This document shows, one piece after another, positions 1 through 64,000 of a stretch of DNA of 64,000 nucleotides. The stretch is from a virus: IMG/VR virus record IMGVR_UViG_3300027565_000001. One strand, given 5' to 3'. Position 1 is the stretch's first letter; every line of letters begins with the position of its first letter. A program made the translations under genes and the position numbers. The notes under the pieces were generated by a model that saw only the letters and a program-made list of their open reading frames with translations, had not been told where the DNA came from and made no database searches.

Positions 1-258
1 GACGGCGTCGGCGTGCAGTCCGCAGAAAGCTTCTTCGCCATCTTGAAGCGCGGCGTTTACGGCAGTTTCCACAGCATCTCGGAGCAACACTTGCAGAAGT
101 ATTGCGACGAGTTCGCGTTCCGTTGGAACAACCGTTCGTCGCTCGGCATCGAGGACACTGAACGCGCCAGCCGCATGGTCAAGGGCGCCGTTGGAAAGCG
201 CCTAACCTATCGAAGGATTAACGCAGCAACGGCGATCGCCGACGAAACATCCGACTAG
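1..258 (+). mobile_element. IS1595-family (ISXO2-like) transposase, C-terminal fragment running off the left window edge
   Basis: Frame open from nt 1. The translation ...ESFFAILKRGVYGSFHSISEQHLQKYCDEFAFRWNNR resembles the conserved C-terminal block of IS1595/ISXO2 DDE transposases (recalled family knowledge). Confidence 0.7.
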
Positions 259-668
259 GCGTCCTCTGCGGCGCCGTTGAATTGGGTCGCATCGGCGGCG
301 CTCTCAGTTCCCACGTATATCCAATGGTTATCTTCGCGCCGCACGTCTTTGGTCTTCTTGGCACGGTGGTGCAATGCGGCCCCGATGTGCTCTGTCGATT
401 TAATCTTCTTGTAGCCAATTGCCGTGAGCGCATCCACGATTTGACGGTTCGTCATCGGGATATCCTTTTGTCGCAGCATCCACGCCGCGGCATCGCCGGG
501 ACCGCTCGTTGCTAGCCCGCGCGGCGGCTTTGGCTTTGAGGCGCCCACGCCCAGCAGTGCCTCAATCTTGCCGATCATGGCGGCGGCTGTCGCGTGCTTA
601 GCACGCTGTTCCTTCAATTCTTTCAACAAGGCAGCCGTCGTCGCTGCCGAAAGCGCATCATTCGACAT
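255..668 (-). CDS. hypothetical protein (137 aa)
   Basis: Uninterrupted ORF with GC-rich third positions. No family recognised. Confidence 0.55.
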   Translation of the reverse strand: MSNDALSAATTAALLKELKEQRAKHATAAAMIGKIEALLGVGASKPKPPRGLATSGPGDAAAWMLRQKDIPMTNRQIVDALTAIGYKKIKSTEHIGAALHHRAKKTKDVRREDNHWIYVGTESAADATQFNGAAEDA

Positions 669-855
669 GGCGCAAGTCCACGGATTGTGCTAGAGAGGGG
701 CAAATCAGGCCCCTCTGCCGCATGCGCCAGCAGAGGGGGTAGGTCAAGCCCTTACGGGCTCGTCTACCTGACGGTCATCTTCTTCGCGACCTCCTCTTGA
801 CTGTTGCAGGTGAAGGGTGGACGCAAGACTAGCGGCCCCGTAAGGGATCGCCAGA

Positions 856-891
856 GGCGGTAGGGCGGTAACCCTGCCGCCTTTGTCTTTT
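856..891 (+). terminator. intrinsic-terminator-like hairpin plus T-tract
   Basis: GGCGGTAGGG-cggtaa-CCCTGCCGCC (10 bp, one G.U pair) followed by TTTGTCTTTT. No convincing + strand gene lies upstream, so it may end an unannotated small RNA. Confidence 0.55.
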
Positions 892-910
892 GCACCCGTA
901 TTCGAGTGTT

Positions 911-984
911 GTCTAGGGGGTGTCTAGGTTCGCTCTATGCCATCAGGGGGCAAGATGCCAAAGTCGTCTAGGAGATCGTCTAGG
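911..984 (+). repeat. four direct copies of GTCTAGG (starting at 911, 922, 966, 978)
   Basis: TGTCTAGG twice spaced 11 bp and CGTCTAGG twice spaced 12 bp, read directly from the sequence. Iteron/operator-like arrangement. Confidence 0.8.
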
Positions 985-1124
985 GTAGAAGACAGGATTG
1001 AGGTAGAGCCCGGCGCCGAGAAGCGGCTGGCCAACATTCTCAAGAAGGCATTGCACACGCCGCCGCGGCATGTGCCCGACAAGCGCACGGCAAAGGCCAA
1101 AGGGAAGGGACACGGCGAACGATC

Positions 1125-1700
1125 TTAATATGGCAGCCGGTCAGGGAGGACCTGGCAGCCTAAGACTTTGCTCGCCGTGACATCGAATGCGTCAACGCAA
1201 TCCACAAAGCATTGCGGCTCTGTGCGTCCACAACGGCTTTTGCACTGCGCATATTCAGTAGATGCGAAGATTGGTTTGCTATCTTCCGCGTCTTTTTTCC
1301 CGTAGTTCTGGATCTTCTTAATGAGCATCGCAATCGTCATATTGTCTTGGTTGGAAGACATGATAAGGCGGGCTAGCTCACCCTTGATATAGCGATCATA
1401 TCTGGTTAGCCGTTGACCTGAATTTTTGTCGTCGGGCTGCATCGACACGAGCACACCCAGAACTCCCATGCAATACGCCGCTCGCTGAGTTGTCGAGGAC
1501 AGAGGCGATGCGGCCTCTGGTTGTGTCTCAGAGCCAAGTGCACCGCTACAGCCGAATTGCGGGCATACTGGTTGGATGTCGGTGGCACTCTTGCAAATCG
1601 CCTTCATCTTTCCATCAACGCAGAGGCACGCACACTGCGCTGTTGCGGAAGAAGACAACGCCACGGACGCGATGGCTAGTGCCACAAACACTGAACGCAT
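1125..1700 (-). CDS. secreted Cys-rich protein (191 aa)
   Basis: N-terminal signal peptide MRSVFVALAIASVALSSSATA/Q. The mature part has 12 Cys. No family recognised. Confidence 0.65.
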   Translation of the reverse strand: MRSVFVALAIASVALSSSATAQCACLCVDGKMKAICKSATDIQPVCPQFGCSGALGSETQPEAASPLSSTTQRAAYCMGVLGVLVSMQPDDKNSGQRLTRYDRYIKGELARLIMSSNQDNMTIAMLIKKIQNYGKKDAEDSKPIFASTEYAQCKSRCGRTEPQCFVDCVDAFDVTASKVLGCQVLPDRLPY

Positions 1701-1764
1701 TGCAGTTCTCCCCCGTACCGCAATCTGTGATAGACTACGCTTGCGACGCGTGGGTAGCCAAGCG

Positions 1765-2154
1765 CTAAGGTTGAGTGCGCAGCCATTGGCTCATGGCGTT
1801 CACGCACTGCTCAGCGTCTCGCTTGGAGAAGCGCAATGGAATTGTCACCACCCTGTTCTGATCCGGCAGATCAGCGAGCGCTGTCAGGCGAAAATGGTCA
1901 GCGCGCGGACCGAACTGCAGACCTGTCACGGAGATCGTCGTCCCCGGTCGCAGCGAATCCAGGTTTATGGGAACGCCGCTCCCTGGTTCGATTTGTCCCT
2001 GCAGTTCGGCGCACACTTGAGGTAATTGGCTCTTGTCAAGAATTACCACCCGACGCTCATCGGTGTCTCGGGACCACACTAGACGTACTTCTGTAGATCC
2101 CTGTTCGGGGGCTCGGACTTCCAACTGATCCGGCCTAAATTCAACATCAGCCAT
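1765..2154 (-). CDS. hypothetical protein (129 aa)
   Basis: ATG at 2154 (MADVEF...) has GGAGGTG 4 nt upstream. The 12 extra codons of the track ORF have no RBS. Confidence 0.65.
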   Translation of the reverse strand: MADVEFRPDQLEVRAPEQGSTEVRLVWSRDTDERRVVILDKSQLPQVCAELQGQIEPGSGVPINLDSLRPGTTISVTGLQFGPRADHFRLTALADLPDQNRVVTIPLRFSKRDAEQCVNAMSQWLRTQP

Positions 2155-2242
2155 GACGCACCTCCACTCTTGAGGACGCCAACGTAGCACTCACCCTAGT
2201 TTAGTCAACGGCATACGTCCCGAAATAGTCGAGGGAGCACCC

Positions 2243-2566
2243 ATGCAGTTCACGCCGCCTACCGGCAACATCTGCTTCAAGTGGCGCGGCGGCGATGCGA
2301 TGATTCTATGCGCTAACGGAACGATATGGTTTTGCCCCGAGATCGACCAAGCCAAAGCTGGACGTGAACTCGTCGAGAGCATGAGGCGGCATTGGTCGGC
2401 AATGGACCGTGAGAAGGCCAAGCGTATCGCCGATCTTGAGGGAATGGTACGCGACAAGGACGACATGCTGCAGGATATCGCCAGCGCCGCAGGGATCGAG
2501 ATCGGCCAGCAGTTCAGCGCGGCAGAGGTCATCCGGCGGTTGCGATCTTCTCCAGTTCCTTCTTGA
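2243..2566 (+). CDS. hypothetical protein (107 aa)
   Basis: GAGGGAG lies upstream of the ATG. The 3' end overlaps the convergent recT gene by 38 nt. Confidence 0.55.
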   Translation: MQFTPPTGNICFKWRGGDAMILCANGTIWFCPEIDQAKAGRELVESMRRHWSAMDREKAKRIADLEGMVRDKDDMLQDIASAAGIEIGQQFSAAEVIRRLRSSPVPS

Positions 2567-3539
2567 GGGCGAGGGCTGCGTCCTTCTCAAGCGCCCAGAA
2601 CTCCTGCAGTCCCAAACGATTACGTTCCCGCCATTTGAGCACCTCTCCCGCTTCTTCCTCGCCGGGTTTCATGTGCGCCTTGATGAAGGCCATGGCTTGG
2701 TCGTAGAACTTGCCTGCGGGCACGCGCTGCAAGGCTTCGCCGTCAAGCCAGTCGATCATGATGGCCTTGGCAGCACCGATCCGATCCAAACGCTCCTCGC
2801 GTTCCGCCTCGCTGATGATCTCGGTCGCGGTCAGATCGATGGTGTGGGCCTGGTCCAGCTCTCCTTCGGCGTAAGAACCCGAGGTTTCATTGGGCCAGCC
2901 CTTACGGATGGCGTCGGCCTCGGTGCATTTGGCCAGCATGGTCTCGGGCATGCTGCGCCAGTTCTTCTTGGTCGGATCGAGCTTGGATACGACTTCTCCA
3001 ACAGGAACGCGCTTCATCCGCGGCTTGCCAGCACGCTTGTGGCCTTCGGGCCAGACCTGGGGTGGATCGTAGGGCTCCCATTTGAACCCGTCCTCGCCGT
3101 CCTGAATGATCGGCGCCCGCTCATTCCACTTGAGCTTGGAGGTGATGGGGAACCATTCCCCGTGCGCGTGACGATAGACCGTGACCTCGCAGTCGAGAAT
3201 ACCCTTGGGGTTCGCCTCGCTGATCAGGGCATCATCGTAGGTGAAGCGCGGGGGCCTATCATCGGGGCGGTAGTTACCCGAACGCGCCGCTATCTTGCGA
3301 TAGAGCCCAATGCCAAGCACCGGAACAACGCGACGCTTCTCTTGGTCATGAGCGTCAAAAATAAAGAAGTAGATATCCTTAACAAAGGGGTTGGCCCCGT
3401 AAAGTTCGCAATACTCCACGGCGATGTCCAGCTCACTGGGGAGCAGATCTTTCCCGACCGTCTTCTTGAATAAGGCCAATCGGCGTGGATCTTGGCGAAC
3501 CAGCGCACCCGTCTTTCGCATGGGGATGATGTTGGGCAT
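2529..3539 (-). CDS. recT: RecT/Red-beta family single-strand annealing recombinase
   Basis: DIAVEYCELYGANPFVKDIYFFIF...VPVLGIGLYRKIAARSG and MLAKCTEADAIRKGWP blocks are typical of phage RecT. ATG at 3539 has GAGGA 5 nt upstream. Confidence 0.85.
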   Translation of the reverse strand: MPNIIPMRKTGALVRQDPRRLALFKKTVGKDLLPSELDIAVEYCELYGANPFVKDIYFFIFDAHDQEKRRVVPVLGIGLYRKIAARSGNYRPDDRPPRFTYDDALISEANPKGILDCEVTVYRHAHGEWFPITSKLKWNERAPIIQDGEDGFKWEPYDPPQVWPEGHKRAGKPRMKRVPVGEVVSKLDPTKKNWRSMPETMLAKCTEADAIRKGWPNETSGSYAEGELDQAHTIDLTATEIISEAEREERLDRIGAAKAIMIDWLDGEALQRVPAGKFYDQAMAFIKAHMKPGEEEAGEVLKWRERNRLGLQEFWALEKDAALALKKELEKIATAG

Positions 3540-3547
3540 GGCTATCC

Positions 3548-4060
3548 TCACGTCATGGTCAGTTGCACGGTTATGCCGCCGTTGCCGAGCGTCGCACCGG
3601 GGACGATCTCCTTGGCCTTCAGCGCCTCGGTGAGGAGTTTCTTGTCCAGCTTCGGATCCTGAGCCTTCCAGAATCTTGAAGGAATAGCGGCTTCGTCGGT
3701 TATCTCGACCTTGGGCGGAACTGCCTTGAGCACGATGGTGCCTGCGGCGGTTTCGATCCGTTTACGCTCGCTCAGTTCCATCGCCACCGCAAGGGATGTG
3801 CGCAGGTTTTCCTTCTGCTTTGACAAGCGGGAGACGCGGGCCTTGAGGTTCTCCAGCATGGAGTCGAGCCCGGCTTCCATTGCCTCGATCTCGGCAACCC
3901 GCATGATCCCCCGTTCGATGGCCTCCAGTAGTTCGGTTTGGCCCTCAACCGCATCGGCGCGCGCCTCAACATCATCCCCGAGAATGTCGCGAAAGTCGGC
4001 CAGCAAAACGCGAGCGGCTTCGATCTCCTGATGCAGGGCGTGGCTCGTATTGGTGCTCAT
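3548..4060 (-). CDS. Siphovirus Gp157-family protein
   Basis: 170-aa coiled-coil protein with C-terminal ...IPSRFWKAQDPKLDKKLLTEALKAKEIVPGATL typical of the Gp157 family. It sits directly upstream of recT, as is usual. Confidence 0.8.
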   Translation of the reverse strand: MSTNTSHALHQEIEAARVLLADFRDILGDDVEARADAVEGQTELLEAIERGIMRVAEIEAMEAGLDSMLENLKARVSRLSKQKENLRTSLAVAMELSERKRIETAAGTIVLKAVPPKVEITDEAAIPSRFWKAQDPKLDKKLLTEALKAKEIVPGATLGNGGITVQLTMT

Positions 4061-4224
4061 TGCTTCGTCTCGCTCTCAATCTGCCTGATCCGCTCCAACA
4101 GGTACTCCGCCTCAAGCTTTCGCCATTTCGCTAACTCGGCATAATGCGATTTTGAATTGCGCGCCATCTCCTCTGCATGGAACGCTATGCGGGTCTTGAG
4201 GAGGGCGATGATGCGGTCGATCAT
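4057..4224 (-). CDS. hypothetical small protein (55 aa)
   Basis: MIDRIIALLKTRIAFHAEEMARNSKSHYAELAKWRK.... The ATG overlaps the upstream stop (ATGA). The rest of the 101-aa track ORF is Arg/Gly-rich and non-protein-like. Confidence 0.5.
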   Translation of the reverse strand: MIDRIIALLKTRIAFHAEEMARNSKSHYAELAKWRKLEAEYLLERIRQIESETKQ

Positions 4225-4505
4225 GCTGTACTCTGGTGCCTCAACCTGCGCATCGGCGATGGAACAACGCCGCCCTTCTGCGCCAGTGCGTCCAACTCTC
4301 GCACTATGTCCGGTGCGAGATCCGTGAAACTCAAGATATTGGCGAGACGCGAGGCGTCCCACGGCGTCCTATCCCGCCTAAACCCGTCGATCTCAAGCTG
4401 TATCCCGCGGCGTAATTTCCCGAGGTTTGCCGCCTCTGCCCGGTCGCATAAGGCGTTGACGGTGTCGGCGGGAAGAGGGACTAAATGGGGTATGTCCGTG
4501 TCCAT
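4221..4505 (-). CDS. hypothetical protein (94 aa)
   Basis: GAAAGG lies 8 nt upstream of the ATG. Composition is protein-like. Confidence 0.6.
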   Translation of the reverse strand: MDTDIPHLVPLPADTVNALCDRAEAANLGKLRRGIQLEIDGFRRDRTPWDASRLANILSFTDLAPDIVRELDALAQKGGVVPSPMRRLRHQSTA

Positions 4506-4650
4506 TGACTAGCCTTTCCGCGAAACATGCCTCCAATAACCTGCGGGCCATCTCGGTGCGCGTCGGTATATCCAATTCCTCGCGGCGCACGTCGTCCAGC
4601 CTCTTGAGGAACGCGGCGTCGCATCTGGAAGAATTTGTCGCGCATGAGGT

Positions 4651-4908
4651 TCACGTTACCCGTTGGATCACTCTGTCGGCGCGGCTTGTGCCGATCTCTA
4701 TTATCGAGAATTTTGCCGTGTCAACGGATACTCGGCCCCCGCCATAGAGGGCGATAGGCATAGGTCCTCGATTGCCGTTCTGATGTGTGCGGAATAGTGC
4801 CTCCGCGCTCTCTTGCTCCACATGCGGATATGTGATGCGCGTCCAACTGCCCTCACGCAACGTAATGCTTGTGAAACCTGCATGTTTCTGTGCCCAAGAA
4901 AATCGCAT
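4651..4908 (-). CDS. hypothetical protein (85 aa)
   Basis: Internal ATG (MRFSWAQKHAGF...) is preceded by GAGGAAGAGG. The upstream part of the 154-aa track ORF is Arg/Gly-rich. Confidence 0.5.
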   Translation of the reverse strand: MRFSWAQKHAGFTSITLREGSWTRITYPHVEQESAEALFRTHQNGNRGPMPIALYGGGRVSVDTAKFSIIEIGTSRADRVIQRVT

Positions 4909-5143
4909 TGGCCTCTTCCTCATCCGATTGGGTGATCGCAACGCATAACGACGCGACGTGCGGTCTCCAAATAGATGGGCCAGCGAGCCCCCAAGCCCTG
5001 CGGCATCTGCGCGACCTACCCCGAAAGTGCGCCCCGCTTCAAACTCGTCAACTCGCTGGCCCTCGGCACATCGCTTCGCACGCTCAGCCCCGCAAGGTCC
5101 CCTCAATGACCCCATCGCGCGAAACGCCCCGCTGCCGAACCTA

Positions 5144-5350
5144 TTAGGCTATCTTGAGCAGCTTCCTGGAGACCGCATAATCGGTTTCCCACACATTGAA
5201 TCGATCCGACCATGTGAGCGTCGCTACCGTGCAGTCGTCCTTGTGTAGCCACACGCCTTTGCCGTGCTTGGGGCTGGGGTGATATCCCTCTCCCCGCAAA
5301 CGCTGGCGCGCTTCATGCAGGCGTTGATTTTTGTTGGCAGCGTCGATCAT
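5144..5350 (-). CDS. hypothetical protein (68 aa)
   Basis: Compact ORF whose start overlaps the stop of the upstream gene by 1 nt. Confidence 0.55.
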   Translation of the reverse strand: MIDAANKNQRLHEARQRLRGEGYHPSPKHGKGVWLHKDDCTVATLTWSDRFNVWETDYAVSRKLLKIA

Positions 5351-5817
5351 TATCTGGTGCTTCCCTTCTGCGCCGCAGCGATGGCGCGATTGGTGATAAC
5401 GATGGAGTATGCTTGCCCGCGCGTTGCCGCGGCATATAGGGAATCACCGAGCGCATACGGATCTTGATAGCCGTGGTCGCGGAAGAACTTCAACTCACCG
5501 TGCGAACTGCGGGCGTGCGCGGCATTATGGTGCTCGCGGCACAGCGGCAGGGCATGGCGATCCCGGCTTTTAAGATATACTCCCCGCTCCCTGGCGCACG
5601 GCCCCGCAAGCAGATGGTGCGGATCAACGCGTCTGGCGGTGCATCCCGGTATTATGCAGGGCAGCGTCCTGATCATCGCCAGGTGCGCGTCGGAATTGCC
5701 TGGCAACTGCTTGCGCCACTTCGGTTTGGCGCGGTCGCGCACCATCCGCTCCAGCCGCGAGGGACGAAAGTCGCCATACACGTGCGGCGGCCGGATTTCT
5801 TGAGGACGCTCGGCCAT
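5350..5817 (-). CDS. Cys/His-box (HNH/DUF968-like) nuclease-related protein
   Basis: The motif string LPCIIPGC...DPHHL...LPLCREHHNAAH resembles the zinc/HNH boxes of prophage DUF968/Ref-type proteins. Family assignment is tentative. Confidence 0.6.
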   Translation of the reverse strand: MAERPQEIRPPHVYGDFRPSRLERMVRDRAKPKWRKQLPGNSDAHLAMIRTLPCIIPGCTARRVDPHHLLAGPCARERGVYLKSRDRHALPLCREHHNAAHARSSHGELKFFRDHGYQDPYALGDSLYAAATRGQAYSIVITNRAIAAAQKGSTR

Positions 5818-5820
5818 GAC

Positions 5821-6141
5821 TCAGACCTTGCTGCTCTGCAGCAGCGCCGCCGCATCCCACGCGGTTTTGATGCGCTCGATCAGCTTGGGCACATCGGCGC
5901 AGCAAACGCGTATCCATCCCCCATTGGCCTTCAGGGTTATCATGATCTGGTCCGGGTAGGCGCCGATCTCGACTAGGGCGTCCAAATCGCCCGTGATTAT
6001 GGTATTAGCCACGCTGATCTGGAGTGTCTGCGGTAGCGGCTGTTGTGGTGGTGGTGCGGGCTGTGCCGCCGCCGGGATGGGCGGCGTTTCGGGCGTTGTC
6101 GAAGGCGTGCCTTCGGCTGGCTTCTCGGGTATGTCGGTCAT
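5821..6141 (-). CDS. hypothetical protein with Pro-rich N-terminus (106 aa)
   Basis: ORF in the operon with a 3-nt spacer to the next gene. No family recognised. Confidence 0.6.
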   Translation of the reverse strand: MTDIPEKPAEGTPSTTPETPPIPAAAQPAPPPQQPLPQTLQISVANTIITGDLDALVEIGAYPDQIMITLKANGGWIRVCCADVPKLIERIKTAWDAAALLQSSKV

Positions 6142-6163
6142 TGGTGGATACTCCGCTACTTAC

Positions 6164-6340
6164 TCAGTGCATGACGCTATCGCCGCGCAGCATGGCCGCG
6201 AACTTCTCCTGCATGGCAGGATGGTTAAGCTCGTCCTGCAGCCGCTTCCCCGCCTCGCGGAATACCTCTTTGCGCTGCTCGGTAGACATCTCGGAGACCA
6301 TCATTGGTCTGCCGTCAGGAAGCTTCGGCCAGGGCTTCAT
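6164..6340 (-). CDS. small protein (58 aa), first gene of the leftward early operon
   Basis: Below the 60-aa track cut-off. Hand translation MKPWPKLPDGRPMMVSEMSTEQRKEVFREAGKRLQDELNHPAMQEKFAAMLRGDSVMH. GGGAG lies 7 nt upstream. Confidence 0.45.
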   Translation of the reverse strand: MKPWPKLPDGRPMMVSEMSTEQRKEVFREAGKRLQDELNHPAMQEKFAAMLRGDSVMH

Positions 6341-6566
6341 GGATTATCTCCCGCAAGGAGGAAAGATCGCCGGAACACCTTGCTCGCCCTCTAAGGTGTG
6401 GGGACACGAAGTTGACCGCATCAGTGCCCCGGCGGAGAGTTAACAGAAGCGTCAGCTTTACTGCGGATCAACCCGCAGCGAGGGGACCATGGGGCAACTG
6501 CCCAATGAATGTCAAACAAAATCTTGGGCATTGTCCCCAGCTTCCGCACATGGTGGGCGTAGGCCG

Positions 6567-6596
6567 TTGACGAACGGGGCGAAATCCCCTTATGAT
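6567..6596 (+). promoter_or_regulatory. sigma70-like promoter giving a leaderless mRNA for the 6604 gene
   Basis: TTGACG (6567-6572), 18-nt spacer, TATGAT (6591-6596). The ATG at 6604 is 7 nt after the -10 box. The track start at 6592 lies inside the -10 box. Confidence 0.5.
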
Positions 6597-6603
6597 CGGC
6601 GTC

Positions 6604-6843
6604 ATGACCGAAACTAAGACTTTGCTGCAGGAGATCGAGGATTATCTTCGGGCAGGCGGAATGCGTGCTTCGACGTTCGGCCACAAGACCGCCAATGACG
6701 GCAAGCTCGTCGATCGTTTGCGCAGCGGCAAGACCGTGACGCTTGATACCGCAGAGCGCATACGGCGCTATATTCTCGATAACCCGGCGAAGAAGAAGGG
6801 GCCTCGCAGGCAGAACCCTAGCGAAGCCTTGGCAGCAGCGTAA
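6604..6843 (+). CDS. small early protein (79 aa), possible regulator
   Basis: MTETKTLLQEIEDYLRAGGMRASTFGHKTANDGKLVDRLRSGKTVTLDTAERIRRYI.... First gene of the rightward operon. Function not recognised. Confidence 0.65.
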   Translation: MTETKTLLQEIEDYLRAGGMRASTFGHKTANDGKLVDRLRSGKTVTLDTAERIRRYILDNPAKKKGPRRQNPSEALAAA

Positions 6844-6856
6844 AGCATCGAGTCAC

Positions 6857-6880
6857 CCGGCATGGTTGCCCACATGCCGG
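6857..6880 (+). terminator. hairpin downstream of the 6604 gene
   Basis: CCGGCATG-gttgccca-CATGCCGG lies 13 nt after the stop. There is no T-tract. Confidence 0.35.
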
Positions 6881-7333
6881 AATGGGGGGTGGGGAAACGG
6901 GGAGGCCCAACGGCAGCCCCGCCACTGCCACCAAGGGGGTTGGGCGCGGAGTTATCAGTAGCGTAGGGCGTACCGCGAAGGTAGCGGTGAGCGAGATGGC
7001 GTCGCCGTCACGGGCGACGGGTGGCCCAGTCCATCAGCTGGGCTCCCGGCCAAACATCTCGCTCTCCCCTGCCTTCGGGCATAAGGGTTGTAGGCATGGC
7101 GTTGGGTTTCCAGGGGGCTCTGTGCGCGACGGCCTCCGCATGTAGTGTCCGATGCGCTGACATGGTGTGGCGCTTGAGCTGTGCTTGGCGCCCCGGTTGC
7201 GTTAACTCTTGCCGACGCCGGCCGAGCAGGTAGCCTGTCCAGTTTGAACGCTCGGTCTTCATGTAACCTGAGAATCGGACGCGAGTCGCGGGCGTTGTAG
7301 TTGCTTAATAGTGCGTTGCTTTCCTTAGTATTT

Positions 7334-7361
7334 GTGTGCCGCCGCATGACGCGGCGAGGCG
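7334..7361 (-). repeat. GC-hairpin repeat, copy A
   Basis: gtgtgccgccgc-atgac-gcggcgaggcg, 29 nt upstream of the ATG at 7391. Confidence 0.85.
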
Positions 7362-7390
7362 CGCATTAACACGGGAACGGGGGTGAAAGC

Positions 7391-7816
7391 ATGGCATATA
7401 ATGGCGACGTGAACGCGATACTCAGTGCCCACATACGAGATTATTTCGCCAAGCGCTATGACGAGCAGATATACAAGGAACTGATGAAGCCAGCTTTGAC
7501 GTGCACCGCGGCAGTGGACTGGGGATCGCAAGGGAACATAACCCAGCAGATGTATACGGTGCCACAGATGTTCACGTTTGGCGCGCCATGGGTCGCAGCG
7601 CAGAAGCCGCGACAGCCTTCGCGAATAGGCTACGAAGGCTCCGGCCCGCAGAGCTTTGATACAGCCAGCCAATCCGACATCGCCAGCGCCGTCAAGATAC
7701 TCAGCGACAAGACCAGAGCAGCAGCGAAGCGCGGGGCGATCATGGCCGAGGCCGTGGGGGCAATGCAGACGGCATGGCGGTCGAATGGACGACCGCACTG
7801 TTTTGACATCGATTGA
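7391..7816 (+). CDS. hypothetical protein (141 aa)
   Basis: GGGGGTG lies 5 nt upstream of the ATG. GC looks lower than in the neighbouring genes. No family recognised. Confidence 0.6.
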   Translation: MAYNGDVNAILSAHIRDYFAKRYDEQIYKELMKPALTCTAAVDWGSQGNITQQMYTVPQMFTFGAPWVAAQKPRQPSRIGYEGSGPQSFDTASQSDIASAVKILSDKTRAAAKRGAIMAEAVGAMQTAWRSNGRPHCFDID

Positions 7817-7822
7817 CGTGCC

Positions 7823-8494
7823 GTGCCGCCCTCCGAAACAGCCGCCGTCAACTTCGCCAGTTCGACCAGCTCGGGCTGGAATGACGAACGAGAGGACATT
7901 CTCAAGAAGCTCTGGTCCGATGGCTTGAGCGCCTCCCAGATCGCCGGCCGGCTCGGCGGCGTCACCCGCAATGCCGTGATGGGCAAGGTGCATCGCTTGG
8001 GGCTCTCGGGGCGCGCAACCACGAACCGCATGGCGTCCCAGCGGCGCGTGCGCTCCTACCGCAGGCGCCGCATACGCCAGGGCATTGACTATCACCCTTG
8101 GCAACTGACACTCCCGCTCGACGAGCCCCAGTCACGCAACGACGACAACATCCTCCCATTCCCCAAGCAACCGTTTATCGACCGCATGGCGGAGGTCAAG
8201 GCCCCAGCTTCATTGAGAATGACCATCCTGGTCGAGAAGGATGGGGTGATGGTTGCCAACGACGAGTTCACGTCCAGAAACTGCAAATGGTCCACGGGGC
8301 GTGATCAGCGCGGGTTTCATGAATTTTGCGGCACGGATACGATTCCTGGAACGTCCTATTGCTACGCGCACCTCAAGGCATCACGCGACCCGCTGCCCCC
8401 ACGTCCCATATCGCTGCCGGGATTGATTTCTGGTACACTTCCCCGCGCCGCGCTCACGTATGGGCGTATTCTTGATCCCGAAGCGGCGGCCTGA
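7823..8494 (+). CDS. gcrA: GcrA-family cell-cycle regulator homologue
   Basis: WNDEREDILKKLWSDGLSASQIAGRLGGVTRNAVMGKVHRLGLSGR and C-terminal CKWSTG...FCG...YCYAH match the two conserved GcrA modules. Confidence 0.85.
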   Translation: MPPSETAAVNFASSTSSGWNDEREDILKKLWSDGLSASQIAGRLGGVTRNAVMGKVHRLGLSGRATTNRMASQRRVRSYRRRRIRQGIDYHPWQLTLPLDEPQSRNDDNILPFPKQPFIDRMAEVKAPASLRMTILVEKDGVMVANDEFTSRNCKWSTGRDQRGFHEFCGTDTIPGTSYCYAHLKASRDPLPPRPISLPGLISGTLPRAALTYGRILDPEAAA

Positions 8495-8515
8495 TCTGAT
8501 CGCACGGGGATACGC

Positions 8516-9994
8516 ATGCATTCGATTTCTGCCAGTTGGATGCGATATACGCTTGCCGGCTTCGGCATAGTGGTATCGCTGCTGGCGCTGGCCGCTTCCA
8601 TGAGCGCCAACGCCAAGTTCGGATATTCGCTTGGGGGCACACCCAGCGACGGCACCATCTACGCCGTGGTCTTTGCTGCCGCCGATGTCGGCATGGCACT
8701 GATGCCGTTCTTTTTCTTCGCCGCGTTGCGGAATCGCGAGTGGCTATTCGGGTTCATCACCCTTGCATTGTGGGTGCTCACGGTCGCCTTCGCCTTCTCC
8801 AATCTCCTCGGACATGCCAGCCTCAACCGGCTCAGCGTCGCCTCGCAGCGCACGGTGTCGGCAACAAACTACGAGGACGTGCGCACAGAACTAGCGGCCG
8901 CACGTCAGGAACGCGGCTTCATTCCGCAGCACCGCGATGAAGCCGTGGTCCGCGCCGAGATCACCAAGTACAAGATCAGCACGATGTGGAATGCCACCAG
9001 TGAATGCACGGAACTGGCCGGTGCTTCCGCACGCAAATACTGCGGCGGTTATGAAGTGCTGAACATAGAACTTGGCAATTCGCAACGCGCCAGCAAGGTG
9101 CAGGCACGCATCGATGCGTTGCAAGCGCGTAGCGATCGCGTTTCCGAGACGGGAGGAGCGAGCGTGCAATCCGAAGCGGATCCTCAGGCTTCCAGGCTGG
9201 CAAAGCTTTCCTTCGGTTATCTCAATGTCGAGCAGGCCCAATCGGTGCTGGTGGTCATGGTGGCGTCCCTGGTAATGGGCTTCGCCGGATTCGGTCCATA
9301 CGTCTCGACCAGCGTGTTGCGGCAGCGCAAGTCGCTGCTAATCGACATCACGCCATCGTCAGATAATCAGTTACCAACTAACTCCAAGTTGCCGCCACAA
9401 GGCGACCTCAAGGCCCTGGTAGACCAGTCGAAACAGGCTTTAGATGGGTCCAAAGGGGTCCAGAACCCGTCGCAACCCCCGCTCCCCTATCACATAATGG
9501 CACGGCTGGCCCGGCCACCCCATCCGGGGGCGGTTCCAGGGCTCAAGAAGATCGATTATCCCTTGGTCAAGCTCAAGGGCGAACTGCGCGAACCGCACGT
9601 CAAGCGCACCGGCTTCAAGGTCGCAGCGCAGAACTTCGCCGCCTGGCTGCAGGCATACGAATTGGCCGGCATCTACGAGCCAGCCCAAGTCGAGGCGCTG
9701 TACAAGATATTCGCCGAGATGGACCATCGCGAGGCCTGCCATACCAACATGCTGATGGGGAGCCTGAATGATCTCGGGCGTCGCTGCGGCGTCTACCGCA
9801 GGAGCATCAACGGCCTGAGGAAGTGGGTGGTGTCGCCCGGACGCTTTCCCACAGTGAAACCGGGCAAAGCCCAGCCAGCACTCGATAATGCGCAAACGAC
9901 AGCCCAGGCGCCGCAGGGCACACATAATCCCCCACCAGACGCAAATGCTGGCAGGGTAGTGCAGTTGCGCAGCAGATTCTGGAGGACCGCATGA
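8516..9994 (+). CDS. multi-pass membrane protein with coiled-coil and soluble C-terminal domain (492 aa)
   Basis: Four hydrophobic helices in the first ~110 aa, a coiled-coil with a Cys pair (SECTELAGASARKYC), a fifth helix VLVVMVASLVMGFAGFGPYV, then a ~220-aa soluble tail. Confidence 0.75.
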   Translation: MHSISASWMRYTLAGFGIVVSLLALAASMSANAKFGYSLGGTPSDGTIYAVVFAAADVGMALMPFFFFAALRNREWLFGFITLALWVLTVAFAFSNLLGHASLNRLSVASQRTVSATNYEDVRTELAAARQERGFIPQHRDEAVVRAEITKYKISTMWNATSECTELAGASARKYCGGYEVLNIELGNSQRASKVQARIDALQARSDRVSETGGASVQSEADPQASRLAKLSFGYLNVEQAQSVLVVMVASLVMGFAGFGPYVSTSVLRQRKSLLIDITPSSDNQLPTNSKLPPQGDLKALVDQSKQALDGSKGVQNPSQPPLPYHIMARLARPPHPGAVPGLKKIDYPLVKLKGELREPHVKRTGFKVAAQNFAAWLQAYELAGIYEPAQVEALYKIFAEMDHREACHTNMLMGSLNDLGRRCGVYRRSINGLRKWVVSPGRFPTVKPGKAQPALDNAQTTAQAPQGTHNPPPDANAGRVVQLRSRFWRTA

Positions 9995-10227
9995 TGAGCA
10001 ACGAAGCCGCGATCAGATTAGCCGAGGCGCTGGAGAAGCTCGCCCTAGCGATCGAAAGAGCGACCCCACCGAGCCTGATGGACAGGCTGCAGGTGCATGG
10101 GCATAATCCTTATCCCTATCCGCAGCCGCCGATATGGAATCCGCCTTGGCCATCGACCACGTGCGGCGCGGACTTGGTCAATACCACGGGCTGCTCCCAC
10201 AGCGGCGCTCCATCACGGATAAGGTAG
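9991..10227 (+). CDS. hypothetical protein (78 aa)
   Basis: ATGA start/stop overlap with the upstream gene, and abuts the next gene. Confidence 0.55.
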   Translation: MMSNEAAIRLAEALEKLALAIERATPPSLMDRLQVHGHNPYPYPQPPIWNPPWPSTTCGADLVNTTGCSHSGAPSRIR

Positions 10228-11358
10228 ATGCCCGACGACGCCCGCGACCTGTTGGAGCGAACCTACGGCCCCGGCAGCCAGTCCACAGAAGATGTGCTGG
10301 CTAATATGCCAGCACCGTCATTGTGGGAAAGGGCAAAAGCATATGCCGCCCCGGCCATGGGTATGTGGCATAATTCCGAGGATGCCCTAGCGCGCGCCAA
10401 CGATCAGTTCAATCAGCGCGCGGCCGGCGATCTGCAACGGATCGGCGTCACATCAGACCCGGATACAGTTGGAATGCTGACCACCCTGATCGGCGGCGTC
10501 CGTTCGCCAAGTTCGCCAGTCCGCATTCCCAACCCGATCAAAGCCTATCATGTCTCCCCGCATGATTACGATGTCCCAAGTCTTGAGCACGTTGGATCCG
10601 GTCAGGGCGCGCAATCATACGGGCATGGTCTTTACGCTGCCGAGAGCGCGGGCGCTAGAGATCAATATTTCGAGGACTTTAAAGCACAATCTAACGACCT
10701 CTATGGCAGAGATCCTATCCGCTACGATTGGAACATCCACGCCACACCAGAGCAGTTCTTGGATTGGGATAGGCCGGTGCCGAGCAACGTCAACGCCCGT
10801 GTCCGTCAAATATACAAAGATGCGGCAAAAGATACCGGCTTTGCTACTAAATTGTTGCCAGGATCATTGACCGGCGAGGAGGTTCTTCATCATCTGGATA
10901 ACGCCTTTCAATGGGGGCGAAGAAACGCAGAAAGTTCCGCAACTGATGCGCTGCGTGATATAGGCATCCCCGGCATCCGCTACCTAGACCAGAAATCGCG
11001 CGAGGGATTTTCTACCGCCCGCATCGACGGAAAGCCCGTCGCCGCCAACGACATGATTGGCTCCAATGCCATCGGTGCTCTGAAGGACGCTGGCGGTTCG
11101 CCACGGGACGCCATAGCTCAGCTTGAAACCGCAGCGAAGAATACGCGGTATCCCGATGAACGCGAGCAATGGACGCGGGCGGCACAGCTCATCAAGGATG
11201 GGCGCATTGTCTTCGATGAGAAGGCGGCTACCTCCAACTACGTCGTCTGGTCCCCGGAGATCATCGAGATACTGAAGAAGTACGGCATCGCCGGTCCGGT
11301 TGCGGCTTCAATACTCCACCAAGCCTACGGCGACAAGTCGGAAGGGACGCCGCCATGA
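10228..11358 (+). CDS. ADP-ribosyltransferase-like protein (PARP/ART-PolyVal-like core), 376 aa
   Basis: [23 protein letters not shown] (compare PARP GKGIYFADMVSKSANY), [12 protein letters not shown] and [17 protein letters not shown] blocks. Paralogue of 32268..33161. The family call is an inference. Confidence 0.7.
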
Positions 11359-11807
11359 TCCGCTCCTCGCAGTATCGCTCCTTCAAGTACGGTTCCCGCG
11401 GACATAATAGGGACTTGGGTGCCGCCGCGACTTCGCGCGGCGCGGCGGTAATCACCGAGAGCGTGGTCACTGCGGATCGGCAGCGTGAGTGCCTCGATTA
11501 CATCAGGGGGCGCATAGCGGAAACCGCCGTTGCGCCCAGCTACGAGGAAATCAGGATCGCACTCAGGCTGCACTCCAAGTCCGGGGTGCACCGCCTCATC
11601 ATGGCACTGGAGAGGCGGGGGGAGATCAGGAGACTGGGGCATAGGGCAAGGGCGATAGAGGTCGTCAATCCACAGGCAAGAGAGCAGGTTTCCCCAGCAA
11701 AAGCCCCGGTCGCGAAGCCATTGCTGGACATTACGGGGGCGGCATTCTACGTCGTAGAGAAATCTCCAGGCGAGGATGCTAGGCTCGTGCCGATGGAGGC
11801 GAAATGA
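11355..11807 (+). CDS. LexA N-terminal DNA-binding-domain protein lacking the S24 peptidase domain
   Basis: [63 protein letters not shown] closely follows the alphaproteobacterial LexA winged-helix domain. No Ala-Gly/Ser/Lys cleavage module follows. Hairpin copy K lies in codons 22-32, so the true start may be the GTG at 11463. Confidence 0.75.
11419..11448 (-). repeat. GC-hairpin repeat, copy K
   Basis: gtgccgccgc-gacttcgc-gcggcgcggcgg, 14 nt upstream of the GTG at 11463. Confidence 0.75.
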
Positions 11808-12007
11808 ACGATCTCGATACCGGCGTGGACGCCATTACATCGGCCAAGCCGACCCACGAATGTCCGCGCCACGGCCCGCACACCGCCAGCATGCACGTCG
11901 AGATCAAGGACGTACTCAAGCGCGTCTACTGCATGAAATGCATGGTAGAAGTTCTGGACAAGCTGGGGATTAAGGAGATGGAGCCAATCGCAAAGGGGAA
12001 GGCATGA
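11804..12007 (+). CDS. small Cys-containing protein (67 aa)
   Basis: ATGA overlap with the upstream gene. HECPRHGPH...YCMKCM suggests a zinc-binding fold. Confidence 0.6.
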
Positions 12008-12186
12008 CCACGAAGGCCGCAAAGATCCTCGCCCTCTACGAGGAGGGACTATCCTCCCCTCAGATCGCCGAGCGCCTCGGCTGTCATCAAGGTTATGTCA
12101 GAGCCGTCAAGGTGCGTGCGCTGGACCCGCGCGATAACGCGCGCAGACTACGCAAACGGCGCCGTGCGGCGGAGGCGAGGGCATGA
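12004..12186 (+). CDS. small HTH protein (60 aa)
   Basis: ILALYEEGLSSPQIAERLGCHQGYVRAV is a sigma70-region-4/LuxR-like helix-turn-helix. Confidence 0.6.
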   Translation: MTTKAAKILALYEEGLSSPQIAERLGCHQGYVRAVKVRALDPRDNARRLRKRRRAAEARA

Positions 12187-12599
12187 CCAAGGCCGAGCGC
12201 ATCCGCGCCCTCTACGCCAAGGGTCGTACGACGAGGGAGATCGCGGTCGAGGTATTCCGAACCAGGCATCCGACAGCGGCCAATCTGGCCTACGTGCGGG
12301 TCAGCGGGCGCCAACGTCTGGACGGCAGCAAGAGCGCCGCCGACAAGCGCTACTATTACGAGAACGGCGGGCGGGAGATGCAGAGCGCATGGGCGGCTCA
12401 TCGCTACGCGACAGATGCCAAATTCCGTGAGAATGCGCTAGCGTATCAGGCAAACCGCTACGCGACGGATGCCAAGTTTCGTGCTAGGACCAAAGCTCGG
12501 GCAAGAGCATGGCAACTCGCCAATCCAGAGCGGGTAGCGGAATCTAGGCGTGCCTATCGACGCAAGAAAGCTCTTGGCAGCGTCGCGAATCACATATAG
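12183..12599 (+). CDS. HTH protein (138 aa), tandem paralogue of the preceding gene
   Basis: IRALYAKGRTTREIAVEV... parallels the previous gene. It contains an internal RYATDAKFR duplication. Confidence 0.65.
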   Translation: MTKAERIRALYAKGRTTREIAVEVFRTRHPTAANLAYVRVSGRQRLDGSKSAADKRYYYENGGREMQSAWAAHRYATDAKFRENALAYQANRYATDAKFRARTKARARAWQLANPERVAESRRAYRRKKALGSVANHI

Positions 12600-12615
12600 G
12601 TTAACAAACAGTGAA

Positions 12616-12646
12616 GGGCTCGGTGTCGCCGCCACCGAGCCCTTTT
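12616..12646 (+). terminator. canonical rho-independent terminator
   Basis: GGGCTCGGTG-tcgccgc-CACCGAGCCC followed by TTTT, 16 nt after the stop at 12599. Confidence 0.75.
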
Positions 12647-12655
12647 GAAGATGCG

Positions 12656-12671
12656 TTAAAGGGCAGTTAAC
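12656..12671 (+). promoter_or_regulatory. CtrA-box-like motif TTAA-N7-TTAAC
   Basis: TTAAagggcagTTAAC read directly. It lies between the terminator and the DUF1376 replication gene, 37 nt upstream of its GTG. Confidence 0.45.
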
Positions 12672-12708
12672 ACAGTGCGTACCCTCAACGGCTAGAGGAG
12701 GGCACGAC

Positions 12709-13434
12709 GTGCCAGCACCACATATAGCGCAAGACGCTAGCGAAATCAAGCCCCGCAAGCGCAAGTGCCATGAGACAGATCCTTGGTACAAGCGTTATGC
12801 ACGGGACTTTTTTGAGGATACACGCGAGCTAACGCCCGAGCAGCGCGGTCTCTACAACGACGCCGTCGATCTCATCTACATGGCCGAAGGCCCTATCGGG
12901 GACGACGACCGTCTCCTAGCCCATAAGATGTGCGTTGACGTGCGCACGTGGCGCCGCGTCCGCAAGACACTTTTGGCGACGGGAAAGCTGTACATAACCC
13001 GCGGTCAACTGTTCAACAAGCGCGCCAAAGAGGTGTTGGATCGGCGGGAGATCGAGAGGAGATCCATGGGTAGATCGGCTGGAGGTCGGCCGGAGGTCGG
13101 CCCCGATCTTTTTGAAAACATCAATGATTCCAATGCCCCCGTGCGAGCTACCTCGACAGATCAAGATCGATCAGATCAGAAGAGTCAGAAGAAAGATCAT
13201 CAAGATCGATCTTTTGAACCTAGGGTCATAGATGGAGGCAAGTCACAACCGGCTCGAACAGTTCGCTTTGTCTCGCAAGACGCACTCGACCAAGTTCGGA
13301 CACTCGCCCCCGGGTGGGATCGCCAAATGCTCCTCAAGAAATTCATGGACTGGCCAAAAAGCAAAGAGGCCATCGATATGGACAAGGCATTTCTGGGGTG
13401 GGTGCCAAAATTCGTGAAAGGAAAGGCAGCTTAA
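12709..13434 (+). CDS. DUF1376 (YdaU-like) phage replication-associated protein
   Basis: PWYKRYARDFFEDTRELTPEQRGLYNDAVDLIYMAEGPI...RLLAHKM...TWRRVRKTL follows the DUF1376 pattern. GTG start with GAGGAGGG upstream. Confidence 0.8.
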   Translation: MPAPHIAQDASEIKPRKRKCHETDPWYKRYARDFFEDTRELTPEQRGLYNDAVDLIYMAEGPIGDDDRLLAHKMCVDVRTWRRVRKTLLATGKLYITRGQLFNKRAKEVLDRREIERRSMGRSAGGRPEVGPDLFENINDSNAPVRATSTDQDRSDQKSQKKDHQDRSFEPRVIDGGKSQPARTVRFVSQDALDQVRTLAPGWDRQMLLKKFMDWPKSKEAIDMDKAFLGWVPKFVKGKAA

Positions 13435-14012
13435 CGAATGGTTCAATCGGCCGCCGCGTAGAGGCGACTGACCGCGAGTAGCCTACAGATGCCGGGTCGG
13501 GTTTCGAGACAGCCCCCGGCGCCGCCCAGCGCAACGAAGGACCAGCGCTAGGCGTGATGAGGATCGAGGGGTTATCGGCACCCACACACAAAAACGAGAC
13601 GCGACGGGGGAACTTCACGGGTAAATCCGGCCTCCGACCCTCCCGAAGGCTTTCAGCGGCCGAGGGAACATCCGCCGCCAAGGCGCCAATGCCTGAAGCG
13701 GGCCGACCGTAGAGACCAAGTAAGTGCAATGCGAGCGGCGCACGACTACCCCCCCCTCCGTGTAGGGCTGGCCACCGTATCGGCCGGGGAGCGAGCGGCA
13801 CTCGTTAAAATGACATGCCGGGTATACGTCGCTGCAACATGCTGATCCTCTGCCTATGGCTGCCGCAGGCCGTAGGTGTGCTGCCTCAGGATGCTTTTCT
13901 CAGTGGAGAAAGCGGGAGGGGAGGAAAGCGGAGGGCGGCGCTATGGTAGGTTCGCTCTGCATCGTGCGCTGCTACGACAGCAGCACTGAGATGAATGAGG
14001 GGGAGAACGGAA

Positions 14013-14258
14013 ATGAGCCGCGAACGCTATATCCCCATCACCGCCCGCCTGGCCCATATCCGATCCAAGGCCTTAGCGCACCTTGAGAGCCTGCAAGGAT
14101 GGGACCTCAGTAAGGACGTGACAGAGAGGGATCTGTTTTATGCAGCGAAACGGCAGTACCGCGATGCGGATCGCGCTTATACGAGGGCGGTATATAGGTT
14201 AACGCCTGAGGAGAGGTATGCGGAGGAACTTAGGAAGAAGGGGGCGCCGAGCACATGA
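14013..14258 (+). CDS. hypothetical protein (81 aa)
   Basis: The ATG (MSRERYIPI...) has GGGGGAG 7 nt upstream. Confidence 0.55.
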   Translation: MSRERYIPITARLAHIRSKALAHLESLQGWDLSKDVTERDLFYAAKRQYRDADRAYTRAVYRLTPEERYAEELRKKGAPST

Positions 14259-14276
14259 GACATTGGGATTATAGGG

Positions 14277-14315
14277 ATGCCGCCGCAGCTTCGCGTAGCT
14301 CGCGCGGCGCGGCGG
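14277..14315 (-). repeat. GC-hairpin repeat, copy L (long loop)
   Basis: atgccgccgc-agcttcgcgtagctcgc-gcggcgcggcgg, 4 nt upstream of the ATG at 14320. Confidence 0.7.
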
Positions 14316-14319
14316 TAAC

Positions 14320-14574
14320 ATGAGCAAGCTTGGCATGACTGGCCACGTCCTCAACATTGAGCACGCGGACTTCCCGGAGGTTGGGGATGTCTGGCACGAC
14401 CATGGTATGCACGTCTGCACCGTGCAGAAGGTGGATGGGGATCAGGTTACTTGTCGCTGGGCTAACAGGGACCGGCCGCGAGTAATGGCTCGCACCCAGT
14501 TCGCGAAGTTCATGCGTTACGACACGATGCCGACCAAGACATGGGCACACGTGACGCCGAGGGACGCAGCATGA
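14320..14574 (+). CDS. hypothetical protein (84 aa)
   Basis: ORF immediately after hairpin copy L. ATGA overlap with the next gene. Confidence 0.6.
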   Translation: MSKLGMTGHVLNIEHADFPEVGDVWHDHGMHVCTVQKVDGDQVTCRWANRDRPRVMARTQFAKFMRYDTMPTKTWAHVTPRDAA

Positions 14575-14897
14575 CAAAGCGAGAGCGCTTACCCAACCGC
14601 CGCGCCGCCGAGAACGTGACTTTCGTCTCGCGCGGGCAGAAGGTCGTGTGCAACATCGGTTATTATCCCGATGGCCGTATCGGCGAGGTGTTTGTCGTGG
14701 ATGCGGGTAAGACCGGCGCGGATCTCAATGTCGCCATGCTGGAGGTAGGCGTTGCCGTGTCTATCGCCTTGCAGCACGGGGCAAGCATCGATTCCATGCG
14801 GGCGTCGTTCCCACGTACCGAGCAAGGGAAGGCGGAAGGGACGATGGGGCAACTGCTGGATCTCCTTGCCGCCCCTAACTTGCGCGCCGTAACATAA
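14571..14897 (+). CDS. small protein resembling the C-terminal module of class II ribonucleotide reductases (108 aa)
   Basis: MTKRERLPNRR...GYYPDGRIGEVFVVDAGKTGADLNVAMLEVGVAVSIALQHG resembles stand-alone RNR-C-terminal/TSCPD-like proteins of alphaproteobacterial phages. The TSCPD Cys motif is absent. Tentative call. Confidence 0.6.
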   Translation: MTKRERLPNRRAAENVTFVSRGQKVVCNIGYYPDGRIGEVFVVDAGKTGADLNVAMLEVGVAVSIALQHGASIDSMRASFPRTEQGKAEGTMGQLLDLLAAPNLRAVT

Positions 14898-14927
14898 TCG
14901 AAGCGACGCACCATCCGCGAGGACGCA

Positions 14928-15485
14928 GTGCACCCAGATAACCTCGATTACGGCCCAGCCCTTTCCTACCTAGTCCTCCTCCTGAGCTGGATAATATTCA
15001 TCTGGTCCTACTGGAAGCAGGAGAAGGAGCTGGCCGTACTGAGGGGCAAGTGGCTGGAGGTGCCAGGGTCCGAGGTAGAAATCACAGAGGAGAACGACAT
15101 GGCCAAATACACCTACGCCGATCTCGCCGATAAACCCTTCGTGCCACCAACGGCCATCGAACCAACGGAGGAGATCGAAAAGGGCCGCCGGATCGTCAAC
15201 GATCTAGCCGCACGCAATCCAGAACTCGCGGCGAAACTCAGGGCGGCCGCGATCAGAACGGTCGCCGCCAAGCGCGGCCCGATCACCAGCACCGACGTGT
15301 GGGTGTATTTGCGTGATAATGATCCGACCACGATGGAGGCAGCCAAGAAGGTTGCCAACGGTCGAATTATGACTTCGGCATTCGACGGCCCCGCGTGGGA
15401 GAAAACGGGGCGGTATCTCCCGCAGGGCTCACACGGTAGGCCAGTTAGTGAATGGCGATACCGGCATGCGCTGGAGGCCGCGTGA
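14928..15485 (+). CDS. membrane-anchored hypothetical protein (185 aa)
   Basis: GTG start with GAGGA upstream. N-terminal hydrophobic helix LSYLVLLLSWIIFIWSYW. Confidence 0.6.
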   Translation: MHPDNLDYGPALSYLVLLLSWIIFIWSYWKQEKELAVLRGKWLEVPGSEVEITEENDMAKYTYADLADKPFVPPTAIEPTEEIEKGRRIVNDLAARNPELAAKLRAAAIRTVAAKRGPITSTDVWVYLRDNDPTTMEAAKKVANGRIMTSAFDGPAWEKTGRYLPQGSHGRPVSEWRYRHALEAA

Positions 15486-17497
15486 TTGCCCGCACATTCC
15501 TCGATGGGCGCGTTGTCCTTCACTGCGGGGATTGCTTGAATGTGCTCGCAACGTTACCCGAGGCGTCTGTGGACAGTGTCGTTTGCGACCCGCCTTATCA
15601 TCTGACCAGCATCGTCAACCGCTACAGCAAAACGAGCATGGAGCGAGAAGGATCGAATGAGAAACGTGCCCGTGAGCGCTCAGATGCCATGGGCAGATTG
15701 GTCGGCGGTTTTATGGGCAAACTATGGGATGGCGGCGATATCGCGGCGCGCATTGAGACGTGGGAAGCCGTGCTGCGTGTGCTCAAGCCGGGCGGTCATC
15801 TGATCGCCTTCTCTGGCACGCGCACCTATCACCGCATGGTGTGCGCCATCGAGGATGCCGGATTTGAGATCCGTGATCAAATCGGTTGGTGCTTCGGCTC
15901 AGGCTTTCCCAAGAGCCATGACGTGAGTAAGGGGATCGATCGTCAGGCAGGAGCGCAGCGCGACAAGATTGCCATCGGCGCTCCCGTGAAACGCATGATC
16001 CCGGGCGCAGATCAGAACGCGGATGGCAGTTGGACCAAAGACAATGGGCGCGTTTACCAGCCGGGAAAAGAACTGCCGGCAACGGCCGAGGCCGAACAGT
16101 GGAATGGCTGGGGCACAGCTCTAAAGCCAGCGTGGGAACCTATCGTACTCGCGCGCAAGCCGCTGACGACCAACCCAGTTGCAGTGCGTGATATTGTGGA
16201 GTGCGAGCTGCGGGCTCGTGGCGTGGAGGGCGTTATCGCATGGACAAGCAGTGCAAAAAATGCGGCGAGGTCAAGCCGCCTGAACTCTTCAAACCGAACC
16301 CAAGCGCCCGAAACGGGGGAAACATCTGCAAGGCATGTCGGCGCATCAGAGACGGCATGCACCGACGAGCAAATCCCGCACTGTACCGGGCCAGGATCAA
16401 CAAATGGATCGCCGCCAACCGTGAGCGAGCGCGGGAACTGCGCCGCCGCTCAGACCGCAAGCTCAAGGCGGAAGTCTTCGCTGCCTATGGGTCAGTCTGC
16501 GCCTGCTGCGGAGAGAGAGAGCCCGCATTCCTCACCCTTGACCACATCGGCGGAGGTGGCACCAAGCACCGAAAGCAGTTCCATCAAAAGGTCTATGCTG
16601 ATCTGCGACGACGAGGGTTCCCAGAAGGGTTCCAAATCCTTTGCTGGAATTGCAACTGGGCTCACAGACTCACGGGCAGTTGCCCACATCAGTCGGAACA
16701 GCGACGGAACCTTCGAGTGGCCTGACGATCTCCCGATTCACGTCCCGGCGCGGTCTCTGACCGTCGCAGAGAACGTCCTACAGCACGGTACCGGGGCGAT
16801 CAATGTGGACGGATGCAGGGTGGAGACTTCCGAAAGTCTGAATGGCGGCGCTTACGCACAGAACGGTGCGCGAGTGGCTATGGCGGGCGATGAGCGCACC
16901 GGAGCAGCGCTGGGCATGTTCCAGCCAGGGAAGACCACCGAGAAAGAATTCGCGCAGCCCGTCGGTCGCTGGCCCGCCAACATCGTCCACGACGGCTCAG
17001 AGGAAGTGCTGGCGGCGTTCCCAGATACCCAATCTGGCGTGCTTGCAGCCGGCACCATTCGCTCGACCGACAACCAAATATACGGAAAGGATTTGCGACG
17101 CGCCGGAGACCCAGCGACGTTTCGCGACGCGGGCGGCGACAGCGGTTCGGCCGCCCGCTTCTTCTACACCGCCAAAGCCGACGCCGAGGATCGCCTTGGC
17201 TCCAAGCACCCGACCGTCAAGCCGCTAGATCTCATGCAGTGGCTCGTGCGGCTCGTGACCCCGCGCAAGGGCATCGTGCTTGATCCATTCGCTGGCACGG
17301 GCACCACGGGCGAGGCCGCGTGGCGCGAAGGCATGAACGCCATATTGATCGAGCGCGAGGAAGAATACCAGGCGGACATCGCAAGGCGCATGGACCTGGC
17401 GACCCAACCCGAAAAGCGCGTGGCGGTTGCCAAGTCCAAGAACAAGACCGAATGCGTATCGGACCTGCCGCTGTTTGCCGGCTGCAAGACCTCATAA
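15482..17497 (+). CDS. beta-class N6-adenine/N4-cytosine DNA methyltransferase carrying a 198-codon insertion
   Basis: CDPPYHL (motif IV) comes early and DPFAGTGTTGEAA (motif I) late, with HPTVKP and RWPANIVHDG blocks. GTG at 15482 has GGAGG 4 nt upstream and a GTGA overlap with the previous stop. Insertion at 16163-16761 (see findings). Confidence 0.85.
   Translation: MIARTFLDGRVVLHCGDCLNVLATLPEASVDSVVCDPPYHLTSIVNRYSKTSMEREGSNEKRARERSDAMGRLVGGFMGKLWDGGDIAARIETWEAVLRVLKPGGHLIAFSGTRTYHRMVCAIEDAGFEIRDQIGWCFGSGFPKSHDVSKGIDRQAGAQRDKIAIGAPVKRMIPGADQNADGSWTKDNGRVYQPGKELPATAEAEQWNGWGTALKPAWEPIVLARKPLTTNPVAVRDIVECELRARGVEGVIAWTSSAKNAARSSRLNSSNRTQAPETGETSARHVGASETACTDEQIPHCTGPGSTNGSPPTVSERGNCAAAQTASSRRKSSLPMGQSAPAAERESPHSSPLTTSAEVAPSTESSSIKRSMLICDDEGSQKGSKSFAGIATGLTDSRAVAHISRNSDGTFEWPDDLPIHVPARSLTVAENVLQHGTGAINVDGCRVETSESLNGGAYAQNGARVAMAGDERTGAALGMFQPGKTTEKEFAQPVGRWPANIVHDGSEEVLAAFPDTQSGVLAAGTIRSTDNQIYGKDLRRAGDPATFRDAGGDSGSAARFFYTAKADAEDRLGSKHPTVKPLDLMQWLVRLVTPRKGIVLDPFAGTGTTGEAAWREGMNAILIEREEEYQADIARRMDLATQPEKRVAVAKSKNKTECVSDLPLFAGCKTS
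16240..16725 (+). CDS. HNH endonuclease (161 aa) nested out of frame inside the methyltransferase gene
   Basis: CKKCG...CKAC, CACCGE, LTLDHIGGGG..H and LCWNCNWAH motifs. Own GGAGGG RBS 9 nt upstream of the ATG. Confidence 0.8.
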   Translation: MDKQCKKCGEVKPPELFKPNPSARNGGNICKACRRIRDGMHRRANPALYRARINKWIAANRERARELRRRSDRKLKAEVFAAYGSVCACCGEREPAFLTLDHIGGGGTKHRKQFHQKVYADLRRRGFPEGFQILCWNCNWAHRLTGSCPHQSEQRRNLRVA

Positions 17498-17504
17498 CTG
17501 AAAA

Positions 17505-17533
17505 CCGCCACGCCGCTAAATGCGGCGGCACCC
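17505..17533 (+). repeat. GC-hairpin repeat, copy B
   Basis: ccgccacgccgc-taaa-tgcggcggcaccc, 7 nt after the methyltransferase stop. Confidence 0.85.
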
Positions 17534-17558
17534 AAACCCTACCCACCCCGGCCACCCC

Positions 17559-17765
17559 ATGAGCAAGCGCCGCCCTACCAAGTGTTCCTCCTGCGGAGCC
17601 AAGCTAGGCGAGGCAAGGATGGTAGTCCACGATGCGGATCCCACCAAACCTTCTGGGGATTACTGCAACTCGGCATGCCTTTTCGCTGCACGGGAGGCGG
17701 CAAATCGCGCTAAAGTGCTAGCCGACATCGAAACGATCATGCCGGTTGAAGGGATGCCCCGCTAA
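17559..17765 (+). CDS. small zinc-ribbon-like protein (68 aa)
   Basis: MSKRRPTKCSSCGAKLG...YCNSAC. The upstream 13 codons of the track ORF are the translation of hairpin copy B. Confidence 0.55.
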   Translation: MSKRRPTKCSSCGAKLGEARMVVHDADPTKPSGDYCNSACLFAAREAANRAKVLADIETIMPVEGMPR

Positions 17766-18199
17766 TGCCGAACATAGCCAATGCTCCCGACCGCGACCCC
17801 AACATCCTCATCGTTCCCATGGATCGCGGCCCCTCCCACGTCACTGAAACGCGTACCGTCATCGAGAAACGCGCCCCCACCGACGACAGCGTGCGCCTGC
17901 TGCGTGAGATGGAGGCCAAGGCGGAGGCGCGTATCCTTGAAAGCGTGCGCGTCGCCGATACGGTCTTTGAGTGCGTGGTGCACAGCTACCGCGACGTAGT
18001 CAACGACAAGATGGTCTACCGCGCCGTGGTCAAGCTCAACGGCCGCACCGTGACCGCGGAGCACGCGGTGTGGACGATGGACGCCAAGGACTTGCGGGCA
18101 GCATGGGAAGCGCTACGGGACAAGCTAGCCACGGCCATAGCCTCGGAGGTGCTCAAGGGGGCGTTCGCGGCGACCATGAGGGCTAGGAACCTCGGATAA
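17765..18199 (+). CDS. hypothetical protein (144 aa)
   Basis: TAATG start/stop overlap with the upstream gene. Confidence 0.6.
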   Translation: MPNIANAPDRDPNILIVPMDRGPSHVTETRTVIEKRAPTDDSVRLLREMEAKAEARILESVRVADTVFECVVHSYRDVVNDKMVYRAVVKLNGRTVTAEHAVWTMDAKDLRAAWEALRDKLATAIASEVLKGAFAATMRARNLG

Positions 18200-18286
18200 G
18201 GCGCCAGAAGGCTTCTTGCGGCGCCCTGGAGGGGGTCTGGGCGGCAGGGAAGGGGTTTTTGATACGGGGATATCGGAGAGGGGGCA

Positions 18287-19102
18287 ATGTCGGCGCTACA
18301 GAGGCGGCTGGACGAGAAGAAGGTTGGCTGGCTTTACGCAACTATGGATTGCGATCTGGGGACGTGCACGTATTGCGGGGGCATTGCGCAATGCATGGAT
18401 CATGTTCCTCCCCTGTCGCATGCCGCACGGATGTTGGACATTAGCAGAGATGAACTCATGAGCACGACACTTATGGTTGTGCCCAGTTGCTATGAGTGCA
18501 ATGGTCTGGCTGGTAGTTCCTATCAGGCGACGCTTTCGGAGCGTCGGGCGTACGTCAAGCGGCGTCTACGAGAGAAGTATCGCCAGCTGCTCTTGGTGCC
18601 CAAATGGTCAGAGGATGAGATTGCGGAACTTGGCTACCATCTGGCAACTGTAGTGAAGACGGCTGATTATAAATTCGAGTCAGTTCGCGAGCGTCTTGCC
18701 TTCAATCCTAATCGTGGAACGAGACCACGCCGCATCCACATCGTCATGCCAGCAAATCTCAGCATAACTCCTCAAGCGTTGGCGAAACGCAGGTGGGTGA
18801 CCGAACAGAAAGCAATAGACGCATACGTTGCTGCAAAGCTGGCGAAATCACTCCCCGACTATCGTGCAATTATAGCGAGGATGATTGCGGGAGGAAAAGT
18901 CCCTGACGTGCGGAACCAGCGCAGCTTGATCGCTTTTGCATCGTACGCAAGCCAGGCGCTGAAAGCGGTGCTTCACCCTGGCAAATATGATTGGGTGAAG
19001 TCAAATACAGTCCTTCCGAGGACAAACAGCTTAAACTGGCACAAGAAGAGGGATCGTGAGTATGAGGAGTTGATGCGAGACCGGAGAAGCGAAAAACCGT
19101 GA
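18287..19102 (+). CDS. HNH-like endonuclease (271 aa)
   Basis: CTYCGG...CMDHVPP...VVPSCYECN motif string. GC looks visibly lower than in the flanking genes. Confidence 0.7.
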   Translation: MSALQRRLDEKKVGWLYATMDCDLGTCTYCGGIAQCMDHVPPLSHAARMLDISRDELMSTTLMVVPSCYECNGLAGSSYQATLSERRAYVKRRLREKYRQLLLVPKWSEDEIAELGYHLATVVKTADYKFESVRERLAFNPNRGTRPRRIHIVMPANLSITPQALAKRRWVTEQKAIDAYVAAKLAKSLPDYRAIIARMIAGGKVPDVRNQRSLIAFASYASQALKAVLHPGKYDWVKSNTVLPRTNSLNWHKKRDREYEELMRDRRSEKP

Positions 19103-19374
19103 CGGTGCAACTACCTGAACTCAGCGCCATGATTGTCATCGGCTGTGCGGCCATCGCGTGTGCATTATCGCTCGTTGCGATACGCAAGGCCGAGCGAGCG
19201 TCAGACAAAGCCGCTAAGGCCATGTTGGCGGCACGTCAGGCCATGGGCGCCGCAATGGGATTGGCGCAATTTCTGCGAGTGGAACTCATTGAGTGTGGAT
19301 GCCCTTCCTGCATGGAAGATGATGAAGACGCGGCAGATATTGAGGATTTTCAGTCGGACGGAAAGCCACACTGA
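19099..19374 (+). CDS. membrane protein (91 aa)
   Basis: Hydrophobic helix AMIVIGCAAIACALSLVAI and an acidic C-terminus. ATGA-type overlap with the upstream gene. Confidence 0.55.
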   Translation: MTVQLPELSAMIVIGCAAIACALSLVAIRKAERASDKAAKAMLAARQAMGAAMGLAQFLRVELIECGCPSCMEDDEDAADIEDFQSDGKPH

Positions 19375-19376
19375 CG

Positions 19377-19577
19377 ATGGATCATCGAGCACAATCCGAT
19401 CTTGCCCAGGCACAAGCGATTACCGACGCCCTACCTGAGATCAGGATATTTTTCGATGACCTGAAGCGCGAAGGATCGATCTGGGGAGGACGTGGAGAGA
19501 CCGCCCGCTACATCGTCAGGCTGCTGGAAGGAGCTGCGGGACGGCTGCTGCTGCGCATACCCGAGGACGTGGCATGA
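19377..19577 (+). CDS. hypothetical protein (66 aa)
   Basis: ORF in operon context. Confidence 0.5.
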   Translation: MDHRAQSDLAQAQAITDALPEIRIFFDDLKREGSIWGGRGETARYIVRLLEGAAGRLLLRIPEDVA

Positions 19578-19996
19578 CCGAAGACGCCAACGCCACGATT
19601 ATCCCGCAGCCGCAACCAACGCAGATGGAACTGCCGGTTCCGGTTCCGATACCCACCAAGCCCTGCGCCGAGCCCGGCTGCACCGAGCCGATCCTCGCAG
19701 GCGCCCTCTGTGGCAAGCATTATCGTGCGGCACGGAGGTGGCGGCGGAAGATGTCCACTACAGAGCAGCGCAACCTGCTCAGCGCCTGCGTCGATGAATG
19801 CGGCATGATCTTCGATCAGAACGCCGATAATATATCCGCCCTGTGCACGGTACTGGGCTGGGAGAAACGCCGGGTGATCTCGGGGCTGTACGTCCTCCAG
19901 GAGGTGGGGTTGATACAGTGCGAGAGAAGGCGGGGGAAGTTGGCCCCCAGGCGCTGGACGATAATCGAGAGTGCGCAGACGGAGGCGATCGGATAA
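19574..19996 (+). CDS. Cys-box plus winged-helix-like protein (140 aa)
   Basis: CAEPGCTEPILAGALCGKHY zinc-finger-like box followed by a region that looks wHTH-like. Confidence 0.6.
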   Translation: MTEDANATIIPQPQPTQMELPVPVPIPTKPCAEPGCTEPILAGALCGKHYRAARRWRRKMSTTEQRNLLSACVDECGMIFDQNADNISALCTVLGWEKRRVISGLYVLQEVGLIQCERRRGKLAPRRWTIIESAQTEAIG

Positions 19997-20491
19997 TGCA
20001 ACCGTCCCATTGGGTCACCCTCCTGCTCATCGGCATCGCCGCCCTCATGTTGGCGTGCCTGTGATCAGCCCTGTGATCTGGCTCCCGCATTATTCCCAAG
20101 CTGGGGCATTGGGCGCTCGCATCGCGCTGGCAAGGTTCAAGCTTGGGCGATGGTGGCGCAGCCCCGCGATTATGCTCGGCATGGAAGCTATGGCCGTGCG
20201 CGCGCTGACCGCCTGCCTCCTGCTGCGCCCTGAATAGGGAACGCCGCAGGGCACCCAAATATCACAATCCCCACCCGCAAAGCTCAAGGCGATGTGGCGC
20301 AAAAGCCCTCCACAGCGACATATCGCGCACACTTGCGCTGATGCAACGCGAGGCCCACAATCGTCCCGCATACAACAAGAACTAAGCGGGGGTTGGAATG
20401 CTTGAAATGATGTGGGTTGTCGTGGTCATTGCGGGGTCGGTGGGGATTGGTACGATTATAGCCCTGGTGATGGGGGCCTGATTATCTCCAG

Positions 20492-20520
20492 TTGACATAA
20501 TCGGTTAACGCAATTATATT
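20492..20520 (+). promoter_or_regulatory. near-consensus sigma70 promoter giving a leaderless mRNA
   Basis: TTGACA (20492-20497), 17-nt spacer, TATATT (20515-20520). The ATG at 20528 is 7 nt after the -10 box. Confidence 0.6.
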
Positions 20521-20527
20521 AGTCGCC

Positions 20528-20713
20528 ATGGATAACCATGGCACGATTATGCTTGGCGGCAAGGTATCACCAGAACTTGCCCAACGGGTCAGGGCGCTTG
20601 CCGACCGCACCCGTAATCCTTATGCGCCAACCGTATCGCAGTTTGTGGCGCGAGGTGTGGAACTTGCGGTGCAGGAGTATGAGCGCAAGCGCGAGGCCGC
20701 CAATGGCCGTTAA
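20528..20713 (+). CDS. ribbon-helix-helix (CopG/Arc-like) DNA-binding protein (61 aa)
   Basis: GTIMLGGKVSPELAQRVRALADRT...SQFVARGVELAV fits a beta-strand/helix/helix RHH layout. Confidence 0.7.
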   Translation: MDNHGTIMLGGKVSPELAQRVRALADRTRNPYAPTVSQFVARGVELAVQEYERKREAANGR

Positions 20714-20873
20714 CTTCGCCGACTGGTGGCGCAAGCAGTATCCGAATGGGGTCGGTCCTCTTCGCCCCAATCCTTACGAGAACGTTTTTGAGCAAGAGAG
20801 ACTCCGCGAAGCGCACCGCAAGCGGATGCGCGAGCGCAAAGCGAAACGGGCCGCATTAACGCAGCCCAAGTAA
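20703..20873 (+). CDS. small basic protein (56 aa)
   Basis: The ATG at 20703 overlaps the RHH gene by 11 nt. MAVNFADWWRKQYPNG...RKRMRERKAKRAAL. Confidence 0.45.
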   Translation: MAVNFADWWRKQYPNGVGPLRPNPYENVFEQERLREAHRKRMRERKAKRAALTQPK

Positions 20874-20978
20874 CTCTTCCGTAGCGTCTGTCGCGTAAAC
20901 AAGTAGCCCGGGCAAGCGGCTCGTAACCGCCCCCGGGCTTTGTGCGTCCCACCTTCCAACCACGAAAGGATAGCCGCT

Positions 20979-22082
20979 ATGGCTATGTCTACCACTCTGC
21001 GCCCCAAGGGCGCAATCCGAAAACGCCTGTTGTTGTTGACAAGCTCGCGAGGCCAGCCAAGCTTCAGCGTACGCTTGGTCTATCTGACGTTGGGTGCGTT
21101 CTTTGCCCTCCTGACAACCAGAGTCTTGCTGTGGGAGGTCCACAGCGTCGCCGATCTCACCGTCGAGCATTACCTGACTATCGGCGCGATCATCGGTGCC
21201 ATCGCGTCGGGCGTCTACTTCAGTCACATGCTGCGCCAGTTCAAGTTCATCTCCGCGCTGGTGTTCGGCGTGGTGTGCTTGGCGGCGACCGCATACTGCC
21301 TGATCGGTTCCGCCGGCCGTAGCGATGAAATGGCATTCGAGCGCAACGCGGCGGCACGGCAGGTCAACAAGGAGCGGGAGCGCGCCTTGCGTGACCGGGA
21401 TGCAGCCAAACGTCGCTACGATACCGCCCTCGATGCCGAGACCGTAGAATGTGGGGGCGGTCAAGGTCCAAAGTGCATCAGCAAGCGTGCCACAACGCAG
21501 GATCGGCGCTTCGACCTTGAGGCCGCAGAACTGCTGCTGCAACGGACCAAGCCGGAGCAGCGCGAGAACGGCAAGCTGAAGCGGGCCGCCCAGGTGATCG
21601 CGCTATTCAGCAGCGCAACCGAGGAAGGGGCGGAGCGTGGATTGGCCATCCTGTGGCCGTTCCTGCCACCGTTCATCTGTGAGTTACTGACGATTTCCTT
21701 CCTACATCTGGGTTTCGGGCATCGTCCAGCCCCCCGGACGGTTGCGCGAACAGTTACGCCAACTGTTCCGGTAACTCCCGAAGTCCCACCGAGGCCATCC
21801 GAGCCCCTGGTAACGGTGCAGGCAACCATCCCTGCAGAATGGACGCCGGTTTCGGTGGAACGAGCGCGCGAGCTTGCCGGCCGCGCGGAGGCGGAAGGGG
21901 TATTCGATGCGCTGCGTAGCGTGCAGCCCAAGGCTGTGTCCAACGATGAATTGGCCGCCATGCTCAGCGTCAGCAAGGCGGAGTCCAGCCGGCGCGTCAG
22001 TGATCTGGTTCGGGTGGGTCTCGTCAGCCGGCAGCCCGCTGGCCGTTATGTGGCCATCAGCTTGCGGCCGTTGCTGCACTGA
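20979..22082 (+). CDS. multi-pass membrane protein with coiled-coil and C-terminal winged-helix domain (367 aa)
   Basis: GAAAGGA lies 8 nt upstream of the ATG at 20979. Hydrophobic helices, a coiled-coil with the Cys pair ECGGGQGPKC, a further helix pair, and C-terminal ...NDELAAMLSVSKAESSRRVSDLVRVGLVSRQPAGRY (MarR-like wHTH). Same architecture as 8516..9994. Confidence 0.7.
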   Translation: MAMSTTLRPKGAIRKRLLLLTSSRGQPSFSVRLVYLTLGAFFALLTTRVLLWEVHSVADLTVEHYLTIGAIIGAIASGVYFSHMLRQFKFISALVFGVVCLAATAYCLIGSAGRSDEMAFERNAAARQVNKERERALRDRDAAKRRYDTALDAETVECGGGQGPKCISKRATTQDRRFDLEAAELLLQRTKPEQRENGKLKRAAQVIALFSSATEEGAERGLAILWPFLPPFICELLTISFLHLGFGHRPAPRTVARTVTPTVPVTPEVPPRPSEPLVTVQATIPAEWTPVSVERARELAGRAEAEGVFDALRSVQPKAVSNDELAAMLSVSKAESSRRVSDLVRVGLVSRQPAGRYVAISLRPLLH

Positions 22083-22117
22083 GGAAACAGTTGGCGTAAC
22101 AGTTCAGGTAACGCAAA

Positions 22118-22142
22118 GGGGCGGCAGTCGAGTTGCCGCCCC
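22118..22142. terminator. hairpin between convergent genes (possible bidirectional terminator)
   Basis: GGGGCGGCA-gtcgagt-TGCCGCCCC abutting the stop codon of the minus-strand gene 22143..22337. Confidence 0.6.
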
Positions 22143-22337
22143 TTACTTCGAGGAAGGCGCGGCAGGAAACTCGCACGTGCTGTGGATCGCTCCACCGAAC
22201 GTGCTGGGAATCCAGTGCCCGTGCTGTTCAATGCATGCCACCTGGGCCGATTTTGGCTCTGACGTGTAAACCGCCGCGTAGGCTATGGCAGCACACATAC
22301 CAATGAATGCTACCGCTGCTGGCCATGCATAGTTCAC
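22143..22337 (-). CDS. small membrane protein (64 aa)
   Basis: N-terminal helix WPAAVAFIGMCAAIAYAAVY. Confidence 0.55.
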   Translation of the reverse strand: MNYAWPAAVAFIGMCAAIAYAAVYTSEPKSAQVACIEQHGHWIPSTFGGAIHSTCEFPAAPSSK

Positions 22338-22600
22338 GTTGCGGCCTCCTTTGGTGTCGGCCTGCGCATGGCGTCGATTGCCTTGTGCGCCATCCCCAGA
22401 TAAGCCGTCCAGATGGGTTGGGCGCGTGCCATGTCTGGTACATAGCCGAACGATCCAGGCACAGCGACGCGCTCGACTTCGCCACTTATGAACAGCGCGT
22501 TCGGATCATAATGCGCCGTGGCTGCCATTTCCTTCGCCAAGGCTTCGGCCAACGCCTGGACAGCCAAGCCCCGTGCCCACTCGTTGAGATCGATCTTCAC
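22334..22600 (-). CDS. hypothetical protein (88 aa)
   Basis: 4-nt overlaps with both neighbouring genes. Confidence 0.6.
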   Translation of the reverse strand: MKIDLNEWARGLAVQALAEALAKEMAATAHYDPNALFISGEVERVAVPGSFGYVPDMARAQPIWTAYLGMAHKAIDAMRRPTPKEAAT

Positions 22601-22953
22601 GTCGCATTCTCCTCATTCACCAGCACCGGGTCCAGGCTCTCCAACTCGGCGTCCTCGGCCAGTTCCGCCGTCGAAAAGGCCATGAACTTCGCCATGGCGT
22701 CCTCGGGGCTTGAAGCTTCAATGATGCGTGTCCCCGACATCGAGTAGAACACCTCGTAACGTGCCCAGGCCGAGGGCTTCTTCGGTGCGGGTTCGGTGTG
22801 GACGATCATGGGTTGGCCGCCTGCTTTCTTCTTCGCCCTTAGCCACTCGTCGTAGATTTCAAGCATCATGCCTTCCAAGCGTCCTATCGGAGAGCTGGCG
22901 CCAGACTTCACACGCTTATTCCAGTACCGGAAGAACTCTTGCAGGTTGGTCAT
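22597..22953 (-). CDS. hypothetical protein (118 aa)
   Basis: Start at MTNLQEFFRYWNK.... The upstream part of the 257-aa track ORF is Arg/Ser/Pro-rich and overlaps real genes in other frames. Confidence 0.6.
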   Translation of the reverse strand: MTNLQEFFRYWNKRVKSGASSPIGRLEGMMLEIYDEWLRAKKKAGGQPMIVHTEPAPKKPSAWARYEVFYSMSGTRIIEASSPEDAMAKFMAFSTAELAEDAELESLDPVLVNEENAT

Positions 22954-23171
22954 GACTGCCTGATCCCTCCATGCGCGGTTACCATGTTGGCCGTCTGCCG
23001 ACTGATGCCGTTCAAGTACGCGATCAGCTCGTCCCGCTCCCGGTTCAAGCGTGCCACCTCGTTCGCTGCCTTGTGGAGTAGGTCCGCTACGTCCCTGCGT
23101 GGGCTTGGGGTGGCGTCGCGGTGCTTTTGTTCTTCGGCCCTCAGGGCGGATTCGATGACGCTCATGCTCAT
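22950..23171 (-). CDS. coiled-coil protein (73 aa)
   Basis: MSMSVIESALRAEEQKHRD.... ATGA overlap with the upstream stop. Confidence 0.55.
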   Translation of the reverse strand: MSMSVIESALRAEEQKHRDATPSPRRDVADLLHKAANEVARLNRERDELIAYLNGISRQTANMVTAHGGIRQS

Positions 23172-23575
23172 GACTTGGCCTTTGGGATGGTATCGCACCA
23201 TTTTGCGAGCATGTGCGCGATGCCGCCGATCTTGTGCTCGTGCTTCGGCCCGAAGTCGCCGAGGGTGGCGCGGATATAGCGCATGACCTTGTCCTTATCG
23301 ATGCCATCGCGCACCGCGATACCATGATCGGCGAGCTTTCCGCCCTTGAAGAACAGACCTGAGAGTGCATTGCAAAATGGTCCGTGCATTGCCTGCTCGT
23401 CCTCGGTCAGGTCTTCCCACTTCGGCAGCAGTTCGCGATACCGACATGGGAAGGCCATATCGATGTCCGTGACCAACGGGGGCTGCGGCCCATTGAGGTC
23501 AATTGGCGTCTTCTCTGCTTCTTCGATCTGAGAAGAGAGATGTCGCAACTGCGCGCGCTGCTTTGCTCTTTTCAT
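23168..23575 (-). CDS. hypothetical protein (135 aa)
   Basis: Start at MKRAKQRAQL..., coupled (TGATG) to the small upstream membrane ORF. Confidence 0.6.
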   Translation of the reverse strand: MKRAKQRAQLRHLSSQIEEAEKTPIDLNGPQPPLVTDIDMAFPCRYRELLPKWEDLTEDEQAMHGPFCNALSGLFFKGGKLADHGIAVRDGIDKDKVMRYIRATLGDFGPKHEHKIGGIAHMLAKWCDTIPKAKS

Positions 23576-23718
23576 CACTGCCACCCGTGCTTTCTGCGGT
23601 TGTCGATCTCTTCGATGACCCAAACCACGGTAGTCACCGCAGCCGCAGTGAGAGCACCGATCACCAGGGCGTATACCCCGAAGATCGAGTAGAAGAAGAA
23701 GGCTTCAATGGCTCCCAC
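23575..23718 (-). CDS. possible small membrane protein (47 aa, GTG start)
   Basis: Hand translation VGAIEAFFFYSIFGVYALVIGALTAAAVTTVVWVIEEIDNRRKHGWQ. AGGGGA lies upstream. Below the track cut-off. Confidence 0.35.
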   Translation of the reverse strand: MGAIEAFFFYSIFGVYALVIGALTAAAVTTVVWVIEEIDNRRKHGWQ

Positions 23719-23723
23719 GACAC

Positions 23724-23972
23724 TTATCCCCTGCGTTTTGCCGCTGGCGGTTTGTCCGATTTGGGTGCCGCCGCAGCTTCGCCTTCGGCTGCGCGCGGCG
23801 CGGCGTCTTCTATCCGTGCGCGGATTTCCTCGATGGTCTCGACTGCGTAGAACACCTGCCCGTTGCCCATCCTGATCGTCGCCTTGCCGGCGCAGGAGCG
23901 GATTGAAGCGATCTGGGCGATGCCGAGATCGTAGTAGCCGTCCTCGGCGATGATGGTGATGAAGCCGCGCAT
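23724..23972 (-). CDS. hypothetical protein (82 aa)
   Basis: Start at MRGFITIIAEDGYY.... The first 17 codons of the track ORF are the translation of hairpin copy C. Confidence 0.55.
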   Translation of the reverse strand: MRGFITIIAEDGYYDLGIAQIASIRSCAGKATIRMGNGQVFYAVETIEEIRARIEDAAPRAAEGEAAAAPKSDKPPAAKRRG

Positions 23973-23993
23973 GATCCGCTTCTCAATGATGAT

Positions 23994-24021
23994 CGCCTCG
24001 CCGCTTAATGCGGCGGCACAC
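23994..24021 (+). repeat. GC-hairpin repeat, copy C
   Basis: cgcctcgccgc-ttaa-tgcggcggcacac, in the spacer between minus-strand genes. Confidence 0.85.
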
Positions 24022-24026
24022 AAGCA

Positions 24027-24332
24027 TTATCTCCACGGTGCCTCCGCGCGCCACAATGCCAGCCTGTGATCTCGCTCCTCAAGGTCTAGGAGCCCGAGGT
24101 CGCGCGCCACATCTGGATCGTATTCAACCGCCCAAGTCGTATCGTGTAGGAGATCGGGGTCGGTGATATCCACTCCCGAGCACCGAGAACGCTCCACTGC
24201 CTTAGCGTAAGCTTGGCGCAAGCTATCCGCATCGATGATTTCGTGGAACTCGTTTGGACCGCTCAATATGATGAAGGTTGCCAACCGGAGGAGGCGTGTC
24301 TCGATGGCCGTTATGCGATCTGGGGTGGCCAT
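24027..24332 (-). CDS. hypothetical protein (101 aa)
   Basis: Start at MATPDRITAIE... overlapping the upstream stop (TAATG). Confidence 0.6.
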   Translation of the reverse strand: MATPDRITAIETRLLRLATFIILSGPNEFHEIIDADSLRQAYAKAVERSRCSGVDITDPDLLHDTTWAVEYDPDVARDLGLLDLEERDHRLALWRAEAPWR

Positions 24333-24511
24333 TACCGAACTGCCTTCCATTCGTGCTCGCCCAGCGTCTTCTCGCAGAAGATCACCGCGCCCAGCCGATC
24401 GTGGGCATTGACTTCCATGACCTTGACTGCGTTGGTGCGGGAGTTGCGGAGGCGGATGGTGTAGGAAACCGTGCTGCAGCCCCAGTCGGCGCTGGTCAGG
24501 TTCTTGGACAT
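24332..24511 (-). CDS. small protein (59 aa), first gene of the leftward operon of the second switch
   Basis: Below the track cut-off. Hand translation MSKNLTSADWGCSTVSYTIRLRNSRTNAVKVMEVNAHDRLGAVIFCEKTLGEHEWKAVR. GGAG lies 7 nt upstream. Confidence 0.5.
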   Translation of the reverse strand: MSKNLTSADWGCSTVSYTIRLRNSRTNAVKVMEVNAHDRLGAVIFCEKTLGEHEWKAVR

Positions 24512-24553
24512 TCGGGATCTCCGGGTTGGGGGTGTGGCGTCTTGCTGATTTGG

Positions 24554-24582
24554 ACCCTACGCCTCAGTCAAAAGCCTGTCAA
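24554..24582 (-). promoter_or_regulatory. leftward promoter of the divergent switch
   Basis: On the minus strand: TTGACA (24582-24577), 17-nt spacer, TAGGGT (24559-24554). Confidence 0.45.
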
Positions 24583-24616
24583 CACAAAATATACGCCGCA
24601 AGTGTTGGCGACGATG

Positions 24617-24646
24617 TTGACAAGCCCCGCGTGATGCGTTTATGGT
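24617..24646 (+). promoter_or_regulatory. rightward promoter of the divergent switch (leaderless)
   Basis: TTGACA (24617-24622), 18-nt spacer, TATGGT (24641-24646). The ATG at 24653 is 6 nt after the -10 box. Confidence 0.5.
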
Positions 24647-24652
24647 ACAGCA

Positions 24653-24835
24653 ATGGCCAAAGATACCTTCCTCCACATGCGCATCTCGGGTGATGTGATT
24701 CGAGCCCTTGATGCGCTTCGTAAGGACGAGAACGACTTGCCCAATAGGTCCGATATGGTTAGGCGATTGATCGCGCGCGCCGTTGCTCAACGGCGCGACG
24801 TGGGAAGCGACTCCAAACGGGCGGCACGCCGATGA
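24653..24835 (+). CDS. ribbon-helix-helix DNA-binding protein (60 aa)
   Basis: DTFLHMRISGDVIRALDALRKDENDLPNRSDMVRRLIARAV fits the RHH (Arc/Mnt/CopG) layout. Confidence 0.7.
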   Translation: MAKDTFLHMRISGDVIRALDALRKDENDLPNRSDMVRRLIARAVAQRRDVGSDSKRAARR

Positions 24836-25035
24836 CTCCCGTCAACTCCGACGAAACCCTAGCCCTCATCCGCTATTATGCCTCGCGGATCATTGAGGTG
24901 TGCAACGCGCCGATCCCCGGCGAGCAGGACGATTACAAGCTGGCCGAAGGGACGGAACGATTTGCGAGAGTGATAGGAGAATACGCGGGACGTGTTGCGG
25001 TCTTGGCTGATGCAATCCGCGAGGCACGCCGATGA
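24832..25035 (+). CDS. hypothetical protein (67 aa)
   Basis: ATGA-coupled ORF. Confidence 0.6.
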   Translation: MTPVNSDETLALIRYYASRIIEVCNAPIPGEQDDYKLAEGTERFARVIGEYAGRVAVLADAIREARR

Positions 25036-25235
25036 CCCCCGTCATGTTGAAGGGCCTCATCTGGATAGCCGAGCACGAGCCCGTGGGCACCTTCCCGGCT
25101 GATGGGCCATCCAACGTGATCCGCCGCAAGCTGGAGTGCGCAGGATTGATAGAGCGCGCAGGGCGGGGAGCGGTTATCAAGTACCAGTTGAGCCCGGCGG
25201 GTAGGCATGCAATGGCTGGGGAGGCGCGGCGATGA
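25032..25235 (+). CDS. hypothetical protein (67 aa), possibly winged-helix
   Basis: ATGA-coupled ORF. NVIRRKLECAGLIERAGRG looks wHTH-like. Confidence 0.6.
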   Translation: MTPVMLKGLIWIAEHEPVGTFPADGPSNVIRRKLECAGLIERAGRGAVIKYQLSPAGRHAMAGEARR

Positions 25236-25489
25236 GTGAAGCCTCTGACGCCGCCGCCCATGCTGCGGTCGCGGAACTGATGCCCCTACCATTGGGCGAT
25301 GGGCGTACTGCCAAGAAAGATCCCGCCTACTGCGAGCGCGAAGGCGTAGACCATTGCTGGGAAACATCAAAGGAGGAGCGGCCACCTTGGATGAGCAGTG
25401 CGCCGTCCATCCACGATCCAGAGGTGCTCGTCTGCACTAACTGCGGCAGCAGGAAAGTGGTGCCAAGTCGATGGGGTGAGAGGCGATGA
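25232..25489 (+). CDS. hypothetical Cys-containing protein (85 aa)
   Basis: ATGA-coupled ORF. YCEREGVDHCW...VCTNCGS. Confidence 0.6.
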   Translation: MSEASDAAAHAAVAELMPLPLGDGRTAKKDPAYCEREGVDHCWETSKEERPPWMSSAPSIHDPEVLVCTNCGSRKVVPSRWGERR

Positions 25490-25713
25490 GCAGCAAGCTT
25501 CCCAACTTTCCGCCCGCACCCGTCAGCGCCGACATAGCGGAGTTGCGCAGCGCGTTGGATGCGACGCTCAAATTACAGGTGGGGGAACCCGCAGACTCGG
25601 ATTCTGCCCAACTGGCCTACGCCATGGCCCACGTCCTCAAACTGATGACAGAGGTGCTGGAGCGAATGGACCGAGACTGGGCCAAGCTCAGAAGTGTGAC
25701 GGAGGGGCCATGA
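25486..25713 (+). CDS. hypothetical protein (75 aa)
   Basis: ATGA-coupled ORF. Confidence 0.6.
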   Translation: MSSKLPNFPPAPVSADIAELRSALDATLKLQVGEPADSDSAQLAYAMAHVLKLMTEVLERMDRDWAKLRSVTEGP

Positions 25714-25973
25714 TCCTCCCTTGGCGCAAGAAGCTCCCAGACCATCCCGTCCATGAGCACTTCACGTATGACCTCGGCTACTCCGTCATGCAGAACGGGG
25801 ACATCATCACATCAGACGGCAAGCCCCGCCTGCTATCGGATGAACACGCGAAGATCGCCAAGGCCAATGCCAAGAAGGCAGGCAAGCCCGTGCTGTTCCG
25901 AGAACCATTGCCGCATGAGCGGGAGGACTTCGATGCGGCAATGACTCCACCGCCGTGGGATGCGGTGTCATGA
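25710..25973 (+). CDS. hypothetical protein (87 aa)
   Basis: Start at MILPWRKKLPDHP... with ATGA overlap. The upstream part of the 191-aa track ORF overlaps real genes. Confidence 0.6.
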   Translation: MILPWRKKLPDHPVHEHFTYDLGYSVMQNGDIITSDGKPRLLSDEHAKIAKANAKKAGKPVLFREPLPHEREDFDAAMTPPPWDAVS

Positions 25974-26233
25974 GAATCAGCAAGGACCAGGACAAAATCA
26001 TCAGGGACGCACTTGGCTCCGAGTACGATGCTTGGGTCGCCGCGAACAAGCCGACGTTCTGGAAGTGCACGCGCGTATCTACGACCAAATGTCATCTCAC
26101 CTACGACGAAGTGGAAACGATCAAGACACTGATCGGGGATTGGTTCTATTTCATCGCTAAAGCGAAGCCGAGGCCCACAGAGTTTGAGAAGGACGTAGCT
26201 GCATTAGCCACCAAACTCGGCATGGACGATTAG
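25970..26233 (+). CDS. hypothetical protein (87 aa)
   Basis: Start at MRISKDQDKII... with ATGA overlap. Confidence 0.6.
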   Translation: MRISKDQDKIIRDALGSEYDAWVAANKPTFWKCTRVSTTKCHLTYDEVETIKTLIGDWFYFIAKAKPRPTEFEKDVAALATKLGMDD

Positions 26234-26247
26234 GAGAACGAGCGCAG

Positions 26248-26514
26248 ATGACCATTGACCCCATCGCCTTCTCCCAAACCCAACTCGCACTCGCCATGAT
26301 GAGTAAGGACGCCACGCCGCCCAATGCGGCGGCACACAATGCCCCTAAATCCTACCGCTGGCTATCAAGTTTGATCACCTTCCTCATCTCCACTTGGGCA
26401 GGTAGTACTGCTGGGTCTGTGATGATGGTATTAGGTGCGGGGCCGGTCTGGATTATGCTCACTGCCGGGATCGTGACGCTGGGGATGCTGATGGGGATCC
26501 GAGTATCGGAATAG
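26248..26514 (+). CDS. membrane protein (88 aa) containing hairpin copy D in-frame
   Basis: AGGAGA lies upstream of the ATG. C-terminal half has two hydrophobic helices. Codons 21-30 (DATPPNAAAH) are the repeat. Confidence 0.5.
   Translation: MTIDPIAFSQTQLALAMMSKDATPPNAAAHNAPKSYRWLSSLITFLISTWAGSTAGSVMMVLGAGPVWIMLTAGIVTLGMLMGIRVSE
26310..26337 (+). repeat. GC-hairpin repeat, copy D
   Basis: cgccacgccgc-ccaa-tgcggcggcacac. The only copy inside a predicted ORF. Confidence 0.85.
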
Positions 26515-26526
26515 GGTCGTGCGGCC

Positions 26527-26778
26527 GTGACGGTGAAAATCGGCATCGTCAAGGTCGGCGACAAGGTCACCTGCACGGAAGGCCACGTGATCTGCGAGGT
26601 CATCGCCGACCCTTGGACAACTCTACCTTGGAGCGACGCGTTCGGCGTTTGGCGGCAGAAGGATCGCCCACGTCGCGGAGAAATGTATAAACCCAAGTGC
26701 GCCGTGTGCGGGGCGGACTTCATCCACCCTGGACCAAACTGGGCGATGCATTTTCAGGATGGGCGGTGGAAGCCATAA
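26527..26778 (+). CDS. hypothetical Cys-containing protein (83 aa)
   Basis: GTG start. CTEGHVIC...CAVCG. Confidence 0.55.
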   Translation: MTVKIGIVKVGDKVTCTEGHVICEVIADPWTTLPWSDAFGVWRQKDRPRRGEMYKPKCAVCGADFIHPGPNWAMHFQDGRWKP

Positions 26779-26876
26779 TGGCCTATTAATACCGATAGTG
26801 GCAATGCCGCCACAGTTCGCTGCTAAATGTAGTTTCCGCTTGCAGATAGCAGCAAATCGTTTTAGAAGGCCCCAAA

Positions 26877-27080
26877 ATGGCCAAGGGGGAAACCATCCAT
26901 CTGCGGATCGAGGAGTCCCTGCGAGACCGCCTCGTGACTCTAGCCGCTAAGGATCACCGTTCCCTGTCGAACTTGATAGAGAAAATCGTACTCGACTGGT
27001 ACGAGGATAAACATCAGAAGCCGAGAGCCCGTACCATAAACGGCCACGACACCCAGGCGGCAAAGACCGCCGCGCCCTAA
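26877..27080 (+). CDS. ribbon-helix-helix DNA-binding protein (67 aa)
   Basis: ETIHLRIEESLRDRLVTLAAKDHRSLSNLIEKIVLDWY fits the RHH/CopG layout. Preceded by an AT-richer 98-nt spacer containing CTGCTA-N21-TAGCAG. Confidence 0.7.
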   Translation: MAKGETIHLRIEESLRDRLVTLAAKDHRSLSNLIEKIVLDWYEDKHQKPRARTINGHDTQAAKTAAP

Positions 27081-27146
27081 AGCATCACCTGCGTATCCCG
27101 TTGCGTTGCGTTTCCATCCTCTCCACGATTGAAGGATCGTAAACGC

Positions 27147-27860
27147 ATGCACCCACACTCCCGCTTTAACTGGGCCATCTGGGCGCTCGCCGCCGCGGCC
27201 ATCATCGGCTTCGCCTTCATCTATGCGCATCCGGCCAAGGCCGGCGGCCCCGTCATGGGGGCGGCGATCGAAGTCAGTGCCGGCGGCGCCATCACTCAGG
27301 ATCAGCTCTCCTCGGGTACATCCAAGATCGACCTCTCCCAGGTCGGCCTGCTCGGGGGTATCGGCGCGGGCCTGACCTGCAAGACGGACGCCTTCATCTG
27401 CGGCATCATGGGCCGCTATTCCTACATGCACGAGAGCGGGGCCATCGGCTCGGCGTCGCTGGTATCGTCCAACCTCGTCGAAGTCGCGGCCAAATTCGGG
27501 GTCAGGCTTACCGCGGCAACCTCGCTATACGGCCTCGGCGGATACGCCTGGCAGAACCTCGATCTTTCCTCGGTCGGCATGGGAACCAAGACGCCTGCCG
27601 GTTGGCTGGCCGGCGGCGGGTTCGAGCACCAGATCGCCAAGTCGCCCTGGTATCTCAACGCCGAGTACGAGCACATCTTCTTCGGCGCCCAGGGCCTAGA
27701 TGCCAGCACCAAGCTGACGCCAGATGCCAACATCGTCCGTGTGGGTCTGGCTTATCACTTCGGCGAGAAGTCTGGCGCAAATCCCTTCGATGTCAGCGGT
27801 CTACTGCCCGAAGAGAAAGGCTGCGACCCCAAGCTCGCCACCTGCCCACGCTTGAAGTAG
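27147..27860 (+). CDS. outer-membrane beta-barrel protein (Omp25/Omp31/porin-family-like)
   Basis: Signal peptide ...AIIGFAFIYAHPAKA/GG. Alternating Gly/aromatic beta-strand pattern ending ...NIVRVGLAYHF, plus a 35-aa tail with 2 Cys. Lom-like moron position. Confidence 0.75.
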   Translation: MHPHSRFNWAIWALAAAAIIGFAFIYAHPAKAGGPVMGAAIEVSAGGAITQDQLSSGTSKIDLSQVGLLGGIGAGLTCKTDAFICGIMGRYSYMHESGAIGSASLVSSNLVEVAAKFGVRLTAATSLYGLGGYAWQNLDLSSVGMGTKTPAGWLAGGGFEHQIAKSPWYLNAEYEHIFFGAQGLDASTKLTPDANIVRVGLAYHFGEKSGANPFDVSGLLPEEKGCDPKLATCPRLK

Positions 27861-27864
27861 GAGA

Positions 27865-27894
27865 CGCCGCGCCGCACTTTATGCGGCGGCACCC
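27865..27894 (+). repeat. GC-hairpin repeat, copy E
   Basis: cgccgcgccgc-acttta-tgcggcggcaccc, 4 nt after the OMP stop. Confidence 0.85.
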
Positions 27895-27978
27895 ATAATC
27901 CATAATCACCGAGATCCGCAGCCGGCCGCTGACCGCTCTTCTCCTCAACCAGCACTAAAGGCCAGTTGCGGTGCCCCA

Positions 27979-28015
27979 GGTCGCCGCCTTTCCTGACAGT
28001 GGGGGGGCGGCGACC
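27979..28015 (+). other. perfect 10-bp GC hairpin in the 5' region of the 28037 gene
   Basis: GGTCGCCGCC, 17-nt loop, GGCGGCGACC, read directly from the sequence. Confidence 0.6.
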
Positions 28016-28036
28016 GTCCCATTAACCGGAGTCCTG

Positions 28037-28588
28037 ATGGACGATCTTCCGACCTTCACATCTGGATCGATGCAGACGAGCAGCACTTCAGGCGCGATGC
28101 TCTCGGGCGCCATCACGGCGCTGAATGCGCTGAATACCAACCACACCTACACGGTCAATCCGGTGCAGCAATACACCCAGGATCTGGCCCGCTATTCCGG
28201 GCTGCATCAGTTCGGCAATCTCAATTCCCTCACGCCAACGCAGATCACCCTCGGAGGATCATCATCCGTGTCCGCCCCTGTCGCCGTGAAACCCAAGCTG
28301 CGCGTCTGCCGCGTGTTCCTGGTTGACTGCGACGAGCGCATCCCCGTCGATAAGCGCATTATCTACCGCACCGACGAATTGATCACGGAGAGCGACGACC
28401 GCGAGTTGTTCTTCGACATCCCGGTGAAGGATCTGCTCGCCAAGCATAACGATTATCGCAAGACGGTGGAGTGGGAGGAGAAGACCGCCGATGGCACCAA
28501 GACTCGCACGGGCCTGAAGGAAATCCGCATCCGCGACCTGATCATGTCGGTCACGACCATTGCCGAGTTCGCCGGGCGCACTCACTGA
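28037..28588 (+). CDS. hypothetical protein (183 aa)
   Basis: The ATG (MDDLPTF...) has GGAG 5 nt upstream. Ser/Thr-rich N-terminus and a charged C-terminal domain. No family recognised. Confidence 0.6.
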   Translation: MDDLPTFTSGSMQTSSTSGAMLSGAITALNALNTNHTYTVNPVQQYTQDLARYSGLHQFGNLNSLTPTQITLGGSSSVSAPVAVKPKLRVCRVFLVDCDERIPVDKRIIYRTDELITESDDRELFFDIPVKDLLAKHNDYRKTVEWEEKTADGTKTRTGLKEIRIRDLIMSVTTIAEFAGRTH

Positions 28589-28599
28589 GCGGTGATTAT

Positions 28600-28628
28600 C
28601 GCCACGCCGCACTTCATGCGGCGGCACC
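28600..28628 (+). repeat. GC-hairpin repeat, copy F
   Basis: cgccacgccgc-acttca-tgcggcggcacc, 11 nt after the stop at 28588. A 28-nt perfect inverted copy of H. Confidence 0.85.
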
Positions 28629-28645
28629 ATAATAAAGGCAGATCG

Positions 28646-28825
28646 ATGATCGACCTCGCCACCATCCGCACCATCATCATCGTCGCCCTGCTCATGAGCA
28701 TTGCCGCCATAGCCGCTGTTAGCTTGGGAGGGTGTGCTTCCTTCAAGGATGATCAGAATAACCTGTTCTCAATTCACTACGACGCCAAGGGGATGTACTC
28801 GCGTCAGGACAGGGCGCGGTTCTAG
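28646..28825 (+). CDS. small lipoprotein (59 aa)
   Basis: MIDLATIRTIIIVALLMSIAAIAAVSLGG/C, a signal peptide with a lipobox. Below the cut-off when trimmed from the track ORF. Confidence 0.6.
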   Translation: MIDLATIRTIIIVALLMSIAAIAAVSLGGCASFKDDQNNLFSIHYDAKGMYSRQDRARF

Positions 28826-28830
28826 GATTT

Positions 28831-28866
28831 GTGTGCCGCCGCAGCCCTGCGGGCGCGGCGTGGCGG
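28831..28866 (-). repeat. GC-hairpin repeat, copy G (long loop)
   Basis: gtgtgccgccgc-agccctgcgggc-gcggcgtggcgg, followed like copy H by t(t/c)ttca(a)caggagagg. Confidence 0.8.
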
Positions 28867-28898
28867 TTTTCAACAGGAGAGGCTAAGAAAGCTCTGAG

Positions 28899-29873
28899 AT
28901 GATCGACCGCCGCAAGCTCATGCAGGTGCTGGGGCAGGTATTTGGCGCAGCGGCACTGATGCCACTCGCCGAACTGACGAAGGCTACCGCGTCACCAATT
29001 CCAGCGGTATTGCGTGCCATGGCTGCCGACATGCAGAAGACGGCAGACGCCTTCCGTGCAGGGGAAGCGCCTGAGCTGCTGGCCGGTACCTACGACAGGA
29101 TATTTCAGCATCGGCCATCGGAGCGTTCCATCGAGCAGACGGTGCATGTCGCGTATTTCGCCGACCCTGATCACTCCGGCCAACGCTTCCTCTACCAAAG
29201 CGAGCTCGCGGAATACGGATTGGGCTTTCTCGTCGTCAGGGACGACGATCCTCGCAAGACAATCGGCGGCGTTCCCGTTGCGCGCTTGGCGGATTTACCG
29301 CAGATGCTGCGCAGCCTCGCCATTTCCTTCCAGAGCATGCGTGAGATCCACGCGGCCGAACTGTTCGATAATGCCGATGTCTACGATGCTCACACCGTCG
29401 GCGATGGCGTCGCCATGTGCTCGCCGATGCATCCCTGCGATGGAGCCACTTGGGCCAATGCGCTGGCGACGCCGTGCGATCTTAACGGTCATTCCCTGCG
29501 CCATGTCCTGGAGCAGATACGCACGACCTTCGTCGATCAGCGCGGCTTGCGTATCAGCGCACGCGGCCGGCGCCTCGTCGTGCCGCTGGCCATCGCCTAT
29601 GACGCTGAGCGCGCTATCGCTCAGCTGAAAGCTGACGATCCCTTCAATACGTTCCGGTTCGATTATGAACCGGTCGTCTGGGATTACTTGACCAAGGAAC
29701 ACCGATGGTTCGTCCTGACGACTTGCCAGGGCTTCCATTGGTTCGAGCGCGAGCCGTTCTCCGTTGCCTGCGATGTGGATGTGAACAAGGATTGCGTGCA
29801 CGTCATAGGCCATGAGAAGCGCGCCTTCGCTTGTCATGATCCACGTGCGGTCTTTATGAGTGCCGCCGCATGA
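28899..29873 (+). CDS. major-capsid-protein paralogue with N-terminal Tat-like signal peptide (324 aa)
   Basis: The C-terminal ~190 aa align with the bona fide capsid protein at 63409..64000 (TVGDGVAMCSPMHPCDGAT / IVGDGKALYDTGHPVDGST; HRWFVLTTCQGFHWFEREPF / YAWFVLTKNDGLVFFERDAY). N-terminus is MIDRRKLMQVLGQVFGAAALMPLAELTKATA/S. Confidence 0.8.
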   Translation: MIDRRKLMQVLGQVFGAAALMPLAELTKATASPIPAVLRAMAADMQKTADAFRAGEAPELLAGTYDRIFQHRPSERSIEQTVHVAYFADPDHSGQRFLYQSELAEYGLGFLVVRDDDPRKTIGGVPVARLADLPQMLRSLAISFQSMREIHAAELFDNADVYDAHTVGDGVAMCSPMHPCDGATWANALATPCDLNGHSLRHVLEQIRTTFVDQRGLRISARGRRLVVPLAIAYDAERAIAQLKADDPFNTFRFDYEPVVWDYLTKEHRWFVLTTCQGFHWFEREPFSVACDVDVNKDCVHVIGHEKRAFACHDPRAVFMSAAA

Positions 29874-29888
29874 AGTGCGGCGTGGCGG
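29860..29888 (-). repeat. GC-hairpin repeat, copy H
   Basis: gtgccgccgc-atgaagt-gcggcgtggcgg. It overlaps the stop of the capsid paralogue and lies 17 nt upstream of the ATG at 29906. Confidence 0.85.
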
Positions 29889-29905
29889 TCTTCACAGGAG
29901 AGGAT

Positions 29906-30202
29906 ATGGAAAATCTGCAGAAGAGTGCTCAACAGGACTTGAAACGGCTGATCAGCCAAATCGAACGCCTGGCCGAGGAACGCAAGGCGCTTGGCGCCGA
30001 CATCAGCGACAAGCTGAAGGAAGCCAAGAGCCGAGGCTTGGACCCGAAGATCATCCGCAAGGTGCTCGCCTTGCGCAAGAAGACAGAGGCCGAGCGCGAA
30101 GAGGAAGAGGCGATCTTAGCGACGTATCTGCACGCTTTGCAAGGGACACCTCTCGGCGACTACGCCGACCGCCAGGCGGCGCGCGAGATGGCCTCGGTAT
30201 AA
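29906..30202 (+). CDS. gapR: GapR-like (DUF2312) nucleoid-associated protein
   Basis: AQQDLKRLISQIERLAEERKALGADISDKLKEAKSRGLDPKIIRKVLALRKKTEAEREEEEAILATYLHAL aligns along its length with Caulobacter GapR (from memory). AGGAG lies 5 nt upstream. Confidence 0.8.
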   Translation: MENLQKSAQQDLKRLISQIERLAEERKALGADISDKLKEAKSRGLDPKIIRKVLALRKKTEAEREEEEAILATYLHALQGTPLGDYADRQAAREMASV

Positions 30203-30217
30203 TCAAGGAGAACAGCG

Positions 30218-30334
30218 ATGCCCAGAGTTCTGCAGCGCCTGCATCATGGCTGGCTCGGCGACCACATCAAGGCCTGGTGGCTGGCGCGGTTCGCACGCAG
30301 GGTGAGTGAGTTCAAGGCGGATGCGATCCGCTAA
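30218..30334 (+). CDS. small protein (38 aa)
   Basis: AAGGAG lies 7 nt upstream. MPRVLQRLHHGWLGDHIKAWWLARFARRVSEFKADAIR. Below the track cut-off. Confidence 0.45.
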   Translation: MPRVLQRLHHGWLGDHIKAWWLARFARRVSEFKADAIR

Positions 30335-30340
30335 CTTAGG

Positions 30341-30380
30341 GCCAAGGCCAGACTAGCGGGGGCTAGGGTCTGGCCTTGGC
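30341..30380. terminator. long hairpin at the convergence of the rightward and late (leftward) transcription
   Basis: GCCAAGGCCAGAC, 14-nt loop (itself CTAGC-ggg-GCTAG), GTCTGGCCTTGGC. No T-tract. Confidence 0.55.
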
Positions 30381-30605
30381 AGGGGTGCCAGGAACCGCGA
30401 GGAACGGGGGGAAGTGTGCGTGTTCCTAGCGTTCGTACTATTCTGTACAACGGGCGCTTGGGCAAGATTCGGGAATTACCTATATATTTGTGGTTGTCTC
30501 GGCCTGGCTCGTCCACCAAAACGTGCACCTCCTAAATAAGCACTTTCCGCAGCTGGACCTCGGTCAGCATTTGTCTACCGTATGAGGATCTGTCGCCCCA
30601 AGTGA

Positions 30606-30836
30606 ATGCGTGAGGGCACATCCATGAGAGAGACGATGGCGCCGCCCCCGGCGCTCAACGCGATCGCCGTCACCTATCGCTGTGAGGACGGCCACCACGA
30701 CATCCGCTTCTATAGAGAGGGTCCGGTCGCGCGCACTGTCGCATGCGTGATCTGTGGCTGGCCGGCGTCGATCTCGCGCGATGAATACGCGCGTCACGAC
30801 AAGCTATTGACGGCGCTCAGCAGTTGGATCAGCTGA
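30606..30836 (+). CDS. small Cys-containing protein (76 aa or shorter)
   Basis: YRCEDGHH...VACVICGW is zinc-ribbon-like. There are three candidate ATGs. The 3' end overlaps the convergent late operon. Confidence 0.5.
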   Translation: MREGTSMRETMAPPPALNAIAVTYRCEDGHHDIRFYREGPVARTVACVICGWPASISRDEYARHDKLLTALSSWIS

Positions 30837-30926
30837 TCCAGCCGAACGTGTAGCATATGGCGATGATCACCGCCCAGCAGCACACTTCAAAGGCGAAGCG
30901 CGCGGCGCGGTGGCGCTTGAGCGCGC

Positions 30927-31388
30927 CTAGAACATCACCCCAAGTAATCCCTTCCACGCCCCCGTTGCGTAGCCCTCCGCCACCAGCCACGCCCCCGCCG
31001 AGCGCGTCGCGATCCACCACAGCACGGTAAGCGCCGTTGGGCCGATGGACGCCGCCTTCTCGGCGACCGTGAGGACGAGCCGCCAGCGGCGCTTCTTGGC
31101 CGTCGCCGTCCCAGATGGAGGACCAGGGCCGCGCGGGGGCTCCTCCGTTCTCGTTGGCTGCGGCGGCATCTGGGAATAGCGCGCCGAGGTGACCATCGAG
31201 ACTGTGGTTTCGAGCCGTGCCATCTCGTGCGATTGGCTGGACTGCCGCTGCTCCAAGTGACTCAGGCGCTGGCTGGTGTGGTCGGCGTGCGCCCTGAGGC
31301 TGCCGATGCTCTCGGCGAGCGCCATGAAATGTGCGATAGTCTCGCTCCACGGCGATGCGCTGGGCGAGCTCTCTGAGTCTTTCCGCAT
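30927..31388 (-). CDS. coiled-coil protein with C-terminal membrane segments (153 aa)
   Basis: This frame has consistently GC-rich third positions. Helical N-half, and C-terminus KKRRWRLVLTVAEKAASIGPTALTVLWWIATRSAGAWLVA. Last gene of the late operon. Confidence 0.6.
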   Translation of the reverse strand: MRKDSESSPSASPWSETIAHFMALAESIGSLRAHADHTSQRLSHLEQRQSSQSHEMARLETTVSMVTSARYSQMPPQPTRTEEPPRGPGPPSGTATAKKRRWRLVLTVAEKAASIGPTALTVLWWIATRSAGAWLVAEGYATGAWKGLLGVMF

Positions 31389-31527
31389 CCATGCCCTAGC
31401 CCCCGATATGCCCTCTATCTTGCAGTTATGCCCGGCCGCGCCGGACAGTTGGATGCCCTATGCGTGCTGCCCCCGCAGACGGCACAGGTCACGACAATCG
31501 GTATCTTCGGTAATGTGCGCACGCTGC

Positions 31528-31716
31528 TCATTTGCGTATCGCCGCGGCGTCACTGGCCAGAGGCGCCATCGGCACATATAGCCCGATGCCGAACACGAGG
31601 CCGAAGATAAGTGCCACCGCTATGGTGCAGGCGATTGCGGTCTGATAGCGCTCGGGCAGCGATTTATGCCGTTTGCTATGGTGATGCTCGTGGACGATTG
31701 CGTGGTCGTGAGTCAC
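31528..31716 (-). CDS. small membrane protein with His-rich N-terminus (62 aa, GTG start)
   Basis: GTGA overlap with the upstream stop. VTHDHAIVHEHHHSKRHK...IACTIAVALIFGLVFGIGLYV. Confidence 0.45.
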   Translation of the reverse strand: MTHDHAIVHEHHHSKRHKSLPERYQTAIACTIAVALIFGLVFGIGLYVPMAPLASDAAAIRK

Positions 31717-32006
31717 TTGGCCCTCGCCCGTGTCTTGGTCGCTACCGCGGCCTCGATTGCCGACAATCGCTGCTCCATCGTGTCGAGGCGCGATGGGCCG
31801 ATCGAGGGCATGGACATCGTTTTCATGACGGTGATGGGGTTGCTCACGACAGCCTTGGTCTGGGTCCAATTCTGCGCCATCAAAGTGCCGCCGAGCGTTA
31901 CCGCCCCGGTGCCCAGGACGAGCAGGATCTGGTTGAAGGAGGGCAGCAGGCCCATGATGAGGGGCCACCAGTAGGGGGCCGGCTGGGTAACGGTTGCGTC
32001 GGCCAT
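31713..32006 (-). CDS. holin-like membrane protein (97 aa)
   Basis: Hydrophobic stretch YWWPLIMGLLPSFNQILLVLGTGAVTLGGTLMA and a charged C-terminus, positioned in the lysis cassette. Confidence 0.55.
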   Translation of the reverse strand: MADATVTQPAPYWWPLIMGLLPSFNQILLVLGTGAVTLGGTLMAQNWTQTKAVVSNPITVMKTMSMPSIGPSRLDTMEQRLSAIEAAVATKTRARAK

Positions 32007-32010
32007 GGGA

Positions 32011-32271
32011 TTACTCCTTTGCCTTCGTGGTCAGCTTCTTCACGTACTTTTGCAGTTGGGTCAGTTTGAGCGCCTCGCGCCCGTACTTGGCGCGCAGTTC
32101 GGCCATCGCATGCACCAGATCGTCGCCGACATGAACCGGCTGCAGCTGTTCAGGGGGCACCATGACGCGCGAGGAGGGCGGGGCGATCTGGCTGGGTATC
32201 GCCATGCCACCCAGTCCTGCGCAACCGGCGAGAAAGAGCGAGATGATCGTCGCGGCAAGCATGCGCATCAC
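32011..32271 (-). CDS. lipoprotein, candidate outer-membrane spanin component (86 aa)
   Basis: MMRMLAATIISLFLAG/C lipobox, then Pro-rich AIPSQIAPPSSRVMVPPEQLQP. Confidence 0.6.
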   Translation of the reverse strand: MMRMLAATIISLFLAGCAGLGGMAIPSQIAPPSSRVMVPPEQLQPVHVGDDLVHAMAELRAKYGREALKLTQLQKYVKKLTTKAKE

Positions 32272-33161
32272 GCCACGCCTCCATACGCACGTTTGAGTAT
32301 CTCAGCAGCGTGGGCTGGGTCGAATAAGATCATCTCGCGCTCCTCCCAACCTCTCTCGCCCTTGGGGCCGGTCTTTGGCTCCCACAGACGCACGCCCGCA
32401 TGGCCTTCGGCATGAGCACGCGTTAGTTCGGCGTCGTGTGCCGCATCCCAGGCCTCGTCCCCAACATCCAGAAGTTCTGGTAGCCGCACATCCTTGATAG
32501 ATCCGGTGACGTTGTAGCTGCGCACGGGACCGTAGCCTGCGGCGTACTTCGGATCTGACGTGAAATACACGCCCCTGAGTCCCTCCGTTGTCACGGGCTC
32601 CCAGTTCATAAGCCGATCCTGATGCGGCGTGCCGCGATACCAAATTGACGAAGAAGTTGAAGCAGATTCTGGCGCTACCCGCTGACCTGAGGTGGCAGCG
32701 CGTGTCGCCGATGTCGCCTCGGCCCGCGCGATCATCTCGTCAAGGGCACTTCTAGGTGATGCAGAGGGCGCTTGTGTCTCTGGCGCCCGTGCTAGCGGAG
32801 AGTTGGCCGATGGCGCGGGAGAGGCCCGCGACGGCGGCGGCTCATTCATGAATCGCAGATATTCGCCGATGTGGTTGACGGTGCTGCCGTATCCTTCCGC
32901 ACCCGCCCGCATGGCCATCAGAGCTAGGGGCGCCTCGCGACCGAGTTCGGCCAGCGTCGGATGATCCTTGGCCCACTGCGACTGCTCTCTGGGATAGGCC
33001 GATCCCAGCGGCGCGATATAATCGTGGTGCAGTTGCGCCAGCGTGTCCAACAAGGACGGCTGCTGCGGGCTTGGATAAGCCTGCTCTAGCAGCTCTTGTC
33101 GGTCGTCGGGCACTACTTCACCCTCGATAATGCGTCCGCGGTCGTCGGCGTCGCCATGCAA
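32268..33161 (-). CDS. ADP-ribosyltransferase-like protein (R-S-ExE-like motifs), 297 aa, start uncertain
   Basis: The C-terminal domain has WYRGTPH, GVYFTSDPKYAAGY, GHAGVRLWEPKT and EEREMILFDPAHAAEILKRAYG, parallel to 10228..11358. The annotated start overlaps the upstream gene by 49 nt. Confidence 0.7.
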   Translation of the reverse strand: MHGDADDRGRIIEGEVVPDDRQELLEQAYPSPQQPSLLDTLAQLHHDYIAPLGSAYPREQSQWAKDHPTLAELGREAPLALMAMRAGAEGYGSTVNHIGEYLRFMNEPPPSRASPAPSANSPLARAPETQAPSASPRSALDEMIARAEATSATRAATSGQRVAPESASTSSSIWYRGTPHQDRLMNWEPVTTEGLRGVYFTSDPKYAAGYGPVRSYNVTGSIKDVRLPELLDVGDEAWDAAHDAELTRAHAEGHAGVRLWEPKTGPKGERGWEEREMILFDPAHAAEILKRAYGGVA

Positions 33162-33406
33162 TGGTCGGCTATCTTGCCGGCATTATCAAGTGCCTTATTG
33201 CGCGCGGCCTCCTGCAGGGCGGCTATTCTATCGTCGATCGTGTTCTGCTCACCGATGTCGTCGTTGGTCTTCTTAATTGCGACATTGATCTTCTGCCAGA
33301 CCTCGGCCTCTCTGATGTTGCCGATTTTATCTATGCCCCAGTATGCAGCACTGAGCAGCATGCCGATAATGGCGACCCAGGCTACGGGCGAGAGGGAGAA
33401 GGGCAT
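33113..33406 (-). CDS. N-terminally anchored coiled-coil protein, candidate inner-membrane spanin component (97 aa)
   Basis: Helix VAWVAIIGMLLSAAYWGI followed by a charged coiled-coil. Lies directly downstream of the endolysin gene. Confidence 0.6.
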   Translation of the reverse strand: MPFSLSPVAWVAIIGMLLSAAYWGIDKIGNIREAEVWQKINVAIKKTNDDIGEQNTIDDRIAALQEAARNKALDNAGKIADHCMATPTTADALSRVK

Positions 33407-33409
33407 CTC

Positions 33410-34840
33410 TCAGGATACCTTGGAGGGCAGGAACGGCGAGGACGCAGATAATGATTGGCCGGCGCCGCGCGGGAGATAACGGCCGTCTTTATGAGCGGAT
33501 ATCAATCCCCTTTCTATTCCGAACTTGACGCCGACGTAGGCCAGACCTCCCGTAAGTAAGACCCCGCCAAGAAAGAGCAGGAACGGATGCTGCGAGGCCA
33601 GATGCGATATTGCGCCGCCGTTGCCTTGGCTAGTATCGACGAACTGATTGGCGATGGCGAGGCCGCCTCCTCCGAGCGTTGTGCCGCCCCAAAACCAGTT
33701 CTTGAATGTTTTGATGCTGTCCGCTAAGCGGCTACCCTGGTCCGCCAGATCGTTGACCCTGGTGAACGACAAGTTCTCGAACGTGGGCCACATCGATGCC
33801 TTGGCGGGCTCGGGTTCGGGACTTTGTGTGCCCTGCGGCATTGCGGCAACGGTTGGAGGATTATCGGATACGTCGGCGCTATCGGCCCGTGCGGAGACGA
33901 CCGGCGCGGCGAGACTTTGCACCTCGGCGGCATCGCGCAGCGCATCCATGGTCTTCGCGTCGACCTTGCCCGTGCGCGGCAGTCCATGTGTTCCTTGGAA
34001 GGCTGTCATTGCGCGCGCGGTTTGCGTGCCGAACTGGCCATCGGCAGGGCCAGATAGAACGCCAGCCTTCTTAAGCAGCCGCTGCACCTCGACGACGGAG
34101 GCGCCGCGTGCGCCCAGGGTCAACTCATCGGTCAGTTCGATTGAGGGAGCCGGCACCGATGGAACCATGACGCCTGCGACCTCGGTTAGATGTGGCGGCC
34201 AAATCCGTTTCGCCCGAGCTAGGTGCGCCTCCACATCGCTGAGCCCGTTGGTACCCCCGTTGATCGCCCTCCGTACCGCTACAACGTCATCCCGGTCGGC
34301 CTTCTCGTTGCAGCGCTTTTCCTGCCATTCCAATAATGCGGCATGGATAGCATTGCGCGGCTCGGAGAGCTGATCGATAGGACAACCGATCTTGCCCGCA
34401 TAAGCTTCGTGCGCGGCTCTCCCGGTGATCTGTTCGATGCCGCATCCCCGGTATTTGAAACCGTCACCCTCTGCGGTATTGCCGAGCATATGCGCCATGC
34501 GTGGGCAGCCCAATCCATACACACGCTCGGCCAGCGCATAGGGATTATGCGCTAAGGTCGCCGCTTCTTCCTGGGTATGGATGCCCTTGTCGTGGAACAC
34601 CTCCAGTATCCTCTGGGCCGAATAGGACATGTCCTCCCAGAGTATGGTGAGGTTGGTTTCCCCGCACCACGTCGCGATCAGGTGGCACCAGCGCAGGTTG
34701 GATGTGATGCCGAACTGCTCCAGCAGATCGCCCGAGGTGGTGATCGCGCCGACATAGCCGTCCCACACCGCAGCCCTTGCAGGATTGGTCGGCCTGGGGA
34801 CGAGGATAGCCAGTTGCTGGCGCGTGATGAGGATGGGCAT
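33410..34840 (-). CDS. endolysin: GH19-like muramidase/chitinase domain, PG-binding domain and C-terminal hydrophobic segments
   Basis: WCGETN...LGNTAEGDGFKYRGCGIEQITGRAAH (GH19-like). LGARGASVVEVQRLLKKAGVLSGPADGQFGTQTARAMTAFQGTHGLPRTGKVD (PG_binding_1-like). C-terminal FWGGTTLGGGGLAIANQFV and FLLFLGGVLLTGGLAYVGV. Confidence 0.85.
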   Translation of the reverse strand: MPILITRQQLAILVPRPTNPARAAVWDGYVGAITTSGDLLEQFGITSNLRWCHLIATWCGETNLTILWEDMSYSAQRILEVFHDKGIHTQEEAATLAHNPYALAERVYGLGCPRMAHMLGNTAEGDGFKYRGCGIEQITGRAAHEAYAGKIGCPIDQLSEPRNAIHAALLEWQEKRCNEKADRDDVVAVRRAINGGTNGLSDVEAHLARAKRIWPPHLTEVAGVMVPSVPAPSIELTDELTLGARGASVVEVQRLLKKAGVLSGPADGQFGTQTARAMTAFQGTHGLPRTGKVDAKTMDALRDAAEVQSLAAPVVSARADSADVSDNPPTVAAMPQGTQSPEPEPAKASMWPTFENLSFTRVNDLADQGSRLADSIKTFKNWFWGGTTLGGGGLAIANQFVDTSQGNGGAISHLASQHPFLLFLGGVLLTGGLAYVGVKFGIERGLISAHKDGRYLPRGAGQSLSASSPFLPSKVS

Positions 34841-34988
34841 GTGCGGCGTCGTTCGATCTGCAAGTCAGGACGCGGCACAAATCGCTAGCTAGGATGCCTC
34901 AAGACGCTTCCAAAAGCTACGCCAAATGCGTTAAGATCGGGTCATGGACATCCTGCGCCACTAAACCTTTGTAGAGAGTACGCGCAAC

Positions 34989-35390
34989 ATGACTCTAAAC
35001 GGACGCTTCGTCAGCGTGACGAGACGACTCTCGGTCTTCGCCAAATACAAGGACACCAAAGGGCTAGCGACATACCTGAATAGCGACGAGTTCTGGGAGC
35101 ACCTCATTGAACTCGGACGCTGCGACCCGAAGCGCGGTCGCATGGCTTTGATGTCCATGGTTGAGGCGTCATCCAAGTGCAAGGGTGCTCTCGATGCTAA
35201 AGCGCCAATCCCTGCGCCAGGACAGAGCAAGCGCGTATCGTGGACATCCGAGAACATTTCTCGCTTGCAGAAGGCATGGCGCAAAGGCGGGAAGGATGGG
35301 GCTGCTCGGGAACTTGGCATCAGTCTAGGAGCCGCACACATCGCTGGCCTGCGTTACGTGCCCGAGGCCCGAGGCGCGCATGCAACCTAA
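34989..35390 (+). CDS. opposite-strand moron protein (133 aa) with C-terminal HTH-like segment
   Basis: The only + strand ORF inside the late region. GC looks lower. SWTSENISRLQKAWRKGGKDGAARELGISLGAAHIAG weakly recalls the GcrA N-terminal HTH. A hairpin GCGCATG-N9-CATGCGC spans the stop. Confidence 0.6.
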   Translation: MTLNGRFVSVTRRLSVFAKYKDTKGLATYLNSDEFWEHLIELGRCDPKRGRMALMSMVEASSKCKGALDAKAPIPAPGQSKRVSWTSENISRLQKAWRKGGKDGAARELGISLGAAHIAGLRYVPEARGAHAT

Positions 35391-35709
35391 ACATGCGCCG
35401 CAAACTGCCTAGGAGCGTCGCTGGCGCCCGGCAGAGTTGGACATCCTTTGCATCAAGCAGCGACACTGGGCGCCTTGTAGGCTACTCAGCGGCATTGCGT
35501 GCTGCCCTCTAGGCGACCCTTTCCCTTCCGACCCCATTCCAGGCGCCCGACAGGGGGTCTAGGGCCGGTTTTGGGGTCTGGACCAAGGTGCAGCCTGTAC
35601 CAGAAAACCGCCTGCCCTGGGGCATCCTGGGCAGCGGATTGCCATGTGGGGCAAATCGGCTTACCGGCGGGGGATGGCTTGGGGGTCCGTCCTTTTCTTT
35701 CTCTTCGCC

Positions 35710-38316
35710 CTAATGCATCCGGGGCTGGCCTTCTACGGGCTGGTCTTGTTGGTTGCGATTTCCGACCCCGTGTTCTGCCGCTATGGCGTTGTAGGCAGGT
35801 AAAAGCGCCGGGTCTTTTCTTGCCATCTGTCCCAACTGGTTGATCAGCGCCGCCATGCGTGGCGCCGTGGTATTGACGGGGGCGCGCGCCATCGCCGCCC
35901 TGAGTCTAGCGTACTGCGCGATCCAGTTGACATAGGCCGGTCTTGAAAATAGTACAGAGAATGCCGCTGTCGGTGCGAGCATGCCGCCCAGCAGCGCCGT
36001 CTGGTGGTTCATGGCGAGTATCCCGGTGCCCGCCATGGTCAGGTAGTTGATCAAATCCGTTCCCGAGCGCGAAGTATTCGCCAGGGCTTCGACATTGGCA
36101 AGCCGGGAAACGACGCGAGAGAGATCGTTCATTGCCTGTGTGTATTCGCCTCCGAACATGAGGGCGCGCGCCTGCGGGCTCATCGCGTTCCAGCTGGTCA
36201 TGAAGGTCTGGGGGCTGAATCCGGCTTCTTCGACCATGCCCCGGGCGTTGGGCTTGGGCTTCCCCATCTGGTCGAGCATGAGAGCCGAGAACTGGTTGCG
36301 CTCTTCAGGTCGCAATGCACCCATGGCCGAGCGCAGCATCCCCATGTTGCCCTTGGTGCCGTCCAGGGCGGAACGGATCAGCATGCCGGCTGCCTGTTGT
36401 GGGTTGTCCGTTCCGGCGAGTTTGGCGAAGCGGTCCATGCGATCAATGCCTTGGCGGAAGTATCGGTCTGCGGTGCGGAAGTCCCGCAGGGACTGGTCGG
36501 CCCTGAGCGCAACAATCGGCTGAACGTAATCGGGGCGGTTGTTGCTGATCTGGGTTCTTTGGTAGGCGCGGTTGGCGAGATCCTGCAATCCTACTTCTAT
36601 ATCGCGCGATAGTGCCCCATAGAGCGTGCCGAGCTGTCGTCTGTCGAGACTAGCCTGGTAGGGCGAAAAGTTGGAGAGCGCACGACCGACCTCCGTGCGT
36701 ATGGCGCGCATGTCATCGAGCGTGAAGTTCGCGGCTCGCGAATTGCGGATGCGATCGGCCAGCTCGCCCGTGATCGTGCCCTGCCCTGCGATCTGGTTGG
36801 CGACCTCGCGGTCGATCCCGCCTAATGCCGCCCGCGTATTGGCAGCGGCAAGCATATTCGGGTTGGCGGTCTCATCGATGCGTTGAAAGGCTGGAACGGA
36901 GCGCCACGCCTTTTCGTAGAGCGCTTCGGAACGGGCAGCGAACGAGGTGTCAGCCGCAGGCGTTCGCACAAGGGTTTGCAATTCGGCATCGCTCAGATCG
37001 GCCGCTGCACGTCTCCCCATGATGGTCTGGTCGAGTGAGCGTGCGGCCGGAACAGCTACTCCGCGGTTGGTCTGAGAGAGACCTCCATAGGGATAGAACG
37101 CGCTCTCGCGGATGGGCGCGGCTGCCGTCGCGCGCTGTTCTGCGGCAGCCGACATTTGCGGGGCGCCCCGCGCGGCGTTCTCATAGGCGCCGATGCGACC
37201 GGCGTCATTCACCAGGATATGCTGAGCCGGATTATAAGCGGTCGTCGTACCGTTTGGGCGAAGGATCGTCGGCGCAGTTCCCGGCGTAACCGGCGCTACC
37301 TCTCCTACATATGGCCCGGGAGCTCGGGGTTGTATCCCGAGATCGGTGAGCACACCTGGTTCAAGGTCGGATACTCCAGCCGTGCGAAACCTATCCAATC
37401 CGCTCTGCAGCGCGTGCCCCGCCTGTTCGACGGTAGCTGATGGAGCCATGTCGGAACTGATGGCACGCGAAGCGTCTCGTGCTCCGACCAGTGCCTCATC
37501 CAGCGACTTCTTGATGGGATCGCCGAGGTAGGGAATGCGCGATGTCATCTGCCCAAGGCCAGACACGGGGCCTTGGGAGAAGGCGATCGGAGGTTTGCGC
37601 ACGCCGAGGCGGTCGAATGACTCTATATCGGATGCGATGTTCGCCGCGCGCTCGGTAGCCAACTCGGCCCCTACCGCAGTGCCGACAGCCCCCGATGGCG
37701 TTCGTGCCGCCATGGCGGCAGGCGCAAGCGCACTTGAATGGGGCAGCGCAGCCGCAGCAGTCTCGGTAGCTTGAGGTACGGCGCGGATCGAACTCGTCAC
37801 CGGACCTACCGCCAGTCCCGGCATCATCAGTCGTGCCGCCGAGGTGAAGCGGTTCTCGTTGACTTGGGCGTTCCGAGCATAGACCGCCAACTTGTTAGTC
37901 GCGGGGTCGCGTGCGACGAAGTCGGTCTTCGGATTGATGAAGCGTTCGTCCCCGGTCGGTGACTTGTAGCCCTGCCCCCACTCGAACTCTTCGAGATCGC
38001 CGAGACGTTGCGGTGCATTATTTGGAGCGGCAGCAGCAAGGGGCGAGGACGACATGCCCTTGGCCGGAAAATACTTCGAGGTCGCATAGGGATTGACGCC
38101 CTGGCGTGCCGCAAGTTCGGCATCCTGCTGCACGTCGAACAACGAAAGCGGCGGCGGAGTAGGAGGTGCTGTCAGTGTTGCTTCACGTTCACCACCGGCA
38201 GGCGCGGGCGTGACATCCTTGAACCCAGCCGCCGTCCACGTATCCTTGGGAGGTTCACCGGAAGGTTTTACCTTCTCCGCTTCCTTGAATCCCGCCTCTG
38301 CCCAAGGGTCGGCCAT
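35710..38316 (-). CDS. large virion-associated (internal/ejection-type) protein, 868 aa
   Basis: Long ORF in the virion module with Ala/Gly/Pro-rich low-complexity and helical regions. Function inferred from size and position only. Confidence 0.75.
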   Translation of the reverse strand: MADPWAEAGFKEAEKVKPSGEPPKDTWTAAGFKDVTPAPAGGEREATLTAPPTPPPLSLFDVQQDAELAARQGVNPYATSKYFPAKGMSSSPLAAAAPNNAPQRLGDLEEFEWGQGYKSPTGDERFINPKTDFVARDPATNKLAVYARNAQVNENRFTSAARLMMPGLAVGPVTSSIRAVPQATETAAAALPHSSALAPAAMAARTPSGAVGTAVGAELATERAANIASDIESFDRLGVRKPPIAFSQGPVSGLGQMTSRIPYLGDPIKKSLDEALVGARDASRAISSDMAPSATVEQAGHALQSGLDRFRTAGVSDLEPGVLTDLGIQPRAPGPYVGEVAPVTPGTAPTILRPNGTTTAYNPAQHILVNDAGRIGAYENAARGAPQMSAAAEQRATAAAPIRESAFYPYGGLSQTNRGVAVPAARSLDQTIMGRRAAADLSDAELQTLVRTPAADTSFAARSEALYEKAWRSVPAFQRIDETANPNMLAAANTRAALGGIDREVANQIAGQGTITGELADRIRNSRAANFTLDDMRAIRTEVGRALSNFSPYQASLDRRQLGTLYGALSRDIEVGLQDLANRAYQRTQISNNRPDYVQPIVALRADQSLRDFRTADRYFRQGIDRMDRFAKLAGTDNPQQAAGMLIRSALDGTKGNMGMLRSAMGALRPEERNQFSALMLDQMGKPKPNARGMVEEAGFSPQTFMTSWNAMSPQARALMFGGEYTQAMNDLSRVVSRLANVEALANTSRSGTDLINYLTMAGTGILAMNHQTALLGGMLAPTAAFSVLFSRPAYVNWIAQYARLRAAMARAPVNTTAPRMAALINQLGQMARKDPALLPAYNAIAAEHGVGNRNQQDQPVEGQPRMH

Positions 38317-38317
38317 A

Positions 38318-39259
38318 TTACGGCGCCACCATCACTCGGCCATCGGGCGTCATCACATGCGTGCCAGAGCGGTAGAGCTTTGCGTCATCCAGCCCCTTGA
38401 CGGCAATTGGGTGCGTCTTCGATCCGCTTTGACCTTCCGACAATGCGGGGTCGAGGCTGAAGGTGTTGCGGGAGGCATTATCGGCGGTATCGAGGATACG
38501 CATCGCACCCTTGCGATCGGGAGAATAGCGTAAGCGGTTCATCAGATCCTTGAATAGACCCATTTTGGCATCGGAGTTGGCGATCGCGCCCTTGCCCATG
38601 GCGGTGATGTACTGCTCGGTCAAGGCCCCGACCAAGTGCTCCAGATCGTTCTGCAGGTTCCATTGTCTCAAGTAATCTGGGTCACCGGCCGAAGGGCCGT
38701 AGTTCGCCCTTGCTTGCGTCGGCGTCATGTCGGGGGCACGCCATGCTTCCCGGGAGATCGGCACGGTATTGGCCGCTGGCTGCGGCGTCGTATTGTACGG
38801 ACCGGCGGCCTGCTGCCAGTCATCCTCCGAGGCGCCGGCAACCATCTGTCGCAGTGCGTCGATGCCGGGCATCACACGCGTGCCAGCGGCACGCCGATTA
38901 GCTAGGTCTATTGATGCTTTGCCGGCGCCTTTTGCGGCTTCCGAGCGCGCTTGGTAGGTGGGGTCATGTTCGTAGAGGTTGGTGCCCGCCGTGGCCAACG
39001 CTCGATTGCCCATCAGACCGCCGATCAGGGCCATGCGCTTGGCACGTTCGGCCTCTTCGCCGAGCGGCACCATGGTCATGTCTGGGGCGCCTTCCAGTGG
39101 CTGCATGCCGCCAGGCTTCGATCCAGGAATTTGGGCTGGTTGCGGCGCCGTTTTCTTGGCGTTCCAGCGGTTTGTCATCTCCTGGTCGATCTGCTCGGGC
39201 GTGGCCTCGTCATCGAAGGCATGCACGGCGCCATCAGGGTCGCGGACGTAGCGGGTCAT
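38318..39259 (-). CDS. virion-module protein (313 aa)
   Basis: Start at MTRYVRDPDG... overlapping the upstream stop (TGATG). Confidence 0.7.
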   Translation of the reverse strand: MTRYVRDPDGAVHAFDDEATPEQIDQEMTNRWNAKKTAPQPAQIPGSKPGGMQPLEGAPDMTMVPLGEEAERAKRMALIGGLMGNRALATAGTNLYEHDPTYQARSEAAKGAGKASIDLANRRAAGTRVMPGIDALRQMVAGASEDDWQQAAGPYNTTPQPAANTVPISREAWRAPDMTPTQARANYGPSAGDPDYLRQWNLQNDLEHLVGALTEQYITAMGKGAIANSDAKMGLFKDLMNRLRYSPDRKGAMRILDTADNASRNTFSLDPALSEGQSGSKTHPIAVKGLDDAKLYRSGTHVMTPDGRVMVAP

Positions 39260-41205
39260 CAGGGCGTTCCAGCCTTTGGCTTCCACTCGTCAATATTTGG
39301 TGGTGCCACGCCATTGGTGCGCTGCGTATGCAGGCGCATGAGATTCTGCTGATGCGTGAGCATAGCCTGGTCGCGAGCGCGGCTGGCGGCCTCCATCTCC
39401 TGCCGATAGGTCGGCGAGCCGGGCACCGCCACGGACTGCATTAGGTTGATCTGATCAAGCCGCGACTGGAACTGCTTGTTCTCCGCCTCGACCGCCTGCG
39501 TATAAATCAACGACGGCTCGGTCTTTGCCTTCAAGGCTTCGATCTCAGTCGGGTTCTTGGCTGCCTCAAGTCCGTAGGTCTTGGCGGCGATCGTCGGCGT
39601 CATCACGCCGTTGATCGGCACTTGTCCCGTGGCGATCTGCGCAGTTTGCGCCAGTTGCTGCGCCTGTAACGTAGGCTGTCCCTGTATGGTCCGCCCAAGC
39701 ATCCCCTCCCGCTCTCTCAGCAGGTTGGCGTTCGCCATGTTCCCTTCGGCTACTCCATGCGTGAATCCTGCAACCCCCGGTATGCCTGAGTTGCCGCCGA
39801 TGGTCAGCAGTGCGTTGGTGAATGGGCTAATGCCGTAGCCCTTGAGGATGTCCTGGTAGTTGCTACTCGGACTGCTATTGGGTGCCGCCGCATTGGGCGG
39901 CGCGGCGTCTGAATCATCGCCATTTCCGACCTTGGCCAATCCGCCATCCTCATAGCCTATTCGTCCCCCGCTTGCGGCGCGTCCCTGTAGTAGCGGGCTG
40001 TTGCGCGATAGTGCTGCGGCCATCATCGGGCCGAGCACGTCAAGCGACGGATTGTTCGTCGGCAGAGATGCGGAGGGTGTACTGGAAGCGCCGGCCTGGG
40101 GCGAGGCCGGCGGCGTGGTCAGGGTCTTGTTGAGGGCCTCCAGATTCTGCAGGAACGGGTTCTTGCCGGTATCGGCGTTTGCCGGATTGGCCATGGTCAC
40201 GGTTGGCATCCAGCTCCCCATCCCCACGTCCCCGCCGCCCTCGAAGCCAGGCTTTTTGCCGCCATCGGTTTCGGCATGCTTTCGCAGCTTGTGAAACGTG
40301 TGGAAGGCGTCCTCGACCTTCGATGCGAATGATCCATGCGCACTAGGGGCACCGACAGGACCACCATCCGCCTTGCCTACGCGCCCGGCAAGCAGACCAT
40401 CGCTCACTGCACCTCCATCCTTAAACAGACCTCCAAGCCAGCTTCCCGCTCCTTGGCCCAATCCGCCGAGCCACTGGAACGGGGTCTGCCCACCCGGAGA
40501 CATCGGGCTCATTCCCAGTCCCAGCAACCCAGCTCCAACGCTCATCATCGAGGGGTTATAGGTCGTCTGCCCCGTCATGTCCGAGGTGCCGGTGTTAAAG
40601 GTGCTCCCGGTGCTCTGACCCTGCTGGCCATATTGGCGCTGGTTGGTTGCGCCGGAAGTGGAGATCAGCCCCGGCATCGCCCCCAGGAATCCGGTGCCGG
40701 CAGAGTTTATGCCCATGCCGGCTCTAGCTAGAGCAGCTTGATTCGACTCGGCCACGGGTATCCCCGAGTTCCACGCATTGGTCATTATGCCTTGGGCAAG
40801 GTTGCCCATGTTTGCATTGACCGTGCCATAATACCGGGACAACGCTCCATCGTCGCTGCTGCCCCAGGGATTGGCGGCCATCGACCCGCGTATTGAGGAT
40901 GCCTGGTCCTGGATGCCCGGCTGCATCGCCGCCGCCGCTGCCTGGAACTCCTGCCCGGCCATAGGATAGGCCAATCGGCCGATATCCGCCGAGGTCACGG
41001 GCGCGGCGGACGAGGTCAGCAGCGGATTACCAGCCAGCGCTTCATTGACGTTGTTGGCGCCATATGTTCCCAACCATTGCAGGAACGGGGTTGAGGTATC
41101 GGTGCCCGTCCCTTGGACGCCCTGCGTCCCCGAGGATGTGCCCCGGTTGGTGGTATTGGTCGTCTGCTGCTGCTGGGTATTGCCGGAACAGAATGAGCCC
41201 ATCAC
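39259..41205 (-). CDS. Gly/Gln/Ser/Thr-rich virion-associated protein (648 aa)
   Basis: Low-complexity N-half and helical C-terminus. Contains x-GG-x-[VI] motifs shared with 41790..45410. Confidence 0.75.
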   Translation of the reverse strand: MMGSFCSGNTQQQQTTNTTNRGTSSGTQGVQGTGTDTSTPFLQWLGTYGANNVNEALAGNPLLTSSAAPVTSADIGRLAYPMAGQEFQAAAAAMQPGIQDQASSIRGSMAANPWGSSDDGALSRYYGTVNANMGNLAQGIMTNAWNSGIPVAESNQAALARAGMGINSAGTGFLGAMPGLISTSGATNQRQYGQQGQSTGSTFNTGTSDMTGQTTYNPSMMSVGAGLLGLGMSPMSPGGQTPFQWLGGLGQGAGSWLGGLFKDGGAVSDGLLAGRVGKADGGPVGAPSAHGSFASKVEDAFHTFHKLRKHAETDGGKKPGFEGGGDVGMGSWMPTVTMANPANADTGKNPFLQNLEALNKTLTTPPASPQAGASSTPSASLPTNNPSLDVLGPMMAAALSRNSPLLQGRAASGGRIGYEDGGLAKVGNGDDSDAAPPNAAAPNSSPSSNYQDILKGYGISPFTNALLTIGGNSGIPGVAGFTHGVAEGNMANANLLREREGMLGRTIQGQPTLQAQQLAQTAQIATGQVPINGVMTPTIAAKTYGLEAAKNPTEIEALKAKTEPSLIYTQAVEAENKQFQSRLDQINLMQSVAVPGSPTYRQEMEAASRARDQAMLTHQQNLMRLHTQRTNGVAPPNIDEWKPKAGTP

Positions 41206-41783
41206 AATCCCCCGCCGCCGTGTTCGAGTTGATTATAGGGCGCAGCAAAGGGGCTGTAAAAGAATGTTTGGCCGTAGGTCTTGAATCCAAGCCGCTCGAA
41301 GAACCGATCCTTGGCCGCCGTCCGCTCCAGCGTGACATTGCCCATCCTGAGGTCGAGACGCGTGGCGATGGCGATCTTGATTGCGAATCTGATCAGCGAG
41401 CGGGCATGCCCGCTCCTGCGATAATCGGCCTTGACGTAGGTGAAGTAATCTCCAAGGAACGGCCGCCGCGAGTACCAAGTCGCTCCGATTCCCAAACACA
41501 CCGATGCCTGCAGATTACCGGGCTCGCCGATAATCCCGCAGCATGACTGGCCGACATCGAGTGCGTTGCGGTCGCGAATGATCGCCTTCTGCACCGTCCC
41601 TCTGACGAGTTCCTCATCGATCGGAAACGGCTGATTGAACTCGTCCCTAAATCCGCTCTCCTTGTGCATCAGGCGCAGCATGTCCATCAGCTCCTCCTCG
41701 TCAGAGGGCTGCGCTACGCGCACCACGCTTGGCGAGGGCGCTGCCTGCGCTGATTCGGAGGGGATGATGGTTAGGTCTCTCAC
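41202..41783 (-). CDS. GNAT-family N-acetyltransferase
   Basis: YRRSGHARSLIRFAI (R-x-x-G-x-A acetyl-CoA motif) and ...FFERLGFKTYG tail, embedded between the large virion proteins. Confidence 0.8.
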   Translation of the reverse strand: MRDLTIIPSESAQAAPSPSVVRVAQPSDEEELMDMLRLMHKESGFRDEFNQPFPIDEELVRGTVQKAIIRDRNALDVGQSCCGIIGEPGNLQASVCLGIGATWYSRRPFLGDYFTYVKADYRRSGHARSLIRFAIKIAIATRLDLRMGNVTLERTAAKDRFFERLGFKTYGQTFFYSPFAAPYNQLEHGGGGL

Positions 41784-41789
41784 ACTGGC

Positions 41790-44700
41790 TCACTTCGCAG
41801 GCGACGGGAGTTGGCTGAGCGTGCGGATGTGATCGGCGCGGATCTGCTTCACCATCTGGTCCAGCATGGCGTGGCCGCGGTCGATATTACCCCCGCCGTA
41901 CTTGGCGACTGCCTCTGGGGAGACCGTGAACTCTCCTGCCGAGATCTTGATAGGCACGGCACCACCAGCGGCTCTTGTGGGCTGCGACTTGCCGAACATC
42001 TTCTCCAGGATCTTCATTCCCGCAAGCGTGTTGTTGCCGGCCCCGGGCATTCCCGATACGGCATCCGCTGGGACGATGTATGAGCCCGAGGCGACGTTGA
42101 CAGGGAGGGCATCATCGCGCCCCCCCGATGGGCCTATAACCGGCCCGACATGTACTCGGCCCCCCTTGGCATAATGCCTAGCCAGATCCAGCGCCTTCCT
42201 TATTGCTCCCCCCCTGGCCATGGCGTCTGGGTTGAAGTCTCCCCCTGGTGGCCTATCCGGTTTCTTGGGTACGCCAGGGGCGATCTCGTCAATATCTTCC
42301 GGCGTTCGCGCTCCGTTCGGCTTACCTTTTGTTGACGATTGTGCATTAGTCTTGCCCTTGGTAGGCGGTTCGCCCTTGCCCTTGACATAATCCTCAGGGG
42401 CCATGCGGCCCTTGACGACATCGTCGGGCATGAACTTGCCGGCCATGGGGTGGCCTTCAGGCCAATGCTTGGTACCGGCCGCACTGGTCGTTGGGACAAG
42501 AAGCGGCTTACTGGTTGGTGACGAAGATGGCGCAGGCAGAGCACGTTGACTGGACTCGCCTGAGGGCGGAAGCGGTGGACCTGCCGCCGCCCGATAGTCT
42601 GGGAGACGCTCGGCCAATCGCGAGCGCGCCAACGCCATCAAGGGAGGCTCGATTGCTGGCCCGTTGGCAGCGCCGGGAGCAAGAACTGCGGGCAAGGTTC
42701 CAAGCCCATGAGCAGTCCCTGAAAACCCGCTTCCTTCGCCACTCGCTGCAGCTTCGTCAGCGTCTAAACCAAACCTCTTGACAAGTGCCTGCGTCTCAGG
42801 TGCTGGGCGCCTGCCCGGTCCCGCAGTTGGGAAGAGATGCGGCGTCGCCCATCCGGTCAGCGCCCCGAGACCGCCAAACGTTTTGGCCGCCTCGAACATG
42901 TCCTGCGGCGTGCCCAGAACCCGCACGGCCTCCTGATGCTCTTTGGAGTCTGCGGGAGCATTTGCCTTGTTGAACTGATACGGGAACAGGGAGGCCTCCG
43001 TCCCCGCCGCCGCACCGGCCAATGCCGGCGCCGCGTGGTCGCGCATGATGTCCGAGACGGTGCGCATCAGCGGGCCGTGTTCTTGCTCCAGATAGCCCTG
43101 TGCCGTCTTGGTCGCGTGCTCGGCTAATGGAAGATTGGGCTCTCCCCTTCTCGGAAAGAGGTTCGTCTCTGCCGTGTCGACCGCCCTGTTCCACGGAGCT
43201 CGCCCGGCCCTCTCCGCCAAGTTGCCGAAGTTCTTGGCGAGATAGCCGGCAGCCATGGGCGCGAGAACTTGCACCGCCGGCCATGCGGCAGCAGCATCGG
43301 GGTGCGCGGTTGCCCATGGGAGGCTGCCCTTGGTGATGGTCGCTAGGCGCTCATTGTATTGACCTAAGAGCTTGCTGGCCTCTGCTGCTGCTCGAATGCG
43401 ATTGGATTGAACCTGAGTGCCAGGTTCGGCATGCGCGATCTTATTTTGCTCATCGATCTGTCGCTGCAGTGATTGCAGCGTGGGATCATTCAGTTCGATG
43501 TCGGACTTCCTGCGCGCGAGCGCGCCCGAGGGTGTTTCCTGCACGGTGCCGGGGACTTTAGTCGGCACGGCATGCGCCCCCAGCGCCTGCTCTTCAAAGG
43601 GCGCTACGGCTCCGGCACTTGCAATCAGTGGCATCGCCGCCTTTGGCAGATAGCGATTGGCGTAGGTGGCGGCGAGCGGGCCTGCGGTTGTTGCGAGGGA
43701 TTTCAGGGTATCCAGCTGCTTCTCCCCTTCGCTCATGCCGGCGCGGCGCGCGGCGTTGGCTTCAAGATCGCGTCTGGATTCCTCAATGCCTTCATGCAGT
43801 CCTGGATAGTTGTATCCCGGTATCGGTGGCGCGATGGTGCGCAGGATATCCTTGAGGATTTCAGGATCGAAGTGACCGCCCATCAAGTTGGGATCTTCGT
43901 CACGGATAGGGCTTTCGTTACGCGCCTTGGCCCTATCGACCTCCGCCGCCGCCGTATCGCTGCCGATGCCTCCGCTCGCCAATCCCTTGCGTCCCTTTCC
44001 GTCCTTATCAGTCTGCTTGTACTGCCCCGCCAGTATCAGTCCTTCTGCTATGTGGTTGGCTAGACGTTGGTGGGGGTCGTCGTCGACCGATCCCCCGGAG
44101 GCGCGACCCTGGTTGGGCAGGTTGAACGGGTTAGAGGATATCCCGGCAGGCATGGATGAGCTCTGCTGCATCCAGGGCGGGGTGGAATTGGGATAACCGG
44201 GGCTGGGTTGGGTTTGGCCCAGTAATGTACCGGGTGCAGGGCCGAAGTAGTTCTGCGGTTGTGCTGGCGTAGGCATCGGCGGGGCCGGGGCAGGGCCGAA
44301 ATAGTTGCGCGGCTGTGGTGATACTGGCCCAGACATTGGCCCAGACACTGGCATGGATACTGGCCCAACCTGTGTCCCTATCCCCGGTGCCGCTTGCATT
44401 GGCGGTATTTGTGTGCCCTGCGGCATTACCGTTGGCGATGGAGACGAACTCGGGGCTGGGGGGAGAATTGCACCCGGTGGCGGCGGGGACGCAGTGGACC
44501 CAAAGCCGGTATTAACCGGAGGTGCCCCGGGTTGATTCGGCAACGGCGCCCCCCCAAAGCCGGTGCTGGCAATACCGAGGCTCGGGCCAGTAATCGACGG
44601 CGGCGCGGGCGGCAGCATGGACCCAGGACCAGCTGGAGGGCTTTGCGACTGCAGGCCGAATCCCGACTGCATCACGGGAGGCTGTCCGCCGAGGGCCATA

Positions 44701-45410
44701 CCGACGCGACCTCCGAAGGCTTTGCGGGCATAACGACGCGCGGTATTGAGCGCTATGGCGATTGCCTGAGCCCTTGGTTTTCCGGCTCCGAGTTCCGCCC
44801 TGATATTATTCGACACCGCTTGGCGACTGCCGGATTTTTCGAGCGGCATGACCGTTCCCCCTGCTGCGAATCCCTTGCGAATGTCGCCGAAGGGCTTCTT
44901 GGTATCGCCCGACGCCAGCCACTCCTTGAACCGCTCGACGCTCATCTCGGTTACGGCGCCAATGCGGTCCTTGGCCTTGCCGTCCGAGAATGCCTTCTCA
45001 TAAGTTGCCAGCGCCGCGTCCCTACTCTGATAATCAATGAAGCATTTATGCTCGTCGAACTTGCCGGTTGTGTCGTTGACCTGATCGATAATGTACACTT
45101 TATTGCTGGCATGGTCATCGCCGACGTAGGTATCGACGTGATCGCCGTCGTGACCTACCGACCCCAAGAAATACCCATATGGCGCGGGCATGCGCACCTG
45201 CCACTTGTGGCCCGATTTTGAAACACCCTGTCGCAAAGAGCCCTTGGGATTTTCGATTGTTACCGTAAGGCCCCGCCAGGGCCACTTGCCCTTGGCATAG
45301 TTGCCGGCGGCCTTCTGGGCATCGCTCGGGTGCCGTTCGGTCTGGCGCGCAGCCAATGCCAGCGCCTTCGCGACGGTTTCTTGATGCGGACTGGATTCGA
45401 TTAAGCTCAT
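41790..45410 (-). CDS. very large multi-domain virion (ejection-type) protein, 1206 aa
   Basis: Folded N-terminal module (AGNYAKGKWPWRGLTVTIENPKGSLRQG...DGDHVDTYVG...FDEHKCFIDY), a long Pro/Gly-rich linker, helical regions, and C-terminal ...AAGGAVPIKISAGEFTVSPEAV.... Confidence 0.85.
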   Translation of the reverse strand: MSLIESSPHQETVAKALALAARQTERHPSDAQKAAGNYAKGKWPWRGLTVTIENPKGSLRQGVSKSGHKWQVRMPAPYGYFLGSVGHDGDHVDTYVGDDHASNKVYIIDQVNDTTGKFDEHKCFIDYQSRDAALATYEKAFSDGKAKDRIGAVTEMSVERFKEWLASGDTKKPFGDIRKGFAAGGTVMPLEKSGSRQAVSNNIRAELGAGKPRAQAIAIALNTARRYARKAFGGRVGMALGGQPPVMQSGFGLQSQSPPAGPGSMLPPAPPSITGPSLGIASTGFGGAPLPNQPGAPPVNTGFGSTASPPPPGAILPPAPSSSPSPTVMPQGTQIPPMQAAPGIGTQVGPVSMPVSGPMSGPVSPQPRNYFGPAPAPPMPTPAQPQNYFGPAPGTLLGQTQPSPGYPNSTPPWMQQSSSMPAGISSNPFNLPNQGRASGGSVDDDPHQRLANHIAEGLILAGQYKQTDKDGKGRKGLASGGIGSDTAAAEVDRAKARNESPIRDEDPNLMGGHFDPEILKDILRTIAPPIPGYNYPGLHEGIEESRRDLEANAARRAGMSEGEKQLDTLKSLATTAGPLAATYANRYLPKAAMPLIASAGAVAPFEEQALGAHAVPTKVPGTVQETPSGALARRKSDIELNDPTLQSLQRQIDEQNKIAHAEPGTQVQSNRIRAAAEASKLLGQYNERLATITKGSLPWATAHPDAAAAWPAVQVLAPMAAGYLAKNFGNLAERAGRAPWNRAVDTAETNLFPRRGEPNLPLAEHATKTAQGYLEQEHGPLMRTVSDIMRDHAAPALAGAAAGTEASLFPYQFNKANAPADSKEHQEAVRVLGTPQDMFEAAKTFGGLGALTGWATPHLFPTAGPGRRPAPETQALVKRFGLDADEAAASGEGSGFSGTAHGLGTLPAVLAPGAANGPAIEPPLMALARSRLAERLPDYRAAAGPPLPPSGESSQRALPAPSSSPTSKPLLVPTTSAAGTKHWPEGHPMAGKFMPDDVVKGRMAPEDYVKGKGEPPTKGKTNAQSSTKGKPNGARTPEDIDEIAPGVPKKPDRPPGGDFNPDAMARGGAIRKALDLARHYAKGGRVHVGPVIGPSGGRDDALPVNVASGSYIVPADAVSGMPGAGNNTLAGMKILEKMFGKSQPTRAAGGAVPIKISAGEFTVSPEAVAKYGGGNIDRGHAMLDQMVKQIRADHIRTLSQLPSPAK

Positions 45411-45425
45411 GGGCGCGTGATAATA

Positions 45426-46160
45426 TCAGTTCCAAGCCGCGCCGACCAGCGCCGCGGCACCCGTACTGAACGACCCCGATATCGTCCGGTTGGACTGTGA
45501 TGGAAGCGTATCAAGGCTTCCCGCCCATTCGGCCAAGTCGGCATCTCCAGGTACCGTTTCCTCGTTGTCCTGCGTTGAACCGCTTCCCGTAAGTGATGGA
45601 TTGACGGCATTGGCAAACAGCGAGATGCCCTGGATCAGGACTCCGTTGCCCGGGATATTGATCGTCGTCGACAGCGAGGTACCTGATCCCGTCGTGTTGC
45701 TGGCCGTCGCCGTAGGCGTAGCGCTCACGAGATTATTGAGCCGATAGACATCGATGCCGCAGGCAACTACAGCAGCACTGAAGGTCAGCGAGATAGTTCC
45801 CGATGCGCTCACCGTAGTAGCTGAGATTATGGCGCAACTCGCATCCTGTACGGCCGCGCTGGTGCCGACGACATTGACGTGAATGGTCGCCCCTACCCCG
45901 GCGATGCTGGCGGAACTGAGCTTTCTACCGTCCCCCGGTGTATCCCAGCCGTGCACGACGACGACGACGAGCGAGGTGCCGATCGCGGTGCCTAGATTGG
46001 TACCCGCGAAGTTGAATGTACTGGCGCTGCCAAAGGTTGGAGCCGGAGATGTGACGTAGGTGCGCGTTGCCAAGCCGAGCGCATACAGGGTGACGGGGAA
46101 GGTGAGCACGACCGGCCTAGCTGAAGTTCTTCTGCGCCACGCCGTACATATTGGTGCCAT
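45426..46160 (-). CDS. fibre/receptor-binding-like structural protein (about 227-244 aa)
   Basis: Ser/Thr/Gly/Val-rich beta-type composition. The start may be the GTG at 46109, which avoids the 44-nt overlap. Confidence 0.65.
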   Translation of the reverse strand: MAPICTAWRRRTSARPVVLTFPVTLYALGLATRTYVTSPAPTFGSASTFNFAGTNLGTAIGTSLVVVVVHGWDTPGDGRKLSSASIAGVGATIHVNVVGTSAAVQDASCAIISATTVSASGTISLTFSAAVVACGIDVYRLNNLVSATPTATASNTTGSGTSLSTTINIPGNGVLIQGISLFANAVNPSLTGSGSTQDNEETVPGDADLAEWAGSLDTLPSQSNRTISGSFSTGAAALVGAAWN

Positions 46161-46977
46161 CCGAGACGAAGGTCAGCACGTCGATCGCCGCGACGCCCGT
46201 CGATAATACCGGGGCGACGCCACTTGGCCATTTGAAAACAGCATTGTACGCTAAGGTTCGGCTCCCCGAACCATCCTGGATCACTCTCAATATATACGTG
46301 AACCCATCCACCAGATTGCTCGGCGCCCCCAAGGTACGATTACCCCCCAGCGTCACCTTGGCCACCTGCTGCGTCTGCGCGTTCCAGGTAATAGTGGCCG
46401 CATCCGTAAGGGTAACGGTGCCGAACCCTTGCTGCTGCAGCCAGGTATTGGTGTTTAATATTGCGAGGCCGATCCCGCCCTTGGTCACCCCTGCAGCCAG
46501 ATCGAACGTCGGCGGATTATTTGCTGTCAACGTCCCGAACGTGACATACGTCGCGGTATTGGTGTTATAGGCCTGCAGCAGCCAGGTATGCGCGGCCGTG
46601 GTATCGGTCTGGATCGCACTTCCGTTGACCAACGTGACATTGGCAACCCCCGACAGATTGCCGGAATCATCACAGGCGATCGGTGAGTTCTGGACGCTAC
46701 CCGATATCGCACCACTGCTAACCGTCTTGACGCGGAGCAATCGGTTGGCCGATGTCCCGACCACGCCCCCGATCAGCTTCCCCGTTATTGCAGTGGCAAT
46801 GGCATTGATCTTGGTGATTATCGCCGTGGAGTTTGCCGAAAGCTGCTGGCGTACCTGCGATACCGCCTGGTTGATGGCAGTGGCGTTGGCGACGTCGGCG
46901 GAGGATACCGAAGAGCCAGGACTTGCTGGCGCGGCCGGAGCCGCGGGTGCCTGCGTTTGTAGCGCGTCCGCCGGCAT
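46117..46977 (-). CDS. fibre-like structural protein (286 aa)
   Basis: Ala/Thr/Gly/Asn-rich beta-type composition in the tail module. Confidence 0.7.
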   Translation of the reverse strand: MPADALQTQAPAAPAAPASPGSSVSSADVANATAINQAVSQVRQQLSANSTAIITKINAIATAITGKLIGGVVGTSANRLLRVKTVSSGAISGSVQNSPIACDDSGNLSGVANVTLVNGSAIQTDTTAAHTWLLQAYNTNTATYVTFGTLTANNPPTFDLAAGVTKGGIGLAILNTNTWLQQQGFGTVTLTDAATITWNAQTQQVAKVTLGGNRTLGAPSNLVDGFTYILRVIQDGSGSRTLAYNAVFKWPSGVAPVLSTGVAAIDVLTFVSDGTNMYGVAQKNFS

Positions 46978-46978
46978 C

Positions 46979-47203
46979 TCATACCGCCGGCAGGTTGTTG
47001 AGCGCAGTGACGATAGAGGCCAAGGCCGTCAATGCGCTAGCGTTCTGCGTATTGAGATCGTTGGCCACGCCGTTGGTCTGCTGCGCCAATACCCCGGTCT
47101 GCACGGTCGTGCTCAGTCCTTGCCCCGTGGGGTTCTGCTGGGTGAACCACGGCGAGGAGGCGGTCGCGGTTGTCGGGTCCGACGTGGACGCTGGGTCGGC
47201 CAT
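46979..47203 (-). CDS. small structural-module protein (74 aa)
   Basis: ORF tightly packed between structural genes. Confidence 0.55.
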   Translation of the reverse strand: MADPASTSDPTTATASSPWFTQQNPTGQGLSTTVQTGVLAQQTNGVANDLNTQNASALTALASIVTALNNLPAV

Positions 47204-47206
47204 GGC

Positions 47207-49480
47207 TTATCTCCGACCCGACAGCGCGAACCTGAACCGATTGCGTCCCATTCTAATGAAGGTATTGAGATCGCTCGCGGTCATGTTGATGCGGAACTGC
47301 CGCCCCCTGAAGCGCACGTCGACCTTGTTGGTGGTCGAGGTCACGGTGTAGGGGCCATAGGAGCGCGGGGTGTCGCCAGGGTTGTTGATCACGTCGAAGG
47401 TCACCTGCGCGGTCGCGGTCTGCGCGCCGTTGAACAGGCCCCACTTCATGTCTGGGAGCCACTGGTCGACGACGACGAAGTCCTCGCCATCGGAAATGAA
47501 GAACCACCCGGTCTGAAAACTCCAAACGAGAGGCTGGCCGTCCGCGTTCTGTCCATTCTCTTGCGAGTACAGGATGCCCGTCGGCGTCGCCATGATGGGA
47601 TTGCCGATCACGGACTGGTCGATGCCTATTGATCTCGGCATCGAGCCATAATCCCAAGACCCGTCGATGACGTTGACTTTGGCGTAGGTGTCGCACTGCC
47701 CGGTACCACCCGCCGTGGTTGGAAAAAACCACCAGATCTCATTGAAGGCAGTGACTGACTGCGACCAGCACTTGTCGAGGTTGGTGGTATCGATTTGCTG
47801 GAACACTGCGTCCCACACCGTGCAGGGGATGGTTATCGGGGCTCCACCGGCCAGCGCATGGAAGTTCTTGCGCCCCATCCAGTAGACGACGCCCGACATC
47901 TGCGCGATCGAATGGCGTGAGATCGTCCCGCAGTTGGCGCCGATCTTGGTCTGTGTCCAAATCTGCGGGAGGTTGACATACGTCGCCGACCAAAGATCCA
48001 GATCGGTCCAGAATAAAACCTGCTGCGGTGTGGCCATGCCGGCTTTGATCGCCGAGCCCGTAGGAATGCGCGACTGGAATGCTTGCGAGGTTGCATTGCT
48101 GGTGGGATTGACTACGTTCGTTTTCCAAAATGTATAATCGCTCAAATCGCTCGCCCGCCATGTCAATGGGTCCTGCGCCAACCCTATTGTTTTGGTGATC
48201 GTGCTCCCGTAGGCGATCAGGATTTGATACGGCGCCGCAACGAAGATCCCGCTGTTATAGAACGGCGCCCCTGAGATGATCTGCGAGTTCTGCACGCCGC
48301 TATTGGGCGTCCAGGTGTAAATGGCCCCATTCGCCGGACACGCCGTCAAGGTCGCCGCCCAATTGTCCAAGGTCCAGTCGGTCGCGGTTATGTTTGTCCC
48401 GGTCTGCGAACTACCGGCACCACCCACACCGCTGTAGGTCCCGCTGGAGTACGTGGAGAACGAGTATCCCGTACCCCCAGCCACCGGCCCAATGGTGATG
48501 TAGTAGACGAACTCCACATTGCCCGTGTTCATCGATGCCGTGGCGCCTGATGTCGCTTTGGCCGTCGCCGAGATGGTGAAGGTATCGGTATCGGTAATGG
48601 TAACGGCAGCATAGGTTCCCTGTATCGTCAGGCCACCAACGGTCGTGGCAATGGGAAAGACAATGCTGTTGCCGGCACTCAAGCCGTGGTCGGCGAACTT
48701 CACGGATACGGTGGCGCTGGCATTGGTGGTCGTGAACTGCGGTACTTGCGAGGGACTCGCCACCCCGCCAGATGTGTAGGCGCCATATCCCGTCGAATCG
48801 ATTCCGGTTAATGTAAAGTTACCCGCCCCCACCGCCGAGATCGCATAGACGTTGCCGTTGAGCTGCGTCATCCCCGACACGCCCGAGATATAAACGAGGT
48901 CGCCGTTGGCAAAATCGTTGGCGGCGGTGATTACACAAGGGTTGGCCTGCGTCGCCCCGGTTATGGTCGCGTTCTGCCGGGTATCGGCCGCATTCGACGC
49001 CGCGGTTATCTGGTAGGAGGTCGGCGATAATATGGTGGTGATCGAGTAGACTCCCGACAGTATTATCCCCCCCACCGCAACGGGCGTATTGAACGCAACC
49101 GAATCGAGGACGGTGACATTGGAGATATTGCCATCGACGATGGTCACCAGGGCCGAGGCCGATGTGGTCGCGAAGTTCGGGGTCACGTCCGAGGTAAACG
49201 TCTGGGGCGTGATGTCGGTGATGACGCCGCCGTTGATCACGTCCAAGGCGCTAGTCGTGCCGATCGCCAGCCAAGTTGATGCGTTGAGGTCGAGCCACGC
49301 CGCCAGCGATCTGGGCGTTCCGCCGAGTGCCAATGCAATGTATTTTGCCCAACCCCCAAGCTTCTCGAAGAAGCCCGCGCGAAACCGCCCAAGTTGCGAG
49401 GTCGCAAACCCGGCCTGCAGCGCCGTGCTTGTGGCTTCGGTGTTGACACCAGGTCGCAACGTGACGGACGCGAACGGCAT
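47207..49480 (-). CDS. large tail structural protein (757 aa)
   Basis: The N-terminus ...VTLRPGVNTEATSTALQAGFATSQLGRFRAGFFEKLGGW recalls tail-hub/tubular proteins of short-tailed phages. Tentative call. Confidence 0.75.
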   Translation of the reverse strand: MPFASVTLRPGVNTEATSTALQAGFATSQLGRFRAGFFEKLGGWAKYIALALGGTPRSLAAWLDLNASTWLAIGTTSALDVINGGVITDITPQTFTSDVTPNFATTSASALVTIVDGNISNVTVLDSVAFNTPVAVGGIILSGVYSITTILSPTSYQITAASNAADTRQNATITGATQANPCVITAANDFANGDLVYISGVSGMTQLNGNVYAISAVGAGNFTLTGIDSTGYGAYTSGGVASPSQVPQFTTTNASATVSVKFADHGLSAGNSIVFPIATTVGGLTIQGTYAAVTITDTDTFTISATAKATSGATASMNTGNVEFVYYITIGPVAGGTGYSFSTYSSGTYSGVGGAGSSQTGTNITATDWTLDNWAATLTACPANGAIYTWTPNSGVQNSQIISGAPFYNSGIFVAAPYQILIAYGSTITKTIGLAQDPLTWRASDLSDYTFWKTNVVNPTSNATSQAFQSRIPTGSAIKAGMATPQQVLFWTDLDLWSATYVNLPQIWTQTKIGANCGTISRHSIAQMSGVVYWMGRKNFHALAGGAPITIPCTVWDAVFQQIDTTNLDKCWSQSVTAFNEIWWFFPTTAGGTGQCDTYAKVNVIDGSWDYGSMPRSIGIDQSVIGNPIMATPTGILYSQENGQNADGQPLVWSFQTGWFFISDGEDFVVVDQWLPDMKWGLFNGAQTATAQVTFDVINNPGDTPRSYGPYTVTSTTNKVDVRFRGRQFRINMTASDLNTFIRMGRNRFRFALSGRR

Positions 49481-49860
49481 CAGTCACCGCTCGTAATCAG
49501 TTTTGTTTCAGCATGGCCATTGCCGATTACGGAGGGCGCCCGAGGCACATCCATCGCGCGGTTCAGCATGGTGATCAGCCCGGCAATCGCGGCCGACGAC
49601 TGTGCATCGGTCTTCTTGACCTCGGCCGTCATCTCGTTCACGGCTGCGGCGGTTTGCATCTGTCGCTGCGAGTTCTCTATGGTGAGGATGGGGAGGAACG
49701 CGATGGCGCAGTCCCACTTGTCGATCTCCTGGGTTGATTGGGGATTCTTGCCGCGCAGTTGCACCCACAAGGGGCAACTGTGACATACGTCGGCCATCGC
49801 CTTCTTGTGGAAGGGGCACTTGAGGTCGTCGGGGCCGCGTGGTACCTGTCGCTTGGTCAT
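49480..49860 (-). CDS. Cys-box protein in the tail module (126 aa)
   Basis: LKCPFHKKAMADVCHSCPLW suggests metal binding. Confidence 0.6.
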   Translation of the reverse strand: MTKRQVPRGPDDLKCPFHKKAMADVCHSCPLWVQLRGKNPQSTQEIDKWDCAIAFLPILTIENSQRQMQTAAAVNEMTAEVKKTDAQSSAAIAGLITMLNRAMDVPRAPSVIGNGHAETKLITSGD

Positions 49861-50004
49861 TGCATGCTCATGTGGAGTCTCATCGATGCTCGCTATTCCA
49901 CCACGTATCTGCCGGTTCTGCGGTTATCGCTCTCCCTTCCTGCGGCGCCTCCTGGCGCTCTTCTCTGTGCCTACGCATCTGTGCGACCACGACCACGAGA
50001 CCGC

Positions 50005-50862
50005 CTAGTTCCGGGTCGCTTGGATTATGTTCACATAATTGACGTTCATCGACAGCGTGTGAGTGTGGCCACCGCCGCCGCCGGTCGCCACTGCCGCAGC
50101 CGTTCCCGTGCTCGTGCCAGACGAACTTAGCGTGTCAACCGGCGGTCCAGCACCGCCGCCTTGGAACCTGTTTGAATCGAGAGTGTATTTGACATCGTGC
50201 GTATGCGAGGGAATATCGGCGACTTGCAGTGTGTATGACCCAGTATTCACTGAGGCTCCGAATACGGTATTGAACCCCGTAGCTCCGCCCGTACCAGCTC
50301 CAGTTCCCGAGACGAGCCGCAGAGCATAATCGTTTAATGTCACGACCTGTGTCCAGCCTGCGGGCGCTGAGGCCTGCGGAAACAGGACGGCAGTTCCCAC
50401 GGGGATCGGATCGGCCGTGGAAGATCCTACAAGCCCGACGATACGCGGGGCATTTGTGCTATCGAGGAACAGCGTACCGCGGCGTCCCTGAGGAAGTACG
50501 ACACTTCCCGTGCTCGTCGTCAGCGTGATGGTAAAGGCACCCGTCGTCAAATTCTCCCAGTAGTAGAATCCGTTGAAATACGTCGTCGCATCACCCGCCG
50601 CGGGGCTGACAACGATCGAAGCCGTAAGCGTCCCGGTGAAGCGGAACATGCAGTTCGATACATCCGCGCCCCCTCCCGCCGTGAACACAAGGCTCACGTT
50701 GCTCGACGCAACCGAGAACGTGCTGATGCCCGCGACGATCGTATCAAGAGGCTGGATAACGCCCGTGTTGACATCGACGCCGACCGTACCTCCGGCGCCC
50801 CAGACGCCGCTTGCGGAGCCAGAGGATTGTGCCGAAAGTTTCTTGAGACTTGTGAATGCCAA
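50005..50862 (-). CDS. tail fibre protein with tail-collar-like C-terminus
   Basis: ...IPSHTHDV...GGGGGHTHTLSMNVNYVNIIQATRN resembles the phage tail-collar/MdpB-type C-terminal domain. Confidence 0.75.
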   Translation of the reverse strand: MAFTSLKKLSAQSSGSASGVWGAGGTVGVDVNTGVIQPLDTIVAGISTFSVASSNVSLVFTAGGGADVSNCMFRFTGTLTASIVVSPAAGDATTYFNGFYYWENLTTGAFTITLTTSTGSVVLPQGRRGTLFLDSTNAPRIVGLVGSSTADPIPVGTAVLFPQASAPAGWTQVVTLNDYALRLVSGTGAGTGGATGFNTVFGASVNTGSYTLQVADIPSHTHDVKYTLDSNRFQGGGAGPPVDTLSSSGTSTGTAAAVATGGGGGHTHTLSMNVNYVNIIQATRN

Positions 50863-50865
50863 GAC

Positions 50866-51606
50866 TTATCCCCTTTGCGGCTGAGCAGTCGGCTCCAGCG
50901 CCTTCGACGACCAAGATGCTCCGGCCAATCTAGCGCGTGCCGCCCAGGCGGTTCCGCTCTGCATCAACTGTTGGTACATGGCCTCCCACGTATTCGCGAG
51001 TTGCGGGTTGTCAGTGCCAGCCGCTCCAAAATTCATGGTCCACGAACTCGCTGCGATCATCGTCGCTGCGAACATCAGATCCCAAAGATTGTCCGTAAGC
51101 CAACTTGAAAGATTGGACGCCGAAATCGGAGTGGGCTGGAATTTCCCGCAACATTCGATTCGATACGCTTGGTCCGGCCACGGCCCCAACAGCACCTGGG
51201 TCTGAGATGGAGATAGGTACGTGTTCTGGCTGATGTACGCTGCCATGGTGGGCACGGTCGCCCCTGTAACCGATGGCCACGTCCAATCAAGCACGGCTTG
51301 CGACACGAAGACCAGTGGGTTGCGCGTACCGGAGTCCGGTGCCGTGCTCGCTGGGGTTATGACATTAAGAGAATCGAGGATCAGAAACGTGCCAACGGAC
51401 ACGGGCAAGTTGAAGTTGCGGCTATTTGGCGTGCACGATGCGGAGCCGTCGCGGATGTTCGCATCAAGCAAATCCAATTCGCGGTACAGACGGTTTTCTG
51501 CGTATGCGATCCAGTTCGGCAGCGCCGTGAGAAACGCCGCGTTCGTCGAATCCACCACGATGGCGCTCGATACCTGCGTGACCAGGTCGTTGTAGTTGAG
51601 GGCCAT
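50866..51606 (-). CDS. structural (adaptor-like) protein, 246 aa
   Basis: Shares pattern (...YRELDLLD..., ...LGPWPDQAYRIEC...) with 56480..57124. Confidence 0.7.
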   Translation of the reverse strand: MALNYNDLVTQVSSAIVVDSTNAAFLTALPNWIAYAENRLYRELDLLDANIRDGSASCTPNSRNFNLPVSVGTFLILDSLNVITPASTAPDSGTRNPLVFVSQAVLDWTWPSVTGATVPTMAAYISQNTYLSPSQTQVLLGPWPDQAYRIECCGKFQPTPISASNLSSWLTDNLWDLMFAATMIAASSWTMNFGAAGTDNPQLANTWEAMYQQLMQSGTAWAARARLAGASWSSKALEPTAQPQRG

Positions 51607-51609
51607 CCG

Positions 51610-54573
51610 TCAGCTCCAGTTGCCGACATTGGTGACGGTGCCGGCGCCGACCGGCCAGAGACGAATGAACGACCCGGCGAGGACCTTTTCGGTGCCGTTG
51701 GGCTGGGCGGAGAATTTCACCTGCGGGATGAGCGTGCCGCCGCCGTTGATGTTGATGCGCCCGCGGATCTTGATGACGACATTTTCGGTGGCGGATGTCG
51801 ATGCCGCGGTGACGGCGGTGACCGAGGAGATCGCGGCGCCGACGATGTAGATGCCTGACACGGCGGTTAGCGCATTGGAGGTTGCGGTGTAGGCCTGGAC
51901 GAACAGATTGGTTCCCGCCGCCGTGATGGTCGCGGCGCCCGCAAAGAGCACGCCCCAAGTGTGCGACGTGGTGCCGGTGTTGGTTCCATAGTAGACCGCA
52001 TCGACATCGTAGGCCGTGCTCGCTGCCACCGTGAGCGCACCATTGGTCGAGGCGTTGAAGGCCTTCTGCGCCGAGGCGCTATCGGTCAGCGTATAATCGG
52101 CAGTCAGCGATTGGAACTGCTCGGTAACGGCCACCTGTCGAGACGATGCGACTGACGTGCCGTAAATGCACGTGCCGTCGTACTCGATGGCGCCGGCCAA
52201 TGGCGAGGTGAGATTGGTACCCGAGGTCAGCAGAATCGGTGCAATCGCCGTGGTGCCAGCGCCGATTTGCGCATAATGCGACGGCGCACCGCCGAGGCCG
52301 AGGCCGGTCTTGCCCTGAACGTAGAGGTTGTTGTTGCCGGCATCGACCGGGGTTGCGCCGAAGCTGAACCCTCCCGAAGCATACGCCTGCATGAAGGCGA
52401 CGCTGCCGTTGTTGGTGCCAAACAGAAGATTGCCGGCGTCGGCGAGGAAGAAGTTCAGCTGCGCATTGGATTGCTGCCCGATATAGAAACCAAGCAATCC
52501 AGTATAGCGACAGCGCAATTGATTCTGCCCGGTACCGTCCTCGATCAGTACGCGGTTGGAGGTAGATGGGGCGGTGTTTATGCCCCAGAAACCGCCAGTT
52601 GAGATCGTGCCGCGGGTAGACTGCGATCCCGTCTTGAATATGATGCTGTCGGTGGTGCCTGCGCCCGCGGTGCTCTCCAAGGTCAGCGTCGAGCTGGCGG
52701 CCGTGCCCCCGATCAGGCTGGGGCCATAGAATGCCGTCGTGCTGATCGTGTCGACGCCCTGATCCGACACACCGACCGTATAAACGCCTGCACCGATATA
52801 GACACCCTGGTTCTGCACGTTGTTGACGTTGGGCGTGATCAGCTGAATGCGGCTCGATAATGCCCCCGTCGTAGAGTTCAGCACCATCGTGCTGATCGAG
52901 CCGTACTGCACCGACAAGCTGCCTGGGCTCGATGATTGCGAGCCGCCGAACTGGATGACGCCGATCTGGCTTTGAGCGGGCGGCGCGGTGCCTGGGTTAC
53001 GCGACAACTCAAGCGCGGGGTTGTTGTCCCATGCCGTCGGCAATGCGTAATTGGTCGAGGTCGCGTTTTGTCCCGCGCCGAAGGTCAGCGTTATCGCCGA
53101 CGTGCCGTTGGTGTATTTGATCTGGGTGGAGACCGCGCCGTTGTAATCGTAGGAGACGACGGCCGAGGACGCATTGGTAATGTAGCCGATCAAGGCGCTA
53201 TTGGCGTAGCCGCCGGAAGTGTTACCGCCGGCAGCGGCATTGAAGAGCGTGGCATTGGCCTGGATGGCCGCGACGATGGCTGCAGCCACCTGCGTGTTGG
53301 TCTGACCCGTCGTGACGGTGACGGGAACATTCTGGGTCTGGGCATTGTAGGTAAAGCTGACGGTCAGTGTGCCGTTGGCGGCCACACCGGATACCGTTAT
53401 GGTGGCCAGCGCCGACGGGTCGGTCGACGTCAGGACGAGAACATCGGCCGAGAATACCGGATTGGCGTCCGACCATACCAGCTGATGGGTGGTTGGCGAG
53501 CCGGAGCCCTGCAGGTTGCCGCTCGAAGGATGAATGACGCTGTAGTAGGGCGCGGCGATCCAACTTGTTATGCCCGTGCCATCGGTGTTGAGAAGGTAGC
53601 CGGCTGTCCCAGCGGTCGTCGGCAGCGTGAGCGTCCACGCGGCGCTTGCCGAGTTCGATCCCTGCAGTGTCGTGGCAAACGCGCCAGCCGCGGTGTTGGC
53701 GAGGATCAGCTTGCCTTGTGTGGTCTGCTGCACGCCCAACGTGGGGGTGACGGTAAGGGAGGGAACGCCCGAAGACGACGCATTGAGAATGCCGCCGTTG
53801 GCCGTGGCCAACCCGGCAATTACATTGGCCGAGGAACTGTATAGCAACTGGTTAATGGTGGTCGTCGCCGGGTAGGTCGCCGTCGACCAGGCTGGAGTGG
53901 CACTTGATCCCGAGAGCAGGACTTGGTTGGCGGTCGCGGTCCCGGCAAGGATTTGCAACTGCGTCGCATTCGACCAGACGATGCCGCCGTTGGACGCGGT
54001 GAGAGCGGCGTTCGTTCCCCCGTTGGCCAGCGCCTTCCCCGCCAGGGTATCGGTAACGGCAGGGAGGCTGAGCGTGACGGACCCGAGCGCTCCTGCAACC
54101 GCCTGTACGATAATGCTGCCGCTGGTGACGTTGGCGAATGCAAGGCTGCCGAGCGTCGCCCCCGCAACACCCAGAGTGGGAGTGGCAGTCCACGTCGGAT
54201 CTGCTGCGGCATTACCCTGAAACAGTGTCCCCGATGCCGGCACGGCAATCTGCGTAACAGTGCCGGTGCCGTTGCCCACCTGCACGGCATGTGCGGTCAG
54301 CGTCGTAAGCCCGGTACCGCCTCCTGCCACGTTAATGGTCGGCAGATCCGCGAGCACGACCGCCCGAAACGCCGGCAGCGCCGCCGCCCCCGATGTCGGC
54401 CCGGCGTAGAGAGCATTCGCCGCCTGGACCGTCGTCCCCGAGCCGAACCCGGTGATCAGATTTACAGGGACTTGCTTGGTGGTTCCGCCCTGGACGATGG
54501 CCAATGGCTCGGTGCCGGATAATGACACGGCCGCCGGCAATCCAGTAATCGTGGTCGTCAGCGGCGTCGTCAC
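51610..54573 (-). CDS. long tail fibre / spike protein (987 aa)
   Basis: Gly/Thr/Ala/Ser-rich repetitive beta composition throughout. Confidence 0.8.
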   Translation of the reverse strand: MTTPLTTTITGLPAAVSLSGTEPLAIVQGGTTKQVPVNLITGFGSGTTVQAANALYAGPTSGAAALPAFRAVVLADLPTINVAGGGTGLTTLTAHAVQVGNGTGTVTQIAVPASGTLFQGNAAADPTWTATPTLGVAGATLGSLAFANVTSGSIIVQAVAGALGSVTLSLPAVTDTLAGKALANGGTNAALTASNGGIVWSNATQLQILAGTATANQVLLSGSSATPAWSTATYPATTTINQLLYSSSANVIAGLATANGGILNASSSGVPSLTVTPTLGVQQTTQGKLILANTAAGAFATTLQGSNSASAAWTLTLPTTAGTAGYLLNTDGTGITSWIAAPYYSVIHPSSGNLQGSGSPTTHQLVWSDANPVFSADVLVLTSTDPSALATITVSGVAANGTLTVSFTYNAQTQNVPVTVTTGQTNTQVAAAIVAAIQANATLFNAAAGGNTSGGYANSALIGYITNASSAVVSYDYNGAVSTQIKYTNGTSAITLTFGAGQNATSTNYALPTAWDNNPALELSRNPGTAPPAQSQIGVIQFGGSQSSSPGSLSVQYGSISTMVLNSTTGALSSRIQLITPNVNNVQNQGVYIGAGVYTVGVSDQGVDTISTTAFYGPSLIGGTAASSTLTLESTAGAGTTDSIIFKTGSQSTRGTISTGGFWGINTAPSTSNRVLIEDGTGQNQLRCRYTGLLGFYIGQQSNAQLNFFLADAGNLLFGTNNGSVAFMQAYASGGFSFGATPVDAGNNNLYVQGKTGLGLGGAPSHYAQIGAGTTAIAPILLTSGTNLTSPLAGAIEYDGTCIYGTSVASSRQVAVTEQFQSLTADYTLTDSASAQKAFNASTNGALTVAASTAYDVDAVYYGTNTGTTSHTWGVLFAGAATITAAGTNLFVQAYTATSNALTAVSGIYIVGAAISSVTAVTAASTSATENVVIKIRGRININGGGTLIPQVKFSAQPNGTEKVLAGSFIRLWPVGAGTVTNVGNWS

Positions 54574-54588
54574 GCCCAGCCCTCTGCA

Positions 54589-55341
54589 TCAGGTCAAGTT
54601 GATACTCAACGCCAACGCATCGAACTGCACCGGAGCCCCAACCGTTATCGACGGGGGCGGCCCTACCACGCTCAGCACACCACTCGTCAATAACGCCCCC
54701 CCGCTCGCCGCATTATACAGCCCCGCGTAGTTGATGTTAATAGCGCTCAACGAGGACGCAGTGACCACAATAGGCGATGTATTCGTGGCGATGGTCTGCG
54801 TGGTTATCGTGGTGGTGAGCTGCGAGGCAATGTTGGTGCGTGTAGCCGACCCGGTAATCGCCGCCAGCACGGAAACCCCCGCACTCCCCGTCGGGTTGCC
54901 GTTGAACAGGTCTAGGAACACAGAAGCAACCGACCCAAGATGGTACTTCATCGCACATGCCAGATGCACGGTTAGCGGCGAATCGTCTGGGTTGCGTGGT
55001 TCAGGGGTGATGAGATCCAGCCCGGACTCGGTGGTGATGATCGAGCCGTCTTGGGTGATCAAAAACGATGCCTCGTCCAAAGTGTAATTTTCCGGTCGGG
55101 CGTTATAGATCGGCAACGGATCCGGTGGCAGGATGACGGGCGAGTCCTGGGGATTTAGCGGGTCGATGTGCTTGGGACAAACCAGGAAGCGCGTGTTTTG
55201 CGGGGTCGTGGTGCCGCGATAGGAATACTGCCAGCGCAGTTGATGGAGTGGCCACTGGAAGCCGCAACAATCCGCCGCCGCCCAAGCCCGGGGATTGTCG
55301 GAATCGACTTCCGTGTTCTTGGGGTGATAGCGGTAGGCCAT
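54589..55341 (-). CDS. structural-module protein (250 aa)
   Basis: ORF between the fibre gene and the GIY-YIG gene. No family recognised. Confidence 0.7.
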   Translation of the reverse strand: MAYRYHPKNTEVDSDNPRAWAAADCCGFQWPLHQLRWQYSYRGTTTPQNTRFLVCPKHIDPLNPQDSPVILPPDPLPIYNARPENYTLDEASFLITQDGSIITTESGLDLITPEPRNPDDSPLTVHLACAMKYHLGSVASVFLDLFNGNPTGSAGVSVLAAITGSATRTNIASQLTTTITTQTIATNTSPIVVTASSLSAININYAGLYNAASGGALLTSGVLSVVGPPPSITVGAPVQFDALALSINLT

Positions 55342-55344
55342 CCC

Positions 55345-56457
55345 TCATGCCTCCTGAAGGAAGTCTTCAAGGAAGCGAAAATGAAGGCCAGCACAGCGCC
55401 CGTTCCTATAGATGGCCGCAGAAACCAATGATGTCGTTTTGCCGCAAGCGCGCGCTGCATCACCAATGCTATCAAACACAGTGCCAGACTCAATACAAAT
55501 GACCTTCTTTCGTTGTTTAGCCCACGTTCGTACCCAACCGGACATACGCCGCTCCTTGATGGCGGCAAGTTCTTCTGCGCTCTTGACAGGTCTCACGTAA
55601 GCTGGCTTGTCCGCATATCTAAAGCGCAGCCCGCTGACTGTAGTGGCGCCGTTTCTGCAGCACTGCACAACAGTCATCTGCGCAAGTTTATAGTGTTTTG
55701 CTGCGGCTCTGCCGCTCGGATAAGCCTTCCCATCAGTGATGCATACGACTGGTCGCGACCTAGATAGACGGAGCTTCTCTACGCGTGCTCCCAGACGTGC
55801 CTTGCGTTCTTCCATGATCGTATTGCATTGTTCAAGCGTCAGGGGCTTCGCAGCGTGTGCAAAGAAAAGACCGTTAGCACTCACCTCGCGACCGCTGCAA
55901 GAACTGCAGATACGACTGCAAGATACGCCGTAGGCAGCGACAGCTAGCTTTATGCCCTCAAACCAGCGCCCATCGTTCAGACATACGACCGGCCGGAAGT
56001 TCAGCTTCATTGCGGCCCTGGTCGCTAGCGTCTTGCGTCGCTGTTCGGCCGTCCACTTACGGCCTCTCATTAGAGGAATTTGCTTCCTGCGCCTTTCCTC
56101 TGTCCATGCCGCCCGAAGCGCCTTGGCCATGTAGGCGTGACGTTCTGGAGTCCACTTTGCGCCGTTTGGCGCATACTTGCCGAGCAGGATGTTGTACGCT
56201 GGCCTCAGCGTCGCAATGTAATGGCGTTCGCGATCTGCGGCCTCTCGTTCGGAGAGGCCGTCCTCAAGTACCGAGAACTCGAATGCATCGCCGCCGTATT
56301 TCTTAATCGCTTTGCCAAAGATGAGCGCATTGGCAATTCCCTTTGGCGAAGTGGCACTCCAGATGTGCATATAGGCGCGGCGTTCCAATGAAGTCCGCGT
56401 AGCGCCGATGTATAGCTTCCCGTTCACCTTGTTGCGGGCCACATAGACCAAAGCCAT
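55345..56457 (-). CDS. GIY-YIG homing endonuclease with three NUMOD/IENR-like DNA-binding repeats
   Basis: MALVYVARNKVNGKLYIGATRTSLERR...EREAADRERHYI...YNI (GIY-YIG core), then 3x V(V/I)C(L/I)xxGxx(F/Y)...GL(F/R)F(R/A). GC looks lower than in the flanks. Confidence 0.8.
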   Translation of the reverse strand: MALVYVARNKVNGKLYIGATRTSLERRAYMHIWSATSPKGIANALIFGKAIKKYGGDAFEFSVLEDGLSEREAADRERHYIATLRPAYNILLGKYAPNGAKWTPERHAYMAKALRAAWTEERRRKQIPLMRGRKWTAEQRRKTLATRAAMKLNFRPVVCLNDGRWFEGIKLAVAAYGVSCSRICSSCSGREVSANGLFFAHAAKPLTLEQCNTIMEERKARLGARVEKLRLSRSRPVVCITDGKAYPSGRAAAKHYKLAQMTVVQCCRNGATTVSGLRFRYADKPAYVRPVKSAEELAAIKERRMSGWVRTWAKQRKKVICIESGTVFDSIGDAARACGKTTSLVSAAIYRNGRCAGLHFRFLEDFLQEA

Positions 56458-56479
56458 TGCATGGGAGCCTTCTGCATCT

Positions 56480-57124
56480 TCAGGTTCCCCAGTATTGCTG
56501 CAACGACGGCATAATGTAAATAGGTACTTGCTCCTTATCCGTGGTCGCTGCGACTGACCACGCATCCTCCGCGTCTGCCTTGCGCTGTGGCTCCAGATCC
56601 CGCGCGTAGATGCGGGCTAGGCGATGGGCAAGCTTGGCGACATAGCAGTCCAGCCAACGATAGGGTACGTCGACCGTTGCCCCATTCGCGAGGCTGGCAT
56701 CCTGCACCTGGCGCAATTGCCTGACGTTGAAGACGTACGTTGCCGCAGCATCTGGCACCGGCCAGAAAGTAATCTGCGGAGTAGCGAGAAGATTTAGCCA
56801 AAAGGCAGTGGGCGGCCCTTGCTGGGATTTATTGGCAATGGCCGAATATTCAAATGTACTGTAAGCAAAGATAAGACGATCTGTTGAGACGCCACCAGAC
56901 GTTGTTGTGATATATGGCGCCTGGAAAGCCACCAAGTGAGGAGACAAAGTATACGTTGCTGTACCGGCTGTAAGTGTCTGCGTATACAGCTCGTCTAAGA
57001 ATAAGTTTGGGACCTTATTGCTTAGCTCAACTTGCGTGAGATTGCACTCATTGTAGGCGTCGTAAAGATGTTGTGCGCCGATCTCGGGTGGACGTATGCC
57101 AATACGGGCAAACGCCGAAATCAT
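56480..57124 (-). CDS. structural (adaptor-like) protein, 214 aa
   Basis: ...ITFWPVPDAAATYVFNVRQLR... parallels 50866..51606. Confidence 0.7.
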   Translation of the reverse strand: MISAFARIGIRPPEIGAQHLYDAYNECNLTQVELSNKVPNLFLDELYTQTLTAGTATYTLSPHLVAFQAPYITTTSGGVSTDRLIFAYSTFEYSAIANKSQQGPPTAFWLNLLATPQITFWPVPDAAATYVFNVRQLRQVQDASLANGATVDVPYRWLDCYVAKLAHRLARIYARDLEPQRKADAEDAWSVAATTDKEQVPIYIMPSLQQYWGT

Positions 57125-57197
57125 GAGATTCGACGTTGGGGGATTGAAGTTGTACGTCGAGGTGGTCGCGATGACACGCCCCTCCCGCTATCCCGCC

Positions 57198-57503
57198 CTA
57201 CGCACTCGCCCTTGGCGCTTCGTCGTGGCCGTTCGCTACCGGGGGGATTATCTGTGCGTCCTCCGCATCCTTGGCCGGCTTGGGGGGCAGCGGCGCCATC
57301 TTCTCGGCCGCCGCCAGCTTGCCCTCCAGCTCCGCTATCTTCTTGTCCTTTTCCTCCCCGGCCCTGCGTAATGCCTTGAACATCGCCTCCAGCTTGACAA
57401 TGCCGTTGTTGGCCTGGTCCCTCTGGCCCACCAGGGTTTCAACGATGTCGTTGTGCTCCTGCTGAATGGTCTTGATCTGGGCCTGCATCTCGGGTTCTGT
57501 CAT
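57198..57503 (-). CDS. coiled-coil protein (101 aa)
   Basis: Heptad-like charged sequence and a Pro/Ala-rich tail. Confidence 0.6.
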   Translation of the reverse strand: MTEPEMQAQIKTIQQEHNDIVETLVGQRDQANNGIVKLEAMFKALRRAGEEKDKKIAELEGKLAAAEKMAPLPPKPAKDAEDAQIIPPVANGHDEAPRASA

Positions 57504-57619
57504 GACGGCGAAGCGCCCTTTCTGTCTGGCTGTGGTCTACGCGGATTATACGCTACAGAAGAGATGGTCACCATCCCTATCGACGAGGACGCAGTGCACA
57601 CAATTCACCTTGAGATAAT

Positions 57620-57649
57620 GTGTGCCGCCGCATTAGAGCGGCGAGGCGG
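57620..57649 (-). repeat. GC-hairpin repeat, copy I
   Basis: gtgtgccgccgc-attaga-gcggcgaggcgg, 3 nt beyond the stop of 57653..58021. Confidence 0.85.
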
Positions 57650-57652
57650 TGG

Positions 57653-58021
57653 TTAACTCACCGTCCCCGCCGGCAGCGACCCCTTAGACTGCAGATAACC
57701 ATATGCTGCGGTTTTAATAGCAGCGTATATGCTCGCTCCTTTAGGCGCAGCGGTCATCAATGCCGTCATATCGGTAACGGCTGGCACTGCAGGAGTGATA
57801 ACCGTCTTGCCGTCAGGAGACATGACAGCGGCTACTGCGGGCTTGTCCTGGATGGTCGCGGCGTAATTCACAAGTGCGTTTGACGACGCATCAAAGCCGC
57901 TGAACTGGATGACCGCGGTAGGCGATCCCACGGCAGGAATGCTGATAAGGATGGAAGTGATCTGCCAATTGATGGGGGTACCTAGAGAGATTGCTTGGGG
58001 AGTAGTCGGGGTGAGGGGCAT
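57653..58021 (-). CDS. structural-module protein (122 aa)
   Basis: ORF flanked on both sides by hairpin repeats I and J. Confidence 0.65.
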   Translation of the reverse strand: MPLTPTTPQAISLGTPINWQITSILISIPAVGSPTAVIQFSGFDASSNALVNYAATIQDKPAVAAVMSPDGKTVITPAVPAVTDMTALMTAAPKGASIYAAIKTAAYGYLQSKGSLPAGTVS

Positions 58022-58034
58022 GGGTTATCCTTTG

Positions 58035-58063
58035 GTGTGCCGCCGCATTGAGCGGCGAGGCGG
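58035..58063 (-). repeat. GC-hairpin repeat, copy J
   Basis: gtgtgccgccgc-attga-gcggcgaggcgg, 14 nt beyond the stop of 58078..59889. Confidence 0.85.
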
Positions 58064-58077
58064 TAATCGCCGTTACG

Positions 58078-59889
58078 TTACGACACTCTCGTGACCAGAA
58101 ACGACGACCCGATGAGCACACTGGACGTACCATTCGATACCTTTTGGGCGAATTGGGCTGTCAACGTCCCCGCATTAGCTACCTTTATGCGTCCCGTGAT
58201 GGTGATGTAATAGCTGGTATCAACGGCGGCTGATTGCGCGTTGCCTTTGGTCGTGTCCCGTGCGCTGACTGCGATAGAGTTGGATGTATCGGAGATGGCC
58301 TCTGTCTGCTGGACAAACGATGTGACCGTAGCGGTACCTCCGATTGCCGTTTTCCAACCACCGACAGCATCTGCCGTAATATGCAATACTGCTATGAAGG
58401 CATAATCTCCAGAGGCAATCAGTGTAGCAGTAAGTCCCGTGATATTCGCCAGAGTCGTATTCGTTGTTGCATCGAACTGCGTCGTGACCAGAGAATTCAG
58501 ATTCTGTTGAACAACAGCCCCGGCGATATATGCATCTCTAGGCCGAGTTGCCGCATTAGCGCCGATGTCAAAAGCGTTGTCGGTTTGTGCAATAAACATA
58601 CCATTAGTGTCAATTTGCCAACGGCCACCTGTGTTCGACTTGTTGAAGTAAATGTTGCCGTTGGACTGCATCTGGATCTGGCCGCCGTTGGCGCCAGAGA
58701 CAAATTCAATGTCTCTTTCCGTGCCCGTACCAGCAGCGACTGTGCGGAAGGAGAGACGATTTGCTACTGCCGTCCACCCAAATAGTCCTCGCTCATAATT
58801 AGAACCATCAGTGTAGGTGTTATATACTTGAAGCGCCTGCGCAGTAGTTCCATTGCGTTGCCCTACCACATTGGCGGCATCACGCAGGAGGATGGTATCG
58901 GCATTCCAATTCAGCTGGCTAGCTGACGCAAGTTGAACAGCCTGCGTCTCCCCCTTGATCGTCAGTGCTGTAGTAGGGGTGGCCTTGGTTCCTGAGACTC
59001 CGCTCTTTACGCCGGTCTGGAAGATGATGTCGCCCGAGGTCCCCGACCCCGCCGACATCGACCCAATCAGCGTCCAGGTGACGCCTGCGTTGTTGACCGT
59101 ATTCGCACTCTGCACCTGCAGTGTCTGTGCTACGGGAGAGGCGGCGTCGGTGCTGCCGAGCTGGAGGGTGGCAGCCCCGCCACGACGTAGAAAAAGATCG
59201 TACGTCCCTGGTGACTCAGCTCCAGTGGTCCACTTAATGGACCCGGTATCAAGTAACCCATACGCCTGCGCAAATATATCGATATAATTGTTGATCGTTG
59301 AATCGAACGCAGTGAAAATATTTCCCGCGTTTGAGATACCGAGAGCACCAGCATTAGCGCCATTCGTAAAGAGCAAAAAGCCACTATTTAAGAATTTGAA
59401 TGGAGAGGTGTATCCGCCTCCATTAATCTGCACCGATAAAACAAGATTAGATGTAGGCGCCGCCGCCCCCTGCACCGGCTGATTTTCTACTATCCAGTCT
59501 ACCGTTTGGCTCCCTGAAGAGTTGGTTTGCCACCCCTGGCCCGTAAAACGCAGGCGTGGTGACCACTTCTGGGCACCTACGGTGGCCGCTGTCGAGTTGA
59601 GAAGTATGTACCCATCTGTCGAGGCATTGCCGATCGCTTGGGTGTTGGTAAGGGCAGATGAGGCATAGGTTAGTGCCGCCGTCTCCGACACCACCCCTGC
59701 GAGGTCATAGAGCAGCCGTGTAGTGGTGCCCCCGGTGATCGTGGTGGTGCCGACCGTCAGGCCGGTAAACGTCTGGATCTGCGTCGCCGTGACCTTTACG
59801 TCGCCGCCGCTCTGCGTGCCATAGAACAGTTCCGGCCCCGTCAGGGCTGAGGCCGCGGGAAGATTGGCGAGTGTGGAGTTGCCGGCCAT
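58078..59889 (-). CDS. tail fibre-like protein (603 aa)
   Basis: Gly/Thr/Ala/Asn-rich beta-type composition. The N-terminus (MAGNSTLANLPAASALTGPELFYG) resembles that of 51610..54573 (LPAAVSLSGTEPLAIVQG). Confidence 0.8.
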   Translation of the reverse strand: MAGNSTLANLPAASALTGPELFYGTQSGGDVKVTATQIQTFTGLTVGTTTITGGTTTRLLYDLAGVVSETAALTYASSALTNTQAIGNASTDGYILLNSTAATVGAQKWSPRLRFTGQGWQTNSSGSQTVDWIVENQPVQGAAAPTSNLVLSVQINGGGYTSPFKFLNSGFLLFTNGANAGALGISNAGNIFTAFDSTINNYIDIFAQAYGLLDTGSIKWTTGAESPGTYDLFLRRGGAATLQLGSTDAASPVAQTLQVQSANTVNNAGVTWTLIGSMSAGSGTSGDIIFQTGVKSGVSGTKATPTTALTIKGETQAVQLASASQLNWNADTILLRDAANVVGQRNGTTAQALQVYNTYTDGSNYERGLFGWTAVANRLSFRTVAAGTGTERDIEFVSGANGGQIQMQSNGNIYFNKSNTGGRWQIDTNGMFIAQTDNAFDIGANAATRPRDAYIAGAVVQQNLNSLVTTQFDATTNTTLANITGLTATLIASGDYAFIAVLHITADAVGGWKTAIGGTATVTSFVQQTEAISDTSNSIAVSARDTTKGNAQSAAVDTSYYITITGRIKVANAGTLTAQFAQKVSNGTSSVLIGSSFLVTRVS

Positions 59890-59892
59890 GGG

Positions 59893-60093
59893 TTACACCG
59901 ATGCCAAGATAAGTTTGTCGTCGCTGCCGGTCGTCAGCAGCAGGTAGTCCGATCCGTCAGCAAGAAGCAGAAACCCTGTTGCGTCTGACGCGGTGACGTT
60001 GGTCAGCCCGAACCCACCGATCTTCGGCTGGAACTGAAGCCCGGTGCCCTCTTGGAAACACAGCCCTTCGGCGGCATCGATCAGGCCGGGCAT
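59893..60093 (-). CDS. small structural-module protein (66 aa)
   Basis: Tightly packed ORF. Confidence 0.5.
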   Translation of the reverse strand: MPGLIDAAEGLCFQEGTGLQFQPKIGGFGLTNVTASDATGFLLLADGSDYLLLTTGSDDKLILASV

Positions 60094-60100
60094 GCCGACA

Positions 60101-61129
60101 TCACTTCTGGTAGTTCTGCAGGATCGTCAGCTTGATCTTGCCGGGGTTGGTCTGGCTGTTGAGCACAATGCGCGAGTATTTGGGCGGATAGGCATAGTTT
60201 CCCTGCACGCCGGTCGTTGTCGTGCTCGCAACCAAATTGGAATCGGGATGGTTTACCCAGATCATGTTCACAGGGGTCACACTGTCTGACGTACTTGCAA
60301 CGTCCGACAAGGAATTTTGTACCGTCCAGTTGACAGTGCCTGACCCATCGATCTGCAACGCGGTAGGTCCCATCGCGGCCAGCTCATCGAACCTTGCCCA
60401 CGGCGAGCCAGCGACTCCATTAGTGCCGACAGAAATGGTCGTGGCAACTGCGCCAGAGGTCTTAATCGACGTGACTGAAAGATAATCCAGCGTAGATGCG
60501 ACCGTTGAGCCGTTGGTCAGCGTGACCGTCTCGCTGATGGCATTCCCCGACCAGTCAGTTCCAGCGAGTGCTACGGTGATGGCGGAATCGTTGCCCCCAT
60601 CCGTGAACAGCACGCGCCGTGCCGCATCCAGAGTTGCTGGACCATAAGTCCCGACCTTGACGGCTCCTGCAGCTGCACCATTGGTGGTGATGGAGATGAT
60701 GGTCGAGTAGACGTTGGTCGAGGAGACGACGGAGGCATTGGCCCCCGTGATGGTCTCTTGGACGATGACCCCAGGTCCGAAAGTACCGACGCCCTGCAGC
60801 GTTCCAACCACGGCGAATGTAATGCCGCTATCGTTGCCCGCCGATGTGATGAAGAAGCGGCTGGGCGTGGCGAAATAGGAGATTGCCGCAGCGCTGACTG
60901 GCGAGTTGCCCTGCCCGATCGGCGCGCTGGTTGTGGATAGTGAGCCGTTGAGAGTGAGCGCAATCGCACCCGCTGGCGTTTGACTGAGGCAGATATTGTT
61001 GTCGGTGAATGATCCAGCAGCCCCGTTCAGCACGAGGTATTGCGCCCCGGCCGCTTTCTGCGAGAGCGACACCTTGGTGGCCGAGGATGCGGCGAGCGGG
61101 CCGCAGTTGAGAACTATTGCGCGGGCCAT
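60101..61129 (-). CDS. virion protein (342 aa) sharing a domain with 61704..63317
   Basis: RRVLFTDGGNDSAITVALAGTDWSGNAISETVTLTNGSTVAST...SIKTSG...VGTNG parallels the 537-aa protein. Confidence 0.75.
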   Translation of the reverse strand: MARAIVLNCGPLAASSATKVSLSQKAAGAQYLVLNGAAGSFTDNNICLSQTPAGAIALTLNGSLSTTSAPIGQGNSPVSAAAISYFATPSRFFITSAGNDSGITFAVVGTLQGVGTFGPGVIVQETITGANASVVSSTNVYSTIISITTNGAAAGAVKVGTYGPATLDAARRVLFTDGGNDSAITVALAGTDWSGNAISETVTLTNGSTVASTLDYLSVTSIKTSGAVATTISVGTNGVAGSPWARFDELAAMGPTALQIDGSGTVNWTVQNSLSDVASTSDSVTPVNMIWVNHPDSNLVASTTTTGVQGNYAYPPKYSRIVLNSQTNPGKIKLTILQNYQK

Positions 61130-61134
61130 GTTTC

Positions 61135-61674
61135 CTACTTCTTATGCCAGTGCTTCATGGTCTCGGCGCGGACGGCATCGCGCTTGATCTCGGGATCCTT
61201 GGAATGCTCGGCCTTTGCGAGTCGCTTGGCCGGGATCTTTTTGTCCTCGGAGATGCCGAGTTCCCGATGGAGCTTGCCTTTCTCTCCACCTGGATGAAAG
61301 TTTGGCGTCCTGCCACCCTTGGCATACTCCGCCTTGTCGTCCTTCATCTCCTTGTCGGCTTCGCTCTCTCCCTTGTGCGGCATGTCCTTGCCGCCAGACC
61401 AGGGGATACCGGGCCTTAGGCCTGTGCCGGTGCGACCGCCGAACTTGCGCCCGGGCCTAGCGAGCGAGGTCTTCACCGGGATACCATCGGCACCTATCCC
61501 ATCGTCCCCCGTGATCCCCTCGGCTCTCCCATTCCCTTTGGCCATGTCCATGACCTTGGGGGAGACGCCGTTTCGAGGCGCCTTGATGCCCGCAACGTCG
61601 CGCGTCTTCGATATGCTGCCGCCAAAGCGATAGCGGCAGTTGGTGCGGGGAGCGTTCGTTAGCCGTCCGGCCAT
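61135..61674 (-). CDS. basic virion-module protein (179 aa)
   Basis: The ATG at 61674 has AAGGAG 9 nt upstream. The long N-terminal extension of the 480-aa track ORF overlaps the 537-aa gene and is Arg/His/Gly-rich. Confidence 0.6.
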   Translation of the reverse strand: MAGRLTNAPRTNCRYRFGGSISKTRDVAGIKAPRNGVSPKVMDMAKGNGRAEGITGDDGIGADGIPVKTSLARPGRKFGGRTGTGLRPGIPWSGGKDMPHKGESEADKEMKDDKAEYAKGGRTPNFHPGGEKGKLHRELGISEDKKIPAKRLAKAEHSKDPEIKRDAVRAETMKHWHKK

Positions 61675-61703
61675 GGCCCGGATCTCCTTATTATCCGAGC
61701 GCC

Positions 61704-63317
61704 TTACGTGCCGTTGTTGGTCGCGGTGTTTTGCGCTACGCCGAACATCCCGGTAGGCGTGCCGATGTTGGCCACACTCGGCGCGATGGACACGGTGAGC
61801 CGCTTGGTCCCATCGGAGTTGTCCGGCATCGAGATGGTGCCACGCACATCGCCCGTGGTCGTGGTGGCGGCGCTCGTAACGGCAGCCGTAAAAGTGCTGC
61901 CTGCCTGGTTGTTGTTGACCACGGTGGCGTAGAGCCGGCCGGACCCTTCCGAGAAGGTTGTGGTCGAGGACGCTGTAAACGTGATCTCGTTGAGGGCGGT
62001 TGCCGTGATCACGCCGGTCGGCGAGCCGGAGGTGTTGACTGCCGTTCCGGCGATGGCCGCCGAGACCTCGAAGGCGTTGGTCGTCAACCCGCCGGCCACA
62101 ACGTAGTAGACCGTGCCGGCCGTAAGTCCAGTCGGCAGCGTGCCCGTCGATGTGAATACGATGGGCGTCTTGGCCACGAGGCCATGGTTGGGCCACGTAA
62201 ACACCCCGGGCGAGGCCTGTGTCACAGTGACGACAGAGGTCACCGATGGCCCGACGTTGGCTGCCGTGATAGCGGTGGAACCGACCTCGAAACCTGCGGG
62301 CGTCATGGTCGTCGACGAGAGCGTCATGACGCCGCCCGTCATCGCCGTGGTATTGATGCCCGCCGTAAAGGTTGTCCCCTTGCTGCCGGTGGTGCAGGCC
62401 ACGTCGACGATGAATCCGACCCGAACGACCGTGAAATCGAACGGGATCGCAGGCAAGTAGAAGACGTTGGCGTCGGCGACGCCCGAAAGCGTGATCGTTG
62501 GGGAATAGAAGGTCTGCTCTGCGGGGACTAGCAAACCGCCAGGTCCGGTGATCATCCCTTGCGGGGCGCCCCACCACGCCTCGATATAGGGAATGCGATC
62601 GGCGCGAATTGGCAGGCCGTAGACATCGCCGGTGCCAACCGTGGCGGCCGTGGAGTTGAGCGTACCGGCTGGCGTTATGCTGGCGATGTACTTGAAGGCC
62701 TTCTTGCTGGCGGCCACGCCATTGTTTTTGAGCGTGACCGACTCCGTCATCGGATAGCCGTAGAGATCATACCCAGCGATCACGGCGGTGCCGCTCGAAT
62801 CGTCCGATGGCGACGTGATCCTTATGTTGCGAGAGATCGCCTTGGTCGGATCCCACATGGCGATGGTGCCGGCCTGGGAGAACGAGGTTCCCGCCATGGC
62901 CGTGTCGATGGCAAACAGCCCCGTGACGGTAGCCCCGGTATCGGCCCTGGTGATCGACGTGCTCCCCGTGATCCCGGTGCCGGCCGTCAGCGTCATCGCC
63001 GTACCTGCGGTCAGCGTCTGCGAGGTGGCGATGTTGTTCGCCGACAGGGCGGACGGAACCTGGTCGATGCACTGATACTTCCCACCCCCGAGGAACCCGT
63101 ACACCGATGGGGTCGTGGACGACCCGCCGACGATCGGAAAGCCCTGCCCGGGTTTATAGGTAAAGGGAAACCTGGCATCGTGCAGGGCGTAGCCGTGGAT
63201 CGACATCCACGGTGCCGCTTCCGGGTTCTGGCCGCCAGACGGCGCAGGAGACGCCGCCGCCCCGATAGGATCGCCCCTGTAGTTGAGGTAGGGACCAAGT
63301 TTTGCCGAGATGGTCAT
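61704..63317 (-). CDS. virion protein (537 aa) immediately downstream of the capsid gene
   Basis: RNIRITSPSDDSSGTAVIAGYDLYGYPMTESVTLKNNGVAASKKAFKYIASITPAG...VGTGD domain shared with 60101..61129. Thr/Gly/Ala-rich C-half. Confidence 0.75.
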   Translation of the reverse strand: MTISAKLGPYLNYRGDPIGAAASPAPSGGQNPEAAPWMSIHGYALHDARFPFTYKPGQGFPIVGGSSTTPSVYGFLGGGKYQCIDQVPSALSANNIATSQTLTAGTAMTLTAGTGITGSTSITRADTGATVTGLFAIDTAMAGTSFSQAGTIAMWDPTKAISRNIRITSPSDDSSGTAVIAGYDLYGYPMTESVTLKNNGVAASKKAFKYIASITPAGTLNSTAATVGTGDVYGLPIRADRIPYIEAWWGAPQGMITGPGGLLVPAEQTFYSPTITLSGVADANVFYLPAIPFDFTVVRVGFIVDVACTTGSKGTTFTAGINTTAMTGGVMTLSSTTMTPAGFEVGSTAITAANVGPSVTSVVTVTQASPGVFTWPNHGLVAKTPIVFTSTGTLPTGLTAGTVYYVVAGGLTTNAFEVSAAIAGTAVNTSGSPTGVITATALNEITFTASSTTTFSEGSGRLYATVVNNNQAGSTFTAAVTSAATTTTGDVRGTISMPDNSDGTKRLTVSIAPSVANIGTPTGMFGVAQNTATNNGT

Positions 63318-63352
63318 GGTGCGCTATGCGCTCCTCTTATCTGTCTGCTCCT

Positions 63353-63382
63353 CCCATCCGCTCTATTCCGAGCACGGATGGG
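63353..63382 (-). other. hairpin between the capsid gene and the next gene
   Basis: CCCATCCG, 14-nt loop, CGGATGGG, 26 nt beyond the capsid stop. No U-tract. Possible mRNA-stabilising or attenuating structure. Confidence 0.45.
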
Positions 63383-63408
63383 AATGACCTGTGGGTGACC
63401 AGCGGAAA

Positions 63409-64000
63409 TCAAGCGGTCGGGAAAGTTCCGAACGAGGCTCTCCAATCGACGTAAATCGGCTGCGCTCTCTGGTATGCTTTCACCAGCAGGTTGTCCGTGG
63501 TGTTGTCGACCCACATGTCCGTCTCGTAGGCGTCGCGCTCGAAGAACACGAGGCCGTCGTTCTTGGTCAGCACGAACCACGCATAGTTGCTCGTGAGGTA
63601 ATCGCAGATCATGTAGCCGGTGATCCCGCCCTCGACGTTGCGACCCGCGTTGATGTCGTTCTCGTCCGTGCCCGGACGAAGCTCGGTCTTGGTGATCCGT
63701 TCGGCCACGTCCATCAAATTGACCGGAACCAAGAGGCCATCGGGGCGGGGGCGCCCCATGATCTTGAGGGCGCGCTCGTCGACCCAGTTGGTGCGGATGT
63801 TCTTGATCGCCTGCATCAACGAGGCTTCGTTGAGGTCGAGGTCGGTCGAGAACTTGTTCGCCGCAGTGGAACCGTCTACGGGATGCCCCGTGTCGTAGAG
63901 CGCCTTGCCGTCGCCCACGATTGACGCATCGTAGGTCGTGCCGTTGTTGAAGACGTTGAAGGCGTTGACCTCCCAGAACTCCTTGAAGGCCTTGGCAAGA
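63409..64000 (-). CDS. major capsid protein, C-terminal ~197 aa (gene continues beyond the right window edge)
   Basis: The frame stays open upstream of the track GTG to nt 64000 (...LAKAFKEFWEVNAFNVFNNGTTYDASIVGDGKALYDTGHP...). The pattern is typical of HK97-fold podovirus-type coat proteins, and the gene heads the structural operon. Confidence 0.85.
   Translation of the reverse strand, partial: LAKAFKEFWEVNAFNVFNNGTTYDASIVGDGKALYDTGHPVDGSTAANKFSTDLDLNEASLMQAIKNIRTNWVDERALKIMGRPRPDGLLVPVNLMDVAERITKTELRPGTDENDINAGRNVEGGITGYMICDYLTSNYAWFVLTKNDGLVFFERDAYETDMWVDNTTDNLLVKAYQRAQPIYVDWRASFGTFPTA

Follow-up and report, generated by a model that had tools for sequence, protein, structure and literature searches.

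A capsid-protein paralogue with a predicted twin-arginine signal peptide in a clade of phage-like genomes

Why should a phage carry, about 34 kb from its major capsid protein (MCP) gene and on the opposite strand, a second capsid-like gene whose product begins in the manner of an exported protein? The gene in question occupies positions 28899–29873 (+ strand, stop codon included) of the 64,000-nucleotide stretch of viral DNA analysed here—hereafter called the "window"—and encodes 324 amino acids, as established from the open reading frame (ORF) listing and from BLASTP comparison with the resident MCP. ATG 28899 is the earliest possible start, because an in-frame TAA lies at 28884–28886. A Shine-Dalgarno-like AGGAGAGG can be read at 28875–28882 (+ strand), and its 16-nt spacing to the ATG is long for such an element. 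The identical 324-aa protein is encoded on six metagenome contigs, five of which fall in the 50–200 kb class, and a megablast search with 24 kb of the window found no match among the GenBank phages. A palindromic 18-nt core, CCGCACTTCATGCGGCGG (29863–29880, − strand), overlaps the stop codon of the gene, and alignment and folding placed further copies after two upstream genes (27872–27889 and 28607–28624); three matches to the core were observed, as compared to 0.24 expected. Promoter and terminator scans around the gene remained at the chance level. The ORFs scanned included no integrase, and the lifestyle of the phage is thus unresolved; the sequence-only reading had placed the gene in a lysogen, a framing without support, as nothing indicates a prophage or lysogen.

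The relationship to the resident MCP is clear. The window includes the C-terminal 196 codons of this signal-less protein (63409–64000, − strand, by translation), and the complete 305-aa MCP, P0200, which begins MAINTSQIRDLL and lacks a signal, was recovered from the database in a head-module context. In BLASTP, the paralogue is 36% identical to the visible MCP fragment over 191 aa (E=1e-31) and 32.6% identical to P0200 over 291 aa (E=4e-40). Since the latter match spans 291 aa, the paralogue is full-length, and the initial estimate of a full-length MCP paralogue with about 35–40% identity over the last ~190 aa was accurate. Comparison of the two sequences indicates that the predicted signal of ~31 aa is an N-terminal addition relative to the resident MCP. 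The match to the MCP profile was equally strong (hhalign probability 100%, E=5e-71), and the identity to annotated phage MCPs was 25–33% in tblastn. Paralogue and MCP genes also share one contig in L013 and L016, and every phage with sufficient flanking DNA retains a normal, signal-less MCP in addition to the paralogue.

The mature body of the protein (residues 32–324; 28992–29870, + strand), delineated from an AlphaFold (AF2) model, Foldseek, hhalign and segment lengths, is predicted to adopt the HK97 fold. The AF2 model, built on a 130-sequence alignment, has a pLDDT of 93.3 and a pTM of 0.87; the pLDDT exceeds 90 from about residue 31, and the N-terminal helix is of low confidence. Single-sequence AlphaFold reached a pLDDT of only 32 and was unusable. 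The mature part contains the predicted N-arm helix, E-loop hairpin, spine helix, and P and A domains, and the top Foldseek matches are encapsulins and the capsid proteins of T5, HK97 and SU10, all with a probability of 1.00. The HK97-like fold first proposed from the alignment with the capsid protein is thus reproduced by structure prediction. The body further exhibits a shortened E-loop, a DDDPR motif (residues 114–119) and seven cysteines. The family databases recognise it poorly: the window paralogue matched no Pfam family at E≤0.1, and is thus below the thresholds of PF25209 and PF10124; it matched nothing in PHROGs or PADLOC; and in NCBIfam it hit no TAT-signal model and gave only a far sub-threshold capsid-fusion match. 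Among its relatives, 12 of 24 match PF10124 weakly, with a best E value of 4.9e-4.

Does the protein carry a twin-arginine (Tat) signal peptide? Its N-terminal sequence is MIDRRKLMQVLGQVFGAAALMPLAELTKATA/S, as first described, and the predicted signal peptide covers residues 1–31 (28899–28991, + strand), on the basis of the family alignment and of TAT_signal and TIGR01409 matches in homologues. The predicted layout consists of an n-region (MIDRRK), 18 uncharged residues (LMQVLGQVFGAAALMPLA) and a c-region (ELTKATA), followed by cleavage at ATA/S; the uncharged stretch includes two Gln residues, and its best 12-residue Kyte-Doolittle score is 1.82. The motif D-R-R-K-L-M-Q departs from the canonical S/T-R-R-x-F-L-K, and the window protein did not match the PF10518 or TIGR01409 signal models even at E≤10. 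Moreover, a loose rule of RR plus an uncharged stretch also fits 16 of the 405 six-frame ORFs of the Arg-rich window. Because this rule is so unspecific here, we did not infer a signal from this one sequence, and the N-terminus of the window protein taken alone is only suggestive of a Tat signal.

The stronger evidence comes from relatives. An exhaustive HMMER search revealed about 29 cluster representatives with the signal, and all of the signal-bearing proteins fall into a single clade in a tree built without the signal region. Only this search exposed the clade: a word-indexed protein search returned the query itself and distant ordinary MCPs, and the same search with the clade profile was swamped by ordinary MCPs. 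A single-protein pattern search from the window protein found no relatives in viral contigs or GTDB species genomes, and a degenerate DNA pattern for ERRxFGCxDPRA likewise returned nothing from either; the GTDB scans took in 185,579 species-representative genomes. The window protein (EKRAFACHDPRA) is itself not matched by the ERRxFGCxDPRA pattern, and neither pattern covers the whole clade. For one member, the gene call was amended on the basis of the DNA sequence. Every genomic context that was inspected is a phage-like metagenome contig on which terminase, portal, MCP or lysis genes are present.

Within the clade, the twin arginine is invariant in the 27–29 aligned sequences despite a mean identity of 33%. 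The N-terminal consensus is [DE]-[LI]-T-R-R-x-[AT]-[IL]-K-L-L-G, after which come a stretch rich in Ala and, in most members, AxA; by position, the motif holds T/S in 26/29 members, R-R in 29/29, [IL] in 23/29 and K in 16/29. The hydrophobic stretch has a mean Kyte-Doolittle value of 1.78±0.30, and AxA is found in 24/29. Four of 24 relatives match Pfam TAT_signal PF10518 (best E=3.4e-4), and three of 24 match TIGR01409 (best 0.015). About five clade members lack the signal (P0069, P0071, P0072 and P0079) or carry a degenerate one (P0073). Accordingly, the original proposal of a Tat-type signal is supported, mainly through the clade: the N-terminal sequence is as described, the N-termini of about 28 relatives are homologous to it and their RR is invariant, but the window protein misses the TAT HMMs and its motif is off-consensus. 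The conserved N-terminus of the clade supports Tat export, with export itself inferred from the motif.

The conservation of the clade also bears on another explanation, in which the gene is a decaying or functionless capsid-gene duplicate with a signal-like N-terminus that arose by chance. The frequency of the single-sequence motif in the window and the lack of a Pfam match for the window protein would permit this, but the clade ORFs are intact, at about 300–375 aa, across lineages diverged to 30% identity, and 12 alignment columns are invariant, RR among them. Decay would predict frameshifts or stop codons in most relatives, and this was not observed. With a confident fold prediction and an identical protein on six contigs added to these observations, we regard decay as very improbable.

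What, then, distinguishes the paralogue from a shell subunit? The E-loop segment measures 35.4±7.7 residues (22–53) in the clade, as compared to 40.3±0.5 (40–42) in 96 MCPs. The seven cysteines counted in the sequence-only reading are located at residues 174, 180, 193, 276, 291, 299 and 312, and the single Cys of the resident MCP, previously seen only in its visible part, is the only one in complete P0200. The clade as a whole averages 4.45 Cys per protein versus 1.76 (p=7e-12); these Cys and length statistics ignore shared ancestry, and no clean disulfide-pair covariation was found among the clade cysteine columns by co-occurrence. Finally, the MCPs of the window phage and the L013 phage are 85% identical, while their paralogues are only 33% identical. 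These comparisons support the view that the paralogue is no longer a lattice-forming shell subunit, and the E-loop freedom together with the 33% versus 85% identities argues against a virion role, in line with the early suggestion that the protein is not a stoichiometric virion component.

The same comparisons weigh on the possibility that the paralogue is a minor structural capsid protein, vertex or portal-proximal in the manner of T4 gp24, with an N-terminus that serves as a propeptide or assembly-targeting segment removed at head maturation. T4 encodes the paralogous vertex protein gp24 alongside gp23, the modelled mature part retains all of the HK97 elements, and four lineages carry the gene beside terminase or portal genes; the gene for the signal-less P0079 lies within the head module, between the portal and MCP genes. 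A co-assembling subunit, however, should track the MCP, which the paralogue fails to do, and its E-loop length is unconstrained. The composition of the N-terminus resembles a signal peptide rather than a scaffold, with TAT_signal matches in homologues, and the gene lies here in an early-type rightward block beside outer-membrane protein (OMP) and lipoprotein genes. In addition, the phage group shares portal and adaptor families with SU10—PF23899 in L013, L014 and L016, and PF24175 in L003—and in SU10, a relative with a solved structure, one MCP supplies the pentamers as well as the hexamers, so that no second shell protein is needed (PMC9509320). We consider a minor capsid role unlikely.

The fast divergence relative to the MCP would also fit an arms race, and hence a cytoplasmic capsid mimic that acts as a decoy for capsid-sensing defences or as a dominant-negative poison, with the RR segment either irrelevant or a membrane tether. 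Defence systems that sense capsid proteins exist, and the gene is placed among accessory genes. Yet a decoy needs no signal, and few features of the clade are as well conserved as the RR and the hydrophobic stretch; moreover, a decoy should resemble the sensed MCP, and the E-loop and other loops of the paralogue drift freely. PADLOC gave no match for the paralogue or its neighbours. A capsid mimic therefore remains a possibility that we doubt.

The surrounding genes point toward the cell envelope. Two genes upstream lies a phage-encoded outer-membrane beta-barrel (27129/27147–27860, + strand), which matches Pfam OMP_b-brl (E=2e-11) and OmpA_membrane (E=2.6e-5) and has a Sec-type signal (…AHPAKA/GG), read by eye. 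Between the OMP and lipoprotein genes is a 205-aa protein (27971–28588, + strand) without a Pfam, PHROG or PADLOC match, and immediately upstream of the paralogue is a predicted 59-aa lipoprotein (28646–28825, + strand), with a hydrophobic N-terminus that ends in the lipobox LGGC, identified by eye, and with the gene call taken from L001. The OMP and lipoprotein neighbours reported earlier are thereby upheld, the former by Pfam and the latter by its lipobox. The next gene downstream (29906–30202, + strand) encodes a GapR-like DNA-binding protein (Pfam GapR_DNA-bd, E=3.4e-23), which also follows the paralogue in L006, L007 and L009 and serves as a conserved landmark of the module. In the window and in L006, L007/L008 and L009, an OMP or porin gene precedes the paralogue, 0–2 genes upstream, and the vicinity also contains a lipoprotein gene, ORFs for small membrane proteins and a gene for a second Tat-like protein. 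A 305-aa ORF after the L007 copy was considered as a second capsid copy and rejected, with its translation judged by eye. In the four lineages mentioned above, the terminase or portal genes follow directly after the paralogue and OMP genes are absent from its vicinity, and the link to an envelope module is therefore not universal. The claim that the gene lies outside the virion module thus holds for the window and three other lineages, but not for these four.

Could the protein remain attached to the membrane? An uncleaved signal would tether the capsid-like domain to the inner membrane on its periplasmic side, and there the domain might block or guide DNA entry or affect lysis timing. Tat signals can stay uncleaved as anchors, as in Rieske proteins; a clear AxA is missing in 5/29 clade members; and in L006 and L009, ORFs for small membrane proteins overlap the paralogue gene at its stop codon. 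Nevertheless, the hydrophobic stretch of the window protein is short and only moderately hydrophobic, and the AxA lies at the expected distance in the other 24 members, so we regard a permanent anchor as quite improbable.

Taken together, we favour the interpretation that the paralogue is a repurposed MCP duplicate, exported by the Tat pathway as an accessory of the cell envelope and no longer a shell subunit, and we assign this a probability of roughly 0.6, with both export and function inferred. The gene would be transcribed with the rightward non-structural gene block, judging from its position, and the protein would presumably fold in the cytoplasm, which would account for the use of Tat rather than Sec. 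From the conserved motif, we infer export through TatABC and subsequent cleavage by signal peptidase I after ATA31. In the periplasm, the product may work as a soluble, cysteine-stabilised protein, and its putative partners there, suggested like this location by the gene neighbourhood, are the phage outer-membrane barrel or porin, the lipoprotein and the small membrane proteins. Most probably, the protein has an accessory function for the phage at the cell envelope; there are no localisation, expression or phenotype data. Among such functions, we favour the superinfection exclusion of related phages, an inference from circumstantial evidence: the predicted signal, the OMP and lipoprotein neighbours, and the rapid divergence. 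It is a matter of speculation that a capsid-like periplasmic surface might bind ejected virion proteins. A bolder idea, to which we give little credence, is that the exported paralogue still self-assembles in the periplasm, into capsomer-like rings, a 2D lattice or a small shell docked to the phage OMP. If true, the HK97 fold would for the first time be seen to assemble beyond the cytoplasm, and the virus would have built a structure in the envelope that protects the infected cell or regulates traffic across its envelope.

To our knowledge, every HK97-fold protein described so far builds a shell in the cytoplasm, whether that of a phage or herpesvirus capsid, a gene transfer agent, a satellite or an encapsulin. 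We found no description of an exported capsid homologue in the literature searched, which agrees with the sequence-only reading, and a periplasmic location of the HK97 fold, probable here and with export inferred, is not reported there. By fitting a duplicated capsid protein with a Tat signal, a conserved phage clade would take this fold to the periplasm, and would provide a clear case of a virus whose own shell protein has been recruited to accessory duty at the envelope of the host. Such a clade would also offer a testable system for the phage use of the Tat pathway, which handles folded proteins, and could reveal what a capsid-like surface does outside the virion, for example in superinfection exclusion.

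How does the paralogue compare with known systems? With Tat signal peptides (TIGR01409, PF10518; S/T-R-R-x-F-L-K), the clade shares T-R-R-x-[AT]-[IL]-K-L-L-G near the N-terminus and a moderately hydrophobic, Ala/Gly-rich stretch with AxA, and some members have basic c-region residues (noted by eye and uncounted). The passenger is what differs: the usual Tat cargo includes redox enzymes, whereas here a viral shell protein takes that place. Lambda Lom and Bor, T5 Llp, and T4 Imm and Sp are likewise accessory proteins directed to the envelope, with genes that stand apart from the core structural set, but they have no sequence or fold relationship to the paralogue, and the functional resemblance is inferred. 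T4, with gp23 and gp24, also has two HK97-fold paralogues in one phage genome; unlike gp24, the present paralogue is encoded at a distance from the MCP gene, diverges at a pace different from that of the MCP and carries a predicted export signal. The encapsulins, which are among the top structural matches, similarly reuse the capsid fold for a non-virion role, but they are cytoplasmic, cell-encoded and paired with cargo genes, whereas the paralogue clade was seen only on phage-like metagenome contigs, next to a normal MCP wherever the flanking DNA sufficed, and bears a predicted export signal. The closest relatives are the Mu gpT-like or Phage_capsid_4 MCPs (PF10124 and PF25209; P0200 included), with homology over the whole mature length and the same predicted fold. 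Compared with them, the paralogue has the added signal of ~31 aa, falls below the Pfam thresholds, varies freely in its E-loop and other loop lengths, is rich in Cys, diverges far more rapidly than the MCP does in the same phages and is encoded away from the MCP gene. For annotation, the lesson is that a match to "major capsid protein" need not denote a capsid gene.

The paralogue is a 324-aa protein encoded by ORF 28899–29873 (+). Because of an in-frame TAA at 28884–28886, translation can begin no earlier than the ATG at 28899, and a Shine-Dalgarno-like AGGAGAGG lies 16 nt before it (+). With the fragment of the resident major capsid protein (MCP) at 63409–63999 (− strand), the paralogue shares 36% identity over 191 aa (BLASTP, E=1e-31), within the 35–40% estimated by eye in the sequence-only reading. 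A database search with this fragment recovered the complete resident MCP, P0200 (305 aa), which begins with MAINTSQIRDLLRPGL, has no signal, and matches PF25209 and PF10124; more than 650 relatives of it reach E≤1e-10. The paralogue aligns with P0200 over 291 aa (32.6% identity, E=4e-40), which bears out the proposal that it is a full-length MCP paralogue. Tyr65 of the paralogue aligns with Tyr30 of the MCP, leaving 64 and 29 residues, respectively, on the N-terminal side. Subtraction of a 31-residue signal from the 64 residues gives 33, a normal N-arm length, and the signal has thus been added to an otherwise complete capsid protein.

The AlphaFold model of the paralogue (130-sequence alignment; pLDDT 93.3, pTM 0.87) has low confidence only in residues 1–30, which form a lone helix. 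Foldseek matched the model, with a probability of 1.00, to encapsulins and to the capsid proteins of T5, HK97, and SU10, and predicted viral MCPs were also among the matches. The profile–profile comparison with ordinary MCPs yielded a probability of 100% (E=5e-71). The HK97 fold, for which structure prediction had been suggested as a check, is confirmed at the level of these models.

Does the paralogue carry a Tat signal? Taken singly, without its relatives, the N-terminus is only suggestive, because it matches neither PF10518 nor TIGR01409, and a loose rule (RR with 13 or more uncharged residues after it) is satisfied by 16 of the 405 six-frame ORFs in the Arg-rich window DNA. The decisive part of the signal call is the comparison across relatives. 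Among 1.84 billion cluster representatives, an exhaustive HMMER search detected 25 proteins at E≤1e-30; the top ones align with the query from residues 3–11 on, and RR followed by an uncharged stretch occurs in 28 of the top 150 matches. Elsewhere among these matches the loose rule fits only one protein, with RR at residue 57, a position that rules out an N-terminal signal. Twelve columns are invariant in a 27-sequence alignment (mean column identity 33%), R4 and R5 among them, and the RR-anchored consensus is [DE]-[LI]-[TS]-R-R-x-[AT]-[IL]-K-L-L-G (among 29 sequences: T in 20 and S in 6, I or L in 23, K in 16, and G in 19). After the motif comes a moderately hydrophobic, Ala/Gly-rich stretch—the best 12-residue Kyte–Doolittle score is 1.78±0.30 across the clade—and then AxA in 24 of the 29 members. 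Pfam TAT_signal is matched by 4 of 24 relatives (best E=3.4e-4), and TIGR01409 by 3 of 24. In the relative P0076 (L014 9974–10954), the gene call starts too late, at an internal GTG; an upstream ATG (DNA MTEVDRRELMVGVGAIFGAAAMG) extends the protein by MTEVDRREL, which brings back the twin-arginine motif. Such start-codon errors can mask the signal in automated annotation. Judged from these sequences, the clade is shown to have a conserved Tat-type N-terminus, and the signal of the window protein is a prediction that rests on its relatives, not on a TAT HMM match of its own.

A neighbour-joining tree that excludes the signal region unites all of the signal-bearing proteins in one clade, with resident-type MCPs nearby and one further MCP group between. 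The signal is absent (P0069, P0071, P0072, and P0079) or degenerate (P0073) in about five clade members. Every phage with sufficient DNA available also has an ordinary MCP of 303–306 aa. The paralogue does not behave as a shell subunit: it has lost lattice-type constraints and diverged rapidly, as the variation in E-loop length, the faster change than in the MCP, and the Cys enrichment indicate. The E-loop segment measures 40.3±0.5 residues (range 40–42) in 96 diverse MCPs and 35.4±7.7 (range 22–53) in the clade, with 29 in the window copy; two more loop regions also vary far more in the clade than in MCPs, and these statistics ignore shared ancestry. The window and L013 phages share 85% identity in the MCP and only 33% in the paralogue; the corresponding values are 50% and 35% for the L016 phage, and 72% and 31% for the phage probably represented by L014, with P0265 assigned to that contig solely on matching length. 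The extra cysteines noted in the window protein prove to be a clade-wide feature (4.45 versus 1.76 per protein, Mann–Whitney p=7e-12, uncorrected for phylogeny), and the most conserved clade-specific one, C312, is present in 69%. The divergence-rate mismatch, the unconstrained E-loop length, and the conservation of RR argue against three of the main rival explanations, in which the paralogue is a minor structural component, a decoy or poison in the cytoplasm, or a dead duplicate. The first is further countered by SU10, which builds both pentamers and hexamers from one MCP (PMC9509320) and has Pfam portal and adaptor families in common with the window phage group.

On the + strand of the window, a run of small ORFs is followed by the genes for an outer-membrane protein (OMP) barrel with a Sec-type signal, a 205-aa unknown protein, a lipoprotein (lipobox LGGC), the paralogue, and a GapR-like nucleoid-associated DNA-binding protein (29906–30202, +; Pfam E=3.4e-23). 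Both envelope neighbours named in the sequence-only reading are thus upstream of the paralogue on the same strand. The OMP/GapR module recurs in three other lineages, with paralogues 37–40% identical to the window copy: OMP_b-brl is immediately upstream in L006 and L009, Porin_4 is two genes upstream in L007/L008, and GapR is downstream in L006, L007, and L009. Further genes of envelope type flank the module: ORFs for 47–49-aa membrane proteins overlap the paralogue stop codon in L006 (11071–11214) and L009 (4252–4401), suggesting possible translational coupling. L006 also encodes a second Tat-like protein (11217–11645, 142 aa; N-terminus MGKLSRRAMLGTAVGGALAAP, starting MGKLSRRAMLG), which has no Pfam match. 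In L013, L014, L015, and L016, the paralogue instead directly precedes the terminase or portal genes and has no OMP gene in its vicinity, so an envelope module accompanies it often, not always. Accordingly, placement outside the virion module holds for the window and the three lineages with OMP or porin neighbours, and fails for these four. The behaviour of the gene is that of a mobile accessory gene.

A conserved element of ~35 nt follows three consecutive genes, encoding the OMP, the 205-aa protein, and the paralogue. Its 18-nt palindromic core, CCGCACTT[C/T]ATGCGGCGG, is located at 27872–27889 (+), 28607–28624 (+), and 29863–29880 (−) and precedes CATAAT, or CATAAA in the third copy, which is inverted and overlaps the paralogue stop codon. 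Three matches occur in the window, versus 0.24 expected, and hairpin folding energies are −14 to −20 kcal/mol. Possible roles of the element are transcription termination, RNA processing, and association with a promoter.

The window, which is phage DNA, encodes a RecT-like protein, a DNA methyltransferase, a primosomal protein, a LexA-domain protein, an SU10-type adaptor, the MCP, and very large virion proteins, of which one has a transglycosylase-type domain. The LexA DNA-binding-domain protein (11355–11807, +; 150 aa, E=7.5e-13), in the early region, may be a phage regulator. The rightward paralogue block and a leftward block of lysis and structural genes converge. The lysis cassette includes an endolysin with a PG_binding_1 domain (33410–34840, −) and, at 31713–32271 (−), an 86-aa ORF with lipobox LFLAGC (o-spanin-like) beside a 97-aa membrane protein. 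A GIY-YIG/HNH homing-endonuclease gene (55345–56565, −) lies within the structural block, between virion protein genes. The identical paralogue is present on six metagenome contigs, five in the 50–200 kb class; the near-equal lengths of a paralogue-bearing contig (104,801 bp) and two resident-MCP-bearing contigs (104,776 and 104,887 bp) point to repeated assembly of a genome of ~105 kb. The ORFs scanned include no integrase, and GenBank phages include no close match to the window phage. GapR is an alphaproteobacterial protein, and its presence is the only hint of an alphaproteobacterial host.

Other features were observed in the related contigs. In L006 (2232–5317), Cas2, Cas1, and a 540-aa Cas12f/TnpB-like gene lie in a row, a few kb from the paralogue, and together resemble a miniature CRISPR-Cas locus borne by the phage. 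The presumed large terminase genes of L013 (5833–8727, 964 aa) and L014 (12917–15646, 909 aa) are oversized and carry intein or LAGLIDADG homing-endonuclease domains; with no terminase domain reported in either, the call rests on gene position. An opposite-strand glycosyltransferase gene and a Cpn10/GroES-like gene occur in the head-gene regions (L003 1047–2168; L013 15242–15763; L016 9161–9586).

The protein is a paralogue of the MCP, and its gene is co-located with envelope protein genes. We infer that the paralogue folds in the cytoplasm and that TatABC would export it in the folded state, without localisation data at present. The signal would then be cleaved after ATA31, releasing a soluble periplasmic protein that may be stabilised by disulfides; the remaining main rival is that it stays as an uncleaved membrane anchor. 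For the exported form, we favour a role in superinfection exclusion or envelope conditioning, which is speculative in the absence of phenotype or expression data. One possibility, also speculative, is that the capsid-like surface traps the internal virion proteins ejected by incoming relatives.

A full-text literature search found no description of a signal-bearing or periplasmic HK97-fold protein, in line with the sequence-only reading, which knew of none. No second signal-bearing MCP copy was found in cultured GenBank phages, where 16 of 16 tblastn matches are single ordinary MCP genes (gene context checked directly for two), and searches with two patterns, neither spanning the whole clade, detected no relatives in 185,579 species-representative genomes or IMG/VR. 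The family is known only from ~30 small metagenomic clusters. We rate as new the destination of a capsid-protein paralogue, with export being inferred; the clade consensus follows the canonical Tat motif, S/T-R-R-x-F-L-K, but with Ala/Thr instead of Phe.
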